From Acidimicrobiales bacterium (GTDB taxonomy: Bacteria; Actinomycetota; Acidimicrobiia; Acidimicrobiales; UBA8190): 64,000 nt of DNA. Location: positions 135 to 64,134 of the forward strand of contig DATKSG010000014.1 in the NCBI GenBank assembly GCA_035531775.1, written 5' to 3'. Below are positions 1 to 64,000 of this stretch, piece by piece. The notes under the pieces are model-generated. The model had not been told where the DNA came from. It was given only the letters and a program-made list of their open reading frames with translations, and made no database searches. The position numbers and the translations under genes were made by a program. Positions within the stretch are counted from its first letter, which is position 1. Every line of letters starts with the position of its first letter.

Positions 1-1313
1 TCGTCGGGGGATCGGGGGCGGGCGCCTCCGGTCTCGAATACTCCGACAACGCTTTGTTGACAGGCAAGGCGGGCTCGCTGATAGTGCAGAAGACGCCCGA
101 TGACGTGCCTCTGCCTGGCACCGACACAGCCAGCGGGGCGGTGCCCGGCAGCGGGTTGGAGCTGACACTGGACGAGCCCCTGCAATACGTCACCGAGCAG
201 TCCCTCGGTGCCGCCATCACCTCGGCGCACGCCAAAAGTGGCATCGCCGTCATCATGGACGCCCGCACCGGCGACATCCTGGCCATGGCCAACCTGGTGG
301 CCGACCCGGCCACGGGCAAGGTGAGCCAGGCGGCGTCGAACCTGGACGTCACCAAGGTGTACGAGCCGGGTTCGGTGTTCAAACTGGTCACGTTCTCGGC
401 CGCTCTACAGGCTGGCGTGATCACCCCACAGCAGATGTTCAGCGTCCCCAATTCGTTGAACATCGACGGCTGGGTCTTCCACGACGCCGAGAACCACGCC
501 ACCGAGCAGCTGTCGGCCACCCAGATCCTGGCGCAGTCCTCCAATATCGGGACCATTGAGATCGCCAACCTCCTCGGTCGCGATCGCTTGGCAGCGCAGA
601 TCGCCAACCTCGGCTTCGGGCGCTCCAGCGGGCTCAGCTTCCCCGGTGAGTCCGATGGCCTGGTCCGGGCCGACCCGGCGCAGTGGTCGGGCTCGGCCAT
701 GGGATCGACGCCCATCGGGCAGGACGACGCGGTGACCGCCCAGCAGGTGTTGGACATGGTGAACACGGTGGCCACCGGCGGCGTGTTCGTCCCGCCCCGC
801 CTGGTGCGGGCCACGGTGAGGCCCGACGGCACCTTGGCCGATGTCCCGCCGCTGTCGACACACCGGATCCTGGCGCCGGCGGTGTCGGCCGAGCTCACCA
901 CCATGATGGAGCAGGTCGTCCAAGACGGCACCGCCGTGAGCGCCGGCATCCCGGGCTATACGGTGGCCGGCAAGACGGGCACGGCCCAGGTCCCCGACCC
1001 GGTGCACGGGGGCTATATTCCGGGCGCCTACATGGCCACCTTCGCCGGGTTCGCCCCGGCCGAGCACCCGGTGCTCTCGGCCATCGTGGTCCTCGAGCAG
1101 CCCACGCCCATCTACGGAGGGGTGGTGGCCGCCCCGGTGTTCTCGCAGGTCATGAGATACGCACTGCACCGCTACGGCGTGCCCACCTCCCCGGCCGGCG
1201 CCCTGGTCGGGGGTACGGCGCAGTCGGTGCCGCTGAGCTCGCCGGTTCCGGCGCCCGGATCCAGCCCCGCTACGATCGGCGCCAACGCCGGCACTCCCAC
1301 GGGCACCCCGTGA
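1..1313 (+). CDS. ftsI: Penicillin-binding protein, transpeptidase domain (FtsI/PBP3-like); 5' end lies outside the window
   Basis: The frame is open from the window edge. It carries SxxK (GSVFK), SxN (SSN) and KTG (KTGT) motifs. It sits at the head of a dcw-type cluster. Confidence 0.85.
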   Translation, partial: VGGSGAGASGLEYSDNALLTGKAGSLIVQKTPDDVPLPGTDTASGAVPGSGLELTLDEPLQYVTEQSLGAAITSAHAKSGIAVIMDARTGDILAMANLVADPATGKVSQAASNLDVTKVYEPGSVFKLVTFSAALQAGVITPQQMFSVPNSLNIDGWVFHDAENHATEQLSATQILAQSSNIGTIEIANLLGRDRLAAQIANLGFGRSSGLSFPGESDGLVRADPAQWSGSAMGSTPIGQDDAVTAQQVLDMVNTVATGGVFVPPRLVRATVRPDGTLADVPPLSTHRILAPAVSAELTTMMEQVVQDGTAVSAGIPGYTVAGKTGTAQVPDPVHGGYIPGAYMATFAGFAPAEHPVLSAIVVLEQPTPIYGGVVAAPVFSQVMRYALHRYGVPTSPAGALVGGTAQSVPLSSPVPAPGSSPATIGANAGTPTGTP

Positions 1314-1335
1314 TCTGGCCGCCGGCCCTCCCATC

Positions 1336-2760
1336 GTGCGCATGGACCGGTTGCTCGAAGCTGTCGACCTCATCGCCGTCACCGGTGACCCTTCCCGGGC
1401 CGAGGTGACGTCCGTCGCGCTCGACAGTCGCCGCGTCGAACCGGGGGCGCTGTTCTGCTGCTTGCCCGGGCATCATGCCGATGGCCACGATTTCGCCCAC
1501 CGTGCTCTATCAGGCGGTGCCGTCGGGCTGCTGGTGGAGCGGCACCTGCCCGGCATAGAGGCCCCGCAAGCGGTGGTGGCCCCTGGCATGGCTCGGCGGG
1601 CGATGGCCCAGGTCTCCAAGGCTCTGTACCACGACCCGGCGTCCGCGCTCACTACGGTCGGCGTCACCGGTACCAACGGGAAGACCACGGTGACGCATCT
1701 GCTGGCCGCTATCTTCGAGGCGCACGGCATACCCTGCGCCGTCATCGGCACCCTCGACGGAGCCAGGACCACCCCCGAGGCACCCGACCTGCAGCGCCTA
1801 TTGGCCGAAGCACGTGACGGGGGTCGGGCGGCGGTGTCCATGGAAGTGTCGTCGCATGCACTCACCGAAGCTCGCGTGGACGGCATCGTCTTCACCGCCG
1901 CCGTCTTCACCAACTTGAGCCACGACCACCTGGACCATCACGGGACCATGGAGGCGTACTTCGAGGCCAAGGCCGAGTTGTTCACCCCCCAGCGCACCGC
2001 CTTGGGCGTGGTCAACGCCGAGGACACGTGGGGACAGAAGCTCATAGACTGGTCCACGGTTCCGATCGTGGTCTACGGCGAGAGCGATGCCAGTGCCGTG
2101 CAGTCGCTGCCTACGGGAACGAGCTTCACATGGCGCGGACGCCGGGTGGGACTGCGGCTGAGCGGCCGGTACCACGTGGTCAATGCCGTGGCTGCCGCCA
2201 CCACCGCCTCCGCCTTAGGCGTGCCCGACGACGCCGTCGTCGCCGGGTTGGAGGCGGCCGCGCCGGTGCCGGGGCGCTTCGAGGTGGTGGCTCCGGGTGG
2301 GCCTTTCACGGTGGTGGTGGACTATGCCCACACCCCCGAAGGCCTGCGCAGCGCCCTGCGAAGCGCCCGTCAGCTGGCCGGCACCGGTCGGGTGGTGTGC
2401 ATGTTCGGTTGTGGGGGAGAACGTGATCGGGCCAAGCGCCCGGCCATGGGTGCGGTGGCCGCCGCCGATGCCGATGTGGTCGTGATTACCTCGGACAACC
2501 CCCGGGGGGAGGAGCCCAGGTCCATCATCGACGACATCCTGACCGGAGCGCACGGGAGCGCCGAGGTGGTGGTGGAGCTCGAGCGACGCGCCGCCATCGG
2601 CCGGGCTCTGGATCTGGCCCGTGGCGGTGACGTCGTGCTGCTGGCCGGCAAGGGCCATGAGCAGGCCATCGAGGCCGGCGGCCGGTTTCTCCCCTTTGAT
2701 GACCGGGTGGAGGCGGCCGCCGCCCTGGCCGAGCGCGGGCAGGGGGCGAGCGAGCCGTGA
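1336..2760 (+). CDS. murE: UDP-N-acetylmuramoyl-L-alanyl-D-glutamate--2,6-diaminopimelate ligase
   Basis: Mur ligase P-loop GVTGTNGKTT. DNPR motif (ITSDNPRGE), typical of mDAP-adding MurE. dcw position. The start could be GTG 1336 or ATG 1342. Confidence 0.9.
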   Translation: MRMDRLLEAVDLIAVTGDPSRAEVTSVALDSRRVEPGALFCCLPGHHADGHDFAHRALSGGAVGLLVERHLPGIEAPQAVVAPGMARRAMAQVSKALYHDPASALTTVGVTGTNGKTTVTHLLAAIFEAHGIPCAVIGTLDGARTTPEAPDLQRLLAEARDGGRAAVSMEVSSHALTEARVDGIVFTAAVFTNLSHDHLDHHGTMEAYFEAKAELFTPQRTALGVVNAEDTWGQKLIDWSTVPIVVYGESDASAVQSLPTGTSFTWRGRRVGLRLSGRYHVVNAVAAATTASALGVPDDAVVAGLEAAAPVPGRFEVVAPGGPFTVVVDYAHTPEGLRSALRSARQLAGTGRVVCMFGCGGERDRAKRPAMGAVAAADADVVVITSDNPRGEEPRSIIDDILTGAHGSAEVVVELERRAAIGRALDLARGGDVVLLAGKGHEQAIEAGGRFLPFDDRVEAAAALAERGQGASEP

Positions 2761-3788
2761 TCAGCCTCATGGCATCGGGTGGTCTGGCCCTGTGGGTGGC
2801 CGGGCTCGGGACGCCGCTGCTCATCCACTGGCTGCTGCGCCGCCGCATCGGACAACAAATCCGCTCCGACGGCCCGTTCATGCACCATGCCAAGGCGGGC
2901 ACTCCCACCATGGGTGGGGTGGCCATTATCGGCGCCGCCCTCGGCGGGTATCTCCTCAGCCACATCGGCACCCACGTGGCCTTCAGCCGGCCCGGCGTCC
3001 TCGTGGTGCTGGCCACGGTGTCGGCCGGGATCGTCGGGCTCGTGGACGACTGGATCAAGGTCCGTCACAGGCGGAGCCTCGGGCTCAACAAACGGGGCAA
3101 GTTCGGAGCATTGACGGTAATCGCCGTGGGCTTCGCCTTGGCTTCGGAACACTGGGCCGGGGTGAACACCCATCTGTCCTTCACCCGTTGGGACTCCTTC
3201 GGCCTCGAGCTCGGCACCGTCGGATGGGTGCTGTGGGCCGTGCTGGTCATGGTGGGCACTGCCAATGCCGTCAATCTGACCGACGGCCTCGACGGCTTGG
3301 CGTCGGGATCGGCCACCTTTTGCTTCGCCTGTTTGGCGGTGATCGGCTACTGGCAATTCCGCCACCTCTCGCTGTACCACGTGGAGTCGGCGCTCGACTT
3401 GGCCTTGGCCGCCGTGGCGCTGGCCGGGGCTTGTCTCGGGTTCTTATGGTGGAATGCGGCGCCGGCCCGGATCTTCATGGGTGATACCGGTTCTCTGGCC
3501 ATTGGCACCGGCCTGGCCGCCCTCTGTCTGCAGATGAACCTGCAGTTGCTCTTACCCGTCATCGGCGGCCTGTTCGTGATCGTGACGTTGTCGGTGGTCA
3601 TCCAGGTGGTGAGCTTTCGCGTCTTCCATCGGCGCGTGTTCCGCATGGCGCCCATCCACCACCACTTCGAGCTGGCGGGGTGGCCCGAGACGACCGTCAT
3701 CATCAGGTTCTGGATCCTCGGCGGCCTGTTCGCTGCCTTCGGCCTCGGCTTGTTCTATGCCGACTTCCTGGCCGCCACGGCTCACTGA
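2757..3788 (+). CDS. mraY: Phospho-N-acetylmuramoyl-pentapeptide transferase
   Basis: Polytopic membrane protein with NAVNLTDGLDGLA and PIHHHFELAGW motifs. GTGA overlap with the murE stop. Confidence 0.9.
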   Translation: MISLMASGGLALWVAGLGTPLLIHWLLRRRIGQQIRSDGPFMHHAKAGTPTMGGVAIIGAALGGYLLSHIGTHVAFSRPGVLVVLATVSAGIVGLVDDWIKVRHRRSLGLNKRGKFGALTVIAVGFALASEHWAGVNTHLSFTRWDSFGLELGTVGWVLWAVLVMVGTANAVNLTDGLDGLASGSATFCFACLAVIGYWQFRHLSLYHVESALDLALAAVALAGACLGFLWWNAAPARIFMGDTGSLAIGTGLAALCLQMNLQLLLPVIGGLFVIVTLSVVIQVVSFRVFHRRVFRMAPIHHHFELAGWPETTVIIRFWILGGLFAAFGLGLFYADFLAATAH

Positions 3789-3796
3789 GGTAGCGG

Positions 3797-5131
3797 GTGC
3801 CCCGCCGGCGGGTCCTGGTCTACGGCCTCGGTGTAAGCGGCGAGGCTGCCATCCGGCACCTGCTCGCCGACGGCGTGGAGGTGGTGGCAGCTGACGACGA
3901 CCCGGCCGAGCCTGCCCGGCGCAGGGCCCGTGAACTCGGGGTGGAACTTGTGGTGGCTCCCGACGCCCCGACCCTGGCGCTTCTGGCCGACGAGTTCGAC
4001 GAGGTGGTGGTGAGCCCGGGTGTCCCCGCTCACCACCGGGTGCTGGCCCTAGGCGCATCGGTGTCATTGGTGGGCGACGTCGAGCTGGCATGGCGCCGGG
4101 CCACAGTGCCGATGGTGGCGATCACCGGCACCAACGGCAAGACCACGGTGGTTACCTTGGTGACGTCCATGCTCCAAGCTTCGGGGCGTCGAGCCGTGGC
4201 CGGAGGCAACATCGGCACTCCCTTGCTCGACGCTGTGGTGGGCGAGGTCGACGTGGTGGTGGCCGAGGTGTCGTCGTTTCAGCTGGCTCTCACCACCTCG
4301 TTTCGTCCGGCGGTGGCGGCGTGGCTCAACTTCTCGGCTGACCACCTCGACTGGCACCCGTCGCTGGAGCACTACCGGTCGGCCAAGACACGGTTGTGGG
4401 CCAATGCCGGCCCCGGCGATGTGGCCGTGGCCAACGCCGAGGATGCCGTGGTGCTCGAGGCCAGCCGTGTCCCCGCCGCGCGCGGTGCGTCAGTGGTGAC
4501 CTTCGGCCTCGACGCCGGTGACTACCGGATCGAGCGCGACGTCATCTTAGGGCCGACTGGTGAGTTCGGGCCGGTGGCCGACCTTCCCCGATCGTTTCCG
4601 CACGAGCTGAGCGACGCCCTGTGCGCAGTGGCGTCGGCGTCGGCGATGGCGGCCGCCGCCGACGCGTGTTGGAGCGCCCTGCGTCAGTTCCGGGGCCTCC
4701 CCCACCGCGTGCAGCTGGTGGGGGAGGCTAAAGGGGTGAAGTACTACGACGATTCCAAGGCGACCACTCCGGGAGCGGTACTGGCCGCCCTGGCCGCCTT
4801 CCCGTCGGTGGTGCTGGTGGCCGGAGGTCGCAACAAGGGCCTGGACCTGACCCCGTTGCGTGAAGCCGCCGCCGGGCTGCGAGCCGTGGTGGCCATCGGT
4901 GAGGCGGCGGGGGAGGTGGAGGTGGTGTTCGAAGGCGCCTGCCCAGTACGACGGGCAGGCTCCATGTCCGATGCCGTGACCGCCGCCGCCGAGCTGGCTC
5001 ACCCCGGCGATGCCGTGGTCCTGTCGCCGGCATGTGCCTCGTTCGATTGGTACCGCTCATATGGCGAACGTGGCGACGACTTCGCCCGTCATGTGCGCGC
5101 TCTGGGTGCCGTGGGGGCTGAACACCCATGA
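3797..5131 (+). CDS. murD: UDP-N-acetylmuramoylalanine--D-glutamate ligase
   Basis: Rossmann-like N-terminus (VLVYGLGVSG), Mur ligase P-loop ITGTNGKTT, dcw position. Confidence 0.85.
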   Translation: MPRRRVLVYGLGVSGEAAIRHLLADGVEVVAADDDPAEPARRRARELGVELVVAPDAPTLALLADEFDEVVVSPGVPAHHRVLALGASVSLVGDVELAWRRATVPMVAITGTNGKTTVVTLVTSMLQASGRRAVAGGNIGTPLLDAVVGEVDVVVAEVSSFQLALTTSFRPAVAAWLNFSADHLDWHPSLEHYRSAKTRLWANAGPGDVAVANAEDAVVLEASRVPAARGASVVTFGLDAGDYRIERDVILGPTGEFGPVADLPRSFPHELSDALCAVASASAMAAAADACWSALRQFRGLPHRVQLVGEAKGVKYYDDSKATTPGAVLAALAAFPSVVLVAGGRNKGLDLTPLREAAAGLRAVVAIGEAAGEVEVVFEGACPVRRAGSMSDAVTAAAELAHPGDAVVLSPACASFDWYRSYGERGDDFARHVRALGAVGAEHP

Positions 5132-6372
5132 GCCCGGCATCACGGTCAGCGAGGTCCTCGAACCCGGCCGAGCAGCGGCGCCGCCCGGCCCTCACCGTCG
5201 TGGGGTCGGGGTCCCGGAGCCGGGTGTCCCGAGCCGACGCCATCCCCACCCACGTGGCGCTGCTGGCCATCGTCGGAGCCTTGTGCGCCATCGGGCTGGT
5301 CATGGTCCTGTGTGCTTCGGCCTACACGTCGCTGCAGTACTACGGATCGGTGTGGACCATATTCGAGCGCCAGGCCCTGTGGATGGCGCTGGGCTCCATC
5401 GCCTTGTACGTCACCTCACGTGTGCGCTACGACCGTTGGCGCCGGCTCCGGGTCGTGATGCTGGTGGGCACGGTGGGTCTGCTCATGGCTGTGCTCGTCC
5501 CCGGTGTCGGTGTGTCGGCCGGCGGATCGAGCCGGTGGATCGGCTTCAGCCAGTTGAGGGTGCAGCCGTCGGAGCTCATGAAGCTGGCTCTGGCTGTGTT
5601 CGCCGCTGACCTGTTGGCGCGCCGAGCCGACCAAGTGCACGAGCCGAGACGCGTGGCGGCGCCGCTGTTGCTCATTCTCGCCTTCACGGGCCTGCTAGTG
5701 CTGAAGCAGCCTGACATGGGCACGGCCATCGTGCTCGTGTGCATTACCTTCGGTTTGCTTTATGCCGGGGGAGTGCCAGTGGGGGCCGTCCTCAAGACGC
5801 TGGCCGCCACCACCGTGCTCGGCTTGGTGGTCGGGTTGGCTGAGCCGTATCGCCGCCAGCGCCTGCTCTCGTTCATCAACCCCTTTGCCCATGCCCGAGG
5901 GTCGGGGTACCAGGTGGTGCAGTCGCTCGTCGGCCTGGGCTCAGGCCGGCTCTTCGGCTTGGGCCTCGGAGGTGGTCACCAGCAATGGGGCTTGCTACCC
6001 AATGCCCATACCGACTTCATCTTCGCCGTGGTGGGCCAGGACGGAGGCCTGCTCGGGACCCTCGTGGTGCTGGGCCTCTTCCTCGCCTTGGCCTGGTACG
6101 GCCTGCAAGCGGCCAGCCGCGCCCCCGATCGCTTCGGCGGCCTGCTGGCCATCGCCGCCACCTGCTGGATCACGAGCCAGGCCGTCATCAACATGGGAGC
6201 CGTCATAGGGGTTCTGCCGGTCACCGGGATCCCGCTGCCCTTCGTCTCCTTCGGCGGCTCTTCGCTGGTCATCACCATGATGGCCGCCGGCATCCTCGTG
6301 AACGTGGCCTCGCACGGCAGGGCTCCCGGCGCCCGACGGCTGCCGGCGCGCCCGCGCCGAATGTCGGCGTGA
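5128..6372 (+). CDS. ftsW: SEDS-family peptidoglycan glycosyltransferase FtsW
   Basis: Multi-TM FtsW/RodA-like sequence (QPSELMKLAL, PNAHTDFIFAVVG, PVTGIPLPFVSFGGSS). ATGA overlap with murD. Confidence 0.85.
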   Translation: MSPASRSARSSNPAEQRRRPALTVVGSGSRSRVSRADAIPTHVALLAIVGALCAIGLVMVLCASAYTSLQYYGSVWTIFERQALWMALGSIALYVTSRVRYDRWRRLRVVMLVGTVGLLMAVLVPGVGVSAGGSSRWIGFSQLRVQPSELMKLALAVFAADLLARRADQVHEPRRVAAPLLLILAFTGLLVLKQPDMGTAIVLVCITFGLLYAGGVPVGAVLKTLAATTVLGLVVGLAEPYRRQRLLSFINPFAHARGSGYQVVQSLVGLGSGRLFGLGLGGGHQQWGLLPNAHTDFIFAVVGQDGGLLGTLVVLGLFLALAWYGLQAASRAPDRFGGLLAIAATCWITSQAVINMGAVIGVLPVTGIPLPFVSFGGSSLVITMMAAGILVNVASHGRAPGARRLPARPRRMSA

Positions 6373-7499
6373 GTCGGCGACCGTACGCCCTGGTGGCCGG
6401 CGGCGGCACGGGAGGCCACCTGGTGCCGGCGTTGGCGGTGGCCCGAGCGCTCGGGCGTGGCCGAGGCGAGGGCTCGGTGGAGCTGGTCGGCTCGCGTCGG
6501 GGTCTCGATGCCGAACTGTTGGCCGAGGCCGGCTTGCCGGTGCGACTGCTGCCGGGACGGGGCTTCGTCCGCCGGCTGTCGCCGGGGGCGGCGGCGTCGA
6601 ACGTTATTGCCGTGGCCGAGCTGGCTGTGGCCGTGATCCTGGCCTTCGTATTGGTGGGCCGCCGCCGTCCGGCCGTGGTGGTGGCGATGGGGGGCTACGC
6701 CTCGGTGGCCGGCTCGGTCGCCGCCGTGCTGTGGCGGGTGCCGGTGGTGCTGGTCAACGTCGATGCCGTGCCGGGAGCAGCCAATCGCCTCATCGGGCGG
6801 TTTGCCCGGGCAGCGGCGGTGGCCTTCCCGGGCACGGCGCTGCCGAGGGCAGTGGTCACCGGGGCTCCGGTGCGCCCCGAGATCGCCGACGCCGCCCATC
6901 CCGACGCCGCGTCGCGTCTCGAGGCGCGCCGGGCGCTGGGCTTGCCCGAAGGAGGGCAGGTGATCGGCGCCGTGGGCGGATCGCTCGGGGCGGCGCGCAT
7001 AAACGAAGCTCTGCTCGAGCTGGCCCGGCTGTGGGCCGACCGGACCGATGTGGCGCTTTACCACGTGGTCGGGAGGCGCGACTACCAATGGGTGGCGGCC
7101 GCCGGCTCGGGGGCCGCTGGGGCTGCGCTGCGGTACGTGCAGGTGGCCTATGAAGAGCGCATGGCGCTGTTCTACCGTGCCTCGGACGTGGTGGTGTGCC
7201 GGGCTGGCGCCAACACTGTGGCCGAACTGGCCGTGGTCGGTGTGCCCGCTGTGCTCGTCCCGTTGCCCGGCGCTCCCGGGGACCATCAGAGCGCCAATGC
7301 CCGTGCCTTGGCTCAGGCTGGCGCGGCAGTGATCCTGGCCGACGACGCCTGCACCGGCGCTCGCCTGGCCGACGTCCTCGAGGACATGCTCGGCGATCCT
7401 GGCCGGCTCGAGGCCATGGCCACGGCCGGCGCCGCGCTCGGCCGGCCCGACGCCGTGGAGGCGGTGGCGGCCGTGGTGGAAGCCGAGGCCCGGAAGTGA
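6369..7499 (+). CDS. murG: UDP-N-acetylglucosamine--N-acetylmuramyl-(pentapeptide) pyrophosphoryl-undecaprenol GlcNAc transferase
   Basis: G-loop GGGTGGHLVPALAVA. GTG 6369 overlaps the ftsW stop (GTGA). The ORF-track start at 5985 lies inside ftsW. Confidence 0.85.
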   Translation: MSRRPYALVAGGGTGGHLVPALAVARALGRGRGEGSVELVGSRRGLDAELLAEAGLPVRLLPGRGFVRRLSPGAAASNVIAVAELAVAVILAFVLVGRRRPAVVVAMGGYASVAGSVAAVLWRVPVVLVNVDAVPGAANRLIGRFARAAAVAFPGTALPRAVVTGAPVRPEIADAAHPDAASRLEARRALGLPEGGQVIGAVGGSLGAARINEALLELARLWADRTDVALYHVVGRRDYQWVAAAGSGAAGAALRYVQVAYEERMALFYRASDVVVCRAGANTVAELAVVGVPAVLVPLPGAPGDHQSANARALAQAGAAVILADDACTGARLADVLEDMLGDPGRLEAMATAGAALGRPDAVEAVAAVVEAEARK

Positions 7500-8869
7500 G
7501 CGGAGCCTTCGACCTGAGCCGGCCCCTGCGGATACACGTGGTGGGGGCGGGGGGAGCGGGTATGAGCGCCATCGCCTCGGTCCTGTCGGCCATGGGGAAC
7601 CGGGTGACCGGCAGCGACCTCAAGTGGTCGGCAGCCCTCGAGCGCTTACGCCCTTCGGGTGTAGCGCTGTCGGTCGGCCATGATGCCGTTGCGGTGGGCG
7701 ATGCCGATGTGATCACGGTGTCGAGCGCCGTGCCCGAGGGAAACCCCGAGGTGGTCGAGGCCCGCCGCCGTGGCATTCGCGTGTTGACGCGGGCCGAGAT
7801 GCTGGCCGCAGTGTGCGCCCGTCGCCGCTGCGTGGCGGTGTCGGGTACCCATGGCAAGACCACCACCACTTCGATGCTCTCGCTCATCTTGGTGGAAGCC
7901 GGCCTTCGCCCAAGCTTCCTGATCGGGGGCGACGTCAACGAGATAGGGACGAACGCCGTATGGGACACCGGCGAGTGGCTGGTGGTCGAGGCCGACGAGA
8001 GCGATGGGACTTTTCTCGAACTTGACCCGGAGATCGCCGTGGTCACCAACGTGGAACCCGATCATCTGGACTACTACGGCTCCTTCGAGGAGTTGGTGGC
8101 GGCCTTCGACCGCTTCTGCGACGGCCGGACCGGTGGGGTGGTGGCCGGCGCCGACGATGCCCTGGCCGCCGCCGTGGGGGGTCGCCACGGAGCCGACCTG
8201 GTGGGGATGTCGGCTTCGGCCTCATTCCGGCTCCGCAACGAGCATCGCCATGGTGGAGGTGTGGCCTTCGACCTGTGGCACGGGGCCGAGAACCTCGGAT
8301 CGCTCGAGCTACCGGTGCTCGGGGCCAAGATCGCCCAGAACGCAGCCATCGCCACCGTGACGGCATTGCTGGTCGGTGCCTCCATGGAGGCGGCTTCGGC
8401 TGCCTTGGCTCGCTTCGCCGGCGTGGCGCGCCGATACGAACGCCGAGGTGAAGCGAACGGCGTACGTTTCGTGGACGACTACGCCCATTTGCCGACGGAG
8501 GTGCATGCCGTGTTGGCGGCGGCACGGGGAGAGGCTGAGCGCTTGGTAGTGGTGTTCCAGCCTCACCGCTACAGCCGGACGGCGGCCCTCGGTGAACAGT
8601 TCGCCGATGCCTTCGACGGCGCCGACGTGGTCATCGTCACCGATGTCTTCGGAGCCGGCGAGGCTCCGGTGCCGGGAGTGACCGGCAAGGTGGTGGCCGA
8701 TGCCGTGCGTCGGGCCCACCCTGACACCGATGTGAACTTCGTGGCTGGGCGCGCCGAGTTGCGCCAGTATCTGGCCCGTCGGCTTCGGCCCGGCGATCTG
8801 TGCCTGACGTTGGGAGCCGGCGACCTCACCACCCTGCCTGACGAGCTGCTGGGCGCCCCGTCGTGGTGA
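7496..8869 (+). CDS. murC: UDP-N-acetylmuramate--L-alanine ligase
   Basis: HVVGAGGAGMSAIA nucleotide-binding N-terminus and GTHGKTTTTSM P-loop. GTGA overlap with the murG stop. Confidence 0.85.
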   Translation: MSGAFDLSRPLRIHVVGAGGAGMSAIASVLSAMGNRVTGSDLKWSAALERLRPSGVALSVGHDAVAVGDADVITVSSAVPEGNPEVVEARRRGIRVLTRAEMLAAVCARRRCVAVSGTHGKTTTTSMLSLILVEAGLRPSFLIGGDVNEIGTNAVWDTGEWLVVEADESDGTFLELDPEIAVVTNVEPDHLDYYGSFEELVAAFDRFCDGRTGGVVAGADDALAAAVGGRHGADLVGMSASASFRLRNEHRHGGGVAFDLWHGAENLGSLELPVLGAKIAQNAAIATVTALLVGASMEAASAALARFAGVARRYERRGEANGVRFVDDYAHLPTEVHAVLAAARGEAERLVVVFQPHRYSRTAALGEQFADAFDGADVVIVTDVFGAGEAPVPGVTGKVVADAVRRAHPDTDVNFVAGRAELRQYLARRLRPGDLCLTLGAGDLTTLPDELLGAPSW

Positions 8870-9834
8870 GCACGACGCTGGCGAGCGTAGAGGCACTGCG
8901 ACGGCGGTTGGGGATGTCGGCACGTACTGACGAGCCGTTCGGCGTCCGCACCACGTATCGCGTGGGCGGGAGTACTGCGCTGTGGCTCGAAGCAGCCGAC
9001 GAAGACGCTCTGGCCGCTGTGCACGCGGCTTTGCAGGAGGTGGGTGAGCCGGTTCCGTTGTTGGTGCTGGGCAAGGGCTCCAACCTCCTGGTGGCTGACG
9101 GCGGCTTCCCCGGCCTGGTGCTGTCGCTTGGCCCGGGCTTCGCCTGGGTGGAGGTGGAAGACCTCGTCGTGCGTGCCGGGGCAGCCACCGGGTTCCCGGT
9201 GGTGGCGCGGAAGTCGGTCGGCGCCGGTCTGCGCGGGCTGGAATGGGCAGTGGGCGTACCGGGCTCGGTGGGTGGAGCCCTGCGGATGAACGCCGGGGGC
9301 CACGGCGCCGACACGGCGTCGGTGTTGCAGGGCTTCCGGGCTTTCGACCTAGCGTCGGGCGAGGTGTGTGAGTGCCGAGGCGAGGAGCTTGGTGCCCGCT
9401 ACCGTCACTCGGCCCTCGGTCCTGCCCATGTGGTGATCTCGGCTGCGTTCTCCCTGACCGTCGGTGACGGCGCTCAAGCTCGGGCGGCGCTGGCCGAAAT
9501 CGTGCGGTGGCGGCGACGTAACCAGCCCGGTGGGTCCAACGCCGGATCGGTGTTCACCAACCCCGAAGAAGGCGCCGCCGGGCTGCTCATCGAGCAGGCC
9601 GGGTTGAAGGGCCTGCGCCTGGGCAGCGCCCAGGTATCGCCCAAGCACGCCAACTTCATCCAGGCCGACGAAGGAGGGTCGGCCGACGACGTCCGGCGCT
9701 TGATCGACCACGTCCGGGTGGTGGTGGCCGAGCGCACCGGGGTGCGCCTGGTCCCCGAGCTGCGCATGGTGGGGTTCCCCGATACCCCGCCGCCCATGGT
9801 GCAGACCTCACTGTCAACTGGAGGTCCACAGTGA
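8863..9834 (+). CDS. murB: UDP-N-acetylenolpyruvoylglucosamine reductase
   Basis: FAD-binding MurB-like sequence (TTYRVGG, GKGSNLLV, GSNAGSVFTNP, KHANFI). The start is GTG 8863 or GTG 8866; the latter gives a GTGA overlap with murC. Confidence 0.85.
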   Translation: MVSTTLASVEALRRRLGMSARTDEPFGVRTTYRVGGSTALWLEAADEDALAAVHAALQEVGEPVPLLVLGKGSNLLVADGGFPGLVLSLGPGFAWVEVEDLVVRAGAATGFPVVARKSVGAGLRGLEWAVGVPGSVGGALRMNAGGHGADTASVLQGFRAFDLASGEVCECRGEELGARYRHSALGPAHVVISAAFSLTVGDGAQARAALAEIVRWRRRNQPGGSNAGSVFTNPEEGAAGLLIEQAGLKGLRLGSAQVSPKHANFIQADEGGSADDVRRLIDHVRVVVAERTGVRLVPELRMVGFPDTPPPMVQTSLSTGGPQ

Positions 9835-10640
9835 GCGCGCCACCCACCACCGTGACTCGACCCCGGCCTCCTATGGACCGGCGCATCGGCCAGCGACGCG
9901 CCGCTGTCATCCGGGCCCGAGGACGTCGTCGTTTGAAGGTGGTGGTGGGGCTTCTGGTGGTGACGGCCCTGGCGGTGGGGGCGGAGGCGCTGGCCCACTC
10001 AGCGTGGCTTTCGGCCCGACACCTCGTGGTGGTGGGGGCTGTCCATACCCCACCAGCGGAGGTATTACGAGCCGCTGGTCTCAGCACCCACCCTCCGCTC
10101 GCAGGTCTCGATCCCGGGGCGGAGGCGGTGGCGGTCCAGGGACTGCCCTGGGTGGAGCGCGCCACCGTGGAGCGACGGTGGCCCGACACCGTGGTGGTCG
10201 ACATTGTGGAGCGAGTCCCGGTGGCGGCGGTGCCAACTGCCCGTGGCGGCGAGTTCGCCTTGGTGGACGCCAGTGGCCGGGTGGTGCAGTGGTCGATGAC
10301 GGCCGGGCCCCTTCCCTTGCTGCGATCCCCGGCTGCGCCTGGCCGCCCGGGCTCGACGTTGGGGTCGGGGGCCGGGCCGGGCCTGGCCACCGTGTCGGCG
10401 GCGATGGCGATCGTGCCCGGTCGCGTCCACGGTGTAGCGGTGGCCGCCGACGGGTCGGTCACCCTCGATCTGGGTTCCGGCATCCAGGTCCTGGTGGGCG
10501 CCGACACCGGCCTGACGGCCAAACTCGACGCTCTGGCCAGCCTGCTGGCCGGAGTGGCGCCCACGGGGCCAGAGGTGATCGACGTGCGGGTGCCCGGAGA
10601 GCCGACCACCAGCGCCGTGGGAACACCGGGGACCGGGTGA
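9831..10640 (+). CDS. ftsQ: Cell division protein FtsQ (POTRA domain, single N-terminal TM)
   Basis: Basic N-terminus, one TM helix (VVVGLLVVTALAV) and a POTRA-like segment (VVVGAVHTPPAEVLRAAGL...VERRWPDTVVVDIVER). Lies immediately before ftsZ. Confidence 0.7.
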   Translation: MSAPPTTVTRPRPPMDRRIGQRRAAVIRARGRRRLKVVVGLLVVTALAVGAEALAHSAWLSARHLVVVGAVHTPPAEVLRAAGLSTHPPLAGLDPGAEAVAVQGLPWVERATVERRWPDTVVVDIVERVPVAAVPTARGGEFALVDASGRVVQWSMTAGPLPLLRSPAAPGRPGSTLGSGAGPGLATVSAAMAIVPGRVHGVAVAADGSVTLDLGSGIQVLVGADTGLTAKLDALASLLAGVAPTGPEVIDVRVPGEPTTSAVGTPGTG

Positions 10641-10690
10641 GGCCGGTCACCACCAGCCCCATCGGGCCACTGCATGTGCTCCCGCCCTGC

Positions 10691-10719
10691 TTGACCGGTT
10701 CACGGGGCCGCCGTATCGT
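10691..10719 (+). promoter_or_regulatory. Candidate sigma-70-type promoter for ftsZ (TTGACC-17 nt-TATCGT)
   Basis: Near-consensus -35 (10691-10696) and a TANNNT -10 (10714-10719) with 17-nt spacing. Located in the 207-bp ftsQ-ftsZ gap. Confidence 0.35.
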
Positions 10720-10847
10720 GAAGGCGCCGGCACCGGATGAAGGTATGGTCGAGGGTGAGGGCGCACTGCGCCGGCTCGTCCAGTCCGACCACCCGATGGG
10801 GCAATGGCGGTGAGACCCGAGCCCCGGGCGACCGACGAGGAGAGTCG

Positions 10848-11945
10848 ATGACCGGTCCTGCACAGAGCAGCTATTTCGCTGTCATCAAAGTGGTCGGCGT
10901 CGGCGGCGGGGGCGTCAACGCCGTCAACCGGATGATCGACGCGAACCTGCGCGGCGTCGAGTTCATCGCCATGAACACCGATGCCCAGGCGCTGCTCATG
11001 AGTGACGCCGACTTGAAGCTCGACATCGGCCGCCAGCTGACCCGGGGCCTTGGCGCCGGCAGCGACCCCGAGGTGGGCCGCCAGGCCGCCGACGAGCACC
11101 GAGGTGAGATCGAGGAGGCGTTGAAGGGTGCCGACATGGTCTTCATCACCGCCGGCAAGGGCGGAGGCACTGGCACCGGGGCCGCCCCGGTGGTGGCGGA
11201 GGTGGCCAAGTCTGTGGGCGCCCTGACCATCGGTGTTGTGACACGGCCGTTCTCCTTCGAGGGGCGCCGGCGGTCGGTGCAGGCCGACGCCGGCATCGAG
11301 CGTCTCAAGGAGAAGGTCGATGCCATCATCATCATTCCCAACGACCGCTTGCTCAACGTGTCGACCGAGAAGACCTCCATGGTCAATGCCTTCAAGATGG
11401 CTGACGAAGTGCTGCTCCAGGGCGTGCAGGGGATCACCGATCTCATCACCATCCCGGGCCAGATCAACACCGACTTCGCCGACGTGCGCATGGTGCTTTC
11501 GAGCGCCGGAACGGCCATCATGGGGATCGGCCAGGCCACCGGCGAGGGGAGAGCCGTCAACGCAGCTCGCTCGGCCATCACGAGCCCGCTGCTCGAGGCG
11601 TCCATCGAAGGGGCCAGGGGCATCCTGGTCAACATCGCCGGCGGGCCCGACCTCGGGCTCTTCGAGGTCAACGAAGCTATGGAGATCATCCACGGCGTGG
11701 CACACCCCGACGCCAACATCATCTTCGGCAACGTGGTGGACGACGCCATGGGCGACGACGTGCGTGTCACCGTGATCGCCGCCGGCTTCGAGCGGTGGGA
11801 CGAGGGGCGCATCGGGGAGCCGAGGCCCAACGAGCGCAGCCAGGTGCTCGGGATCGATCCCGTGCACGAGGACATCTTCGCCCTTCCCGCCGACGATCTC
11901 GACCTCGGCGACGACGAGTTCGACGTCCCCTCCTTCCTCCGCTAG
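10848..11945 (+). CDS. ftsZ: Cell division GTPase FtsZ
   Basis: [13 protein letters not shown] and tubulin signature [16 protein letters not shown] 10848 is preceded by GAGGAGAG. The ORF-track start at 10737 is probably too far upstream. Confidence 0.95.
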
Positions 11946-12045
11946 CCGGGCCGACACCCTGGGGACCACGCCAGTTCAGGCATGGTGGACGGGGCGAGCC
12001 CACGGCGACCAGCGCGCTCTCGGCGCGGCCGAGGCGTCCGCCCCC

Positions 12046-12639
12046 GTGCCCGCCGGCCGGGCCCTGCTTCGCCTGACCCAGGTGCACGGCCCGGTTGTGG
12101 TCTTCGTGGGCCGAGGGCCGGTGCCGCCGGGAGCCGAGGCCTGGGCGCCCGGCCCGGCGGGAAGGCCTCCCGAAGGGGACGCCTTGGTGGGCGTAGGCGA
12201 CGACCACTGCCTGGCCGTGCTGGTTGCCGACTGCGCTCCGGTGGCCCTTGCCTCACCCGACGGTGTCCATGGCGCCGTGCACGTCGGCTGGAGGGGCCTG
12301 GCGGCCGGCATCCTTGAACGGGCCGTGCCGGTCATGCGGGCGTTGGGCGCCGGGGAAGTAGTGGCGGAGCTCGGGCCGTGCATTGGCCCGTGTTGCTACG
12401 AGTTCTCCCCGGCCGATATGGCGCCGATGGTGGACCGCTACGGGCCCTCGGCCCGGGGCCGTACCACCTCCGGCGCCCCGGCGCTCAACATGGTTGCCGC
12501 CATCACGAGCGCGCTCGGGTCCATGGGCGTGGTCCTCGGAATCGAGCGGTGGCACTGCACGGCGTGCAGCCCCGACGATTACTCGCATCGCCGTGATGGC
12601 GACGAAGAGCGCCAAGCCCTGCTCGTGTGGCAGCGATGA
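12046..12639 (+). CDS. pgeF: Peptidoglycan editing factor PgeF / YfiH (laccase-domain, DUF152) protein
   Basis: Motifs QVHG, ADCAPV, HVGWRG, CCYEF and SHRRDG. The position after ftsZ is conserved. The true N-terminus is uncertain (see finding). Confidence 0.75.
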   Translation: MPAGRALLRLTQVHGPVVVFVGRGPVPPGAEAWAPGPAGRPPEGDALVGVGDDHCLAVLVADCAPVALASPDGVHGAVHVGWRGLAAGILERAVPVMRALGAGEVVAELGPCIGPCCYEFSPADMAPMVDRYGPSARGRTTSGAPALNMVAAITSALGSMGVVLGIERWHCTACSPDDYSHRRDGDEERQALLVWQR

Positions 12640-13316
12640 GCCACCCGACAACCGGCGCCCTCAGCGCCGAGCTGGTCGCCGACCGCCTGGCCGAAGTGCG
12701 GCGGCGGGTGGCGGCCTGCGGCGCCGACACGGGGGCGGTGGAGGTGGTGGCGGTGACCAAAGGCCACGGGGTCGAGGCGGTGACCGCCGCGCTCGGAGCC
12801 GGTCTCCATGCCATCGGGGAGAACTACGCCGAGGAGCTCGTGGCCAAAGCGGCCGACCCCTCGACCGTCGCTGCGCGGTGGCATTTCCTGGGCGCCGTCC
12901 AGCGTCGCAAGGTGGCCCGTCTGGCCAAGGTGGTGAGCTGCTGGCAGACGGTGTGCCGGTTGGTCGAAGGCGAGTCGATCGCCGAGCGGGCCCCGGGGGC
13001 CGCCGTGCTGGTGGAGGTGAACTTGACCGGGCGCCCGGAACGCAATGGCGTGTCGCTGGCCGAGGTCCCGGGCCTCGTGGGCGGGCTGCGCGCTTTGGTG
13101 CTCGACGTCGTGGGCGTCATGGCCATCGGCGTGCCGGGCCCACCAGAGGATGCCCGACCGGGTTTCCGGCGCCTGGCCGAGCTGGCCCGTGACCTGGGTC
13201 TCGAGCAGGTCTCGATGGGAATGAGCGACGACCTAGAGGTGGCCGTACAAGAAGGCTCCACCATGATCCGCATCGGGCGCGGCCTGTTCGGGTCACGCCC
13301 GACGACTGCCTCCTAG
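12636..13316 (+). CDS. yggS: YggS-family pyridoxal-phosphate homeostasis protein
   Basis: Motifs VTKGH, IGENY, WHFLGAVQRRKV and MGMSDDLEVAVQEGSTMIRIG. ATG 12636 forms an ATGA overlap with the pgeF stop. An alternative start is GTG 12627. Confidence 0.85.
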   Translation: MSHPTTGALSAELVADRLAEVRRRVAACGADTGAVEVVAVTKGHGVEAVTAALGAGLHAIGENYAEELVAKAADPSTVAARWHFLGAVQRRKVARLAKVVSCWQTVCRLVEGESIAERAPGAAVLVEVNLTGRPERNGVSLAEVPGLVGGLRALVLDVVGVMAIGVPGPPEDARPGFRRLAELARDLGLEQVSMGMSDDLEVAVQEGSTMIRIGRGLFGSRPTTAS

Positions 13317-13380
13317 GGGCCCCGGCGGCGTCCCCATACGCCGGAGTCGAGGCACTACGCTGTCGAAGGGAGGAACGCAC

Positions 13381-13899
13381 ATGGCGTCAGGGTTCTTCAA
13401 GCGCACCATGGTCTACCTGGGCCTGGTCGACGACGACTACGAGGACTACGAGGACTACGAGCCCGCCCGGGGCATTCCTCGGGTGTCGGCGCGTCCGGCC
13501 GAGGAAGAAGAGTCGCAGCCGGTTCCGGCGATGGCCACCAGCACCATCCGCCCCATGCGCGAGGACGGGACAGGCGCGTCGGCTTCCGTGCGGGCCATGG
13601 TCCGGCCGCTGCCGGCCGACTCCGCCGCCCGGGTGCATCTCGTGGCCCCCATGGAGTTTGGCGACGCGCGCCAGATCGCCGACCGGCTCATGGGCAACCA
13701 ACCGGTCATCGTCAACCTGCAGATGGCCGATCGCGAGCTCATGCGGCGCATGATCGACTTTTGTAGCGGCGTGGCGTATGCCATGAGCGGGAAGATGGAG
13801 CGGGTGGCCGACAAGGTGTTCCTGGTCACACCCTCGAACGTCAAGGTGTCGGCCGAAGAGCGCCAGCGGCTGCAGGAGAACGGCCTGCTCCAGCCCTGA
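13381..13899 (+). CDS. sepF: Cell division protein SepF
   Basis: N-terminal MASGFFKRTMVYLGL amphipathic helix and a conserved C-terminal SepF core (QIADRL..VIVNL). SD GGGAGGA lies upstream. Confidence 0.85.
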   Translation: MASGFFKRTMVYLGLVDDDYEDYEDYEPARGIPRVSARPAEEEESQPVPAMATSTIRPMREDGTGASASVRAMVRPLPADSAARVHLVAPMEFGDARQIADRLMGNQPVIVNLQMADRELMRRMIDFCSGVAYAMSGKMERVADKVFLVTPSNVKVSAEERQRLQENGLLQP

Positions 13900-13939
13900 C
13901 GGGCTGACAGCTGAGCCGACTCCGCCCAGGAGCTCTGTC

Positions 13940-14233
13940 ATGCACGGCGCCTTCATGGCCAGCGTGGGCCTACAACGTGCCCTCGGTATCGTGCTCGAGC
14001 TCTACGTCATCATCCTGGTGGCCCGCGCCCTCATGAGCTGGTTCCCCCTGCATCCCGGCAGCCCACTGGTGGCAGTGGTGCGGACCCTCGACCGCCTGAC
14101 CGAGCCGGTCCTACGGCCCATCCGGCGCATCCTGCCGCCGGTGCGGGCGGGGGGCATGGCCATCGACCTTTCTATCATCGTGGCCATTTTCGCCGTGCAG
14201 ATCATCGGCGGCGTAATCGTCCGAGCCGTCTGA
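13940..14233 (+). CDS. yggT: YggT-family membrane protein
   Basis: 97-aa two-TM protein (ILVARALMSWFP...RPIRRILPP). Canonical position between sepF and divIVA. SD AGGAG 7 nt upstream. Confidence 0.75.
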   Translation: MHGAFMASVGLQRALGIVLELYVIILVARALMSWFPLHPGSPLVAVVRTLDRLTEPVLRPIRRILPPVRAGGMAIDLSIIVAIFAVQIIGGVIVRAV

Positions 14234-14254
14234 TCCCTCGCTGGCCGGGGGGCC

Positions 14255-15004
14255 GTGGGTAGGATCGGGCCCATGGAGAGTCCTAAGTCGAATCAGCCCA
14301 TGGCCGCCCTCGACAGCCTGCGGACGGTTGAGTTCCGCCAGACCCTGCGTGGATACCACATCGACGATGTCGATGAGTACCTCGAGAAGGTGGCTGTCGA
14401 GGCCGAGGCGCTCCAGGAACAAGTGCGCCTGGCCGCCGAGCGCATGCGACAGGCTGCCGACCGCATCGCCCAGCTCGAGCAGCCAAAGCAGCCTCAACCG
14501 CCTCAGCAGGCGCTCTCGAAGGCACCGGCTGCCGGCACCACCGAGGAAACCTTGCAGAGGACTCTGGTCCTGGCCCAGAAGTTCGTTGACCAGACCCACG
14601 CCGAAGCCGAGGCCCAGGCCCGAGCCATCATCGAGCAGGCCGAGAAGCGGGCCCGTGCCGCTGTGAGCGAAGCGGAGGAGCGGGCTCGTTCGGTGGCTGC
14701 TGACACCGCCGAGCGCCTGCGCACCGAGGTGGCGCGCCTCGAGGCGCAACGCGCGAAGCTGGCTGGTGATGTGGAGACCATCGCCCGTCACCTCGAAACC
14801 GAACGAGCACGTTTGCGCGGAGCGCTGGGCGAAATGCTGCACTGGATCGACGAGCACGTGCAGCCTGAAGCCACCCTGTTGGCCCAGCCCCCCGCCGATC
14901 GGTCGGGACAAGAGGCTCAGGACCGGGCGGAGTCACCAGCGGACCGGCCCGGGCTCATGCCGCTCGGCCAGGGGCATTCGGCGCCCAACGGATCGCCTCG
15001 CTGA
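14255..15004 (+). CDS. divIVA: DivIVA-domain protein (Wag31-like)
   Basis: DivIVA N-terminal motif (VEFRQTLRGYHIDDVDEYLEKV) followed by a long coiled coil. The start is ambiguous (GTG 14255, ATG 14273 or ATG 14300). Confidence 0.8.
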   Translation: MGRIGPMESPKSNQPMAALDSLRTVEFRQTLRGYHIDDVDEYLEKVAVEAEALQEQVRLAAERMRQAADRIAQLEQPKQPQPPQQALSKAPAAGTTEETLQRTLVLAQKFVDQTHAEAEAQARAIIEQAEKRARAAVSEAEERARSVAADTAERLRTEVARLEAQRAKLAGDVETIARHLETERARLRGALGEMLHWIDEHVQPEATLLAQPPADRSGQEAQDRAESPADRPGLMPLGQGHSAPNGSPR

Positions 15005-15022
15005 GCGAGTTTGGAGCGAGCT

Positions 15023-18000
15023 TCAGAGCGGGTGGTGGCCGACCTTGGCCACAGCCACAGCCAGTTCGTCTGCCGGCGTCACCGTTATGGCATCAGCCAG
15101 GGTCTGCTCGGCCACGTAGTCCCGATGGCGCTCGACCGCTGACGCCACCTCGGCAGGAGCGGACAGGGCCAGGTCGATGTGGTCCGACACGTGCAGGCCG
15201 GCGTCGCGTCGGGCCCGTTGGACCAGGCGGACGACGTCGCGAGCCCAACCTTCGGACTCGAGGTCGGCATCGACGTCGGTGTCAAGGACGATGACGCCGG
15301 CGTTTCCCGGCAAGGTCCGGCCCTGGTCGGGCCGCCGTGGCCGCAGGGCCAGCAGGAATTCGCCATCCTCGAGACGCCACCGGTCCACATCTACTGAGCC
15401 GTCACCGGTCAGCTGCCAGCGGCCGGCCTTAACGGCGGCGATGACGCGTTGGGTGTCGGGGCCCAGGCGCGGCCCGAGGGTCGCCGGCACCAGGGAGAGT
15501 ACCCGCTCGGCCACGTCGGACACGGCGTCGGTGAATACGACCTCTTTGACGTTCACCTCGTCCTCGATGAGGGAGGCGTAGGGAACAAGGCGCTCGGGCT
15601 CCGGCACAGCCACCGTGAGGCGGTGCAGCGGCAGGCGCACACGCCGGGCGTGTGCTTCGCGCACCGCATGGGCGGCCGAGCACACGTCGCGCACCGTGTC
15701 CATGTCCCGGACCAGCTCCGGGTCGGGGCGGAGCTCGGCTGAGCCGGGCCAATCGGCCAGGTGCACCGAGCGCTCGCCGGTCAGGGGGCGGTAGATGGCT
15801 TCGGTGAGCAGCGGGAGCAGAGGAGCCGCCACCCGGCATAGAACCGACAACACAGTGGACAAGGTGTCGTAGGCGTCGGCCTTGTCGGCCTCTACCTCGT
15901 CCGACCCGTCGCGTGAGCGCCAAAACCGGTCCCGGCTGCGGCGGATGTACCAGTTGTTCAGCGCGTCGAGGAACGATGTCACGGCCGAGCAGGCACCGAA
16001 CAGGTCGTAGCCGTCCATGCACCGCTCGAGTTCGGCGACCAGAGCGGCCGTCTTGGCCAGCGCATAGCGGTCGAGGACCCCCGCCGCATCGAGTCGACGC
16101 CGGCCGCCGATGCCGTCGACATTGGCGTACAGCGACATGAAGTACCAGGCATTCCAGATCGGGTTCAAGACCTGGCGGCGGACTTCTTCGAAGCCTTTGG
16201 CGTGCACTACCAGGTCCTGGCCGCGCAGGATGGGCGAGGACAGCAGGAACCACCGCATGGCATCGGCGCCCCACATGTCGAAGACCTGGTCGGGTTCGGG
16301 GTAGTTGCCCAATCGCTTCGACATCTTGCGCCCGTCGTCGCCCAGGACGATGCCGTGAGCCACACAGTGGGAGAACGGAGGCCGGTCGAACAGGGCGGTG
16401 GAGAGCACATGGAGCGTGTAGAACCAACCCCGGGTCTGCCCGACGTACTCGACGATGAAGTCGGCTGGAAAATGCGAGTCGAACCAGTCGGCGTGCTCGA
16501 AGGGATAGTGGACCTGGGCGAAAGGCATCGATCCGGATTCGAACCAGCAGTCGAGGACGTCGCTCACACGGCGCATGGTCGATGTGCCGGTGGGGTCGTC
16601 CGGGTTGGGCCGCACCAGGTCATCGATGGCCGGTCGATGCAGGTCGTCCGGGCGGACCCCGAAATCCCGCTCGAGCTCTTCGATGCTCCCGTAGACGTCC
16701 AGCCTGGGATACCGAGGGTCGTCGCTCTTCCACACCGGGATGGGAGCTCCCCAGAAGCGGTTGCGGCTGATCGACCAGTCGCGCGCTCCCTGGAGCCACT
16801 TGCCGAAGGCACCGTCGCGCACGTGGGACGGCACCCAGTCGATCTGCTGGTTCAGCTCGAGCATCCGGTCCTTCACGGCGGTGACAGCGACGAACCACGA
16901 GCTAACCGCCTTGTAGATGAGCGGCGTGTCGGTACGCCAGCAGTGTGGGTAGCTGTGGGTGTACGTGGCCGCCTCGACCAAAACACCTGACGATTCGAGG
17001 TCGGCGGTGATGGCCCTGTTGGCGTCGAATACCTGGACACCGACATAGGGGGCGACTTCCGCTGTGAAACGTCCTTGATCGTCGACCGGGCAGACCACGG
17101 CGATGCCGGCATCGGCACAAGCCTGGTAGTCCTCTTCGCCGAACCCCGGAGCCATGTGGACGATGCCGGTGCCCTCGTCGGTGGCCACGAACTCGCCGCC
17201 GAGCACCACGAAAGCCCCCGGGTGATCGGCGAAGAAGCCGAACAGGGGCCGGTATCGCCGTCCCACGAGGTCGGACCCGCTGATGATGGAGAGCGGCTCC
17301 CGGTCGGCGAACAGCGCCGGGTAGGCGGCGACACGCTCCTCGGCCACCACGGTAGGGCCGTCGTCGAGGTCGTAGACGGCATAACGGATGTCCGGGCCCA
17401 CGGCCACGGCCAGGTTGGAGGGAAGCGTCCATGGGGTGGTGGTCCATACGAGCAAGCGCAGGGGACCGACGATGGCTCCGGGCTCGGCGTCGGCGGACAA
17501 GGGGTCCAAGGTGAACGCCACCGTGACGGCTGGGTCCTGGCGGGGGCGATAGGCATCGTCCTGGCGGGTCTCGAAGTTCGACAGTGGCGTCTCGCACTCC
17601 CAGCAATAGGGCAGTACGCGCTCGCCTTCGTAGAGAAGGCCTTTGTCCCACAAGCTCTTGAAGGCCCACAGGACGCTCTCCATGTAGGGGAGGTCCATGG
17701 TCTTGTAGTCGTCTGCGAAATCCACCCAACGGGCTTGGCGGGTGACGTAGCGCTCCCAGGAGTCGGTGGTGCGCTGGACCAGAGCCCGGCAGTAGCCGTT
17801 GAAGCGATCGATGCCGTACTCCACAATGCTGGCTCGGCCCCTCACCTCGAGCTCTTTCTCGGCTTCCATCTCGGCTGGGAGCCCGTGGCAGTCCCAGCCG
17901 AATCGTCGCTCCACGCGCCTGCCGCGCATGGTCTGGTACCGGGGGATGGCGTCCTTTACGAAGCCGGTGAGCAGGTGTCCGTAGTGGGGGAGCCCATTGG

Positions 18001-18178
18001 CAAAGGGAGGGCCGTCGTAGAAGACGTACTCGTTCCCCCCCCCGGGTCGGGCTTGAACCGACGCTGCAAAGGTGCCGTCGGCGGCCCAGAAGTCCAGGAT
18101 CTCACGCTCGAGACGGGGGTAGTCCGCCTGCTGGTCGACGCGCGGGTACGGCGCGTCATGCGCAGTGCTGGTGGGCAT
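15023..18178 (-). CDS. ileS: Isoleucine--tRNA ligase (type 2, actinobacterial/eukaryote-like)
   Basis: HIGH region ([14 protein letters not shown]) and KMSKS ([10 protein letters not shown]) in a 1051-aa class Ia synthetase. Confidence 0.95.
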
Positions 18179-18254
18179 GGGCCCCAGCGTATTCGCCGGC
18201 GGCAGCCGCCCCGGGCAAGGTGGTGGCTGCCGCCGTCGGCGTGCCGCCTGGGTG

Positions 18255-18283
18255 TTGCCCTGCCAGCCCGGCGACGCTATCGT
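18255..18283 (+). promoter_or_regulatory. Candidate promoter of the DdbA-like gene (TTGCCC-17 nt-TATCGT)
   Basis: -35-like 18255-18260 and TANNNT -10 at 18278-18283. The -10 is embedded in the 7-bp inverted repeat GGCGACG-CTAT-CGTCGCC (18270-18287). Confidence 0.3.
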
Positions 18284-18362
18284 CGCCCACCTTCGTCAAC
18301 CAGGTGGAGAACGCCCGCATGATCGAGATTGACCACGCCGCCGACCGGCGAGCCCCGCGCTG

Positions 18363-19199
18363 ATGAGTCCCGTGAAGAAGGCCGCCGCCCGCAAGCCCGC
18401 CCCGGCCAAGAAGGCCCCGGCCAAGAAGGTCGCCGCCGCCAAGAAGGTCGCCGCCGCCAAGAAAGCAGCCCCGGCCAAGAAGGCCCCGGCCAAGAAGGCC
18501 CCGGCCAAGAAAGCAGCCCCAGCCAAGAAGGCCCCGGCCAAGAAGGTCGCCGCCGCCAAGAAAGCAGCGCCGGCCAAGAAGGCCCCGGCCAAGAAGACCC
18601 CGGCCAAGAAGGCCCCGGCCAAGAAGGCCGTCGTCCGCAAGCCCGCCCCGGCCAAGAAGGCCCCGGCCAAGAAGGCCGTTGTCCGCAAGCCCGCCCCGGC
18701 CAAGAAGGCCCCGGCCAAGAAGGCCGCGGCCGCAGCCAAGAAGATCGCTCCGCCTCCGCCTCCGCCTCCGCCTCCGCCCAAGCCGGCCGCAGCGCCCAAG
18801 CCCAAGCCGATTCCGCATCCCTATGCCTCGGACACCAAGTTCCTCGACGAGCAGCGCCAATTCTTGCTCGACGAGCGCGAGGTCTACAAGCGCCAGGCCG
18901 AGGACCTCCGAGCCGAGGCGGACTCGCTGGCCTTGGAGCGTGAGCCGGGAGACGTCCAGTTCGACGAGGAGTCTGGTGAAGGAGGGACCATCGCAGTCGA
19001 TCGCGAGCGCGACCTCACCTTGTCGGCACAGGCCTTGGCCACCATCGACGAGATCGATTTCGCCATCATCGCCATCGACAACAAGACCTATGGTGCCTGC
19101 GAGGGCTGCGGGCAGCCGATCCCGAAGGCGAGGTTACGGGCGCTGCCCTACGCACGCTTATGTGTGGCGTGCAAGAGCGGAGGGTTGCACCGCCGCTGA
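18363..19199 (+). CDS. DdbA-like nucleoid/RNAP-associated protein: N-terminal Lys/Ala/Pro-rich histone H1-like repeats, Pro10 linker, C-terminal DksA/TraR C4 zinc finger
   Basis: About 125 aa of PAKKA/AAKKA repeats, then [10 protein letters not shown], a coiled-coil region and CEGC-x17-CVAC. Located between ileS and lspA. Confidence 0.8.
18378..18779 (+). repeat. In-frame degenerate tandem repeats (GCCCCGGCCAAGAAGGCC-type units) followed by (CCGCCT)n encoding Pro10
   Basis: Visible reiteration of gccccggccaagaaggcc / gtcgccgccgccaagaa units. The ccgcct hexamer repeat spans 18750-18779. Confidence 0.9.
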
Positions 19200-19708
19200 G
19201 CGGCACTGAGCCTGGCCGCAGCGACGCCCGCCGACGCGCCGTAGTGGCCGGAGCCGTGGCCGTGGTTGTGGTCGTCGCCGACCAGGCGAGCAAGAGCTGG
19301 GCCCTCTACCGCCTGGCTACCGGCTCCGTGCACGTGGTGTGGCGGCTGGATTTCGCCTTGTCGTTCAACTCCGGCAGCGCGTTCGGCCTGGCCCAGGGTT
19401 GGGCTCCGGTCATCGCCGCCCTGGCTGTGGCCCTGGTCGTCGGTCTTGTGGTCGCCCTGCGCCGGGTGCGGACCGTGCCCATGGCCGCCGCCATAGGCCT
19501 GGTTCTCGGGGGGGCGGTGGGCAACCTGGCCGACCGCCTCCTGCGGGGTCACCATGGTGCGGTGGTGGATTTCATCGCCCTGCACTTCTGGCCGACGTTC
19601 AATGTGGCCGACGCCTGCATCTCCGTGGGCGTCGTGGTGGCTGCCTTGTCGCTGTGGCGGGCTCCGGAGAACACCACCGGCGACCGGAGTGTCGTGGGCG
19701 ACAGATGA
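19160..19708 (+). CDS. lspA: Lipoprotein signal peptidase (signal peptidase II)
   Basis: Motifs SFNSGSAFGL, VVDFI and FNVADACISVG. The start is uncertain: 19160 overlaps the upstream gene, and GTG 19244 is an alternative. Confidence 0.8.
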   Translation: MCGVQERRVAPPLSGTEPGRSDARRRAVVAGAVAVVVVVADQASKSWALYRLATGSVHVVWRLDFALSFNSGSAFGLAQGWAPVIAALAVALVVGLVVALRRVRTVPMAAAIGLVLGGAVGNLADRLLRGHHGAVVDFIALHFWPTFNVADACISVGVVVAALSLWRAPENTTGDRSVVGDR

Positions 19709-20694
19709 ACGTTGCCCCCGACACACCGGCACTCGACGTGGAGATGCCCGCCGCCCTCGACGGCGAGCGGGTTGACCGCGCCCTGTCCATCATCACCGGC
19801 CTTCCGCGCCGCGTCGTGGCCGACATGGTGAGCGCCGGACAGGTGACCATCGACGGGCGCATTGTCACCCTTCGCAGCACGTCTCTTCGTGCCGGCCAAC
19901 GCCTGCAAGCGCTGCTCCCAGCACCAGTCGACACTGGCCCCCGGGCCGATGCATCGGTGCGCTTCGAGGTTGTCTTCGAGGACGATGACCTGATCGTCGT
20001 GGACAAGCCGGCCGGCTTGGTGGTCCACCACGGCGCCGGCCACAACAGCGGGACGCTGGTCGACGGGCTCGCTGCCCGCTACCGCGACCTGGCCCGGCTC
20101 GGGGCCGAAGGGGTGGGGGACCCTGAGCGCCCGGGCATCGTGCACCGGCTCGACAAGGGCACATCGGGCTTGCTGGTCGTGGCCCGGTCCCCGGAGGCCT
20201 TTCACTCCCTGTCGCAACAGTTCCGCGAGCACAGCGCCGAACGGCGCTACGTGGCGCTGGTGGTGGGTGCCGTGGCGGCCGACAGGGGAGTGGTGGAGGC
20301 GCCCATCGGACGTTCGGCCCGCCAGCCTGACCGAATGACGGTTAGCGCTCGTGGCCGCCCGGCCCGGACCCTGTACGACGTGCGTGCCCGCTTCGACCAG
20401 CCGGTGTCGGTGACGTTGGTCGAGGCGACCTTGGAGACCGGGCGCACCCATCAGGTGCGCGTCCACCTCGATGCCATCGGCCACCCGGTGGTGGGTGATG
20501 ATCGCTACGGGTCGAACCGTGCCCGGCCGCCTGAGCTCATGGGCCTTCTCGGCCCCCAGCGCCTCTTCCTCCATGCATGGCAACTCACCGTGCGCCACCC
20601 CGACGGCCGGCTGCTCAGCTGGGAGTCGTCCCTGCCGGCCGAGCTGGCCGCCGTGCTGGCCGAGTTGTCGCGGTCAGGATCAGGCGGCTCGTAG
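19705..20694 (+). CDS. rluD: RluA-family 23S rRNA pseudouridine synthase (RluD-like)
   Basis: S4-like N-terminus and catalytic HRLDKGTSGLLVVA motif. ATG 19705 overlaps the lspA stop (ATGA). The ORF-track start at 19339 lies inside lspA. Confidence 0.85.
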   Translation: MNVAPDTPALDVEMPAALDGERVDRALSIITGLPRRVVADMVSAGQVTIDGRIVTLRSTSLRAGQRLQALLPAPVDTGPRADASVRFEVVFEDDDLIVVDKPAGLVVHHGAGHNSGTLVDGLAARYRDLARLGAEGVGDPERPGIVHRLDKGTSGLLVVARSPEAFHSLSQQFREHSAERRYVALVVGAVAADRGVVEAPIGRSARQPDRMTVSARGRPARTLYDVRARFDQPVSVTLVEATLETGRTHQVRVHLDAIGHPVVGDDRYGSNRARPPELMGLLGPQRLFLHAWQLTVRHPDGRLLSWESSLPAELAAVLAELSRSGSGGS

Positions 20695-21513
20695 AGCTGC
20701 TTCGACCTCGGGGCGGGTAGCCAGCTGCTCCAGCGCCCTGGCCTCTGCTTGGCGGGCCCGGCGCACCCCGATGCCGAGCCGGGTGGCGGTGGCTTGCAGC
20801 GAGGCGGGCGAGCCGCCGTCGAGCCCGTAGCGCAGGCGCACCACGTCGCGGGCCAGCTCGTCGAGCTCGTCCACGGCCTCGCGTACTCGGTCGAGGACCA
20901 GGCGACGCTCCACGTCCTCCTCGAAGCGCTTCTCGTCGGTCCCGACGAGATCGCCGAGCGGCGTGCCCGTGTCGGCCCCGGCCGGCTGGTCCAGGCTGGC
21001 CACCACACGGGTGACGTCGCGCAGGGCCCGCATCGTCTCCTCGTTCATGGCGCTGGCTTCGGACACCTCGGCCGCCGTTGGCTCACGACGTAACTCCGCC
21101 GCCAGCTCCCAGGCCATGCGGTCGGCACGCTGGGCTTGTTCGGCCACCTCCATGGGCACCCGGATGGTGTTTCCGTGCTGCTGGACGGCTCGCTGCAGGG
21201 ACTGTCGGATCCACCACGTGGCGTAGGTCGAGAACCGGAAGCCGCGTTGCCAGTCGAACTTGTCGACCGCCCGCATCAAACCGAAGGTCCCCTCCTGGAT
21301 GAGGTCGGCGAAATCGACGCCACGGTCCTGGTACCGACGGGCCCAGTGGACCACCAGCCGGAGATTGGCGGCGATCATTCGGCGGCGGGCGTCCTCGTCC
21401 CCCCCGGCCACGGCCTTAGCCAGTTCCACCTGCTCATCGGCGTCGGGCAGGGGGTGGCGGTCGAGGTCGTCGAGGAAGAGCCGGATGCCGTCGTGGGTGC
21501 TCGAGTAAGCCAT
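20680..21513 (-). CDS. Sigma-70 family RNA polymerase sigma factor (group 2/3-like, regions 1.2-4)
   Basis: Motifs NLRLVVHWARRY, LIQEGTFGLMRAVDKFD and FSTYATWWIRQ, plus a region 4 HTH (LQATATRLGIGVRRARQ). The start is taken as ATG 21513. Confidence 0.85.
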   Translation of the reverse strand: MAYSSTHDGIRLFLDDLDRHPLPDADEQVELAKAVAGGDEDARRRMIAANLRLVVHWARRYQDRGVDFADLIQEGTFGLMRAVDKFDWQRGFRFSTYATWWIRQSLQRAVQQHGNTIRVPMEVAEQAQRADRMAWELAAELRREPTAAEVSEASAMNEETMRALRDVTRVVASLDQPAGADTGTPLGDLVGTDEKRFEEDVERRLVLDRVREAVDELDELARDVVRLRYGLDGGSPASLQATATRLGIGVRRARQAEARALEQLATRPEVEAALRAA

Positions 21514-21602
21514 AGGAGCGTCTCTTTGCTGGTCGCAGGTGGTTTGTGGTGGGAGGCGTGAGCAGAATGCTTGCGAGAGGAACAACACCGATGTGGTGCT
21601 TC

Positions 21603-21634
21603 TCATTCCTGACCGCCAGGGTCATTCCTGACCC
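21603..21634. promoter_or_regulatory. Direct repeat TCATTCCTGACC x2 (19-bp period); the second copy lies inside the palindrome GGGTCA-TTCC-TGACCC
   Basis: Read directly in the AT-richer 178-bp divergent region between the sigma-factor gene and the histidine phosphatase gene. Confidence 0.4.
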
Positions 21635-21691
21635 AAAGCGCCCCCGACCAAACCCAGAGTTGCGCCAGCCATGTACCCATGATGCGCTCGG

Positions 21692-22294
21692 GTGGTGTCC
21701 GCGTTCCCGAGCAACCCCTGTCGCCTGGTGGTGGTCCGCCACGGGGCCACCTCCTGGAGCCGAGCCGGCCGGCATACGGGTCGGACCGACCTGCCCCTCG
21801 ATCCCGGCGGCGAGGCTCAGGCACGGGCACTGGCCTCGCGCTTGCGCCCCGACTGGTTCACCGGTGTTCTGGTCAGCCCCCTTCGGCGCGCCCGGGAGAC
21901 CTGCGACCTGGCCGGGTTCGGAGCCGGCGCCGAGGTCGTGGAGGACCTGGCCGAATGGGACTACGGCGACTACGAGGGCCTGACCTCAGCCCAGATCCAC
22001 GAACAGCGCCCATCGTGGTCGCTGTGGGAGGACGGGGCCCCCGGAGGGGAGTCGGTGGCCGACGTGCAGGTCCGGGCCGACCGGGTCGTGGACCTGGCCC
22101 GTCGGAGCCCGGGGAATGTGTTGGCCTTCGCCCACGGCCACATCCTCCGGATGGTGGCGGCCCGGTGGCTCGACCTGCCGGCCGCCGCTGGGAGCCGGCT
22201 CCTGCTCTCCCCGGCGGCCGTGGGTGTCCTCGGATGGGAGCGCGAAGTGGCGGTCCTCGGGCCTTGGGACGACGACGGCACACCGCTCGGCTGA
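21692..22294 (+). CDS. Histidine phosphatase family protein (phosphoglycerate-mutase-like)
   Basis: RHG catalytic motif (LVVVRHGATSWS...GRHTGRTDLPL) and a downstream HGH motif (FAHGHILR). Confidence 0.8.
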   Translation: MVSAFPSNPCRLVVVRHGATSWSRAGRHTGRTDLPLDPGGEAQARALASRLRPDWFTGVLVSPLRRARETCDLAGFGAGAEVVEDLAEWDYGDYEGLTSAQIHEQRPSWSLWEDGAPGGESVADVQVRADRVVDLARRSPGNVLAFAHGHILRMVAARWLDLPAAAGSRLLLSPAAVGVLGWEREVAVLGPWDDDGTPLG

Positions 22295-22305
22295 GGCGGG
22301 AGTGC

Positions 22306-23430
22306 TCAGGTCCGTTCGGCCGTCCGGCCTTCGGGTTGGTCGGGCCGGCGATCGACCGGCCGCACCGGAGCAACCGGGGCGTCGTCGCGCTGGCTGCGCT
22401 CGCCGCTCCACAGCGCGGCGGGGGCGTGGACGATGTCGGCCAGAGCGACGGCGATCGATTCGTAGTTGATGCGCCAGCCGACGAAGTGCGGCCAGGCCTC
22501 GTCCTCTGTCCGCTCGATGGGGACCCCGGCGCGCACCAGTCGGTCCACGGCTTCGGAGAAGGCCTGCCGGCTTATCGAGATGGGGCTGTCGGGCATCGGA
22601 TCGGGGTCGTAGGGGATTCGGACGACGCGGGCGATGTCTCGCAGGGCGGTGAAGCCCATCCTGACGCAGAGCCGAGCCTCGGCAGGGGCCCTCGAAGGGC
22701 ACAGGGCCAGGTAGAGAGCAGCCGAGTCGAGCACCGCCACCAGCCCCACCACCCAGGAGTTCGTGGGGTGTGGCGAACGGAGATAGAGCAGTATCGGATA
22801 GGTGGTGTGGCTTTCGGCCACGTCGGCCGACCACCGCTCCCAGTCGCCGTAGAACGCCGGGAGATTGCCTTCGATCCCCACCAGGTAGTGCCGGGCCAGG
22901 AGCTCGGGGCCCCAGGCCGGGGACCCGGCCCGGCTCTCGAGCATGGTGACCAGCGTCTCACGCCGGTTGAAGGCGTCATAGAGCGCGGGCAGGTAGGCGA
23001 TCTGCAACGCCACCACCACCAGGCCGAAGGCAGCGGCGATGAACACCACCACCGAGGGCACCGCTGCGCGTTCGGAGGCGAAGCCCAAGGTGAAGATGGA
23101 TGACCCGCTTTCGATGAAGGCGTGCCCGAGGTCGGAGGTGCCCACGCCCCAGATGAGCAGAGCGAAGCCACTCAACCCGACACCGAGCCAAACAAAGAGG
23201 CGCAGCAACATGAGCACCGGCTCGCCGATGGCCAGGAAGCGGTCGCGAGCGGCAAAGCCCCTCACCGTGCCGGCCGCCAGGTGCAAGACGCGCCGACCCC
23301 CCGATATCAAGCTCGACACCGGCCCCCGCACGTGGGGCCTGGGCACCACCAGGGACTTGACGAGGTCGAAGAGATCGGCCAGGACTATGAGGGCGCCGAC
23401 CCCGACGGCCAGGGCGCGCAGCGCTGTCAC
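22306..23430 (-). CDS. Integral membrane protein of unknown function (possible degenerate pore-loop/ion-channel-like N-terminal half)
   Basis: Several TM helices. The segment ESGSSIFTLGFAS followed by a TM helix resembles a K+-channel pore loop but lacks GYGD. Lies 10 nt downstream of the Rrf2 gene. Confidence 0.6.
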   Translation of the reverse strand: MTALRALAVGVGALIVLADLFDLVKSLVVPRPHVRGPVSSLISGGRRVLHLAAGTVRGFAARDRFLAIGEPVLMLLRLFVWLGVGLSGFALLIWGVGTSDLGHAFIESGSSIFTLGFASERAAVPSVVVFIAAAFGLVVVALQIAYLPALYDAFNRRETLVTMLESRAGSPAWGPELLARHYLVGIEGNLPAFYGDWERWSADVAESHTTYPILLYLRSPHPTNSWVVGLVAVLDSAALYLALCPSRAPAEARLCVRMGFTALRDIARVVRIPYDPDPMPDSPISISRQAFSEAVDRLVRAGVPIERTEDEAWPHFVGWRINYESIAVALADIVHAPAALWSGERSQRDDAPVAPVRPVDRRPDQPEGRTAERT

Positions 23431-23440
23431 GGCGGCGGGC

Positions 23441-23887
23441 TCAGTGCAGAGCCGGGGTGGGCGTCGCCGTGTCGAGCGATCGTCGCACCATGTCGGCCAA
23501 GGTGAACGAGTCGAGATGCTCGCGCATGTGCTCGCCTACGTTGGCCCACACGGCCAGCAAGATGCACTGACCCTCGTGCTCGCAGGCCCCGTTCTCGTGG
23601 GGACGGCCGAAGTCGCCGGCCACGATCGGTCCGTCAACGGCGCTCACGATCTCGCCCAGGGTGATGGCTTCTGGGAGCCGGGCCAGAACGTACCCACCGC
23701 CCACACCCCGCTTGGAGCGGACCAGGCCCGCCCCTTTGAGGGCCAGGAGGATCTGCTCTAGGTAGGGCTGGGGTAGCCCCGTGCGCTCGGCGATGTCCCG
23801 CACCGAGGTTGGTCCTTCGGCGTCGGTGTGCAGGGCGAGCGATAGCAGCGCACGGCTGGCGTAGTCACCCCGGGTCGAGACCTTCAC
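23441..23887 (-). CDS. Rrf2-family transcriptional regulator
   Basis: N-terminal wHTH MKVSTRGDYASRALLSLA...VRDIAERTGLPQPYLEQILLALKGAGLVRSKRGVGGGY. Size is 148 aa. Confidence 0.85.
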   Translation of the reverse strand: MKVSTRGDYASRALLSLALHTDAEGPTSVRDIAERTGLPQPYLEQILLALKGAGLVRSKRGVGGGYVLARLPEAITLGEIVSAVDGPIVAGDFGRPHENGACEHEGQCILLAVWANVGEHMREHLDSFTLADMVRRSLDTATPTPALH

Positions 23888-23945
23888 GGCCCGATGCTAT
23901 CCGGGGCCATGGGGAGGTCCTCGTACGGTGGGTAAGGTGCCGACG

Positions 23946-25088
23946 ATGGAGCGCACCACGTCGTCGGCACCGCCGGACGGGCCCGTCCTCCCCGACTACG
24001 GCGGGGCGTGCCTGTCGTCGCTGGTCCCGGTCCTGCTCCACGGGGGCGGTGCCGCCCCGTCGTGGCTCCCCTCGCCCGTCATCGGCGCCGAGCAGGTCGT
24101 CCTGCTGGTGGTGGACGGGCTCGGGTGGGAGCAGCTCCAGGAACGTGCCGAGAGCGCTCCCACCTTGCTGTCGGGAGATGGTGGCCCCATCACATCGGTG
24201 GTGCCCACGACCACGGCCACGGCGCTCACCTCCATCACCACAGGCCGCACCCCGTCCGAGCACGGCGTGGTGGGCTACCGCGTGGCCACGCCAGACGGGG
24301 CCTCGGGCCCCGACGTGCTCAACGTCCTGCGCTGGTGCACCGGCGCAGGTGACGCCCGCCTCCGTCTGCCGGCGCCGACGGTGCAGAAGTGCCCTCCCTT
24401 CGGGGGACCGGGGGTGCCCGCTATAACCAGGTCGGAGTTCTCCTCCACCGGCTTCACCGCCGCTCATCTCTCGGGGGCGCACCTGGTGGGATGGCGGGTG
24501 CCGTCCACCCTCGTGGTCGAGGTTGGTCGGATGTTGAACGCAGGGCACCCGCTCATCTACGCCTACTACGACGGCATCGACAAGGTGGCCCACGAGCACG
24601 GCCTCGGGCCGCACTATCTGGCTGAGTTGGCCGCCGTCGACCGACTGGTCGGCGACCTGCTCGAGGTGCTCCCGCCCGGCGCCGCCCTGGTTGTTACGGC
24701 GGACCACGGCCAAGTGGAAGTGGGCGCCTCGGCCCGGGTGCCCGGCCCCGAGCTGATGGCGGCCACCGAGCTCGTCTCAGGCGAGGGTCGATTCCGGTGG
24801 CTGCACGCCCGGCGCGGCGCCCACGACGACTTGCTCAAGGCGGCCGAGGATGCCCACGGCGACGAGGCGTGGGTGCGGACCAGAGGCCAGATCATCGACG
24901 AAGGCTGGTTCGGGGGCCCCTTAGCCGACGTGGTGGCCGACCGCCTCGGCGACGTGGCTCTGGTGGCCAGGGAGCCGGTCGCCTTCCTCGACCCGGCCGA
25001 CACCGGCGAGACCCGTCTGTTCGCCCGGCACGGCTCGTTGACCTCGGCCGAGATGCTCGTGCCGCTGCTCGGGTGGTCGGGCTCGTGA
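23946..25088 (+). CDS. Alkaline-phosphatase-superfamily protein (nucleotide pyrophosphatase/phosphodiesterase-like)
   Basis: Motifs VVDGLGWEQL, PTTTATALTSITTGRTPSEHG, YYDGIDKVAHEHG and VVTADHGQ. ATG 23946 is preferred over GTG 23928 because TAAGGT lies 7 nt upstream. Confidence 0.7.
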   Translation: MERTTSSAPPDGPVLPDYGGACLSSLVPVLLHGGGAAPSWLPSPVIGAEQVVLLVVDGLGWEQLQERAESAPTLLSGDGGPITSVVPTTTATALTSITTGRTPSEHGVVGYRVATPDGASGPDVLNVLRWCTGAGDARLRLPAPTVQKCPPFGGPGVPAITRSEFSSTGFTAAHLSGAHLVGWRVPSTLVVEVGRMLNAGHPLIYAYYDGIDKVAHEHGLGPHYLAELAAVDRLVGDLLEVLPPGAALVVTADHGQVEVGASARVPGPELMAATELVSGEGRFRWLHARRGAHDDLLKAAEDAHGDEAWVRTRGQIIDEGWFGGPLADVVADRLGDVALVAREPVAFLDPADTGETRLFARHGSLTSAEMLVPLLGWSGS

Positions 25089-25131
25089 CGCCGGGCTTGG
25101 CCCGGGGGTGGCGCTTTGCAAGGATCTCCCC

Positions 25132-25668
25132 ATGAGCGACACCCCGGATGCTGACCACCCCCAGGCGGTCCCGGCGGCCGAGGCGGTGCTGCTAGGCCCC
25201 GACGAACACCCCTTCAGCGCCGCTGAGGAGGGGGCGGCGCCTGAGAACCAGGACGACAAGGGCGAATCGGTCGAACAGCCGGCCAAGGTCATGCGTATCG
25301 GGTCCATGGTCAAGCAGTTGCTCGACGAGGTGCGGGCCGCCCCCCTCGATGACAAGAGCCGCGCTCGGCTCCGAGAGATCTACGAGCAGTCGGTGCGGGA
25401 GCTGGCCGCTTCGCTGAGCCCAGATCTCGCCGCCGAGCTCGACCGAATGGCGCTGCCCTTCGACGACGCCCTTCCCTCTGATGCCGAACTCCGCATCGCC
25501 CAGGCCCAGCTGGTGGGCTGGCTCGAAGGCCTCTTCCACGGGATCCAAGCCACCCTGATGGCCCAGCAGATGGCAGCGCGGGCCCAGCTCGAGGAGATGC
25601 GCCAGCGCCAGCTGCCCCCCGGCCAGCGCGGCGACGGGCCGCCGCCGCGCCAGGGCACCTACCTCTGA
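25132..25668 (+). CDS. bpa: Bacterial proteasome activator Bpa/PafE (DUF2587)
   Basis: Close resemblance, from memory, to M. tuberculosis Rv3780 (KVMRIG.M.KQLL.EVRAAPLD, SDAELRIAQAQLVGWLEGLFHGIQ, QQMAARAQL). C-terminal GTYL matches the GQYL-type tail. SD AAGGA 7 nt upstream of ATG 25132. Confidence 0.85.
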   Translation: MSDTPDADHPQAVPAAEAVLLGPDEHPFSAAEEGAAPENQDDKGESVEQPAKVMRIGSMVKQLLDEVRAAPLDDKSRARLREIYEQSVRELAASLSPDLAAELDRMALPFDDALPSDAELRIAQAQLVGWLEGLFHGIQATLMAQQMAARAQLEEMRQRQLPPGQRGDGPPPRQGTYL

Positions 25669-25800
25669 TGGAGCCCTCGGTGCCGGCGCGCCGCCCCGCT
25701 CGGTGCGCTATCGTCGAAATGACACGGCTGTAGTTCTCCACAGGTTGTGAACAGGACCACTGTGGACAGCCGCCAGGTCCGCCGAGGAGGACGGGGGCCC

Positions 25801-28800
25801 ATGGCCGGGAAAGGATCGTTCGCCCATCTCCACACCCATACCGAGTACTCGATGCTCGATGGTGCCGCCCGTATCGGCGAGTTGGTGGAGGCGGCGGCCG
25901 CCGACGGGCAACCGGCCATCGGCATCACCGACCACGGCAACATGTACGGAGTCCTCGACTTCTATGCCCAGTGCCGGGAGCGGGGGCTCAACCCCATCAT
26001 CGGGACCGAGGCCTACATGGCGGCCGAGTCGCGCCACGAACGGCCGGCCAGACGGGGCCGGGTCGACGACACCGGGGGCGATGTAGAGGGGGGCCAGAAG
26101 CTCTACTACCACCTGACGCTGCTGGCCGAGACGACAAAGGGCTATGGCAACCTGCTCAAGCTCTCGTCAGAGGCCTACCTGAGCGGATATTTCTACAAGC
26201 CGCGCTGCGATTGGGAGTTGCTCGAACGCCATCACCACGGGCTCATCGCCACCACCGGCTGCCTGGGTGGCGTAGTCCTGCAGGCGCTGCTGGCCGGCGA
26301 CGAGGAGCGGGCCACGGCTCTGGCTGCCCGTCTTCAGGACATCTTCGGGCGCGACAGCTTGTTTGTGGAAGTGCAGGACCACGGGCTAGCCGAGCAGCGC
26401 CGGACCAATCCGGCCCTGGTGCGGGTGGCCAAGAGGCTCGGGGCGCCACTGCTGGCCACCAACGACAGCCACTACACCAGGCGTGAGGACGCCGTCGCCC
26501 ACGACGCCCTGTTGTGCGTGCAGACCGGCGCCTACATGGACGACCCCAAGCGCTTCAAGTTCGAAGGGGAGGAGCACTACCTCAAGTCGGCGGCCGAGAT
26601 GCGTGCGCTGTTCGGCGAGCTGCCCGAAGCCTGTGACAACACGCTGCTGGTGGCCGAGCGGGCGCGGGTGGACATCGAGTTCGGCCTGAACGCGCTCCCC
26701 GAGTTCCCCGTGCCCGAGGAGTTCACTGGCGCCAGCTACGACGCCAGAGCCGATACCTATCTGCGCCATCTCTCGCGGGAAGGCGCTGCCCGCCGCTACG
26801 GCTTCTCCCTGCCCGAGGCGGTGACCGATCGTCTCGAGTACGAACTCGGGGTCATCTCGAAGATGGGCTTCTCGGCGTACTTCCTCGTCGTGTGGGACCT
26901 GATTCGCCACGCCCGCCAGAGTGGCATCCGCGTGGGGCCGGGCCGCGGCTCGGCCGCCGGGTGCTGCGTCGCCTACTGCCTCGACATCGTCGACCTCGAT
27001 CCCATCCGTTACGACCTGCTGTTCGAACGGTTCCTAAACCCGGGTCGCAAGCAGATGCCCGACATCGACATGGACTTCGATGAGCGCTATCGCGGCGAGA
27101 TGATCCGCTACGCCTCCGAGCGATACGGCACGGACCGGGTGGCCCAGATCGTCACCTTCTCCACCATCAAGGCCCGGGCCGCCGTGCGTGACGCCGCCCG
27201 CGTGCTCAGGCTCCCGTACCAGGTGGGGGACAGGATCGCCAAAGCCATGCCGCCGCTCATCATGGGCCGCGACACACCGCTGCGGGCTTGTCTCGATCGC
27301 ATCGAAGGCTACGAGGACGGCTACGTAAGCGCCCAGGGTCTCAGGGACATGTATGCCACCGACCCCGAGGCGGCCAAGGTCATCGAGGTGGCCAAAGGAC
27401 TCGAAGGCCTGCGCCGCCAAGATGGCATCCACGCCGCAGCCGTGGTCATCACCAAGGAGCCGCTGACCGAGTACCTGCCCGTGCAGCGCAAGCCCGAGAG
27501 CGGCCAGAACCCGGCCGAAGCGCCTCTCGTGACCCAGTACGAGATGCACGGTGTGGAAGAGCTGGGTCTGCTCAAGATGGACTTCCTCGGCTTGCGCAAC
27601 CTGTCGGTCATCGAGCGCGCCCTGGACCTGGTCGAGCGGTCACAGCGACGGCGACCCGACATCGACGGCATCCCCCTCGACGACCCTTCCACCTTCGAGA
27701 TGCTGCGCCGCGGCGACTCCATCGGGGTCTTCCAACTCGAGGGTGGGCCTATGCGGTCGCTCATGCGGTCCTTGGCTCCCACGTGCTTCGACGACGTCGC
27801 CGCCCTGGTTGCGCTGTACCGGCCGGGCCCGATGGCGGCGAACATGCACAGGGACTATGCCGATCGCAAGAACGGGCGGCAGGCGGTGTCGTACCTGCAT
27901 CCGGACCTGGAGCCCATCTTGGCCGAGACCTACGGCCTCATGATCTACCAGGAATCGCTCATGCGAGTGGCCCAGAAGTTCGCCGGCTACAGCCTCGAGG
28001 AGGCCGACAACCTTCGGAAGGCGTGCGGGAAGAAGATCCGCAAGCTGATCCAGGCCGAGCGTGAGAAATTCATAGCCGGTTGCGTGTCGGAGGGTTACGG
28101 GGAGGCACTCGGCACCAAGCTCTTCGACATCATCGAGCCCTTCGCCGACTACGCCTTCAACAAGTCCCATTCTTACGGTTACGGCTTCGTGGCATACCAG
28201 ACGGCGTGGCTGAAGGCCCACCATCCCATCGAATACCTGGCCGCCCTGCTCACTTCGGTGAAGGATGACAAAGACAAGACCGCCGTTTATCTGGGCGAGT
28301 GCCGGACGCTCGGCATCGAGGTGCTCGTCCCCGATGTGAATACGTCGTGGGGCGAGTTCGCTCCTCTGGTGGGCGAGGACGGCAGCCAGCGGATCGTCTT
28401 CGGATTGGCCGCCGTGCGCAACGTGGGGGAGAGCTTGGTGGAGCGCATCGTGGCCGAGCGCGAGCGGGGCGGGCCGTTCGCCGACTTCTACGACTTCTGT
28501 CGCCGCGTGGACCCCGTGGTGTTGAACAAGCGCACGGTCGAGTCGCTGGTGAAGGCCGGGGCATTCGACTCCATGGGGCATCCTCGCCAGGGTCTGTGCC
28601 TCGTGTTCGAGCAGATCGTCGACCGGACCCTGGAGCGGCGCCGCGAGGAGGACGCCGGCATCTCCACGCTGTTCGCCGCCATCGAGGAGCCTGCCACCGA
28701 CGGCGGAGCACCGGCCGGCTTCGCCGAGGCGCGACTGGCGATCCCCGACACCGAGTTCCCGAAGACCCCGCGCCTCGCCTTCGAGAAGGAGATGCTCGGC

Positions 28801-29397
28801 CTCTACGTAAGTGATCACCCCCTTCGGGGCTTTGAGTCGGCTCTCAGCCGCTTGACCGACTGTTCGGTGGCCGAGGTGAAGGAGCTCGACGAATCGCCTG
28901 ACGTCGGCTTCGGGCGCGACGGTCAGGTCCGCACCGTGGGTGGAGTGGTGACGGCGCTGACGCGCCGCTACACGAAACGGGGCGAGCTCATGGCCACCTT
29001 CGTGCTGGAGGACCTGCGGGCCTCGATCGAGGTCTTCGTCTTCCCGAAGACCATGGCCGAGATCGGACCCCTGCTGGCCGACGACGCCGTGGTGGTTCTC
29101 CGGGCCCGCATCGACACCCGCGACGACCAGGTCAAGCTGGTGTGCATGGAACTGTCGAGGCCCGAGCTCCACGCCGACACCGGGGGGCCGCTGCGGGTCC
29201 AGCTGCCGCTCGGACTTACCGACGCCGTGCTCGAGCGCTTGAAGGAAGTCCTGGCCGAGCACCCCGGCGACGAGCCCGTGCACGTGCAGGTCGGCCAGAC
29301 GACGCTGCGCCTACCGGCTGAGTTCAACGTGGACAGCCGCCGGGGGCTGGTGGGCGAGCTGCGAGTTCTGCTCGGGCCCTACGCCATTGTGGCCTGA
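25801..29397 (+). CDS. dnaE: DNA polymerase III alpha subunit
   Basis: PHP domain FAHLHTHTEYSMLDGA, polymerase core and OB-fold regions, about 1198 aa. ATG 25801 is preceded by GAGGAGG. Confidence 0.95.
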   Translation: MAGKGSFAHLHTHTEYSMLDGAARIGELVEAAAADGQPAIGITDHGNMYGVLDFYAQCRERGLNPIIGTEAYMAAESRHERPARRGRVDDTGGDVEGGQKLYYHLTLLAETTKGYGNLLKLSSEAYLSGYFYKPRCDWELLERHHHGLIATTGCLGGVVLQALLAGDEERATALAARLQDIFGRDSLFVEVQDHGLAEQRRTNPALVRVAKRLGAPLLATNDSHYTRREDAVAHDALLCVQTGAYMDDPKRFKFEGEEHYLKSAAEMRALFGELPEACDNTLLVAERARVDIEFGLNALPEFPVPEEFTGASYDARADTYLRHLSREGAARRYGFSLPEAVTDRLEYELGVISKMGFSAYFLVVWDLIRHARQSGIRVGPGRGSAAGCCVAYCLDIVDLDPIRYDLLFERFLNPGRKQMPDIDMDFDERYRGEMIRYASERYGTDRVAQIVTFSTIKARAAVRDAARVLRLPYQVGDRIAKAMPPLIMGRDTPLRACLDRIEGYEDGYVSAQGLRDMYATDPEAAKVIEVAKGLEGLRRQDGIHAAAVVITKEPLTEYLPVQRKPESGQNPAEAPLVTQYEMHGVEELGLLKMDFLGLRNLSVIERALDLVERSQRRRPDIDGIPLDDPSTFEMLRRGDSIGVFQLEGGPMRSLMRSLAPTCFDDVAALVALYRPGPMAANMHRDYADRKNGRQAVSYLHPDLEPILAETYGLMIYQESLMRVAQKFAGYSLEEADNLRKACGKKIRKLIQAEREKFIAGCVSEGYGEALGTKLFDIIEPFADYAFNKSHSYGYGFVAYQTAWLKAHHPIEYLAALLTSVKDDKDKTAVYLGECRTLGIEVLVPDVNTSWGEFAPLVGEDGSQRIVFGLAAVRNVGESLVERIVAERERGGPFADFYDFCRRVDPVVLNKRTVESLVKAGAFDSMGHPRQGLCLVFEQIVDRTLERRREEDAGISTLFAAIEEPATDGGAPAGFAEARLAIPDTEFPKTPRLAFEKEMLGLYVSDHPLRGFESALSRLTDCSVAEVKELDESPDVGFGRDGQVRTVGGVVTALTRRYTKRGELMATFVLEDLRASIEVFVFPKTMAEIGPLLADDAVVVLRARIDTRDDQVKLVCMELSRPELHADTGGPLRVQLPLGLTDAVLERLKEVLAEHPGDEPVHVQVGQTTLRLPAEFNVDSRRGLVGELRVLLGPYAIVA

Positions 29398-29409
29398 CCG
29401 ACGCCACGG

Positions 29410-29437
29410 GGGGGGCCAAAGCCCTGCTCGGCCCCCC
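29410..29437 (+). terminator. GC-rich hairpin downstream of dnaE (8-bp stem GGGGGGCC/GGCCCCCC, 12-nt loop), no T-tract
   Basis: Perfect inverted repeat starting 13 nt after the dnaE stop. The missing U-tract makes terminator function uncertain. Confidence 0.3.
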
Positions 29438-29543
29438 GGCCGGGGGGTGGCCCTGGACCGGCTTCCAGGCTCGGATGGGGAACCTCGCCACGGGCCGCAG
29501 TATCCTGGTGGGAACGCCGCGGCGCCGGGAGGTCGAGCAATCC

Positions 29544-30233
29544 ATGTCGTTTGAGGTCGGGACCAAGGACTGCACATCGCTTAGCGACGCTGAGTTGGCC
29601 GAAATGGCCGACCTTTGCGTCGACCGTGAACCCCAATTCGACATCGGGTTCTTGTCCAAGCAGTGCGAGGAGTGGGTCCTCGTCACCTTGGCCCGGGAGG
29701 GGAACAAGCTGCGGGGTTACTCGTTTTGCACCCTCGAGCGCATCGGCGGGACCCCCTCGCTGCTGATCGGCCTGGCCACGGTGGACCGGACAGTCAAGGC
29801 CGACCAGTCCCTGCGGTTGCTGCTCGCCGACCAGTACCGCCGGGCTTTGCTGGCTTTCCCCGACGAAGATGTCCTGGTGGGGACCCGCCTGGCCTGCCCC
29901 GAGGCATACCAGGCCTTCGGTGGCCTGATCGACGTGGTGCCGCGTCCCGACCACAAGGCCAGTGGGGAAGAGCGCGCCTGGGGTCGCCGCCTGGCCAAGC
30001 GCTTCGGCGCAGAGGGCCGCATCGACGATCGAACCTTCGTGCTGTCGGGGGAAGGCTGCCCGGCCGGAGCTCTCGACTTCGGTGGTCCCAAGGTGAAGGC
30101 CCCCGACGAGGGGGTCCTGCCCCTGTTCAAGGGCGTGAAGTCAGCCCGCGGCGACCGCCTGGTGGCCTTCGGGTGGGCCATGGCCGAAGACCTGGCCTCG
30201 GGCACGCTCACCTCGGGGCGCCCGAGCCGCTGA
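29544..30233 (+). CDS. Hypothetical protein (possibly GNAT-like fold)
   Basis: Long ORF with SD GGGAGG 11 nt upstream of ATG 29544. I recognise no confident motif. Confidence 0.5.
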   Translation: MSFEVGTKDCTSLSDAELAEMADLCVDREPQFDIGFLSKQCEEWVLVTLAREGNKLRGYSFCTLERIGGTPSLLIGLATVDRTVKADQSLRLLLADQYRRALLAFPDEDVLVGTRLACPEAYQAFGGLIDVVPRPDHKASGEERAWGRRLAKRFGAEGRIDDRTFVLSGEGCPAGALDFGGPKVKAPDEGVLPLFKGVKSARGDRLVAFGWAMAEDLASGTLTSGRPSR

Positions 30234-30258
30234 GCACGCAGTCGCCGGCGCCGGGCCC

Positions 30259-30974
30259 TCAGGGCCGCGGCAGCACGGCGGCCACCGTCTTGTAACAGTG
30301 CCCATCGCGTGGCCGGCTCAGGCTCACCACCAGGAAGTGGGGTCGGAAGCCCAGCGCTCCGGCCAGGTCCTTGCCCGACAACCGGTCGCGACGCGACGCC
30401 CAGAGAGCGCCGATAGCCCGGCGGTCCTCCACCGGGAGCCAGTTGTCGCTGCGTGGCCATCCGAAGCGGGCCCAAACCGAGTCGTCAGCCTGCCGGCGGA
30501 ACAGCAGCGGCCCACGGCTGGGCACGACGACGGCCACCGAAGGATGCATGCCGTGGAACTCCCAATAGGGAGCGGCGGTGCCGTGGAAGCCGAGCAGATG
30601 AGGTTCCGGGGGCGCCACCAGTTGCTTGAGGGCCCGACGGGCCCGGCGTCCCCGCAGGGCCCCCACCCGGGTGGGCTCGCCCTCGACGGTTAGGGCTTCG
30701 GGATGGGCCAGGTCGTCACGCTGCGGGTCGGCGGCCCACATGGCATCGACCACGTCGAAGGGAGCCAGGTCGGGCTCTCGATCGTGGCCCCAGTCCACCC
30801 GGAGGCGGACGATGGCTCCGTTGCCGAGGTCCACCGCCGTGGTGTCCTCGCTGCTGCAGGCCAGGACCATGCACCGATGCGTCCCGCGTTCCTGCGGAGA
30901 CAGACGTTGACCACGGAGGCCTCCCCGACGGCCTCGGCGTCCTGGCGCCCGGGTCGCCTCGAGGTTGCCCTTGG

Positions 30975-30978
<4 letters not shown>
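30259..30978 (-). CDS. Hypothetical protein, translationally coupled to the upstream DUF255 gene
   Basis: ATG 30978 forms an ATGA overlap with the stop of the 30975-33005 gene. An alternative start is ATG 30870. No family recognised. Confidence 0.5.
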
Positions 30979-33005
<2,027 letters not shown>

Positions 33006-33012
33006 GCAGGGG

Positions 33013-33053
33013 ATGCTATGGCGCCCCCGGGGTCACCGGTGGCGCCATAGGGT
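33013..33053. promoter_or_regulatory. Divergent promoter/operator: 10-bp perfect inverted repeat CTATGGCGCC-N15-GGCGCCATAG whose arms overlap two TANNNT boxes
   Basis: Arms lie at 33016-33025 and 33041-33050. TAGCAT (minus strand, 33013-33018) is 7 nt from GTG 33005. TAGGGT (33048-33053) is 8 nt from ATG 33062. Confidence 0.4.
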
Positions 33054-33061
33054 GTGGCGCC

Positions 33062-33826
33062 ATGGAGCTGCGCATCGACGGCAGGGTGGCGCTGGTCACA
33101 GGCGGTTCGCGCGGCATCGGCCGCGCCATCGCCACCCGCCTGGCCGGTGCCGGTGCCCGCGTCATGATCACGGCCCGAAAAGAAGATGCCCTGCGACAGA
33201 CGGCCGGGGAGCTCGCCGCCGGTGGCGCCGAGGTGGAGTGGTATGCCGGCAACGCCGGCGAGCCCGACACCGCCGCCCGCTGTGTGGACACGACCGTGGA
33301 GCGCTTCGGTGGCCTCGACATCCTGGTCAACAACGCGGCGACCAATCCCTACTTCGGAAAGCTCGTGGACTTGGACGAGGCCCGTGCCGCCAAGACCCTG
33401 GCCGTCAACCAACAGGCGGTGCTCACATGGACCAGCTACGCGTACAAGGCGGCCATGGCCGAGGGCGGCGGCAGCGTGATCAACATCTCCTCCATCGGCG
33501 GACTGTCGGTGGAACCGGGGATCGGCTGGTACAACGTGACCAAGGCCGCCGTGCTGCATTTGACGCGGCAGCTGGCCTTTGAGCTGGGACCAGCCGTGCG
33601 GGTCAACGCCCTGGCCCCAGGCCTGGTGAAGACCGATTTCGCCAAGGCGTTGTGGGAGAAGGGCGGTGATGCGGTGGCGTCGCGCCTGCCCCTGCGCCGC
33701 ATCGGGGAGCCTGACGACGTGGCCCGGGTGGCGTTGTTCCTGGCCTCCGACGCCGCCTCCTGGATGACGGGCTCGGTCCTGGTGGTGGACGGCGGGGCCA
33801 TGGCCATGCCGTCGGGGGGGGTCTAG
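33062..33826 (+). CDS. Short-chain dehydrogenase/reductase (SDR) family oxidoreductase
   Basis: TGGSRGIG cofactor motif, NNAA, and catalytic YNVTKAA (YxxxK). Confidence 0.85.
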   Translation: MELRIDGRVALVTGGSRGIGRAIATRLAGAGARVMITARKEDALRQTAGELAAGGAEVEWYAGNAGEPDTAARCVDTTVERFGGLDILVNNAATNPYFGKLVDLDEARAAKTLAVNQQAVLTWTSYAYKAAMAEGGGSVINISSIGGLSVEPGIGWYNVTKAAVLHLTRQLAFELGPAVRVNALAPGLVKTDFAKALWEKGGDAVASRLPLRRIGEPDDVARVALFLASDAASWMTGSVLVVDGGAMAMPSGGV

Positions 33827-35098
33827 GTGGGCTCGCTCGTCTCCGACCTGGAGTTCCGTGGCCTGTGGCACCAGGCGGCGGGCGCCTCGCTTGCCCAGCG
33901 CCTCGAGTCCGAACGGCTCACTGCCTACATCGGGTTCGACCCCACGGCCGACAGTCTGCACGTCGGCAACCTGCTGCAGCTGTGCATGCTGCGGCGACTG
34001 CAACAAGCCGGGCATCGCCCGATCGCCGTGGCCGGTGGAGTGACCGGCATGATCGGGGACCCAGGGGGCAAGAGCGAGGAGCGCTCGTTGCTCTCCGACG
34101 AGCGACTGAAGGCCAACCTCCAGGGAATCCGACCCCAGATCGAGCGCTTCGTCGACCTCGGCGGTGGCGGCGGCCTCCTGCTCGACAATGCCCAGTGGCT
34201 GCGCGGCCTGACGTTGGTCGACTTCCTCCGGGACATCGGCAAGCATCTGGCCGTGAACGAGATGATCCGCAAGGACTCGGTGAGCGCCAGGCTCGAGCGA
34301 GCCGAGCAGGGCATCTCGTACACCGAGTTCAGCTACATGCTGCTGCAGGCCTATGACTTCCTTCACCTCTTCGACCATCACGATTGCCGACTCCAGCTCG
34401 GCGGCAGTGACCAGTTCGGCAACATCACCGTGGGCATCGAGTTGGTGCGCAAGATGCGCCAGGTCGAGGTCTACGGGCTCACCTCACCGCTCGTGCTCAA
34501 GGCCGACGGCTCCAAGTTCGGCAAGACGGAGTCGGGGACGGTTTGGCTCGACCCCCGTCGCACCAGCCCCTACGCGCTGTACCAGTTCTTCCTCCGCACC
34601 GAAGACGACCTGGTGGGACGCTATCTCCGGTTCTTCTCCTTCCTCGAGCACGACGAGCTGCTGGCACTGGAGCAGGTCACCGCTGCCCATCCCGAGCGAC
34701 GCCAGGCTCAGAGGGTCCTGGCCCGAGAGCTGTGCGCGTTGGTGCACGGGGCGGACGATGCGGCCCGGGCCGAGCACGCTTCGGAGGCGCTGTACTCAGA
34801 GGCCATCGCCTCGCTCGACGAGAGCACCCTCCTAGAGGTCTGCGCCGAAGCCCCCACCAGCACCTGGCCACGAACCGGATTGGACGAAGGGGTGGCCTTG
34901 GTAGACCTTCTGGCCTCGAGCGGGCTGAGCGGGTCCAAGAGCCAAGCTCGTAGTGCGGTCACGCAGGGGGGTGTCTACGTCAACAACCAACGGGTGACCG
35001 GTCTCGACGCCCACCTCGGGCGCGACGACCTGCTCTTCGATCGCTACGTGGTGCTGCGCCGAGGGCGTCGGGAGTACCATCTCGTTCGGTTCGAGTAG
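33827..35098 (+). CDS. tyrS: Tyrosine--tRNA ligase
   Basis: HIGH-type HVGNLL, KMSKS-type KFGKTE, and a C-terminal S4-like domain. Confidence 0.95.
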   Translation: MGSLVSDLEFRGLWHQAAGASLAQRLESERLTAYIGFDPTADSLHVGNLLQLCMLRRLQQAGHRPIAVAGGVTGMIGDPGGKSEERSLLSDERLKANLQGIRPQIERFVDLGGGGGLLLDNAQWLRGLTLVDFLRDIGKHLAVNEMIRKDSVSARLERAEQGISYTEFSYMLLQAYDFLHLFDHHDCRLQLGGSDQFGNITVGIELVRKMRQVEVYGLTSPLVLKADGSKFGKTESGTVWLDPRRTSPYALYQFFLRTEDDLVGRYLRFFSFLEHDELLALEQVTAAHPERRQAQRVLARELCALVHGADDAARAEHASEALYSEAIASLDESTLLEVCAEAPTSTWPRTGLDEGVALVDLLASSGLSGSKSQARSAVTQGGVYVNNQRVTGLDAHLGRDDLLFDRYVVLRRGRREYHLVRFE

Positions 35099-35120
35099 CA
35101 GCGGTGGCTCGACGAGGAGG

Positions 35121-35240
35121 ATGGCGGTGACGGTGCTGGCTCTTGTCGGAGTGCTCGTCATTGCCGCCGTGCTCGTGACCTTCTCCATGAGCCTCTTCGC
35201 CCGCGACCGCGGACAGCGCCACCCTCGGTCGCGTCGGTGA
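35121..35240 (+). CDS. Small single-TM membrane peptide (37-39 aa), absent from the ORF track
   Basis: ORF (MA)VTVLALVGVLVIAAVLVTFSMSLFARDRGQRHPRSRR. GAGGAGG lies at 35114-35120, so GTG 35127 has better spacing than ATG 35121. Its stop overlaps the next start (GTGA). Confidence 0.45.
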   Translation: MAVTVLALVGVLVIAAVLVTFSMSLFARDRGQRHPRSRR

Positions 35241-35686
35241 CCGGCCCGGTGGGCATCGGCGGTGCGCCACCCGAGTCCGAGCTGGGGAGGCCCCCGGTCG
35301 GGGCCGAGGAGGCCTTGGCCGGGGCCTATCTGCTCCCCGAGGACGAACGAGGTGAGGTTCTGGCCGAAGTGGTTCGTCGGTACCCGCAGTGGCCCACCGC
35401 TTGGGCTGCGCTGGCCACCTCGGCGTCAGGTGACGTGGAGGCGTATGCGTACTACCGCGTCGGCTATCACCGCGGGCTCGATGCCCTTCGTAAAGCGGGT
35501 TGGCGCGGCAGCGGCTACGTGCGCTGGTCACGACCGGCCAACCGGGGGTTCTTGCGTTGCGTCGAGGGGCTACGCCGCACGGCACACGCCATCGGCGAGC
35601 TCGACGAGGAGGAGCGTTGCGCACTCTTCCTGCGCCAGCTCGACCCGACGTGGTCGGGGGCCGAGGTCACCGGCGACGACAGGTGA
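35237..35686 (+). CDS. DUF3151-like conserved actinobacterial protein
   Basis: The sequence (YPQWPTAWAALA, AYAYYRVGYHRGLDALRKAGWRGSGYVRW, NRGFLRC) matches my recollection of DUF3151. Confidence 0.65.
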   Translation: MTGPVGIGGAPPESELGRPPVGAEEALAGAYLLPEDERGEVLAEVVRRYPQWPTAWAALATSASGDVEAYAYYRVGYHRGLDALRKAGWRGSGYVRWSRPANRGFLRCVEGLRRTAHAIGELDEEERCALFLRQLDPTWSGAEVTGDDR

Positions 35687-36138
35687 AGCTTTGGGCGGTG
35701 GCTGTGGCCGTGGCGGCCTTCGGATCGGCACTCTCGGGCTGCGGTGGTGCCGCTGCTTCTCTCGGCCAGCAGGTGAGCACCTGGGGGCGCGACAGCGGCT
35801 TCATGGCAGCGTTGGCCACCATCCGCAGCGATTTGGCCCGCCTGGCGGTGGCCTCCCCGACGTCCTCTGCCCTGGTGCGCACCGAATGCGACGTGCTTGT
35901 CACCGACAGCCTGGCCGCTCACCAGCAACTGCCGACACCTGATGCCATGTTGACTTCGTTGCTGGGCAACGCCTACGCGTCGGCCGGGAGCTCCGGCAGC
36001 GATTGCTTCAGCGCCGCGTCGGGCCATCTGGGCGTACTCGAGCGTTCCGCCACCGAACGGGCGCAGGCCGTCACGTGGCTGATCAAAGCCGAGGCCCGCT
36101 TCGACGCCCTGATCGCCACGGTGCCCACCTCTCCATGA
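35683..36138 (+). CDS. Putative lipoprotein
   Basis: Signal peptide with lipobox (VKLWAVAVAVAAFGSALSGC). GTGA overlap with the upstream stop. The ORF-track start at 35500 lies inside the previous gene. Confidence 0.6.
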   Translation: MKLWAVAVAVAAFGSALSGCGGAAASLGQQVSTWGRDSGFMAALATIRSDLARLAVASPTSSALVRTECDVLVTDSLAAHQQLPTPDAMLTSLLGNAYASAGSSGSDCFSAASGHLGVLERSATERAQAVTWLIKAEARFDALIATVPTSP

Positions 36139-36722
36139 CCGGACCGGACCGGCGAGTCATCGGGCCCGTCCCTACCGGGCGCGAACCACCGGCCTACGAC
36201 CGGCTGCGGCGACGCCTGCTGTGGTCATTGCCGACGGGCCTGTACGTGCTCGGCACCCGCCATGGCCACCAGCGCAACCTGATGACCACAAGTTGGGTCA
36301 TGCAGGTGGCTATGGACCCCAAGCTGGTGGCCGCGGCGGTGGAGTCCTCCTCGGTCACCGGGCGGCTCCTTGAGTCCAGCGGCGAGTTCGCCCTGAGCCT
36401 CCTGGCGCGTTCGGAGCGGACCCTCGTGCGGCACTTCGTGAAGCCAGTGAGCGATGTCCAGGTGGATGAGAACACAGGGGCGGGCACCATGCAGGGTCAC
36501 GACGTGGTCCCGACGCCGGCCGGGTTGCCTGTCTTGGCTTTGGCCGCCGGGTGGCTGGAGTGCCGGGTGACCGAGAGCGTGACCCTTGGGAGTCACGTCC
36601 TGTTCGTGGGCGAGGTGGTCGATTGCGGCACGGGAGCCCCTGGGTCGGCGACGACCGGGCCGCCTGGTGACGCCTTGGCGCTGCTGCGCATGGAGGACAC
36701 CCGCATGAACTACGGCGGCTGA
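36135..36722 (+). CDS. Flavin reductase family protein (FMN-binding split barrel)
   Basis: LPTGLYVLGTRHGHQRNLMTTSWVMQVAMDPKLVAAAV is typical of flavin reductase-like domains. ATGA overlap with the lipoprotein stop. Confidence 0.75.
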   Translation: MTGPDRRVIGPVPTGREPPAYDRLRRRLLWSLPTGLYVLGTRHGHQRNLMTTSWVMQVAMDPKLVAAAVESSSVTGRLLESSGEFALSLLARSERTLVRHFVKPVSDVQVDENTGAGTMQGHDVVPTPAGLPVLALAAGWLECRVTESVTLGSHVLFVGEVVDCGTGAPGSATTGPPGDALALLRMEDTRMNYGG

Positions 36723-36735
36723 CGGGCCACCGTCG

Positions 36736-36966
36736 TCAGGCCTCGGTGGGCCTCGGCCGCAGGTCGATGCGGAGTGTGAGGATGCCGTCGGCCAAGGTGG
36801 CTTCGGCGTCGCCGATCATGGCGAAGTCCATGAAGTCGGCTTGGGCCTGCTCGGCGAAGCGACGGCGTTCGGGCCCTTCGACAGGCGGCAGCCCCCGGTC
36901 GCGCACGGCCGCCGCCCGTTCTCGGAAGCGGCCCACCATGGATTGGGGATCGAACTCGTCGGGCAC
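36736..36966 (-). CDS. Hypothetical small protein (76 aa)
   Basis: The ORF has TACAGT (minus strand, 36974-36979) 7 nt upstream of GTG 36966, consistent with a leaderless start. No family recognised. Confidence 0.4.
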   Translation of the reverse strand: MPDEFDPQSMVGRFRERAAAVRDRGLPPVEGPERRRFAEQAQADFMDFAMIGDAEATLADGILTLRIDLRPRPTEA

Positions 36967-37088
36967 CTGGTGGACTGTACCTGGCAGCCCGTACCGGGCC
37001 GAGCCGCAGGTCGGCGGTCCATGCCCGGGAGGTAGACTGGGCCCCGCCGCCGGCGGGTGCGCCTGGCCGGCCGACGGAGGAGTCGCTC

Positions 37089-37298
37089 GTGAAAAAGGGA
37101 CGGCATCGCCGCTTCGAGGAGGCTCGCAGCCTCAAGAGATCGGTGGCAACGGCCAATCGTCGCTGCCCGGAATGTGGCGCCGAGCCTGATGACCGGCACG
37201 CGTCGTGGTGCATGGCCGAGTCGGAGGAATTCGACGAGATCCTCGGTGTGACGCCGGATTCCGAGGTCGTGGACGAAGACGACCCGCTGGCTGACTGA
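37089..37298 (+). CDS. Hypothetical small protein (69 aa): basic N-terminus, CPEC...H...C motif, acidic C-terminus
   Basis: GTG 37089 is preceded by GGAGGA with 7-nt spacing. The sequence is MKKGRHRRFEEAR...CPECGAEPDDRHASWC...DEDDPLAD. Confidence 0.5.
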   Translation: MKKGRHRRFEEARSLKRSVATANRRCPECGAEPDDRHASWCMAESEEFDEILGVTPDSEVVDEDDPLAD

Positions 37299-37325
37299 CA
37301 CGCCGGGCCGGCGCCCGACGGGCGC

Positions 37326-38177
37326 TCAGCGCCGCCTGACGGCCGGGTGGGGAAGTGCCACTGGACGGAGGTCGTCGCTCCTGGCCCCGGTCGAGGCCGG
37401 CGTGGTCATGACAATGGCCCGAGCCGACAGGTAACGCGCCAGCTTCTTGTAGATCTTGGCCCCGACCAGTGCCACCAACTCGTCGCGCATCTCCTCGAAC
37501 ACCGGCCGCCCACCGACAAAGGCGTCGGGCGCCTCGGTACACCACCAGTGGAACTCGGCTCCTCCGGCTCCCCAGTCCCGGCGGTCCCACTGGCGAATGA
37601 CCGACTTCACGTGCCCGTCGTCAGCCACCTCGTCTTCGCGGCGCAGGGGGAGCTGCCAGCACACGTCGGGCTTGAGCTCGAGCGGGGCGGTGCCACGCTC
37701 GAGGGCGGCACGGTGCAAGGCGCACCCCGGGCCGCCTGGGAAGTCAGGACGGTTCAGGAAGATGCAGGCCCCGTCGGCCAAGCGGGTGGTGAGCTCGCCG
37801 GCCGCGTTCTTCTTGAAGATGCGAAGACGCCGGCCTTCGGTGGGCTGGCCCTTGCGCCAGAACTGCCACTGGTCCGGGGTCAAGGTGGCTGCCGCCTTCT
37901 CGACGCGCTTGGTGTCCTTGCCTCCGGTCATGTGGGCGCCGTAGGAGCAGCACCCGTGGACCAGCTCGGGGGCCGGGCCTGTGAGTACTCCCTGGCAGCC
38001 CCGCCCGAAGATACAGGTCCAGTTGCTCTCGAGGAAGGTCACGTCGAAGAGCCAAGTCCGCTCCTCGACGGGGTCGGGAAAGCTCACCCATTCGTGAGCT
38101 CCACCGGGGGCGCCGTTCCACGACGCGGCCGACGGATCGTGGCCGTTGGTCAGCATGCGGATTGGAGCGGTAGTCAT
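37326..38177 (-). CDS. Cysteine-rich conserved hypothetical protein (putative metal/Fe-S cluster binding)
   Basis: Eight Cys in the motifs WTCIFGRGCQG, HGCCSYGAH, GACIFLNRP, GPGCALH, VCWQLP and WWCTE. AGGAGG precedes ATG 38177, which overlaps the radical SAM stop (ATGA). Confidence 0.7.
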   Translation of the reverse strand: MTTAPIRMLTNGHDPSAASWNGAPGGAHEWVSFPDPVEERTWLFDVTFLESNWTCIFGRGCQGVLTGPAPELVHGCCSYGAHMTGGKDTKRVEKAAATLTPDQWQFWRKGQPTEGRRLRIFKKNAAGELTTRLADGACIFLNRPDFPGGPGCALHRAALERGTAPLELKPDVCWQLPLRREDEVADDGHVKSVIRQWDRRDWGAGGAEFHWWCTEAPDAFVGGRPVFEEMRDELVALVGAKIYKKLARYLSARAIVMTTPASTGARSDDLRPVALPHPAVRRR

Positions 38178-39640
38178 CGTCCTCCTGTGGGCGTCGGCGC
38201 CGGGTGCGCTTGGAGCCGGGCCGAGTCGAGCTGCGCCGAGGTCGGCTCGGCGCAACAGAACCACGCCTCGGACAGACGTGGACGCTCATCGGGCGCAATC
38301 TGGGAGCGTAGGTCGGGATCCGACTGGGGTGGTGCTTCGGCGCGGTCGTGTATGTCGAGCAGTCGCCATGCCTCGGCCCGTACGGCGCGGTAGGCAGCCA
38401 TGTCGTCCCACGACTCGGCGTCGGCCAGCTGGGCCAAGGCCACGAGCCTCTGTTGCAGCACATCGAGGCGCCCATCGGTTGAAGTCCATTCCCAGCCCAG
38501 GTGCTCGGGGTCATACGGGCCCAGCAATCCGTCGAGGTCACCGCTATCGAGCAACAGCGACCCGGGCGGGACGAGCAGACGGATGGTGAACTGCACTGGG
38601 TCGACATTGCCGATTAGGTCGCAGTGAGCCACCAGGTCGAGCAAGTCGAGCAGGTCGCCGGCCGTCGTCCACGGAGTGAAGGGCAGCAGCGAGGGCCGGG
38701 GCTCGATGCCGGCGCTGCGCAGCACCTTGACGGCCTCGATCTCCTCGGCCACCGTGTGGCCCTTGTCGAGCCGGCGCAGCACGTCGTCGTTGGCCGACTC
38801 GAAGGCCGACACCACGAACAGGCAGCCGGCCCCGGCCATGGCCGGCCAGATCTCGGGGTGGGCCAGGATGTGCTCCACCTTGGCCGTGATGTCGAAGGTG
38901 AGGTCAGGGAAGGCCTGGTGTACGGCGTCGATCACCCGCCGGGCATGGTGTGGCCCGTTCAGGAAGTCGGGGTCGCCGAAGGTGAGGTGCTCGGCCCCCA
39001 TCCCCACGAGCTGGGCCACGTCGGCCAGCACCGACTCCACCTCGACCAATCGGGTGCGGCCGTTGTAGACCACCGGGACCGGGCAGTGACGGCAGCGATG
39101 CGCACACCCGTGGCTGGCCTCCACGTAACCGGCCATCCGGCTTTCGGAGCCCATGAGCAGACGGCTGTAGCGCTCGAGCGGCGGCAGCGACTTGCGGGCC
39201 GGCAAGCCGAATCGCTGGCGCCCGAGGTGAACCACAGTCGGGCCGACCTGGACGCGTCGTCGCTGCTCACTCGGGTCACCGAACCATGCCAACAGGCCCG
39301 GCTCGTACTCCCCGGCGATGGCCATGTCGGCCACGTGGGCCCCGTGGGCCCCGTCGTCGAGGCCGGCATAGAGACCGTAGAAGCACACGGCCAGGTCCGG
39401 GCGAAGGGTGCGAATGTGGGCGCAGGCTTGACGGGCCAGCCGCATGGCCGTGTGCATGGGCACCGACACGGCCACGGCGTGAGCCCACTGCACGTCTTCG
39501 GGCCGGAGGGTGTCCACCGACAGGTCGACGCAGCGGACATCGTGGCCGGCGCGCTGTAAGGCTCCAGCCGGACCGGCTACGTGCAGGGGTTGGTGCCCCA
39601 GCTCGTAGGTGGAGAGCAGCAAGGCGCGCACCGATCCCAC
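38174..39640 (-). CDS. B12-binding-domain radical SAM protein with C-terminal CCAEP motif
   Basis: N-terminal Rossmann-like (B12-binding-type) region, CX3CX2C cluster motif (GCAHRCRHC), and WFCCAEPT at 38243-38263 located 22 aa from the C-terminus. Confidence 0.85.
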   Translation of the reverse strand: MGSVRALLLSTYELGHQPLHVAGPAGALQRAGHDVRCVDLSVDTLRPEDVQWAHAVAVSVPMHTAMRLARQACAHIRTLRPDLAVCFYGLYAGLDDGAHGAHVADMAIAGEYEPGLLAWFGDPSEQRRRVQVGPTVVHLGRQRFGLPARKSLPPLERYSRLLMGSESRMAGYVEASHGCAHRCRHCPVPVVYNGRTRLVEVESVLADVAQLVGMGAEHLTFGDPDFLNGPHHARRVIDAVHQAFPDLTFDITAKVEHILAHPEIWPAMAGAGCLFVVSAFESANDDVLRRLDKGHTVAEEIEAVKVLRSAGIEPRPSLLPFTPWTTAGDLLDLLDLVAHCDLIGNVDPVQFTIRLLVPPGSLLLDSGDLDGLLGPYDPEHLGWEWTSTDGRLDVLQQRLVALAQLADAESWDDMAAYRAVRAEAWRLLDIHDRAEAPPQSDPDLRSQIAPDERPRLSEAWFCCAEPTSAQLDSARLQAHPAPTPTGGR

Positions 39641-39671
39641 CGTAGCGGCCGGCGCCGCCGACTTCGACGAC

Positions 39672-40967
39672 TCAGGTTTCGGTCGGGTCGACGCGCACGT
39701 CGATACAGGCCCAGGCGCGGCGTAGCGCCTGCTCGACGTCTTCGGGCCTGTCGCCAGAGGCGAAGACGAACGCCAGGTACCGGTTTCCCTCGGGGACCGG
39801 CGCCACAGCGCGCCCGAGGGCGATCGTAACTTCGAAGTCGGTGATGCCAGGCACGGCCAGGGCCCGGTCGCGCCCGTCTACGCCCCGCAGGATCCCGGCG
39901 CGGGGAATGGGGACCATTAGCACGCCGGCGGCACCGGCCCGGCGATCGAGGTCGCCGAGCTCGATGCCGAGGGCTTCGGCGATCACGAGCTCTTCGAGGC
40001 TGCGACCGGCCCCGAAGGCCAAGGTACGGGCGCACAGCCCACCGATGGTCCTGGCCGCCACCTCGATGACCGACGCCCGTCCCTGGTGCACGCGCACCTC
40101 GGCGTGGATCGGCCCTTGGCGCAGGCCGAGGGCCCTGGTGGCCGCCCCGACCGCTGAATGGGCGGCGGCCAGGTCGCCCGCCCCCAATCGGGACGGAGTC
40201 ACGTAGATGGTCTCCTCGAAGGCCGGCCCGTCGAGGGGATCGGGCTTGTCGAACACGGCCAGCACACGCAGCTCGCCGTCGTGCAACATGCCCTCCACGG
40301 CCACCTCCGGCCCTGGGACGAACCGCTCGACCAGGAGGGGCGCCGACGGGTCCACGCCGGCGGCCGAGGCGATGCGCCTGCTCCGGGCGACCGCCGCCAC
40401 CAGGGCTCCGGCGTCGTCGGCCCGAAGGACCCCCTGGCTGCCGGACAAGGTGGCCGGCTTCACCACGCATGGGTAGCCCACGAGCGCTCCGAGCCGAGCG
40501 ACGTCGTCGGGCCCGGCCTCCGCCGCCAAGGCGCCAAAGGGTGGCTGGGAGATCTCGGCTTCATGCAGCCGGGCCCGCATGGCCAGCTTGTCCCGGGCGG
40601 CGGCCACCGCGCCGGGCGGGTTGTGACGCAGGCCCAGACGCAGCGACGCCTCGGCCGCAACCGCCGTGGCCTGGTCGTCCACGGCCACCACGGCGTCGAT
40701 GGGGACGATGGCGTCGTGGGCCACGATGGCCTCCGCCCCGGCGGTGGCGTCGTCGAGTGGTACTTCGAGGCTGCGGCCGCCCATCAAGCCGGCCAAGGCG
40801 TGGGCCTGTTCGGTGCCCACCACCACCTCGACGCCGAGGGCCGTGGCGGCATCGAGGAAGTCGTCGGCCCGATAGGTAGACGAGGGGACGAGGAGGAGCA
40901 GCCGGGCCACCCTCCTATGATGGCTGGCGGGAGGTCCGACCATGGCAGAGTCCGTGCTCAACGTCAC
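39672..40967 (-). CDS. ATP-grasp domain protein (carboxylate-amine ligase-like)
   Basis: A pre-ATP-grasp strand (RLLLLVPSS), then KLAMRARL...GYPCVVKPATLSGSQGV...LVERFVPGPEVAVEG...IHAEV, typical of the ATP-grasp fold. The start is uncertain (GTG 40967, ATG 40943 or GTG 40910). Confidence 0.8.
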   Translation of the reverse strand: MTLSTDSAMVGPPASHHRRVARLLLLVPSSTYRADDFLDAATALGVEVVVGTEQAHALAGLMGGRSLEVPLDDATAGAEAIVAHDAIVPIDAVVAVDDQATAVAAEASLRLGLRHNPPGAVAAARDKLAMRARLHEAEISQPPFGALAAEAGPDDVARLGALVGYPCVVKPATLSGSQGVLRADDAGALVAAVARSRRIASAAGVDPSAPLLVERFVPGPEVAVEGMLHDGELRVLAVFDKPDPLDGPAFEETIYVTPSRLGAGDLAAAHSAVGAATRALGLRQGPIHAEVRVHQGRASVIEVAARTIGGLCARTLAFGAGRSLEELVIAEALGIELGDLDRRAGAAGVLMVPIPRAGILRGVDGRDRALAVPGITDFEVTIALGRAVAPVPEGNRYLAFVFASGDRPEDVEQALRRAWACIDVRVDPTET

Positions 40968-41565
40968 ACCGTCGGCGCGCAGCGTCGTCGTCGAGGCGCG
41001 AGCCGAGGAAGGCGACGCCGAGCGTCTCGCGCTGTGGGTGGAGGTGACCGGGGCCAGCGCCGGCTCCTACACCTACGACATCTACTTCCAAGCGGCGTCC
41101 GACGCTGGGGCGGGGGATGCGGTGGACCAAGCCGCCGAACTGACAGTCGTCGTCCCCGAGGCCAGCGTGGCCCGCCTCCGCGGCGCCCGGCTGGACTGGT
41201 CCGACGACGGTGAGGGTGGCCTCGTCATCCTCAATCCGAACACGCCGCCGAGGCCCGAGACCAGCGCCGTTCCCACCGGGGACCTGACCAGCGACCTGGC
41301 CCAACGGATCCTGGCCGTCCTCGAGGAGCAGGTGAACCCCTCCATCGCCTCCCATGGTGGCCGGGCCGACCTGGTGGCGGTGGAGGACGGCACCGCCTAT
41401 CTCCGCTTGAGCGGCGGATGCCAGGGCTGCGGGTTGGCCAAGGTGACCTTGTCGCAGGGCATCGAGGTGGCCTTGCGCGACTCGGTGCCCGAGCTCGTCT
41501 CGGTCGTGGACGTCACCGACCACGCCAGCGGTGACAACCCCTACTTCGAAGCAGCGAAGAAGTAA
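40942..41565 (+). CDS. Nfu/NifU-type Fe-S cluster carrier (NfuA-like: degenerate A-type N-domain + Nfu C-domain)
   Basis: The C-domain carries IASHGGRADLV...LRLSGGCQGCGLAKVTLSQGIE (CxxC). SD GGGAGG lies 7 nt upstream of ATG 40942. Confidence 0.8.
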   Translation: MAESVLNVTPSARSVVVEARAEEGDAERLALWVEVTGASAGSYTYDIYFQAASDAGAGDAVDQAAELTVVVPEASVARLRGARLDWSDDGEGGLVILNPNTPPRPETSAVPTGDLTSDLAQRILAVLEEQVNPSIASHGGRADLVAVEDGTAYLRLSGGCQGCGLAKVTLSQGIEVALRDSVPELVSVVDVTDHASGDNPYFEAAKK

Positions 41566-41629
41566 CGAAGCGACAGCGAAGCACCGACCACGGCAGACAG
41601 CCACGGCGGAAGTCGGTAGCGTCGCCGTA

Positions 41630-42412
41630 ATGGACGGGCTGGTCACAGCGGCGGCAGCGGTGGGTGGCCTCGTGGCCGGGGACCAGCTCGAGGTGGTGGT
41701 AGAGCGCGTCGGCGCCCGCGTGGGCTTCGAGCGCCCCTGGCACCGCTGCCCGAAGTGCGAACGCCCGGCTGCCGTGGCCGACAGCCTGCCGCTCGTCAGG
41801 GTGCTTGCCCGCCGGCACTGCCCGCATTGCGGTGGAGCCACCCCGTTCGCCACCCGCCCGCTCCTTATGGGCCTGGTCAGCGCCCTGGTGCTCGGAGCCA
41901 TGGCCACCCGCTTCGGCACCGACGTGGCCCTGGCGCCGTTCTGTGTGCTGGGCCTGGCGCTCGTGGCCATCAGCGCCGTGGATATCGAGCGCTACATGAT
42001 CCCCAACCGGATCGTCTATCCGACGTTGGTCGCCTTGATCCCTCTGCTCGTGCTGTCGTCGGCACTCGACCACCGCTGGGGGTCCCTGGCCCGGGCGGCC
42101 ATCGCCGGCGCTGTGGCCTTTGCCGGGTTCTTCGCCGTGCACCTGGCCGTGCCCAAGGGCATGGGCTTCGGCGACGTGCGCCTGTCCGGCGTCATCGGCG
42201 TGGCCACCGGGTGGCTCGGCCTCGGACACGCCTTCGTCGCCTTCTTCGCCGCCTTCGTCCTCGGGGCGGTAATCGGGATCGGCGTCATGGCTGTGACCCA
42301 CGGAGGTCGAAAGACACGGATCCCGTTCGGGCCCTTCATGGCAGCCGGTGCGGTGGTGGCCGTGCTGTGGGGCAACCCGTTGGCTCACGCCCTGTTCCAC
42401 CGGGGTGCCTGA
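41630..42412 (+). CDS. Prepilin peptidase (A24 family, PilD-like)
   Basis: N-terminal CPKC...CPHC pair, GMGFGDVRL active-site motif, multi-TM. ATG 41630 has TAGCGT 7 nt upstream. Confidence 0.8.
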   Translation: MDGLVTAAAAVGGLVAGDQLEVVVERVGARVGFERPWHRCPKCERPAAVADSLPLVRVLARRHCPHCGGATPFATRPLLMGLVSALVLGAMATRFGTDVALAPFCVLGLALVAISAVDIERYMIPNRIVYPTLVALIPLLVLSSALDHRWGSLARAAIAGAVAFAGFFAVHLAVPKGMGFGDVRLSGVIGVATGWLGLGHAFVAFFAAFVLGAVIGIGVMAVTHGGRKTRIPFGPFMAAGAVVAVLWGNPLAHALFHRGA

Positions 42413-42439
42413 AAGGGCGGCCACCACAACACCGGGCGG

Positions 42440-42445
42440 TAGATT
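42440..42445 (+). promoter_or_regulatory. Candidate -10 box (TAGATT) giving a leaderless aroC transcript
   Basis: TANNNT hexamer 6 nt upstream of ATG 42452. No Shine-Dalgarno sequence lies in the 39-bp gap. Confidence 0.35.
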
Positions 42446-42451
42446 TGTCCG

Positions 42452-43639
42452 ATGCTCCGGTACCTCACGGCGGGTGAGTCGCACGGCAAGGCCCTCGTCG
42501 TGATCGTGGAGGGCCTGCCGGCCGGCCTGCCGGTCACCGTGGCCGACATTGCCGGGGAGCTGGGACGACGCCGGCTGGGGTTCGGCCGCGGCCCCCGGAT
42601 GCGCTTCGAGGCCGACGAAGTCGAGCTGCTCGGTGGGATTCGCCACGGCCGCACCCTGGGCTCGCCGGTGGCCATCGAGATCGCCAACAGCGAGTGGCCG
42701 AAATGGGAGCAGGAGATGTCGCCCCACCCCGGTGCTCCGGCCAAGGTCTTGACCCAGCCCCGCCCCGGGCATGCCGACCTGGCCGGAATGCAGAAGTACG
42801 GCTTCGACGATGCCCGCGACGTCCTCGAGCGCGCCTCGGCTCGTGAGACGGCGGCTCGCGTGGCGGCCGGGTGTCTGGCCAAGTCGCTGCTGGCCCATCT
42901 CGGCGTGGCCCTGGTCAGCCACGTGGTGGCCCTCGGCGGGGAGGAGGCGTCGGCCCTGGCGCGCCCTTCGCCTGGGGACCTCGAACGGGTGGACCAGTCG
43001 CCGGTGCGCTGCTTCGACTCAGAAGCCGAGGGCCGAATGGTGAGCGCGGTCAAGGCGGCGGCCAAGGATGGGGACTCGCTCGGGGGCGTGGTCGAGGTCC
43101 TGGCCTACGGGGTGCCGGTGGGCCTCGGCAGCCATGTGCACTGGGACCGCCGCCTCGACGGCCTATTGGCTCAAGCCCTCATGAGCATCCAGGCCATCAA
43201 GTACGTGGAGATCGGTGAAGGCGCGAGCGTGTCGGCTCGCCGCGGATCTGAAGCCCACGACGCCATCACCTGGGACGGCAACACCGCCGACTACCGGCGC
43301 CAGACCACACGTGCCGGTGGGATCGAAGGCGGCATGTCGACCGGCGGGCTGGTGGTGGCCAGGGTGGGCATGAAGCCGCTGGCCACCTTGAACCGTCCCG
43401 TGCTCGGCACCGTCGACGTGGTGACCAAGGAGGAGACGGTTTCGTTCAAAGAGCGCACCGACGTCACCGCCGTACCGGCCATGGGCGTGGTGGCCGAGAC
43501 CATGACGGCGCTGGTGCTGGCCGACGAGGCGCTGCGGAAGTTCGGCGGTGATTCGCTGGCCGAAGTGGTGCGCAACCACCGCGGCTATGTCCAGGCCATG
43601 GGGGCCACGCCGTCGGCCGCGCTCGGCCACGGTGGCTGA
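42452..43639 (+). CDS. aroC: Chorismate synthase
   Basis: N-terminus [26 protein letters not shown] plus family-wide similarity. Confidence 0.95.
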
Positions 43640-44162
43640 GCGCCTGCTTCTCGTCGGCATGATGGGCGCCGGCAAGTCCACCGTGGGACCGTTGGTGGCC
43701 GATCGCCTGCAGGTCCGGTTCGTCGACTTGGACGACGAGATCGAACGATCGCTCGGGTGCAGCATTGCCGACGTGTTCGCCGAGCACGGCGAACCGTGGT
43801 TCCGCCGACACGAAGCGGCCGCGCTGACCGAAGTGCTGGGCGGCGACGGCGACGCCGTGGTGTCGTTGGGCGGCGGCGCCGTGGTAGCTGACGGGAACCG
43901 CTCCGCGCTGGTCACAGGGGGGTTCGTGGTGTGGCTGCGGGCCCGGGTCGAGGTCCTGGCGGCCCGGGTCGGCACCGGAGTGCAGCGGCCCCTTCTGGGC
44001 GTGGGCGACCCTCAACGCCGGCTGGAGGCGCTGTACGAGGAGCGTGGACCGCTCTACGAAGAGGTGGCCGATGCCGTGGTGGACGTGGATGGCCTCGACC
44101 CCTCCGAGGTGGCCGACCTGGTGGTGGCGGCCTGGCGCAGAGCCGCCGGCGGGTCGAGGTGA
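43632..44162 (+). CDS. aroK: Shikimate kinase
   Basis: P-loop [18 protein letters not shown] 43632 overlaps the aroC 3' end by 8 nt. The ORF-track start at 43548 is too far upstream. Confidence 0.9.
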
Positions 44163-45196
44163 TCTCCGTCGGGGTCGACCTCGGCCACCGGTCCTACGAG
44201 GTCCTCGTGGGCGCCGGGGCCCGACACGCCCTGGCCGACGTGGTGCCGGCGTCGGCCCGCCTGGCTGCCGTGGTCACCCAGCCCGGAATCGACGTGGGCA
44301 TCGACCCCGGCATCGAGGCCGAGCGCTTCTTGATCGGGCCCGGCGAGGCGGCCAAGTCGCTGTCCACCGTGGAGGAGCTGTGCCGGGGCTTCGCCCGGGC
44401 CGGGTTATCGCGCCGAGACGTGGTGGTGGCCGTGGGCGGTGGGGTGGTGACCGACGTGGCCGGCTTTGCCGCCGCCACGTACTTGCGGGGCATCGCCTAC
44501 GTCAACGTGGCCACCACCTTGTTGGCTCAGGTCGATGCGGCCATCGGGGGCAAGACCGGCGTGAACCTGCCCGAGGGCAAGAACCTGGTGGGCGCCTTCT
44601 GGCAGCCGGCCGCCGTGTTGTGCGATACGGATGTGCTCTCCACCCTGCCCCGGCGCGAGTGGGCGTCGGGAAGAGGGGAGATGGCCAAGTACGCCTTCAT
44701 CGGCGGATCGCCGCCTGGAGCCGGCTTCCTCGAGCTCCCACTCGAGGAGCAGGTGGCTCGGTGCGTGGGCATCAAAGCAGAAGTGGTGTCGGGCGACGAG
44801 CGCGAGGGGGGCCGCCGGATGCTGCTCAATTACGGCCACACCCTGGCTCACGCGCTGGAGGCCGTGGGGTACGGGCCCGAGGGGGGGGTGGACCTGCGCC
44901 ATGGTGAGGCGGTGGCGGTCGGGCTCGTCTTCGCCGCCGAGCTGGCCCGACACCTCGGGCGCATCGAAGACGACCGGGTGGCCCTGCACCGCCAGGTGGT
45001 GGGCCAGTTCGACCTTCCCTCCGACATCCCCAACGGCGTATCGGCCCGGGCGCTGGTGGCTTTCATGGGACGCGACAAGAAGGCCGATCACGACCTGACT
45101 TTCGTCCTCGACGGCCCCGGCGGCGTCGAGCCGGTCGGGGGCGTGGGGGCCGAGGACGTCCTCGCTACCCTGTCGTCCATGGGATGTACCCGGTGA
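44159..45196 (+). CDS. aroB: 3-dehydroquinate synthase
   Basis: Motifs GGGVVTDVAGFAAATYLRGI, GGKTGVNL and NYGHTLAHALE. GTGA overlap with aroK. Confidence 0.9.
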   Translation: MISVGVDLGHRSYEVLVGAGARHALADVVPASARLAAVVTQPGIDVGIDPGIEAERFLIGPGEAAKSLSTVEELCRGFARAGLSRRDVVVAVGGGVVTDVAGFAAATYLRGIAYVNVATTLLAQVDAAIGGKTGVNLPEGKNLVGAFWQPAAVLCDTDVLSTLPRREWASGRGEMAKYAFIGGSPPGAGFLELPLEEQVARCVGIKAEVVSGDEREGGRRMLLNYGHTLAHALEAVGYGPEGGVDLRHGEAVAVGLVFAAELARHLGRIEDDRVALHRQVVGQFDLPSDIPNGVSARALVAFMGRDKKADHDLTFVLDGPGGVEPVGGVGAEDVLATLSSMGCTR

Positions 45197-45651
45197 GCGC
45201 GTCGAAGCCGTTGGTCGTGCTGTTGTCGGGCCCGAACCTGAGCCTGCTCGGCCAGCGCCAGCCCGAGATCTATGGCCCCGAGATCCTGGCCGAGCATGTG
45301 GTCGCCGCCACCGAGGAGGCCCACGCCCTGGGCCTGGCCATGGAGCACCATCAGAGCGAGCATGAAGGCGAACTGGTGGAGCAGGTCCATCGGGCCAGGG
45401 GCCGTGCCGCCGCCCTGGTGGTGAACGCCGGGGCCCTGACCCACTACTCCTGGGCCCTGCATGACGCCCTGGCCTCGTTCGACGGCGTGGTGGTGGAGCT
45501 CCACCTGTCCAACCCGGCTGGCCGCGAGCCGTTCCGCCACACGTCGGTGGTGGCGCCGGTGGCCGACGGGACAATCGCCGGCTTCGGTGGCCTCGGCTAC
45601 CGCTTGGCCATGGTGGCCGTGGCTCGTCGCTTGGGCACCGGCTCGAGGTGA
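45184..45651 (+). CDS. aroQ: Type II 3-dehydroquinate dehydratase
   Basis: Motifs LSGPNLSLLGQRQPEIYG, HQSEHEGELV and LHLSNP. GTG 45193 (GTGA overlap with aroB) is an alternative start. Confidence 0.9.
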   Translation: MYPVSASKPLVVLLSGPNLSLLGQRQPEIYGPEILAEHVVAATEEAHALGLAMEHHQSEHEGELVEQVHRARGRAAALVVNAGALTHYSWALHDALASFDGVVVELHLSNPAGREPFRHTSVVAPVADGTIAGFGGLGYRLAMVAVARRLGTGSR

Positions 45652-46775
45652 CGGGCCCGGGGCCCGCTCCCACCGGTGCCGTCGCGGTCGGCGGGCGTCT
45701 CGAACGCCTGAGGGCCCTGCTATCGGAAGCCGGTGTCGACGCCTTGCTCGTCTCGGAGCTGGCCAACATCCGGTACCTGACCGGCTTCACCGGGTCAGCC
45801 GGGCTGGTACTGGTAGCCCCCGACGAAGCGTTTCTGGCCACCGACGGCCGCTACCGCACCCAGGGCGCCGAGCAGGTGCAGGCGGCCGGGGCCGGGCGCG
45901 CTGTGGAAGTAGTGGTGGGCGGGCTCGCCGCCCAGCGTGACGCCCTGGTCGGGGCGCTAGGACGCAGCGCCGTGCGCCGCCTCGGCCTCGAGGCCCACGC
46001 CATCACGTGGGCCGAGCAACGACGCTGGTCCGAAGCCGCCAGGGCAGTGATGGTGGTGCCCACCACGGGTTTGGTGGAGGGCTTACGACAGGTGAAGGAC
46101 GCCGCCGAGCTCGAGCGCATGGCCTATGCCGCCGCGCTGGCCGACGCCGCATTGGCCGAGACCCTCGCCATGCTGGGCACCGGGCCGACTGAGGCCGAGG
46201 TGGCCCTGGCCCTCGATTCGGCCATGCGCCGGCTTGGGGCCGAGGACCGGGCCTTCTCCACCATCGTGGCGTCGGGTCCCAACGCGGCGAAACCCCACGC
46301 CCGCCCCGGCGGCCGGCGCATCACGGGCGGGGACCCGGTGGTGGTCGACTTTGGCGCCGTCTACGACGGGTACCGCTCGGATATGACCCGCACCTTCGTG
46401 GTGGGGGGCGACCCCGGGCCCGACCTGGCCCGCATGTGGGAGGTGGTGGCCGGGGCCCAGCAGGCCGGGGTGGGCGCCGTGCGGGCCGGGGTGGCGACGG
46501 GCGAGGTGGACCGGGTCTGCCGGGAATGGATCACCGCAGCGGGTCTGGGCGACGCCTTCGAACACGGAACCGGCCACGGCGTGGGACTCGACATCCACGA
46601 GGCCCCGTCGGTCGGCCCGGGGGCCACTGCTATCCTCGCCAACGGCATCGTCGTCACCGTCGAGCCGGGTGTGTACGTGCCCGGAGTCGGGGGGGTCCGC
46701 ATCGAGGACACCGTGGTGGTGACCGAGCACGGATGCCGGGTGCTCACCAACTTTCCGAAGGACTTCGTCGCCTGA
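45648..46775 (+). CDS. pepP: M24-family Xaa-Pro aminopeptidase
   Basis: Creatinase-like N-domain plus metal ligands of the pita-bread fold (VVDFGAVYDGYRSDMTRT, HGTGHGVGLDIHE, VEPGVY). GTGA overlap with aroQ. Confidence 0.85.
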   Translation: MTGPGPAPTGAVAVGGRLERLRALLSEAGVDALLVSELANIRYLTGFTGSAGLVLVAPDEAFLATDGRYRTQGAEQVQAAGAGRAVEVVVGGLAAQRDALVGALGRSAVRRLGLEAHAITWAEQRRWSEAARAVMVVPTTGLVEGLRQVKDAAELERMAYAAALADAALAETLAMLGTGPTEAEVALALDSAMRRLGAEDRAFSTIVASGPNAAKPHARPGGRRITGGDPVVVDFGAVYDGYRSDMTRTFVVGGDPGPDLARMWEVVAGAQQAGVGAVRAGVATGEVDRVCREWITAAGLGDAFEHGTGHGVGLDIHEAPSVGPGATAILANGIVVTVEPGVYVPGVGGVRIEDTVVVTEHGCRVLTNFPKDFVA

Positions 46776-47335
46776 TGGCCGTCACCACCAACGATCTGCG
46801 CAACGGGATGACCCTCGACCTTCCCGAGGGGTTGTTCGGGGTGGTCGAGTTCCAGCACGTGAAGCCGGGCAAGGGCGGGGCCTTCGTCCGCACCAAGCTC
46901 AAGAACGTGCGCACCGGGGCCGTGATCGAGCGCACCTTCCGGGCCGACGAGCGCGTCGAGCAGGCCATCGTCGACAAGCGCGAGATGCAGTACCTCTACC
47001 GCGACGGCGCCGATTACGTGTTCATGGACACGTCGTCCTACGACCAGATCCATGTGAGTCCCGACACCCTCGGCGACGCCGCCAACTTCGTCAAAGAGGG
47101 CGACAACGCCGTGCTCCAGCTGTACGGCACGGAGATCGTGGGGGTGGACCTGCCGGCCTCGGTGGAGCTCACCGTGGCCGAGACCGAGCCCGGGATCCAA
47201 GGCGACCGGGTGTCGGGGGCCCGGAAGCCGGCCACCCTCGAAACCGGCCTGGTCGTGCAGGTGCCGCTCTTCGTGAACCCCGGGGACCGCTTGAAGGTCG
47301 ACACCCGCACGTCCGAGTACATCACCCGGGCCTGA
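46775..47335 (+). CDS. efp: Elongation factor P
   Basis: MAVTTNDLRNGMTLDL...FQHVKPGKGGAFVRTKLKN. The ATG shares one nucleotide with the pepP stop (TGATG). Confidence 0.95.
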   Translation: MAVTTNDLRNGMTLDLPEGLFGVVEFQHVKPGKGGAFVRTKLKNVRTGAVIERTFRADERVEQAIVDKREMQYLYRDGADYVFMDTSSYDQIHVSPDTLGDAANFVKEGDNAVLQLYGTEIVGVDLPASVELTVAETEPGIQGDRVSGARKPATLETGLVVQVPLFVNPGDRLKVDTRTSEYITRA

Positions 47336-47357
47336 CGGCCACCGGCGGGGGACGACG

Positions 47358-47783
47358 GTGCCACCGGCCACCAGGCCTGACCCGGCCGCACCGGTCGGGC
47401 CCCGCCACCAGGCCCGAGAGCGGGCACTCAGCCTGCTCTACGAGGCCGAGATCAAGCATGTGACCACGGCCGAGGTGGTAGACGCCCTGGCCGCCACCCC
47501 CGACGCCTTCGCTCTGGCTCTGGTCCAGGGCGTGGCCGCCCACCTGGCCCGTATCGACCAGCTGCTGGCCGGAGCCGCCGTGGGCTGGGACGTGGCCCGC
47601 ATGCCGGCCGTGGACCGCGCCGTGCTGCGCCTGGCCGTCTACGAGTTGCTGGAAGGACCGGCCGTACCGGTGGCCGTTGTCATCGACGAGGCGGTGGAGT
47701 TGGTGAAGCAGTACTCGACCGAGGAGTCGGGGCGGTTCGTGAACGGGGTGTTGTCGACCATCGCCGCCCAACTGCGAGCCTGA
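47358..47783 (+). CDS. nusB: Transcription antitermination factor NusB
   Basis: ARERALSLLYEAE...DRAVLRLAVYELL...VVIDEAVELVKQYS...FVNGVL. Confidence 0.9.
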   Translation: MPPATRPDPAAPVGPRHQARERALSLLYEAEIKHVTTAEVVDALAATPDAFALALVQGVAAHLARIDQLLAGAAVGWDVARMPAVDRAVLRLAVYELLEGPAVPVAVVIDEAVELVKQYSTEESGRFVNGVLSTIAAQLRA

Positions 47784-47834
47784 CAGCGCCCGGCCACGGC
47801 GCCCGGCTCCTGGTAGCATCGACCTGACCGTGAA

Positions 47835-47853
47835 GCGGGTCCTGAGAGACCCG
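47835..47853 (+). promoter_or_regulatory. Candidate PyrR-binding RNA hairpin in the pyrR leader
   Basis: Stem CGGGUC/GACCCG with loop CUGAGA. GUCCUGAGAGAC resembles the PyrR binding-loop consensus (UCCAGAGAGG). It lies 10 nt upstream of SD GAGGAG (47864-47869) and GTG 47874. Confidence 0.4.
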
Positions 47854-47873
47854 TACGGACGACGAGGAGTCTG

Positions 47874-48443
47874 GTGGCCGAGCGCGAACGCAGACTGACC
47901 CCACCGCGAGGTGGGGTCTTCGTTCCCCGGGTGCAGGTCCTCTCGGCCGAGGACGTCCACCGGGCTCTCATCCGTATCGCCCACGAGATCGTCGAGCGCA
48001 ACCACGGCCTCGAGGATGTGGTCATCGTCGGCTTGCAGACCGGCGGTGTCCCCCTGGCCCATCGCATCGGGCACGTCCTCGAAGAAGTGGAGAGCACCTC
48101 GGTGGCGGTGGGGATGCTCGACGTCGCTTTCTACCGCGACGACATCGGCATCCGCCCGGTGTTGCCCGAGGCCGTCACCGACATCCCCGGCGACCTGGCC
48201 GGCCAGCTGGTCGTGCTGGTCGACGACGTGCTGTTCACCGGCCGCACCGTGCGCGCCGCCCTGAATGCCCTGGCCGACTATGGAAGGGCGCGGGCTGTGC
48301 AGCTGGCCGTCATGGTCGACCGTGGACATCGCGAGTTGCCCATCCGGCCCGACTACGTGGGGAAGAACATTCCCACCCGCATCGACGAGCAGGTCGATGT
48401 GAGCCTTGACGGGGTCGTGCTCGGGGACGTCGTCCCCCGGTGA
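47874..48443 (+). CDS. pyrR: Bifunctional pyrimidine operon regulator / uracil phosphoribosyltransferase PyrR
   Basis: PRTase motif [18 protein letters not shown] and the PyrR-type N-terminus [17 protein letters not shown]. Confidence 0.9.
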
Positions 48444-48459
48444 CCGGGAGCCAGTTGCA

Positions 48460-49509
48460 GTGACCGGAGCCCCGGCCGGCGGCAGTCGGCATCTGCTGTC
48501 GGTGGCCGATCTCGGCGCCGAGGGCATCGAAGAGGTCATGCGCGTGGCCGATGCCTTCGTCGAGGTGGGCCGTCGCCCCATCCCCAAGGTCCCGGCCCTG
48601 CGTGGCCGCACCGTGGTGACGATGTTCGCCGAGGAGTCGACCCGCACACGCCTCTCCTTCGAGACCGCCGCCCGGCGCCTGTCGGCCGACGTGGTGAGCT
48701 TCCAGGTGGCTTCCTCGTCGGTTAAGAAGGGCGAGTCCCTGCGCGACACAGCCGAGACGGTGGCGGCCATGGGAGCCGACGCCTTCGTCGTGCGGCATCC
48801 GAGCGCCGGCGCCCCGGCCCAGGTGGCCCGGTGGGTGGACGCCGCCGTGGTGAACGCCGGCGACGGCTGGCACGAACACCCCACGCAGGCCCTGCTCGAC
48901 TGCTACACCATCCGCCAGGTGCTGGCCGAGCGGGCCGGCGGCGCACCGAGCATCGACTGTTTCAGGGGGCTCCGCGTGGCCATCGTGGGCGACGTCCGCC
49001 ACAGCCGGGTGGCCCGGTCGGGAGTTTTGGCGCTCGCAGCCCTGGGCGCCTCGGTCACGCTGGTGGCGCCCGGCACCCTGGTGCCGAGTTCGCTCGAGGG
49101 CTGGCCCATCGCCGGCGTGGCCCACGACCTCGACGGCGTGCTCGATTCGATCGACGTGTGCTACCTGCTTCGCCTCCAGCTCGAGCGAGGTGCGGGAGCC
49201 TTCGTGCCGTCGCTGCGGGAGTACACCGCCGCTTACGGGCTCACCGCCCGCCGGGCCGCCCGACTGGCCGAGGGGGCCCTGGTCATGCATCCCGGGCCCA
49301 TGAACCGCGGTGTCGAGATCGCCGACGAAGTGGCCGACTGGCCCCGTTCGGTGGTGTTGCGCCAGGTGGCCAACGGCATCGCCGTGCGCATGGCGGTGCT
49401 TTTTCTCCTTCTCGGCCATGGTGCAGGCTCCGACCCCGCCGCCCTGATGGCCGATGCCGCGGCCGAGTCCGCCGACGCCGTCGATGAGCGCCCTGGGGAC
49501 CGTCGGTGA
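48460..49509 (+). CDS. pyrB: Aspartate carbamoyltransferase catalytic subunit
   Basis: Motifs [20 protein letters not shown] and HPGPMNRG. The start is uncertain (GTG 48460 or GTG 48406). Confidence 0.9.
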
Positions 49510-50840
49510 GCGCCCTCGCCATCATGGGTGGCACCGTGGTGGACGAGTCGGGGGAGCGTCCGGGCCACGTCCTGATCGAGGACGGCGTGGTGGTGGCCGC
49601 CGGGCCGGGCCTCGAGGTGCCGGCCGGCTGGCGGGTCCTCGATGCCGGCGGTTGCATGGTGTCCCCGGGGCTCGTGGACCTGCACACGCACCTGCGCCAA
49701 CCCGGAGCCGAGGAGGCCGAGACCGTCGAGTCCGGTTCGCGAGCGGCGGCCGCCGGTGGCTTCACGGCCGTGGTGGCCATGCCCAATACCGACCCGCCCA
49801 TCGACAGCGCCGCCGTGGCCCGCCAGGTGCTGGGTCTGGGGGAGGGGGCGCTGTGCCGGGTGGCGGTGGCCGGGGCCATCACCGTGGGGCGCGCCGGCGA
49901 GCGCTTGGCACCAATGGGGGAGATGGCCGCCCTGGGGGTGCGGCTCTTCACCGACGACGGAACCGGCGTGCAGGATGCCGCCGTCATGCGCCGGGCACTC
50001 GAGTACGCAGCCGGCCTGGGCCTCATCCTGGGGCAGCACTGCGAAGTCGAGGCCCTGGCCGCCGGAGGCGCCATGCACGAGGGCGCCTGGTCGAGCCGCC
50101 TCGGCGTTCCCGGGATCCCGGCCGAGGCCGAGGAGACGATGGTGGCGCGCGATATCGCCCTGGCCCGTCTGACCGGCGGACGGGTCCACTTCCTCCACCT
50201 CTCCACGGCCCGCTCGCTGGCACTGGTGGCGGCGGCCAAAGCCGAGGGGCTGGCCGTTACGGCCGAGGTGACACCGCACCATCTGTCGCTCACCGACGGC
50301 GAGCTGTTCGGGTACGACACCTTGTTCAAGGTCAACCCGCCGCTGCGTCCAGCCACCGACGTGGCCGCCCTGCGCCGCGCTTGCGCTGAAGGAGTGGTGG
50401 ACGCCGTGGCCACCGACCACGCCCCTCATCCGCCCGAGGCCAAGGACGCACCGCTCGACGTGGCTCCCCCCGGGATGCTCGGGCTCGAGACGGCCTTGTC
50501 CGTCACCTTGTCCGCCCTCGGCCCCGGAGCCGAGAGCGACGGAGTGGCGGTGCCCGCCGGGATGGTGCTGCGCGACGTCCTGGGCCTGCTGTCGTGGCGC
50601 CCGGCGCGCCTGGTGGGCTTGGACCCCGGCGCCGGGGGCGACCAAGGCGGCCCGGTGGAAGCAGGGTCGGCGGCCAACTTGTGCGTGTTCGACCCGGCCG
50701 CCACCTGGGAGGTGGAGGCGATGCGCTCGGCCAGTCGCAGCCGCAATACCCCGTGGGCCGGCCGGCGCCTCACCGGCCGGGTCCGCCACACCGTGTGCCG
50801 GGGGGAGGCCGTGGTGGTGGACGGCGAGGCACAGCGATGA
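49506..50840 (+). CDS. pyrC: Dihydroorotase
   Basis: Amidohydrolase metal-binding [11 protein letters not shown] and TDHAPH. GTGA overlap with pyrB. Confidence 0.9.
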
Positions 50841-51943
50841 CGGCGGCACAGCGGCGGGCGGCGGCTCTGCTGGTGCTGGCTGACGGCGAGGTGTTCGAGG
50901 GCGAGGCGCTCGGCGCCGTGGCGCCCGGCGGGGTCTGCACGGGCGAGCTCGTGTTCAACACGGTGCTGTCGGGTTATCAGGAAGTGGTCACCGACCCGAG
51001 CTACGCCGGGCAGGTGGTGGCCTTCACCTATCCACACATCGGAAACTACGGGGTCACTGCCGACGACGACGAGGCCAAGCACCCGTGGTGCCGCGGCGTG
51101 GTCGTGCGCGACGTCCCGCCGAGGCCCTCGAGCTGGCGGGCCCAAGGCTCGCTCGAGGACTTCCTGGTGCGCCACGAAGTGCCCGGCATCACCGGCGTCG
51201 ACACCCGGCGCCTCACCCGCCACGTGCGCCGGGCCGGTGCCATCGGCTGCGCATTCGGAACGGCCGACGAGCGCACCCTGGCGGCGGCGGCAGCCGCCGA
51301 GGCGGGCACCACGGGCCAGGACCTGGTCTCGGCCGTGACCACCGACGCCCCTTACCAGCGCGGGTCGGGTGCGCTGCGGGTGGTGGCTTACGACTTCGGC
51401 GTCAAGGAGACCATGCTGCGTTGCCTGGGGGCCATGGCCACGGTGACGGTGGTGCCGGCCGGCTTTTCGGCCTCCGATGCCCTGGCCCTCGAGCCCGATG
51501 GCGTCTTCCTCTCCAACGGCCCCGGCGACCCGGCGGCCTTGGGCGGGCCGACGGCCACCATCGCCGAGCTGCTCGGCCGGGTGCCGGTGTTCGGGATCTG
51601 CCTGGGACATCAGCTCCTGGCCACCGCCCTCGGGGGCCGGACCTACAAGCTGCCCTTCGGGCACCACGGAGGCAACCACCCGGTGCGCCGCCTGGCCGGG
51701 GGCCAGGTGGAGATCACCAGCCAGAACCACAACTACGCCGTGGCCGAACAGTCCCTGACCCTAGGAGGGGCTCCGGTGGCCGAGGTGACCCACGTGAACT
51801 TGAACGACGGGGTGGTCGAGGGCATCCGGTCCACCACGGCAGCGGCCTTCGGCGTGCAGTACCACCCCGAAGCCGGCCCCGGGCCCCACGACGCCCGTTA
51901 CCTCTTCGACCAGTTCGCCGAGCTCATGGTCCGAGGGCGCTGA
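50837..51943 (+). CDS. carA: Carbamoyl-phosphate synthase small (glutaminase) subunit
   Basis: GATase triad region GICLGHQLL and QYHPE. ATGA overlap with pyrC. The ORF-track start at 50594 lies inside pyrC. Confidence 0.9.
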
Positions 51944-54900
51944 TGCCTCGGCGCACCGACATCGAGAGCATCCTGGTCATCGGCTCGGGCCCGATCGTCA
52001 TCGGCCAGGCGTGTGAGTTCGACTATTCCGGCAGCCAAGCGTGCCGCGTGCTCAAGGACGAGGGATATCGGGTGGTACTGGCCAACTCGAACCCGGCCAC
52101 CATCATGACTGACCCCGACCTGGCCCATCGCACCTATGTGGAGCCTCTCGACATCGAGATCCTCGAGGCCATCGTGCGGCGCGAGCGGCCCGATGCGCTG
52201 CTGCCCACGCTGGGGGGACAGACGGCGCTCAACCTGGCCATGGCGCTGGTACAGAGCGGCATACTCGACGAGTTCGGGGTGGAGCTCATCGGCGCCAGCG
52301 CCGAAGCCATCGCCACCGCCGAGGACCGCGACCAGTTCAAGACGGCCATGGAAGGCATCGGGCTCGAGGTGCCGTCGTCGGGCTTCGCCCACAACCTGGC
52401 CGAAGCACTGGTGGTGGGGGAGGAGATCGGCTTCCCTCTCATGATCCGACCGAGCTACATCCTGGGCGGCAGCGGGACCGGCACGGCCAGCGACCTCGAC
52501 GAGTTCCGCCGTCTGGCCGCCGAGGGCCTGGCTGCCAGCCCCGTGCAGCAGATCCTCATCGAGCGCTCCATCGCCGGGTGGAAGGAGTTCGAGCTCGAGG
52601 TCATGCGCGACCGCATGGACAACTGCGTCGTGGTGTGCTCCATCGAGAACCTCGACCCCATGGGGGTGCACACCGGCGACTCGATCACGGTGGCACCGGC
52701 CCAGACGCTGTCCGACGTCGAGTACCAGGCCATGCGCGACGACGCATTTGCCTGCATCCGCCGGGTCGGCGTGGAGACGGGGGGCTCGAACATCCAGTTC
52801 GCCGTGGACCCGAGCAGTGGGCGACGGCTCGTCATCGAGATGAACCCGCGCGTGTCGCGCTCGTCGGCGCTGGCCTCGAAGGCCACGGGATTCCCCATCG
52901 CCAAGATCGCCGCCCGCCTGGCCGTGGGCTACAGCCTCGACGAGATCGCCAACGACATCACCGGGGCCACTCCGGCCAGCTTCGAGCCGACCATCGACTA
53001 CGTGGTTACCAAGATCCCCCGCTGGGCCTTCGAGAAGCTGCCCGGGACCACCGACCGGTTGGGAACGAGGATGCAGTCGGTGGGCGAGGTCATGGCCATA
53101 GGGCGCACCTTCCCCGAATCACTGCAAAAAGCCATCCGGTCCCTGGAGCAAGGCCGCAGCGGCCTGAACGCCGACCGGGGCGAGCAGGCGTATGACCCCC
53201 TCGACGACGACGAGCTGGTGGCGCGGGCCGCCGAGCCCACCCCCGAGCGCGTTTTCCACCTGGAAGCCGCCCTGCGCCGCGGGATCGAGGTCGATGCCCT
53301 GGTCGAGGCCACCGGTGTGGACCGCTGGTTCCTCGACCAGCTGGCCACCGTAACGGCGGCCCGCCTGAGACTGGAGGAGCTGGCCGCCGGCGGGTCTGGC
53401 CTCGAGGCCATGGACCGCCGTACATGGCGGGATGCGAAGCGCCTCGGCTTCTCCGATGCCCAGTTGGCGTACCTGTTCTCGGGCGCCTCGGGCTCCGGCG
53501 GCGGCGGCACCGGAGGGCCGAGCGAGGCCGAGGCGCGCGCCGCTCGCCTGGCCCTCGGCGTGGAGGTCACCTTCAAGACGGTTGACACCTGTGGAGCCGA
53601 GTTCGAGGCCCACACCCCCTATCACTACGCCACCTATGAGGACGAGGACGAGGTCGCCCCCAGCACGAGGCCACGGGTCATCATCTTGGGATCGGGGCCC
53701 AACCGTATCGGCCAGGGCATCGAATTCGACTACTGCTGCGTCCACGCCAGCATGGCCCTGCGCCAAGCCGGCTACGAGACGGTCATGGTCAACTGCAACC
53801 CCGAGACGGTGTCCACCGACTACGACACCTCCGACCGCCTCTACTTCGAGCCGCTCACCGCCGAGGACGTGGCCAACGTGCTCGAGGCCGAGCAACGAGC
53901 CGGACAGGGGCCCGGCGGCGCGCCGGTGGTGGGCGTGGTGGTGAGCCTCGGAGGACAGACCCCGCTCAAGCTGGCACACGGCCTGCCGGCCGGGCTCGTG
54001 CTCGGCACGAGCCCGGCGTCGATAGACCTGGCCGAGGACCGCCAGCGGTGGAACGAGTTGTGCGAGCAACTCGGCATCCCGCAGCCGGCCGGCGGCACCG
54101 CCGTCAGTGTGGACGAGGCGTTGGCCGTGGCCCACAAGGTGGGCTACCCGGTGCTCGTGCGGCCGAGCTACGTCCTCGGGGGGCGGGCCATGGAGATCGT
54201 CTACGACGACGAGCGTCTGGCCCAGGTGGTGGCCGACCTGGCCGGCTCGCTGCGGCGCGAGGGCGGCACCCCCGAGCAGCGGCCGGTGCTGGTCGACCGC
54301 TTCCTCGAGGACGCCGTGGAGGTGGACGTGGACGCCGTGCGCGACGGGGCCGGCGAGGTGCTCATCGCCGGCATCATGGAGCACGTCGAGGAAGCCGGTG
54401 TCCACTCGGGTGACTCGGCGTGTGCCCTGCCGCCGCAGTCGCTCGACGCCGTGGTGATCGATCGCCTCGAGGCCCACACCCGCGCCATCGCCGAGGCGCT
54501 CGAGGTGGTCGGCTTGCTGAACGTGCAGTTCGCCGTCAAGGACCACACGGTCTACGTGCTCGAGGCCAATCCGCGCGCCAGTCGCACGGTGCCCTTCGTG
54601 GCCAAGGCCACCGGGGTGCCGGTGGCCAAGGTGGCGGCCCGGGTCATGGTGGGCGCCACGCTGGCGTCGTTGCGCCACGAGGGCCTGCTGCGGCCCCCGT
54701 CGCAAGGCGGGTACGTGAGCGTCAAGGAAGCGGTGCTGCCCTTCAGCCGGTTCCCCGGCGTCGACACCCTGCTCGGCCCCGAGATGCGCTCGACCGGCGA
54801 GGTGATGGGCGTGGGGGCCACCTTCGGCCTGGCCTTTGCCAAGAGCCAGATCGCCGCCGGCACCGCCCTGCCATCGGAGGGGACCGTCTTCCTGTCACTG

Positions 54901-55299
54901 GCCGACCGCGACAAGGCATCGGGCCTGGAGGCGGCGCGAGGGCTCGTGGCCCTGGGCTTCACCCTGGCCGCCACGTCGGGCACGGCCGCCTTCCTGGAGG
55001 CCAACGGGGTGGCCGTGGCCACGGTGGTGGCCAAGGTGGGAGAGACGGGCGCCGCCGATGCCGTGGAGCTCATCGCCTCCGGTCGGGTCCAGCTGGTGGT
55101 CAACACCCCGCGTGGCCGCGGTCCGCGTGCCGACGGCCTGCACATCCGGTCCACGGCGCTCGCCCATCAGGTCCCCTGTCTGACCACGGTGGCGGCGGCC
55201 CGCGCCGCGGCGGCGGGCATGGCCGATTGGCGACGGCACCACCTGTCGGTGGTGAGTCTGCAGGAAGTGCACGCCGAGGGCGCGCCGGACCAAGCGTGA
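51943..55299 (+). CDS. carB: Carbamoyl-phosphate synthase large subunit
   Basis: [33 protein letters not shown], duplicated ATP-grasp halves and an MGS-like C-domain. The ORF-track start at 51085 lies inside carA. Confidence 0.95.
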
Positions 55300-56252
55300 C
55301 GCTCCGGCTCGGCCCCTTAGACCTGCGCACGGCGGTGGGCTCGGTCCCGCTGCCCAATCCGGTACTGAGCGCGGCCGGTACCTCGGGCCATGGTGCCGAG
55401 CTGGCCGCCTACGTCGACCTGGCCTCGCTTGGTGCGGTGGTGGTGAAGTCGCTGTCCGCCGAGCCCTGGGCCGGCAACGCAGCCCCGAGGGTGCACGAGA
55501 CGCCGGCAGGGATGCTCAACTCGGTCGGCCTGCAGGGCCCGGGCGTCGGGGCTTGGCGCGCCGAGGACCTGCCGGCGCTAGTCGATCGGGGGGCGCGGGT
55601 GGTGGTCAGCATCTGGGGGCGCCGGGTCGAGGACTTCGCACGAGCCGCCGCCTTGGTGGCCGGGGCGCCGTCGGTGGTGGCCGTCGAGGTGAACGTGAGC
55701 TGTCCCAATCTGGAGGATCGCAGCCGCATGTTCGCCCACTCGGCCACCGCCACTGCCGACGCGGTGGCCGCCAGCGCGGCGGCCGGCGTGCCGATGTGGG
55801 TGAAGCTCAGCCCTAACACCGCCGAGCTGCTCGAAATCGCCGGCGCCGCCCTCGACGCCGGGGCCGAGACCCTGGTGCTCGTGAACACGGTGCTCGGCAT
55901 GGCCATCGACATCGACCACCGCCGCTACGCGCTGGGCTCGGGGCCGGCCGGCGGAGGGCTGTCGGGCCCGGCCATCAGGCCTGTGGCGGTGCGCGCCGTG
56001 CACGACGCACGCGCCGCCTTCCCCGGCGCCGCCATCGTGGGCGTGGGCGGCGTGGGGCGCGGCGTCGACGCCGTGGAGCTGCTCATGGCCGGAGCCGATG
56101 CCGTGGAGGTCGGTACCGCCACCTTCCGAGACCCGCGGGCGCCGGCCCGGGTGCTCGCCGGCCTGACCCGCTGGTGCCGGCTCCATGGTGTTCGACAGGT
56201 CCGTGACATCATCGGCGTCGTGCACCGCCAAGGAAGCGATGAGGCTGGATAG
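55296..56252 (+). CDS. pyrD: Dihydroorotate dehydrogenase, class 1 type (Cys catalytic base)
   Basis: [17 protein letters not shown] motif, [14 protein letters not shown] overlap with carB. Confidence 0.85.
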
Positions 56253-56979
56253 CGCCGAAGCGGCGCGCCGCCACCTGGCGCTGGCCCTCGACGTCGACGA
56301 CCTGGTGGTGGCGTTGCGCTTGGCCCGGCGCCTGCATCCGTGGTTCTCAGTGGCCAAGGTGGGCCTCGAGCTCTTCGGTGCGGCGGGGCCCGAGGCCGTG
56401 ACGGCGCTCGTGGCCGAGGGCTACCTGGTGTTCTTGGACCTCAAGTTGCACGACATCCCGACAACTGTGCGCCGGGCGGCCAGGGTCATCGGGGCCCTTG
56501 GGGCCACCTATACCACCGTCCACACCCAGGGGGGCCTGGCCATGGTGGCGGCGGCGGTGGAGGGCATGGCCGAGGGGGCAGCCGGGGCCGGAGCCCCACC
56601 ACCGTGGGTGCTCGGGGTCACCGTCCTCACCAGCGACGTCGAGGCCCCGCCGCAGGCGCTCGAGGCCCGGGCCACCCTGGCGGCCCAGGCTGGGTGCGGG
56701 GGCATCGTGTGCGCAGCGGGCGATCTGGAGATCACGCGGCACGTGGTGCCGGCTCTGATCAAGGTGGTTCCCGGGATCCGGCCCTCGGGGGTGTCGGCCG
56801 ACGACCAGGCGCGAACGGCTACACCGGCGGTGGCGCTTTCGGCCGGTGCCGACCTTCTGGTCCTCGGGCGGGCCGTGACGGCGGCGCCCGACCCCGAGGC
56901 GCTGTCCGTCGCCATCACCGAAGAGCTCATAGGTGCGTCGCAGCGTGTGGCGGGTGACCCCCTTCGACGAGGACGCTAA
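56239..56979 (+). CDS. pyrF: Orotidine 5'-phosphate decarboxylase
   Basis: LALALDVDD, FLDLKLHDIPTTV and a C-terminal GRAV motif. ATG 56239 has AAGGAAG upstream and overlaps pyrD by 14 nt. Confidence 0.85.
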   Translation: MRLDSAEAARRHLALALDVDDLVVALRLARRLHPWFSVAKVGLELFGAAGPEAVTALVAEGYLVFLDLKLHDIPTTVRRAARVIGALGATYTTVHTQGGLAMVAAAVEGMAEGAAGAGAPPPWVLGVTVLTSDVEAPPQALEARATLAAQAGCGGIVCAAGDLEITRHVVPALIKVVPGIRPSGVSADDQARTATPAVALSAGADLLVLGRAVTAAPDPEALSVAITEELIGASQRVAGDPLRRGR

Positions 56980-56989
56980 GGTGGCCGAC

Positions 56990-57310
56990 ATGCCGCAACC
57001 TCCCGCACTTACGCCCGAGCAGCGCCAGGCGGCGCTGGACAAGGCTGCCAAGGTCCGCCGTGAGCGGGCCGAGGTGAAGGAGAAACTGAAGATGGGCTCG
57101 ATCACCTTGACCGAGCTCCTCGACCGCTCCGACAAGGAGGAGACGGTCGGCAAGATGAAGGTGATCTCGGTGCTCGAGTCCCTTCCCGGCCTGGGCAAGG
57201 TGAAGGCGCGCCGACTCATGGAATCGGTGGGGATCAGCGAGAGCCGCCGCCTGCAAGGCCTCGGTGTCAACCAGCGCGAGGCATTGCTGGCGTACACCAG
57301 GAAGTCCTGA
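56990..57310 (+). CDS. mihF: Actinobacterial integration host factor mIHF
   Basis: ALTPEQRQAALDKAAKVRRERAEVKEKLK...VISVLESLPGLGKVKARRLME. Canonical position before gmk-rpoZ. Confidence 0.85.
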   Translation: MPQPPALTPEQRQAALDKAAKVRRERAEVKEKLKMGSITLTELLDRSDKEETVGKMKVISVLESLPGLGKVKARRLMESVGISESRRLQGLGVNQREALLAYTRKS

Positions 57311-57893
57311 TCCTCTCCTGATCGCCGTAATCTCCGGTCCCGGCGGGGCGGGGAAGGGCACCGTCGCCTTTCGTCTCGTCCAACGCGATCCCACGTGGTG
57401 GTTGAGTCGTTCGTGGACGACGCGACGGCGCCGCCCGGGTGAGGATCCCGAGGCGTACACCTTCGTCGACCGCGCCACCTTCGACGAGCGGGTGGCTGCT
57501 GGCGGCTTCCTCGAGTGGGCCGAGTTCCTCGGGCACCGCTACGGCACCCCGTGGCCCAACCCCCCGTCGGGTCGAGACGTGCTGCTCGAGATCGACCTGC
57601 AAGGGGCTCGCCAGGTGCTCGACCAGGACCCCCACGCCGTGGTGGTGTTGCTGTTGCCGCCCTCGGCCGACATACAGGCCGAGCGCCTACGGCGCCGTGG
57701 TGACGACGAAGCGGAGGTGGCTCGCCGCCTGGCCAAGGGGGCGGAGGAGGAGCGCCTGGGGCGCCGGCTCACCAGCCTGGTGGTGGTGAACGACGACGTC
57801 GATCGGGCTGTGGCCGAAGTGGCCGGTATACTGGATCTCCATCGCAAGACCGCCCCGGCGTCACCGGGCGGCGAACCTCCCAGAGGAGCCTGA
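57264..57893 (+). CDS. gmk: Guanylate kinase
   Basis: P-loop ISGPGGAGKGTV and EWAEFLGHRYGTP. The only canonical start (GTG 57264) overlaps mihF by 47 nt. Confidence 0.85.
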   Translation: MSTSARHCWRTPGSPDPLLIAVISGPGGAGKGTVAFRLVQRDPTWWLSRSWTTRRRRPGEDPEAYTFVDRATFDERVAAGGFLEWAEFLGHRYGTPWPNPPSGRDVLLEIDLQGARQVLDQDPHAVVVLLLPPSADIQAERLRRRGDDEAEVARRLAKGAEEERLGRRLTSLVVVNDDVDRAVAEVAGILDLHRKTAPASPGGEPPRGA

Positions 57894-58267
57894 TGGCCCA
57901 GCGCCGCCCCACGCTCATGGACCCCCCCATCGAGGACCTTCTCGACAAGGTCGACTCGAAGTTCACCCTGGTGGCCCTGTCGGCCAAGCGGGCCCGGCAG
58001 GTGAACTCGTACTACAACCAACTCGGCGAGGGCATGGGCGTGGTCGTTCCCCCTCAGGTGACCTCGGTGTCGGGCAAGCCCCTCACCATCGCCTTCGAGG
58101 AGATCGCCGCCGGCAAGGCCACATATCACCGCATCGACCCCGAAGCCGACCCCGAAGCCGAAGCCGAAGTCGAAGCCGAAGCCGAAGAGAGTGTCGTGGC
58201 CGAGGGTGACGCCGAGGTGGTGGGCCTGAGCGCCGGCGAGGCCGACACGCCGGAGCCCGGCGCATAG
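57893..58267 (+). CDS. rpoZ: DNA-directed RNA polymerase subunit omega, with an acidic repeat C-terminal tail
   Basis: DLLDKVDSKFTLVALSAKRARQVNSY. SD GAGGAG upstream. Tail DPEADPEAEAEVEAEAEE. Confidence 0.85.
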   Translation: MAQRRPTLMDPPIEDLLDKVDSKFTLVALSAKRARQVNSYYNQLGEGMGVVVPPQVTSVSGKPLTIAFEEIAAGKATYHRIDPEADPEAEAEVEAEAEESVVAEGDAEVVGLSAGEADTPEPGA

Positions 58268-58308
58268 CGCTGTCGCCGGCCGCCCCGCCGAGTCGGGAGC
58301 AGCAGACC

Positions 58309-59559
58309 ATGCAACGATCGGCATCCGCCAAGTGCGTCGTGCTCGGAGTGACCGGCGGCATCGCCGCCTACAAGGCGGTGGAGTTATGCCGCCGCCTTGT
58401 TGACGCCGGCGCCCACGTGGTCCCGGTCATGACGGCCGACGCCACCCGCTTCGTGGGGGAGGTGACGTTCTCGGCGCTGGCGTCGGAACCGGTGCAGCGC
58501 AGCTTGTGGGACGAGTCGGACCCCATTCCCCACACGCGCCTGGGCCAGAGCGCCGATGTCATCGTGGTGGCCCCGGCCACCGCCCGCTTCATCGGCGCCT
58601 ATGCCCACGGGCTGTCTGACGACCTCCTGAGCGCCACCGTGCTGGCCACGCGCGCCCCGGTGGTGGTTTGTCCGGCCATGCACACCGAGATGTGGGAGCA
58701 CCCAGCGGTGCAGGAGAACCTGGCCACTTTGCGCCGCCGCGGTGTGCACGTGGTCGATCCCGCTGAAGGCCGACTGGCTGGGGGAGACGTGGGCACGGGC
58801 CGGCTGGCCGACGTGGACGACATCGTCGGCGTTGTCCTGTCTGTGCTGTCGGGCGCCGATGCCCCGGCTCGGGACGACTTTCGGGGACGCCGGGTACTGG
58901 TGAGCGCCGGAGGCACGCGCGAGCCGATCGACGCCGTGCGTGTCATCACCAATCGGTCATCGGGCAAACAGGGTCATGCCGTGGCCGAGGCGGCGGCGCG
59001 CCGGGGGGCCGATGTGGTGCTGGTGACCACCACCGACCGCAGGCCGCCCCCGGGCGTCACCGTGGTGGCGGTGGAGACGGCGGCATCGATGGAACACGCC
59101 ATGCTGGCCGAAGCCGAGCATGCCGACGTGATCATCATGGCCGCCGCCGTGGCCGACTTCCGGCCCAAGGTGCGCGCCGCGGCGAAGCTCGCTAAGTCCG
59201 AGGGAGTGCCCGACGTGGTGCTCGAGCCCACCTCTGACATCCTGGCCGAATTGGGGCGGCGCCGGCGCCCAGGCCAGGTGCTGGTGGGTTTCGCCGCCGA
59301 GACCGGCGACGTAACCGAGCGGGCTCGGGCCAAGCTGGCGTCCAAGGGGATCGACCTCATCGTAGCCAACGACGTCTCTGCCGCCGGCGTCGGATTTGAC
59401 CATGACACCAACGCGGTGAGCATCCTGGGAGCAGATGGAAGCCGGCGCGATGTTGGGCTCACCTCCAAAGAGGCGGTGGCCGAGGCGGTGCTCGACGCCG
59501 TGGTGGCCCTGGGTGGGCCGCCGGCGGCCGACAGCAGCAGAACGAGGAGAGCAAAGTGA
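58309..59559 (+). CDS. coaBC: Bifunctional phosphopantothenoylcysteine decarboxylase / phosphopantothenate--cysteine ligase
   Basis: Flavoprotein N-domain ([24 protein letters not shown]) plus the CoaB domain ([10 protein letters not shown]). Confidence 0.9.
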
Positions 59560-60752
59560 CCACCCGTTACACATTCACGTCGGAATCGGTGACCGAGGGC
59601 CACCCCGACAAGATGGCCGACCAGATCTCCGACGCCGTCCTCGACGCCGTGATCGACCAGGACCCCAGGGCCCGCGTGGCGTGCGAGACCATGTTGACCA
59701 CGGGGCTCGTGGTGGTCGCCGGTGAGATCTCCACGTCGTGTTACATCGACATTCCCTCTGTGGTGCGGGCCGTGGTGTGCGACATCGGTTACGACAACGA
59801 CGCCCATGGCTTCAACGGCCGCACGTGCGGGGTCATGGTGGCCCTCGACGAGCAGTCGCCCGACATCGCTCAAGGAGTGACCGCCGCCCACGAGGTGCGC
59901 TCGGGGTCAGGCGGAGAGGACCAGCTCAACGCCCAGGGGGCGGGTGACCAGGGGATGATGTTCGGCTACGCCTGCGACGAGACACCCGACCTCATGCCGC
60001 TGCCCATCTGGTTGGCCCACCGCCTGGCCCAGCGCCTGGCCCAGGTGCGCCGGGTGGGAGTGCTCCCGTACCTGCGTCCTGACGGCAAGACCCAGGTGAG
60101 CGTGATCTACGAGGACGGGCGGCCGGTGGCCATCGACACCATCTTGGTGTCGACGCAGCACGCGCCGGGCGTCGACATCGAGACACTGCTGTTGCCCGAC
60201 CTGCGTGAGCACGTGATCCACCCGCTGCTCCCACCCGATCTCGACTCGTCCAAGCTGCGTATCCTGGCCAACCCCACCGGGCGTTTCGAGCTCGGTGGCC
60301 CCCACGCCGATACCGGCCTAACCGGCCGCAAGATCATCGTGGACACCTACGGCGGTATGGCCCGTCACGGGGGCGGCGCCTTCTCGGGCAAGGACCCGTC
60401 CAAGGTGGACCGCTCGGCTGCCTATGCGGCGCGCTGGGTGGCCAAGCACGTGGTGGCGGCGGGTGCCGCCCAGCGCTGCGAGGTCCAGGTGGCCTACGCC
60501 ATTGGCGTGGCCCGTCCCGTGTCACTGATGGTGGAGACTTTCGGAACCGCCGCCGTCGACCCTCAGGCCATCGAGAAGGCTGTGCGGGAGGTCTTCGACC
60601 TCCGTCCGGCCGCCATCGTGCGCGACCTGGACCTGCTGCGACCCATCTATCGCCGCACGGCCGCCTACGGGCACTTCGGTCGCTCGGACAAGGAGCTCAC
60701 GTGGGAGGCCACGCCGCGGGTGGAGGAGCTCAAGCGGGCCCTGGGGCTGTAG
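59556..60752 (+). CDS. metK: S-adenosylmethionine synthase
   Basis: Motifs [37 protein letters not shown] and [23 protein letters not shown] overlap with coaBC. Confidence 0.95.
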
Positions 60753-60814
60753 CGGGGGTACCGCCGGGCCCCGACGCCGACGGCCCGGACCGCCCGGGCG
60801 GTCACGACGCAGTG

Positions 60815-60863
60815 CCCGTGGAGCGAGCGGATCCCGTGGAGCGAGCGGATCCCGTGGAACGCG
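60815..60863 (+). repeat. 18-bp tandem repeat CCCGTGGAGCGAGCGGAT, 2 perfect copies plus a partial third
   Basis: Read directly. It is in frame with priA and encodes (PVERAD)2PVER. Confidence 0.9.
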
Positions 60864-62707
60864 TTGTGCGCGTTGCGCCCGATGTGGCCGCCGTGCGCAA
60901 GGAGTTCGACTATCTGGTGCCCGCCGCCCTGGCCGAGTCGGTGCGCGTGGGCACCGAGGTGCGCGTGGCCCTGCACGGGCGCTCGGTGGCGGGATGGGTG
61001 GTGGCCGACGGCGTGGCGCCGCCGACCGGCGTGACCTTGCGCCCGCTCACCGCCGTGCGTGGCTGGGGGCCGCCCCCGGCCGTGGTGGAGCTGGCCCGAT
61101 GGGCGGCCTGGCGCTGGGCCGGGCCGGTGACGGCGCTGTTGCGCACCGCCTCCCCGCCGACGTTGGTGCGGGCGCTGCCCCCGCTGTCCCCACCGGTAGC
61201 CAGCACTGCCAGTTCTTTGGGTCCACCGGCGAATCGGGTGACGGGAAGCGACGAGCTGTGGGGCGAAGCGCTGGCCGGCGGAGCCAGCGTGCTTCGCCTG
61301 GCGCCGGCAGTCGACACCGGCGAGGTGGTGGAGGCGGCGGCACGACTGGTTGGTCGCGGGCCCGCTGGGTCCTCGGCCGGGGTGGTGGTCCTGGCCCCCG
61401 GCATCGGCGAGGCCCGGCGACTGGCTGGGCGCCTGCGCCAGGGGGGGCACCGGGTGGCGTTGCTCCCCGAGCAGTGGGCCATGGCCCGGGCCGGCGGATG
61501 CGTGGCGGTCGGGGCCAGGGCGGCGGCATTCGCCCCCCTGCCGGCGTTGGCCGCCGCGGTGGTCCTCGACGCCCATGACGAGGTGTACCACGAGGAGCGC
61601 ACCCCGACCTGGTGCGCGTGGCAGGTGGTGGCCGAGCGGGCCCGGCTCGACGTTGCGCCGTGCGTGCTCGTCTCGCCTTGCCCCACCTTGGACCTGCTCG
61701 AGGCCGCCCACCTGGTGGTGCCGTCGCCAGCTGACGAGCGTAGGGGCTGGCCGGTGGTGGAAGTGATCGACCGCCGCGGCGACGACCCGCGTAGGGGGCT
61801 GTACTCGGACCGACTGGTTGCGGCCCTGCGATGGGCGGCGGCCGGAGCCGGACGCAAGGTGGTGTGCGTGCTCAATCGCACCGGCCGGATCCGCCTTTCG
61901 GCGTGCGCCGCCTGCGGCGAGCTCGTGCGTTGCCAACGATGCGGTGGCGCCCTGCAGTCGCGCTCGGCGGAGGCCGGAGCTGATGCCGGGCTGCAGTGCG
62001 GGCGCTGCGGCCTCGAGCGGCCCAAGGTTTGCGCCCAGTGCGGGGGCACGCGCCTCAAGGCCCTTCGGGTGGGCGTGGGGCGAGCCCGCGAGGAGATCGA
62101 GGTACTGGCCGGGGTGCCGGTGGCCGAGGTGAGCGCCGCGTCCGCCGCCGGTCCCGAACCCATCGGCGCCGGTCCGGACCCGGACAGCGCCTCGGTGGTG
62201 ATCGGCACCGAGGCGGTGCTGCACCGGTTGGGGCGAGCCGACGTGGTCGCCTTCTTGGACTTCGACGCCGAGTTGTTGGCCCCCCGCTACGGCGCCGGGG
62301 AGCAGGCCATGTCCCTGCTGGCCAAGGCGGCGCGTCTGGTGGGGCCGAGAGCGACGGACGCCGAAGACCGCCGGCGGGTCTTGGTCCAGACGCGCCAGCC
62401 TGGCCACCCGGCGGTGCTGGCCGCCGTAGGTGCCGACCCCGCCCTATTGGCCGGCGCCGAGCGCGATGTGCGCGGCGCCCTCGGTCTCCCCCCGTACGGG
62501 GCCATGGCCCTGCTGTCGGGCCCGGCGGCCGAGGGCTACGGTGCCGCCCTGCGGGCGGTAGCCCCCGACGGGGTCGAAGTGGGCGGCCCGCACGACGGTG
62601 CCTGGTCGGTGCGCGCCGGCGATCACGCCGCGCTGTGCGACCTGCTGGCGGCCACGGCCCGGCCACCGGGCCGGCTACGGGTGGAGGTGGACCCGCTTCG
62701 GGCCTAG
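60818..62707 (+). CDS. priA: Primosomal protein N' (PriA) with degenerate helicase motifs
   Basis: N-terminal FDYLVP motif and a Cys-rich zinc-binding region (CAACG...CQRCG...CGRCG...CAQCGG). The start is uncertain: in-frame GTGs lie at 60812, 60818, 60836 and 60854, and the ORF-track start at 60701 overlaps metK. Confidence 0.8.
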   Translation: MERADPVERADPVERVVRVAPDVAAVRKEFDYLVPAALAESVRVGTEVRVALHGRSVAGWVVADGVAPPTGVTLRPLTAVRGWGPPPAVVELARWAAWRWAGPVTALLRTASPPTLVRALPPLSPPVASTASSLGPPANRVTGSDELWGEALAGGASVLRLAPAVDTGEVVEAAARLVGRGPAGSSAGVVVLAPGIGEARRLAGRLRQGGHRVALLPEQWAMARAGGCVAVGARAAAFAPLPALAAAVVLDAHDEVYHEERTPTWCAWQVVAERARLDVAPCVLVSPCPTLDLLEAAHLVVPSPADERRGWPVVEVIDRRGDDPRRGLYSDRLVAALRWAAAGAGRKVVCVLNRTGRIRLSACAACGELVRCQRCGGALQSRSAEAGADAGLQCGRCGLERPKVCAQCGGTRLKALRVGVGRAREEIEVLAGVPVAEVSAASAAGPEPIGAGPDPDSASVVIGTEAVLHRLGRADVVAFLDFDAELLAPRYGAGEQAMSLLAKAARLVGPRATDAEDRRRVLVQTRQPGHPAVLAAVGADPALLAGAERDVRGALGLPPYGAMALLSGPAAEGYGAALRAVAPDGVEVGGPHDGAWSVRAGDHAALCDLLAATARPPGRLRVEVDPLRA

Positions 62708-62740
62708 CGTGGGCCGCCAGCGGCGAGCACAGGAGGGGAT

Positions 62741-64000
62741 ATGGCCGAGCTGACCATGACGATCGGCGGAGAGTCGCCGTCCACTGAAGGCACCTTCGGG
62801 GTGCGCAACCCGGCGACAGGCGAGGTGTTCGCCGAGGCGCCCGAGTGCACACGTTCCCAGTTGGACGCGGCCATGGAATCGGCGGCCAAGGCGTACGGCG
62901 ACTGGCGGCTCGACGAAGACGTCCGGCGCCAGGCTCTGCGCGACATGGCCGGCGTCCTCATGGGAGCGCTCGGCGAGTTGGCGCCCCTGCTCACGGCCGA
63001 GCAGGGCAAGCCTCTGAACGATGCCAATCTCGAGATCTTCGGCTCGGCCATGTGGTGCACGTACTACGCGGACCTGGAACGACCCCGTGAGGTCATCCAG
63101 GACGACGCCGAGGCACTGGTCGAGGTGGTGCGACGCCCCCTCGGTGTGGTGGGCGCCATCACCCCGTGGAACTTCCCGCTCAACCTGGCCTTCTGGAAGA
63201 TCGCCCCCGCCCTGCTGGCCGGCAACACGCTCGTGCTCAAGCCGTCACCGTTCACGCCGCTCACCACACTGCGTGCCGCCGAGCTGCTGCGCCAAGTCCT
63301 TCCGCCCGGCGTCCTCAACGTGGTGAGCGGCGGCGACGAACTCGGGGCTTGGATGACCGGGCACCCGGTGCCGCGCAAGATCAGCTTCACCGGCTCCATC
63401 GAGACCGGCAAGAAGGTGGCCATGTCGGCGGCCCCCGACTTGAAGCGTGTCACCTTGGAGCTCGGCGGGAACGATGCCGCCATCGTTCTCGACGACGCCG
63501 ATCCGGCGGCAGTGGCCGACGGGCTCTTCGGCGGGGCGTTCGCCAACAACGGGCAGGTGTGCTCGGCCATCAAGCGCGTGTACGTGCCCGAGGGCATCTA
63601 CGACGACGTGGTGGAGGCCTTGGCCACGCGGGCCCGGGCCATCAAGGTGGGCGACGGCACCGACCCCGAGAGCAAGCTGGGCCCCATCAACAACGCCCCG
63701 CAGTTCGAGCGGGTGAAGGAGTTGGTGGCCGACGCCCTGGCTCACGGGGCCACCGCCGCCGCCGGCGGCAAGGCCATGGACCGGCCCGGCTACTTCTTCG
63801 AACCCACCATCCTGGCCGGGTTGTCAGACGGCACGCGCATCGTGGACGAGGAGCAGTTCGGCCCGGCGCTGCCGGTGATCGCCTATCGCGACCTCGAAGA
63901 CGCGGTTGCCAGAGCCAACGCCACCAACTTCGGCTTGAGCGGCTCGGTGTGGGGGGCCGACGAGGAACGCGCCGCCGAGGTGGCGGGACGCCTCGAGTGC
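62741..64000 (+). CDS. NAD(P)-dependent aldehyde dehydrogenase, 3' end outside the window
   Basis: ATG 62741 follows AGGAGGGG. Motifs ITPWNFP, FTGSIETGK, ELGGNDA and the catalytic-Cys segment NNGQVCSAIKR. The frame is open to the window edge and the ORF is not in the ORF track. Confidence 0.85.
   Translation, partial: MAELTMTIGGESPSTEGTFGVRNPATGEVFAEAPECTRSQLDAAMESAAKAYGDWRLDEDVRRQALRDMAGVLMGALGELAPLLTAEQGKPLNDANLEIFGSAMWCTYYADLERPREVIQDDAEALVEVVRRPLGVVGAITPWNFPLNLAFWKIAPALLAGNTLVLKPSPFTPLTTLRAAELLRQVLPPGVLNVVSGGDELGAWMTGHPVPRKISFTGSIETGKKVAMSAAPDLKRVTLELGGNDAAIVLDDADPAAVADGLFGGAFANNGQVCSAIKRVYVPEGIYDDVVEALATRARAIKVGDGTDPESKLGPINNAPQFERVKELVADALAHGATAAAGGKAMDRPGYFFEPTILAGLSDGTRIVDEEQFGPALPVIAYRDLEDAVARANATNFGLSGSVWGADEERAAEVAGRLEC

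Follow-up and report, generated by a model that had tools for sequence, protein, structure and literature searches.

The unit conserved across soil-bacterial phyla comprises a radical SAM enzyme (rSAM) with a Cys- or Sec-bearing tail, an ATP-grasp ligase and an iron-sulfur carrier, while the eight-cysteine gene that closes the operon here is a local, lineage-specific add-on. The module of rSAM, ligase and carrier probably makes a small molecule. The genes lie on contig DATKSG010000014.1 of an Acidimicrobiales bacterium, within a stretch of 64,000 nucleotides analysed as the window.

Gene organization

An ORF check found three genes on the minus strand, packed as an earlier note on this DNA had described: an ATP-grasp gene (39672..40967), the rSAM gene (38174..39640) and the eight-cysteine gene (37326..38177). 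Their third-codon-position GC of 0.84-0.88 is typical for coding sequence here. The start of the ATP-grasp gene is ambiguous (GTG 40967, ATG 40943 or GTG 40910); the longest ORF encodes 431 aa, in keeping with the roughly 430 given before, and public gene callers take GTG 40910, which gives 412 aa. The longest rSAM ORF encodes 488 aa, but the second GTG (39631; 485 aa) is favoured because homologues begin MRALLLS. The spacing of these two genes depends on that choice: the 31-nt gap reported before holds for the longest ORF and becomes 40 nt with the likelier start.

The ATGA overlap between the last two genes is part of a translational-coupling junction (38174..38186, minus strand), in which an AGGAGGA ribosome-binding site (38186-38180) inside the last rSAM codons precedes the ATG (38177-38175) of the eight-cysteine gene, and this in turn overlaps the rSAM stop TGA (38176-38174). 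Loci L001, L003, L007, L011 and L044 likewise have a junction of the ATGA, GTGA or TGATG type. A small convergent ORF starts 28 nt past the stop of the eight-cysteine gene.

The cluster had been regarded as inserted between housekeeping blocks. It is not an insertion: its GC content is that of its flanks, and members of the Acidimicrobiales share, in synteny, the order aroC-pilD-Nfu|ATP-grasp-rSAM-PF11307 ... flavin reductase-DUF3151-tyrS. As noted previously, no gene for a substrate or precursor is evident at the locus.

The radical SAM enzyme and its tail

The rSAM (Pfam Radical_SAM, 2.1e-17) passes the NCBIfam model NF040546 with 556.7 bits (cutoff 500), which places it, as the Cys form, in the CUAEP/CCAEP-tail family with which the earlier note had linked it. 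The statement there that this family has no assigned function also agrees with the literature searched, where the sole mention (Haft 2022) terms it uncharacterised. The CX3CX2C motif GCAHRCRHC (39083..39106, minus strand) supplies C179, C183 and C186, the putative ligands of the SAM-cleaving [4Fe-4S] cluster; these residues are invariant in 22 homologues. The WFCCAEP motif (38243..38263, minus strand) contributes the vicinal pair Cys462-Cys463, with 21 residues following the T of WFCCAEPT, and is likewise invariant in those homologues. No other cysteine is invariant in the homologue alignment, which holds no conserved Cys triad for an auxiliary cluster.

The Rossmann-like N-domain proposed earlier is recovered in the predicted fold (AF2 model, pLDDT 81.3), whose Foldseek neighbours are OxsB, AprD4, TsrM, MgmA and MiaB and whose N-domain matches those of OxsB, AprD4, TsrM and MiaB. 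The Pfam B12-binding match, by contrast, is below threshold (22.0 vs 32.1 bits), and "B12-binding" is in this case a description of fold only, not evidence for cobalamin use.

Selenocysteine replaces the second tail cysteine in approximately 60% of the loci examined, position 463 being TGA in 31 of 78 genome loci and in 66 of 79 metagenome loci. A SECIS-like hairpin that covaries accompanies the Sec forms: 88% of its cells are paired, and double changes occupy 77 cells, where shuffles give 28.7±5.8. This hairpin and the Cys/Sec alternation argue that residue 463 is chemically active.

C-terminal arms with vicinal Cys-Cys or Cys-Sec are familiar from MerA and thioredoxin reductase. The rSAM tail resembles these arms, and the CU motifs of SaoL and HgcA (Haft 2022), in its adjacent Cys-Cys/Sec near the C-terminus and in natural Sec/Cys interchange; unlike them, it sits on an rSAM scaffold, within a strongly conserved stretch that ends approximately 10-25 residues short of the C-terminus, where it may hand off a ligand or act as a redox shuttle.

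The closest characterised relative is ArsL of arsinothricin biosynthesis (arsQML), the only canonical rSAM known to generate a 3-amino-3-carboxypropyl (ACP) radical. ArsL splits SAM into MTA and this radical, with arsenite bound by its tail cysteines. The rSAM is 33% identical to the Pseudomonas amygdali ArsL over residues 4-355, and the two proteins share a Rossmann-like N-domain, the three cysteines of the CX3CX2C core and a Cys-bearing C-terminal tail with CC. The ArsL model NF040542 is the second-best NCBIfam model for our enzyme, although its 253.5 bits fall far below the cutoff of 450. Unlike ArsL, the rSAM has an extra segment of approximately 60 residues ahead of the tail; it offers two thiol/selenol ligands (WFC[C/U]AEP) where ArsL has three for As(III) (RCCLKC); its locus is without arsM, arsQ, arsN or an ars operon; and it is instead accompanied by Fe-S carriers and an ATP-grasp ligase. 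At 33% identity, the regiochemistry of SAM cleavage need not be conserved.

The ATP-grasp ligase and the Nfu-type carrier

The ligase has the architecture of an L-amino acid ligase (ATP-grasp_4, 8.7e-28; LAL_C2, 1.7e-17; ATPgrasp_N, 9.2e-8), as do BL00235, BacD, DdaF, RizA and TabS. Its best solved homologue is BL00235 (3VOT; 1.6e-27, full-length homology), followed by BacD. BL00235 produces Met-Gly and Met-Met, and L-amino acid ligases often join an unusual amino acid produced by adjacent genes. None of the equivalog cutoffs is reached (BacD, 43 bits vs 850; DdaF, 24.6 vs 840), and, unlike the known enzymes, the rSAM-linked copies, 44-71% identical, form a clade of their own.

Divergent from the ATP-grasp gene, and adjoining the operon as noted earlier, is a gene for an NfuA-like Fe-S carrier (40942..41565, plus strand). 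Its product has an A-type-carrier-like N-domain, with weak ErpA-type matches over residues 4-101, and a NifU domain with CQGC (Pfam NifU, 5.5e-20). Escherichia coli NfuA, which services LipA and MiaB, has the same combination of an A-type-like N-domain and a C-terminal NifU domain with CxxC. Our protein is under the equivalog cutoff for NfuA (TIGR03341, 98.6 bits vs 269), and a client relationship with the adjoining rSAM is suggested by gene order alone. Other lineages have a NifU domain by itself or fused to Nfu_N.

Conservation of the module

Genome neighbourhoods were compared in 80 species genomes of the close branch, with denominators of 63, 62 or 68 loci depending on the partner. The ATP-grasp gene is directly upstream of rSAM in 54 of 63 loci, and in 55 of 62 it has a divergently oriented NifU-domain gene as its neighbour. 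The eight-cysteine gene follows rSAM in only 14 of 68, all of them close Acidimicrobiales relatives. Across the 80 loci only rSAM, ATP-grasp and Nfu are conserved. The expectation that both operon partners would travel with rSAM thus holds for the ligase and fails for the eight-cysteine gene, and the self-contained trio gives way to one whose third member is Nfu.

The pairing of ligase and rSAM extends across classes and phyla in several independent gene orders. Chloroflexota have DUF169-Nfu divergent from ATP-grasp-rSAM. In the distant branch, NifU-domain genes lie downstream of rSAM. The partners are found there in the order rSAM-Nfu-DUF169-ATP-grasp, and also as YggX-rSAM facing an ATP-grasp gene in convergent orientation; the YggX gene (NF003817, 138 bits) overlaps the rSAM start in 29 loci. 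An ATP-grasp gene lies within the flanks in only 18 of 80 distant-branch loci; the ligase may thus be an optional member or have its gene at another site.

The eight-cysteine protein

The last gene encodes 283 aa from ATG 38177, with exactly the eight cysteines counted before, all invariant in 35 homologues. The first motif is C-x5-C (CIFGRGC) rather than C-x6-C, and the supposed resemblance to YkgJ/CxxCxxCC proteins was not confirmed. The precomputed Pfam label is PF11307 (Rv0495c family). That label and a similar length are what liken it to Mycobacterium tuberculosis Rv0495c, itself known solely by a deletion phenotype: raised ROS, raised sensitivity to free iron and an effect on the NAD+/NADH ratio.

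It is quite possible, if a little less probable than the opposite, that this gene is functionally independent, merely co-transcribed in Acidimicrobiales and serving separately in redox or iron homeostasis. The Rv0495c phenotype and the restricted occurrence behind rSAM are consistent with this, as are homologues in Gordonia phages (31-33% identity) and the finding that in other lineages the slot holds DUF169 or nothing. However, the ribosome-binding site within the rSAM gene and the recurrence of the ATGA overlap in several relatives argue for stoichiometric co-expression, and the presence of DUF169, a different Cys-rich protein, in the equivalent slot suggests an analogous accessory role. In the scheme proposed below, PF11307 in this lineage and DUF169 in others would be Cys-rich metalloprotein accessories to the module, acting for instance as electron donor, carrier or tailoring enzyme.

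Proposed function

From the gene identities, the rSAM family membership, the recurrent co-localisation and the Sec/Cys interchange, we infer each chemical step of the following scheme, which we put forward tentatively and which may well need replacing. The core would be the CCAEP-tail rSAM and the L-amino-acid-ligase-type enzyme, serviced by the NfuA-like carrier. Acting in the manner of ArsL, the rSAM would use the vicinal Cys-Cys (Cys-Sec in many relatives) of its C-terminal arm to grip a thiophilic atom or group; because of the neighbouring genes, sulfur or selenium is likelier there than arsenic. The radical would form a carbon-heteroatom bond, giving a methionine-like, gamma-substituted 2-aminobutyrate, which the ligase would condense with a second amino acid or an amine. 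Nfu, with YggX in other lineages, would load, repair or protect an oxygen-labile or consumed cluster, although the adjacency of both could also reflect no more than the upkeep of such a labile cluster in aerobic organisms, and is uninformative on the product. Counting against the scheme, too, are the two tail ligands where ArsL has three, the low score with the ArsL model, the scarcity of the ligase in distant-branch flanks, and the result that no ars, methyltransferase or exporter gene is conserved near rSAM in the 80 close-branch loci. A PLP aminotransferase and an MFS transporter adjoin the rSAM of Thermomicrobium roseum, which fits an amino-acid-like product. Of the modification or small-molecule pathway envisaged in the earlier note, with ligation, radical chemistry and a redox or metal partner, the ligase-rSAM pairing survives and the self-contained trio does not.

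Unlikely, yet deserving of attention, is sulfur or selenium insertion by a canonical 5'-deoxyadenosyl radical, which would abstract H from an amino acid or from a dipeptide made by the ligase. As in LipA, BioB and MiaB, sulfur would come from a sacrificial cluster, or else from a persulfide carried by the CC/CU tail, to yield a redox metabolite with a thiol; rebuilding the cluster after its consumption would fall to Nfu and YggX. The repeated adjacency of rSAM to Fe-S and sulfur genes in independent orders (NfuA-like, YggX and, in 21 Solirubrobacterales loci, DsrE-like) is in accord with this, as are the known clients of E. coli NfuA, the structural similarity to MiaB and the redox and free-iron phenotype of the M. 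tuberculosis PF11307-family member. Against it, the enzyme has no conserved Cys triad for an auxiliary cluster, ArsL has no 5'-dA chemistry, and the DsrE-like gene is convergent with a sub-threshold match (21.1 vs 22.7 bits).

We consider strictly ArsL-like organification or detoxification improbable. The tail would bind an ion such as As(III), Sb(III) or Hg(II), and the ligase would mask the organometal(loid) amino acid made by the enzyme or convert it to a Trojan-horse dipeptide. The homology to ArsL and the CC tail of the rSAM point this way, and L-amino acid ligases yield dipeptides that act as antimetabolites, the BacD product among them. CU motifs are otherwise found in proteins handling mercury or organometallic compounds (Haft 2022), and ABC or MFS transporter genes lie close to some loci. 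However, no ars, mer or methyltransferase gene is conserved among 160 loci; the locus is syntenic in the Acidimicrobiales core genome, the tail ligands are two, not three, and the recurrent partners are Fe-S rather than resistance proteins.

Equally doubtful is modification of a ribosomal peptide or housekeeping protein (possibly Nfu, the rSAM tail or the Cys-rich partner), for all that RiPP clusters contain ATP-grasp and rSAM pairs and that conservation is extreme in the tail region RPRLTE-WFC[C/U]AEP. No conserved small ORF lies within or beside the module, whose genes overlap or are separated by 31-40 nt. The LAL_C2 domain of the ligase is that of enzymes acting on free amino acids, its architecture is not of graspetide type, and a self-modifying enzyme would have one turnover only.

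As a minor observation, the GGR/GGK C-terminus conserved in Acidimicrobiales rSAM homologues coincides with the AGGAGGA ribosome-binding site.

Gene organization

ORF reading places three genes on the minus strand of the window, encoding an ATP-grasp ligase (39672-40967), a radical SAM protein (38174-39640) and an eight-cysteine protein, the longest ORF of which spans 37326-38264 with an ATG start at 38177. Third-position GC is of the coding type in all three (0.84-0.88; window GC approximately 70%), and identical proteins are present in metagenome-assembled genomes of the Acidimicrobiales. The tightly packed three-gene arrangement described in an earlier note on this DNA is confirmed, including the 31-nt gap and the ATGA overlap. 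The gap runs from the ATP-grasp stop codon to the GTG at which the longest radical SAM ORF begins; the second GTG (39631) is the likelier start, since homologues begin MRALLLS, and the gap would then be 40 nt. The radical SAM gene ends ...ACAGGAGGACGATGA, its TGA is overlapped by the ATG (38177) of the third gene, and an AGGAGGA ribosome-binding site is found within its last codons. A convergent small ORF starts 28 nt past the stop codon of the third gene, which is therefore taken as the end of the operon. A promoter and terminator scan gave nothing beyond expectation.

Divergent from the ATP-grasp gene is a gene for an NfuA-like Fe-S carrier, here called Nfu (40942-41565, plus strand). The 5′-ends of the two genes abut or overlap (window 40908-40967), a CCATGG palindrome containing both the ATG of Nfu (40942) and one of the possible ATP-grasp start codons, the ATG at 40943; gene callers start the ATP-grasp gene at a GTG (40910), leaving just 31 nt between them. 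This closeness implies leaderless transcripts or promoters located inside the opposite gene. Nearly all genes between 33062 and 62707 of the window are on the plus strand, and the operon forms a minus-strand block inside this region.

The interval separating the operon from a flavin reductase gene contains two small ORFs: one of 76 aa (36736-36966, minus strand), the other of 69 aa (37089-37298, plus strand), in which a CPECG…WC motif resembles a zinc ribbon. Both are strongly conserved in, and specific to, the Acidimicrobiales, where callers predict products of 67-69 aa; Pfam and Rfam give only weak, sub-threshold matches to them. A non-coding RNA at 36.7-37.3 kb was considered and rejected, as Rfam is empty there at gathering thresholds, the remaining matches are at chance level, and the stretch consists of the two conserved ORFs.

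Conservation of the gene neighborhood

One genome per GTDB species was scanned for relatives of the radical SAM protein, and at least 579 were confirmed. The best 80 of these loci (L001-L080) belong to the Acidimicrobiales, Solirubrobacterales/Thermoleophilia, Gaiellaceae and Chloroflexota. Among those with enough flank, the ATP-grasp gene is directly upstream of the radical SAM gene on the same strand in 54 of 63, and Nfu is divergent beside the ATP-grasp gene in 55 of 62. The gene for the eight-cysteine protein (labelled PF11307) is downstream in 14/68, all 14 being among the closest Acidimicrobiales relatives. An unbiased all-ORF comparison using four reference loci found only Nfu, ATP-grasp and radical SAM to be conserved across the same best 80 of at least 579. 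These three make up the conserved unit. The self-contained trio envisaged earlier thus survives in the pairing of ligase and radical SAM enzyme and not in its third member, a place held by Nfu; the eight-cysteine gene is a lineage-specific addition, coupled to the core at the level of translation. The alternative that this gene is independent of the ATP-grasp/radical SAM core has its restricted distribution on one side and the overlapping start and stop codons on the other.

In the Acidimicrobiales the order is aroC-pilD-Nfu, divergent from ATP-grasp-radical SAM-PF11307, followed farther on by flavin reductase-DUF3151-tyrS. This synteny, and a GC content the same as that of the flanks, argue that the cluster is not a recent insertion, contrary to the earlier suggestion that it had been inserted between housekeeping blocks. 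DUF3151 may be a weak further association of the module: it is close by in the window (35237-35686), directly downstream of the radical SAM gene in locus L037 (9356-9841) and approximately 1.4 kb downstream in L075 (3848-4249). In the Chloroflexota loci of this first set a DUF169-Nfu pair is divergent from ATP-grasp-radical SAM. In 21 Solirubrobacterales loci a convergent DsrE/DsrF-like gene immediately follows the radical SAM gene (for example, 128 aa at L031:9476-9859, minus strand, with the other 20 alike in position); its full-length match scores 21.1 bits, under the cutoff of 22.7.

Other gene orders were found in a more distant branch when metagenomes were scanned with the Thermomicrobium roseum homologue as lead query (80 loci; radical SAM proteins 40-48% identical to that of the window). 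In one arrangement, radical SAM-NifU-DUF169-ATP-grasp, or subsets of it, are on one strand (L115, L162, L137, L138, L092, L098, L117, L161, L128, L134 and L143). In another, found in 29 metagenome loci, the gene for YggX, an Fe2+-trafficking and oxidative-damage-protection protein (PF04362, 2.2e-37; NF003817, 138 bits), is directly upstream of the radical SAM gene and in most cases its stop codon overlaps the start of the latter (loci between L088 and L151, e.g., L120:6678-7010 and L089:6681-7004). The ATP-grasp gene is convergent downstream in 3/29 of the YggX loci, and is within the flanks in just 18 of the 80 distant-branch loci. Upstream of YggX-radical SAM there is usually a divergent gene with a formyltransferase domain. 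Given these several orders, the radical SAM enzyme, the ligase of L-amino-acid-ligase (LAL) type and the NifU-domain protein appear linked irrespective of gene order.

In at least three different arrangements, DUF169 (PF02596) recurs beside a gene of the module, be it radical SAM, Nfu or ATP-grasp (among others at L161:6700-7395, L115:8789-9487, L042:5278-5958 and L058:2789-3505). The copies linked to radical SAM genes have four invariant cysteines plus an Asp-His (DH) and a His, which suggests a putative metal or cluster site. Frequent extra members are DUF169 and YggX; iron-sulfur and redox handling is the thread that runs through these neighborhoods. In Thermomicrobium roseum the radical SAM gene has genes for a PLP aminotransferase and an MFS transporter as neighbors; no ATP-grasp orthologue was found on the megaplasmid that carries it.

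The radical SAM protein

Its sequence makes the radical SAM protein a member of a named, uncharacterized family, as had been proposed from the CCAEP motif: it scores 556.7 bits against NF040546, "CUAEP/CCAEP-tail radical SAM (seleno)protein" (curated cutoff, 500), residues 7-472 aligning with model positions 2-467 of 468. The second-best NCBIfam model, ArsL (NF040542), gives 253.5 bits, under its cutoff of 450. The cysteines of the CX3CX2C cluster motif (C179, C183 and C186) are invariant (Pfam PF04055, 2.1e-17), and the WFCCAEP tail occupies residues 460-466 of 488. According to Haft and Gwadz (2022), the structure and function of the family are "not well known," and our literature search (CUAEP, CCAEP, DUF169, ACP radical plus ATP-grasp) found no characterization of it, nor any paper describing an Nfu/ATP-grasp/radical SAM module.

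The AF2 model (pLDDT 81.3) has as Foldseek neighbors OxsB, AprD4, TsrM, MgmA, MiaB and TokK, proteins with a Rossmann-like N-domain followed by the radical SAM core. OxsB, TsrM, TokK and MgmA are B12 enzymes; the other two, AprD4 and MiaB, are not known to be cobalamin-dependent. The B12-binding-type N-domain read from the sequence is therefore better taken as a description of the fold than of the cofactor, the B12-binding model PF02310 matching at only 22.0 bits, under its cutoff of 32.1. In the available portion of the preprint by Yao et al., the ArsL reactions comprise enzyme, SAM and dithionite, cobalamin not being among the components listed there (bioRxiv 10.1101/2024.02.01.577332).

The tail motif and selenocysteine

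Among relatives of the radical SAM protein, both WFC[C/U]AEP and the RPRLTE segment ahead of it show hardly any variation. The codon for the second tail cysteine is TGY or TGA, the latter in 31 of 78 genome loci and 66 of 79 metagenome loci, and past the TGA the frame stays open through the conserved AEPTEGQFGPL. The natural interchange of Sec and Cys implies that position 463 is chemically active, whether as nucleophile or redox center or as a soft-atom ligand. The Cys form was found in the window and in every close Acidimicrobiales relative examined; L039 and L080, more distant loci labelled Acidimicrobiia, carry TGA.

The Sec-form loci (within L019-L149, e.g., L020:1684-1725), as opposed to the Cys-form window, have a hairpin of seven base pairs starting 15 nt past the in-frame UGA, with AGUU (AGUUN) in the loop. 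In the alignment of this hairpin 88% of cells are paired, double-change cells number 77 versus 28.7±5.8 in shuffles, and every slid control was far lower. With these compensatory changes it looks like a bacterial SECIS element.

At least one RefSeq annotation cuts the Sec form short at the UGA. On the megaplasmid of Thermomicrobium roseum DSM 5159 (NC_011961; L081:8932-10440) the CDS WP_012643191 stops at this codon (…ESWFC*), past which the reading frame continues AEPLEDPSGPVASQVRMVDQPLR; the annotated protein is apparently a selenoprotein cut short.

The ATP-grasp ligase and Nfu

The ATP-grasp protein has the domain set of the LAL enzymes, namely ATP-grasp_4 (PF13535, 8.7e-28), LAL_C2 (PF18603, 1.7e-17) and ATPgrasp_N (PF18130, 9.2e-8), all over their cutoffs. 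Among solved structures the closest homologue is BL00235 (3VOT, 1.6e-27), which makes Met-Gly and Met-Met (PMC6920838), with BacD next. No NCBIfam equivalog cutoff is reached, and the enzyme is best described as LAL-like with no known equivalog. The divergently encoded Nfu falls short of the NfuA equivalog TIGR03341 (98.6 bits; cutoff, 269). Its residues 4-101 give ErpA-type (A-type-carrier-like) matches and its residues 125-189 form a NifU domain containing CQGC, an architecture similar to that of NfuA; it can be classed as NfuA-like, not as an equivalog.

Proposed function of the module

ArsL, 33% identical over approximately 350 residues, is the only characterized relative of the radical SAM protein. 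ArsL splits SAM into MTA and a 3-amino-3-carboxypropyl (ACP) radical, which is attached to arsenite held on three tail cysteines (bioRxiv 10.1101/2024.02.01.577332; 10.64898/2026.04.29.721666); the 2026 preprint describes this cleavage as unique to ArsL among canonical radical SAM enzymes (10.64898/2026.04.29.721666). By analogy, we propose that the module couples tail-assisted, ArsL-type radical SAM chemistry to an amino-acid ligase. A SAM-derived radical would meet a thiophilic atom or group presented by the CC or CU arm, giving a gamma-substituted 2-aminobutyrate, a methionine analogue, which the ATP-grasp ligase would condense. Nfu and YggX might maintain the radical SAM cluster, and the PF11307 protein or DUF169 could serve as a Cys-rich accessory. 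This scheme, from tail through radical to ligase, is one that we infer as a whole.

Among the alternatives, the radical SAM enzyme might carry out canonical 5′-dA sulfur insertion with a sacrificial cluster; its NifU-domain neighbors speak for this, and its kinship with ArsL against it. True metal(loid) organification would follow ArsL more closely, and here score, tail motif and ars-operon context all separate the two proteins. ArsL has an RCCLKC tail, all three cysteines of which bind As, whereas WFCCAEP offers two; the present enzyme has an extra linker segment that ArsL lacks; and ArsL is encoded with arsM, arsQ and arsN (cf. the Pseudomonas amygdali ars locus), in contrast to a module without ars genes that has Nfu and ATP-grasp instead. 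Modification of a protein or peptide by the ATP-grasp and radical SAM enzymes is a third possibility. Its RiPP version was rejected, no conserved small ORF (RiPP or graspetide precursor) being found in or beside the module at 160 loci.

If the preferred, ArsL-type scheme is extended, Acidimicrobiia, Thermoleophilia and Chloroflexota might use the module to make a new amino-acid-derived S/Se metabolite; a low-molecular-weight thiol of dipeptide type is one conceivable product, a cofactor for redox or iron homeostasis another. The CC/CU-tail enzyme would then be the second case of an ACP radical from a canonical radical SAM enzyme, forming a C-S or C-Se bond on a tail persulfide or perselenide refilled via Nfu, YggX and DsrE-like partners. 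We consider this full version improbable. More generally, the module could bring to light new carbon-heteroatom bond chemistry, or an unrecognized redox metabolite, in abundant, little-studied soil lineages. The CUAEP/CCAEP-tail family, the nearest sister of ArsL, is far more widespread (at least 579 species genomes) and often a selenoprotein; its company of ligase, NifU-domain protein, YggX and DUF169 in several independent orders turns a family name into a testable pathway hypothesis. The genes to consider as a set are Nfu, ATP-grasp and radical SAM, with or without DUF169 or PF11307.

The eight-cysteine protein

Read from the ATG at 38177, the third protein has 283 aa and eight cysteines, all invariant among 35 homologues. 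In precomputed tables this exact protein and each of the 120 homologues listed carry the label PF11307 (Rv0495c), which may be the former DUF3109; our own Pfam-A scan gave no match even at E ≤ 10, and the two Pfam resources thus disagree. NCBIfam, PHROGs and PDB sequence searches returned nothing usable, and the AF2 model is poor (pLDDT 57.7; below 50 in the Cys-rich loops). No mention of PF11307 was found in the literature search. Deletion of Rv0495c in Mycobacterium tuberculosis results in higher ROS, NAD+/NADH ratio and free-iron sensitivity (bioRxiv 10.1101/2023.08.22.554105).

The first cysteine motif is C-x5-C, and not C-x6-C as first read, within a pattern C-x5-C-x14-CC that differs from the CxxCxxCC of YkgJ. 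The resemblance to YkgJ once suggested was abandoned, the Pfam scan giving no PF03692 match and hhalign against Escherichia coli YkgJ a probability of 0.07%, in a low-sensitivity comparison with a single-sequence template. The phage methyltransferase DpdM has been placed in "DUF3109" and related to YkgJ (Hutinet 2023); we do not rely on this link, and tblastn gave no Cellulophaga or Vibrio phage match. Homologues of the third protein with 31-33% identity over approximately 80% of its length are encoded by Gordonia phages, in GMA6 (L163, 73830-74732) and 12 other Gordonia phage records, as hypothetical proteins amid genes of no known role.
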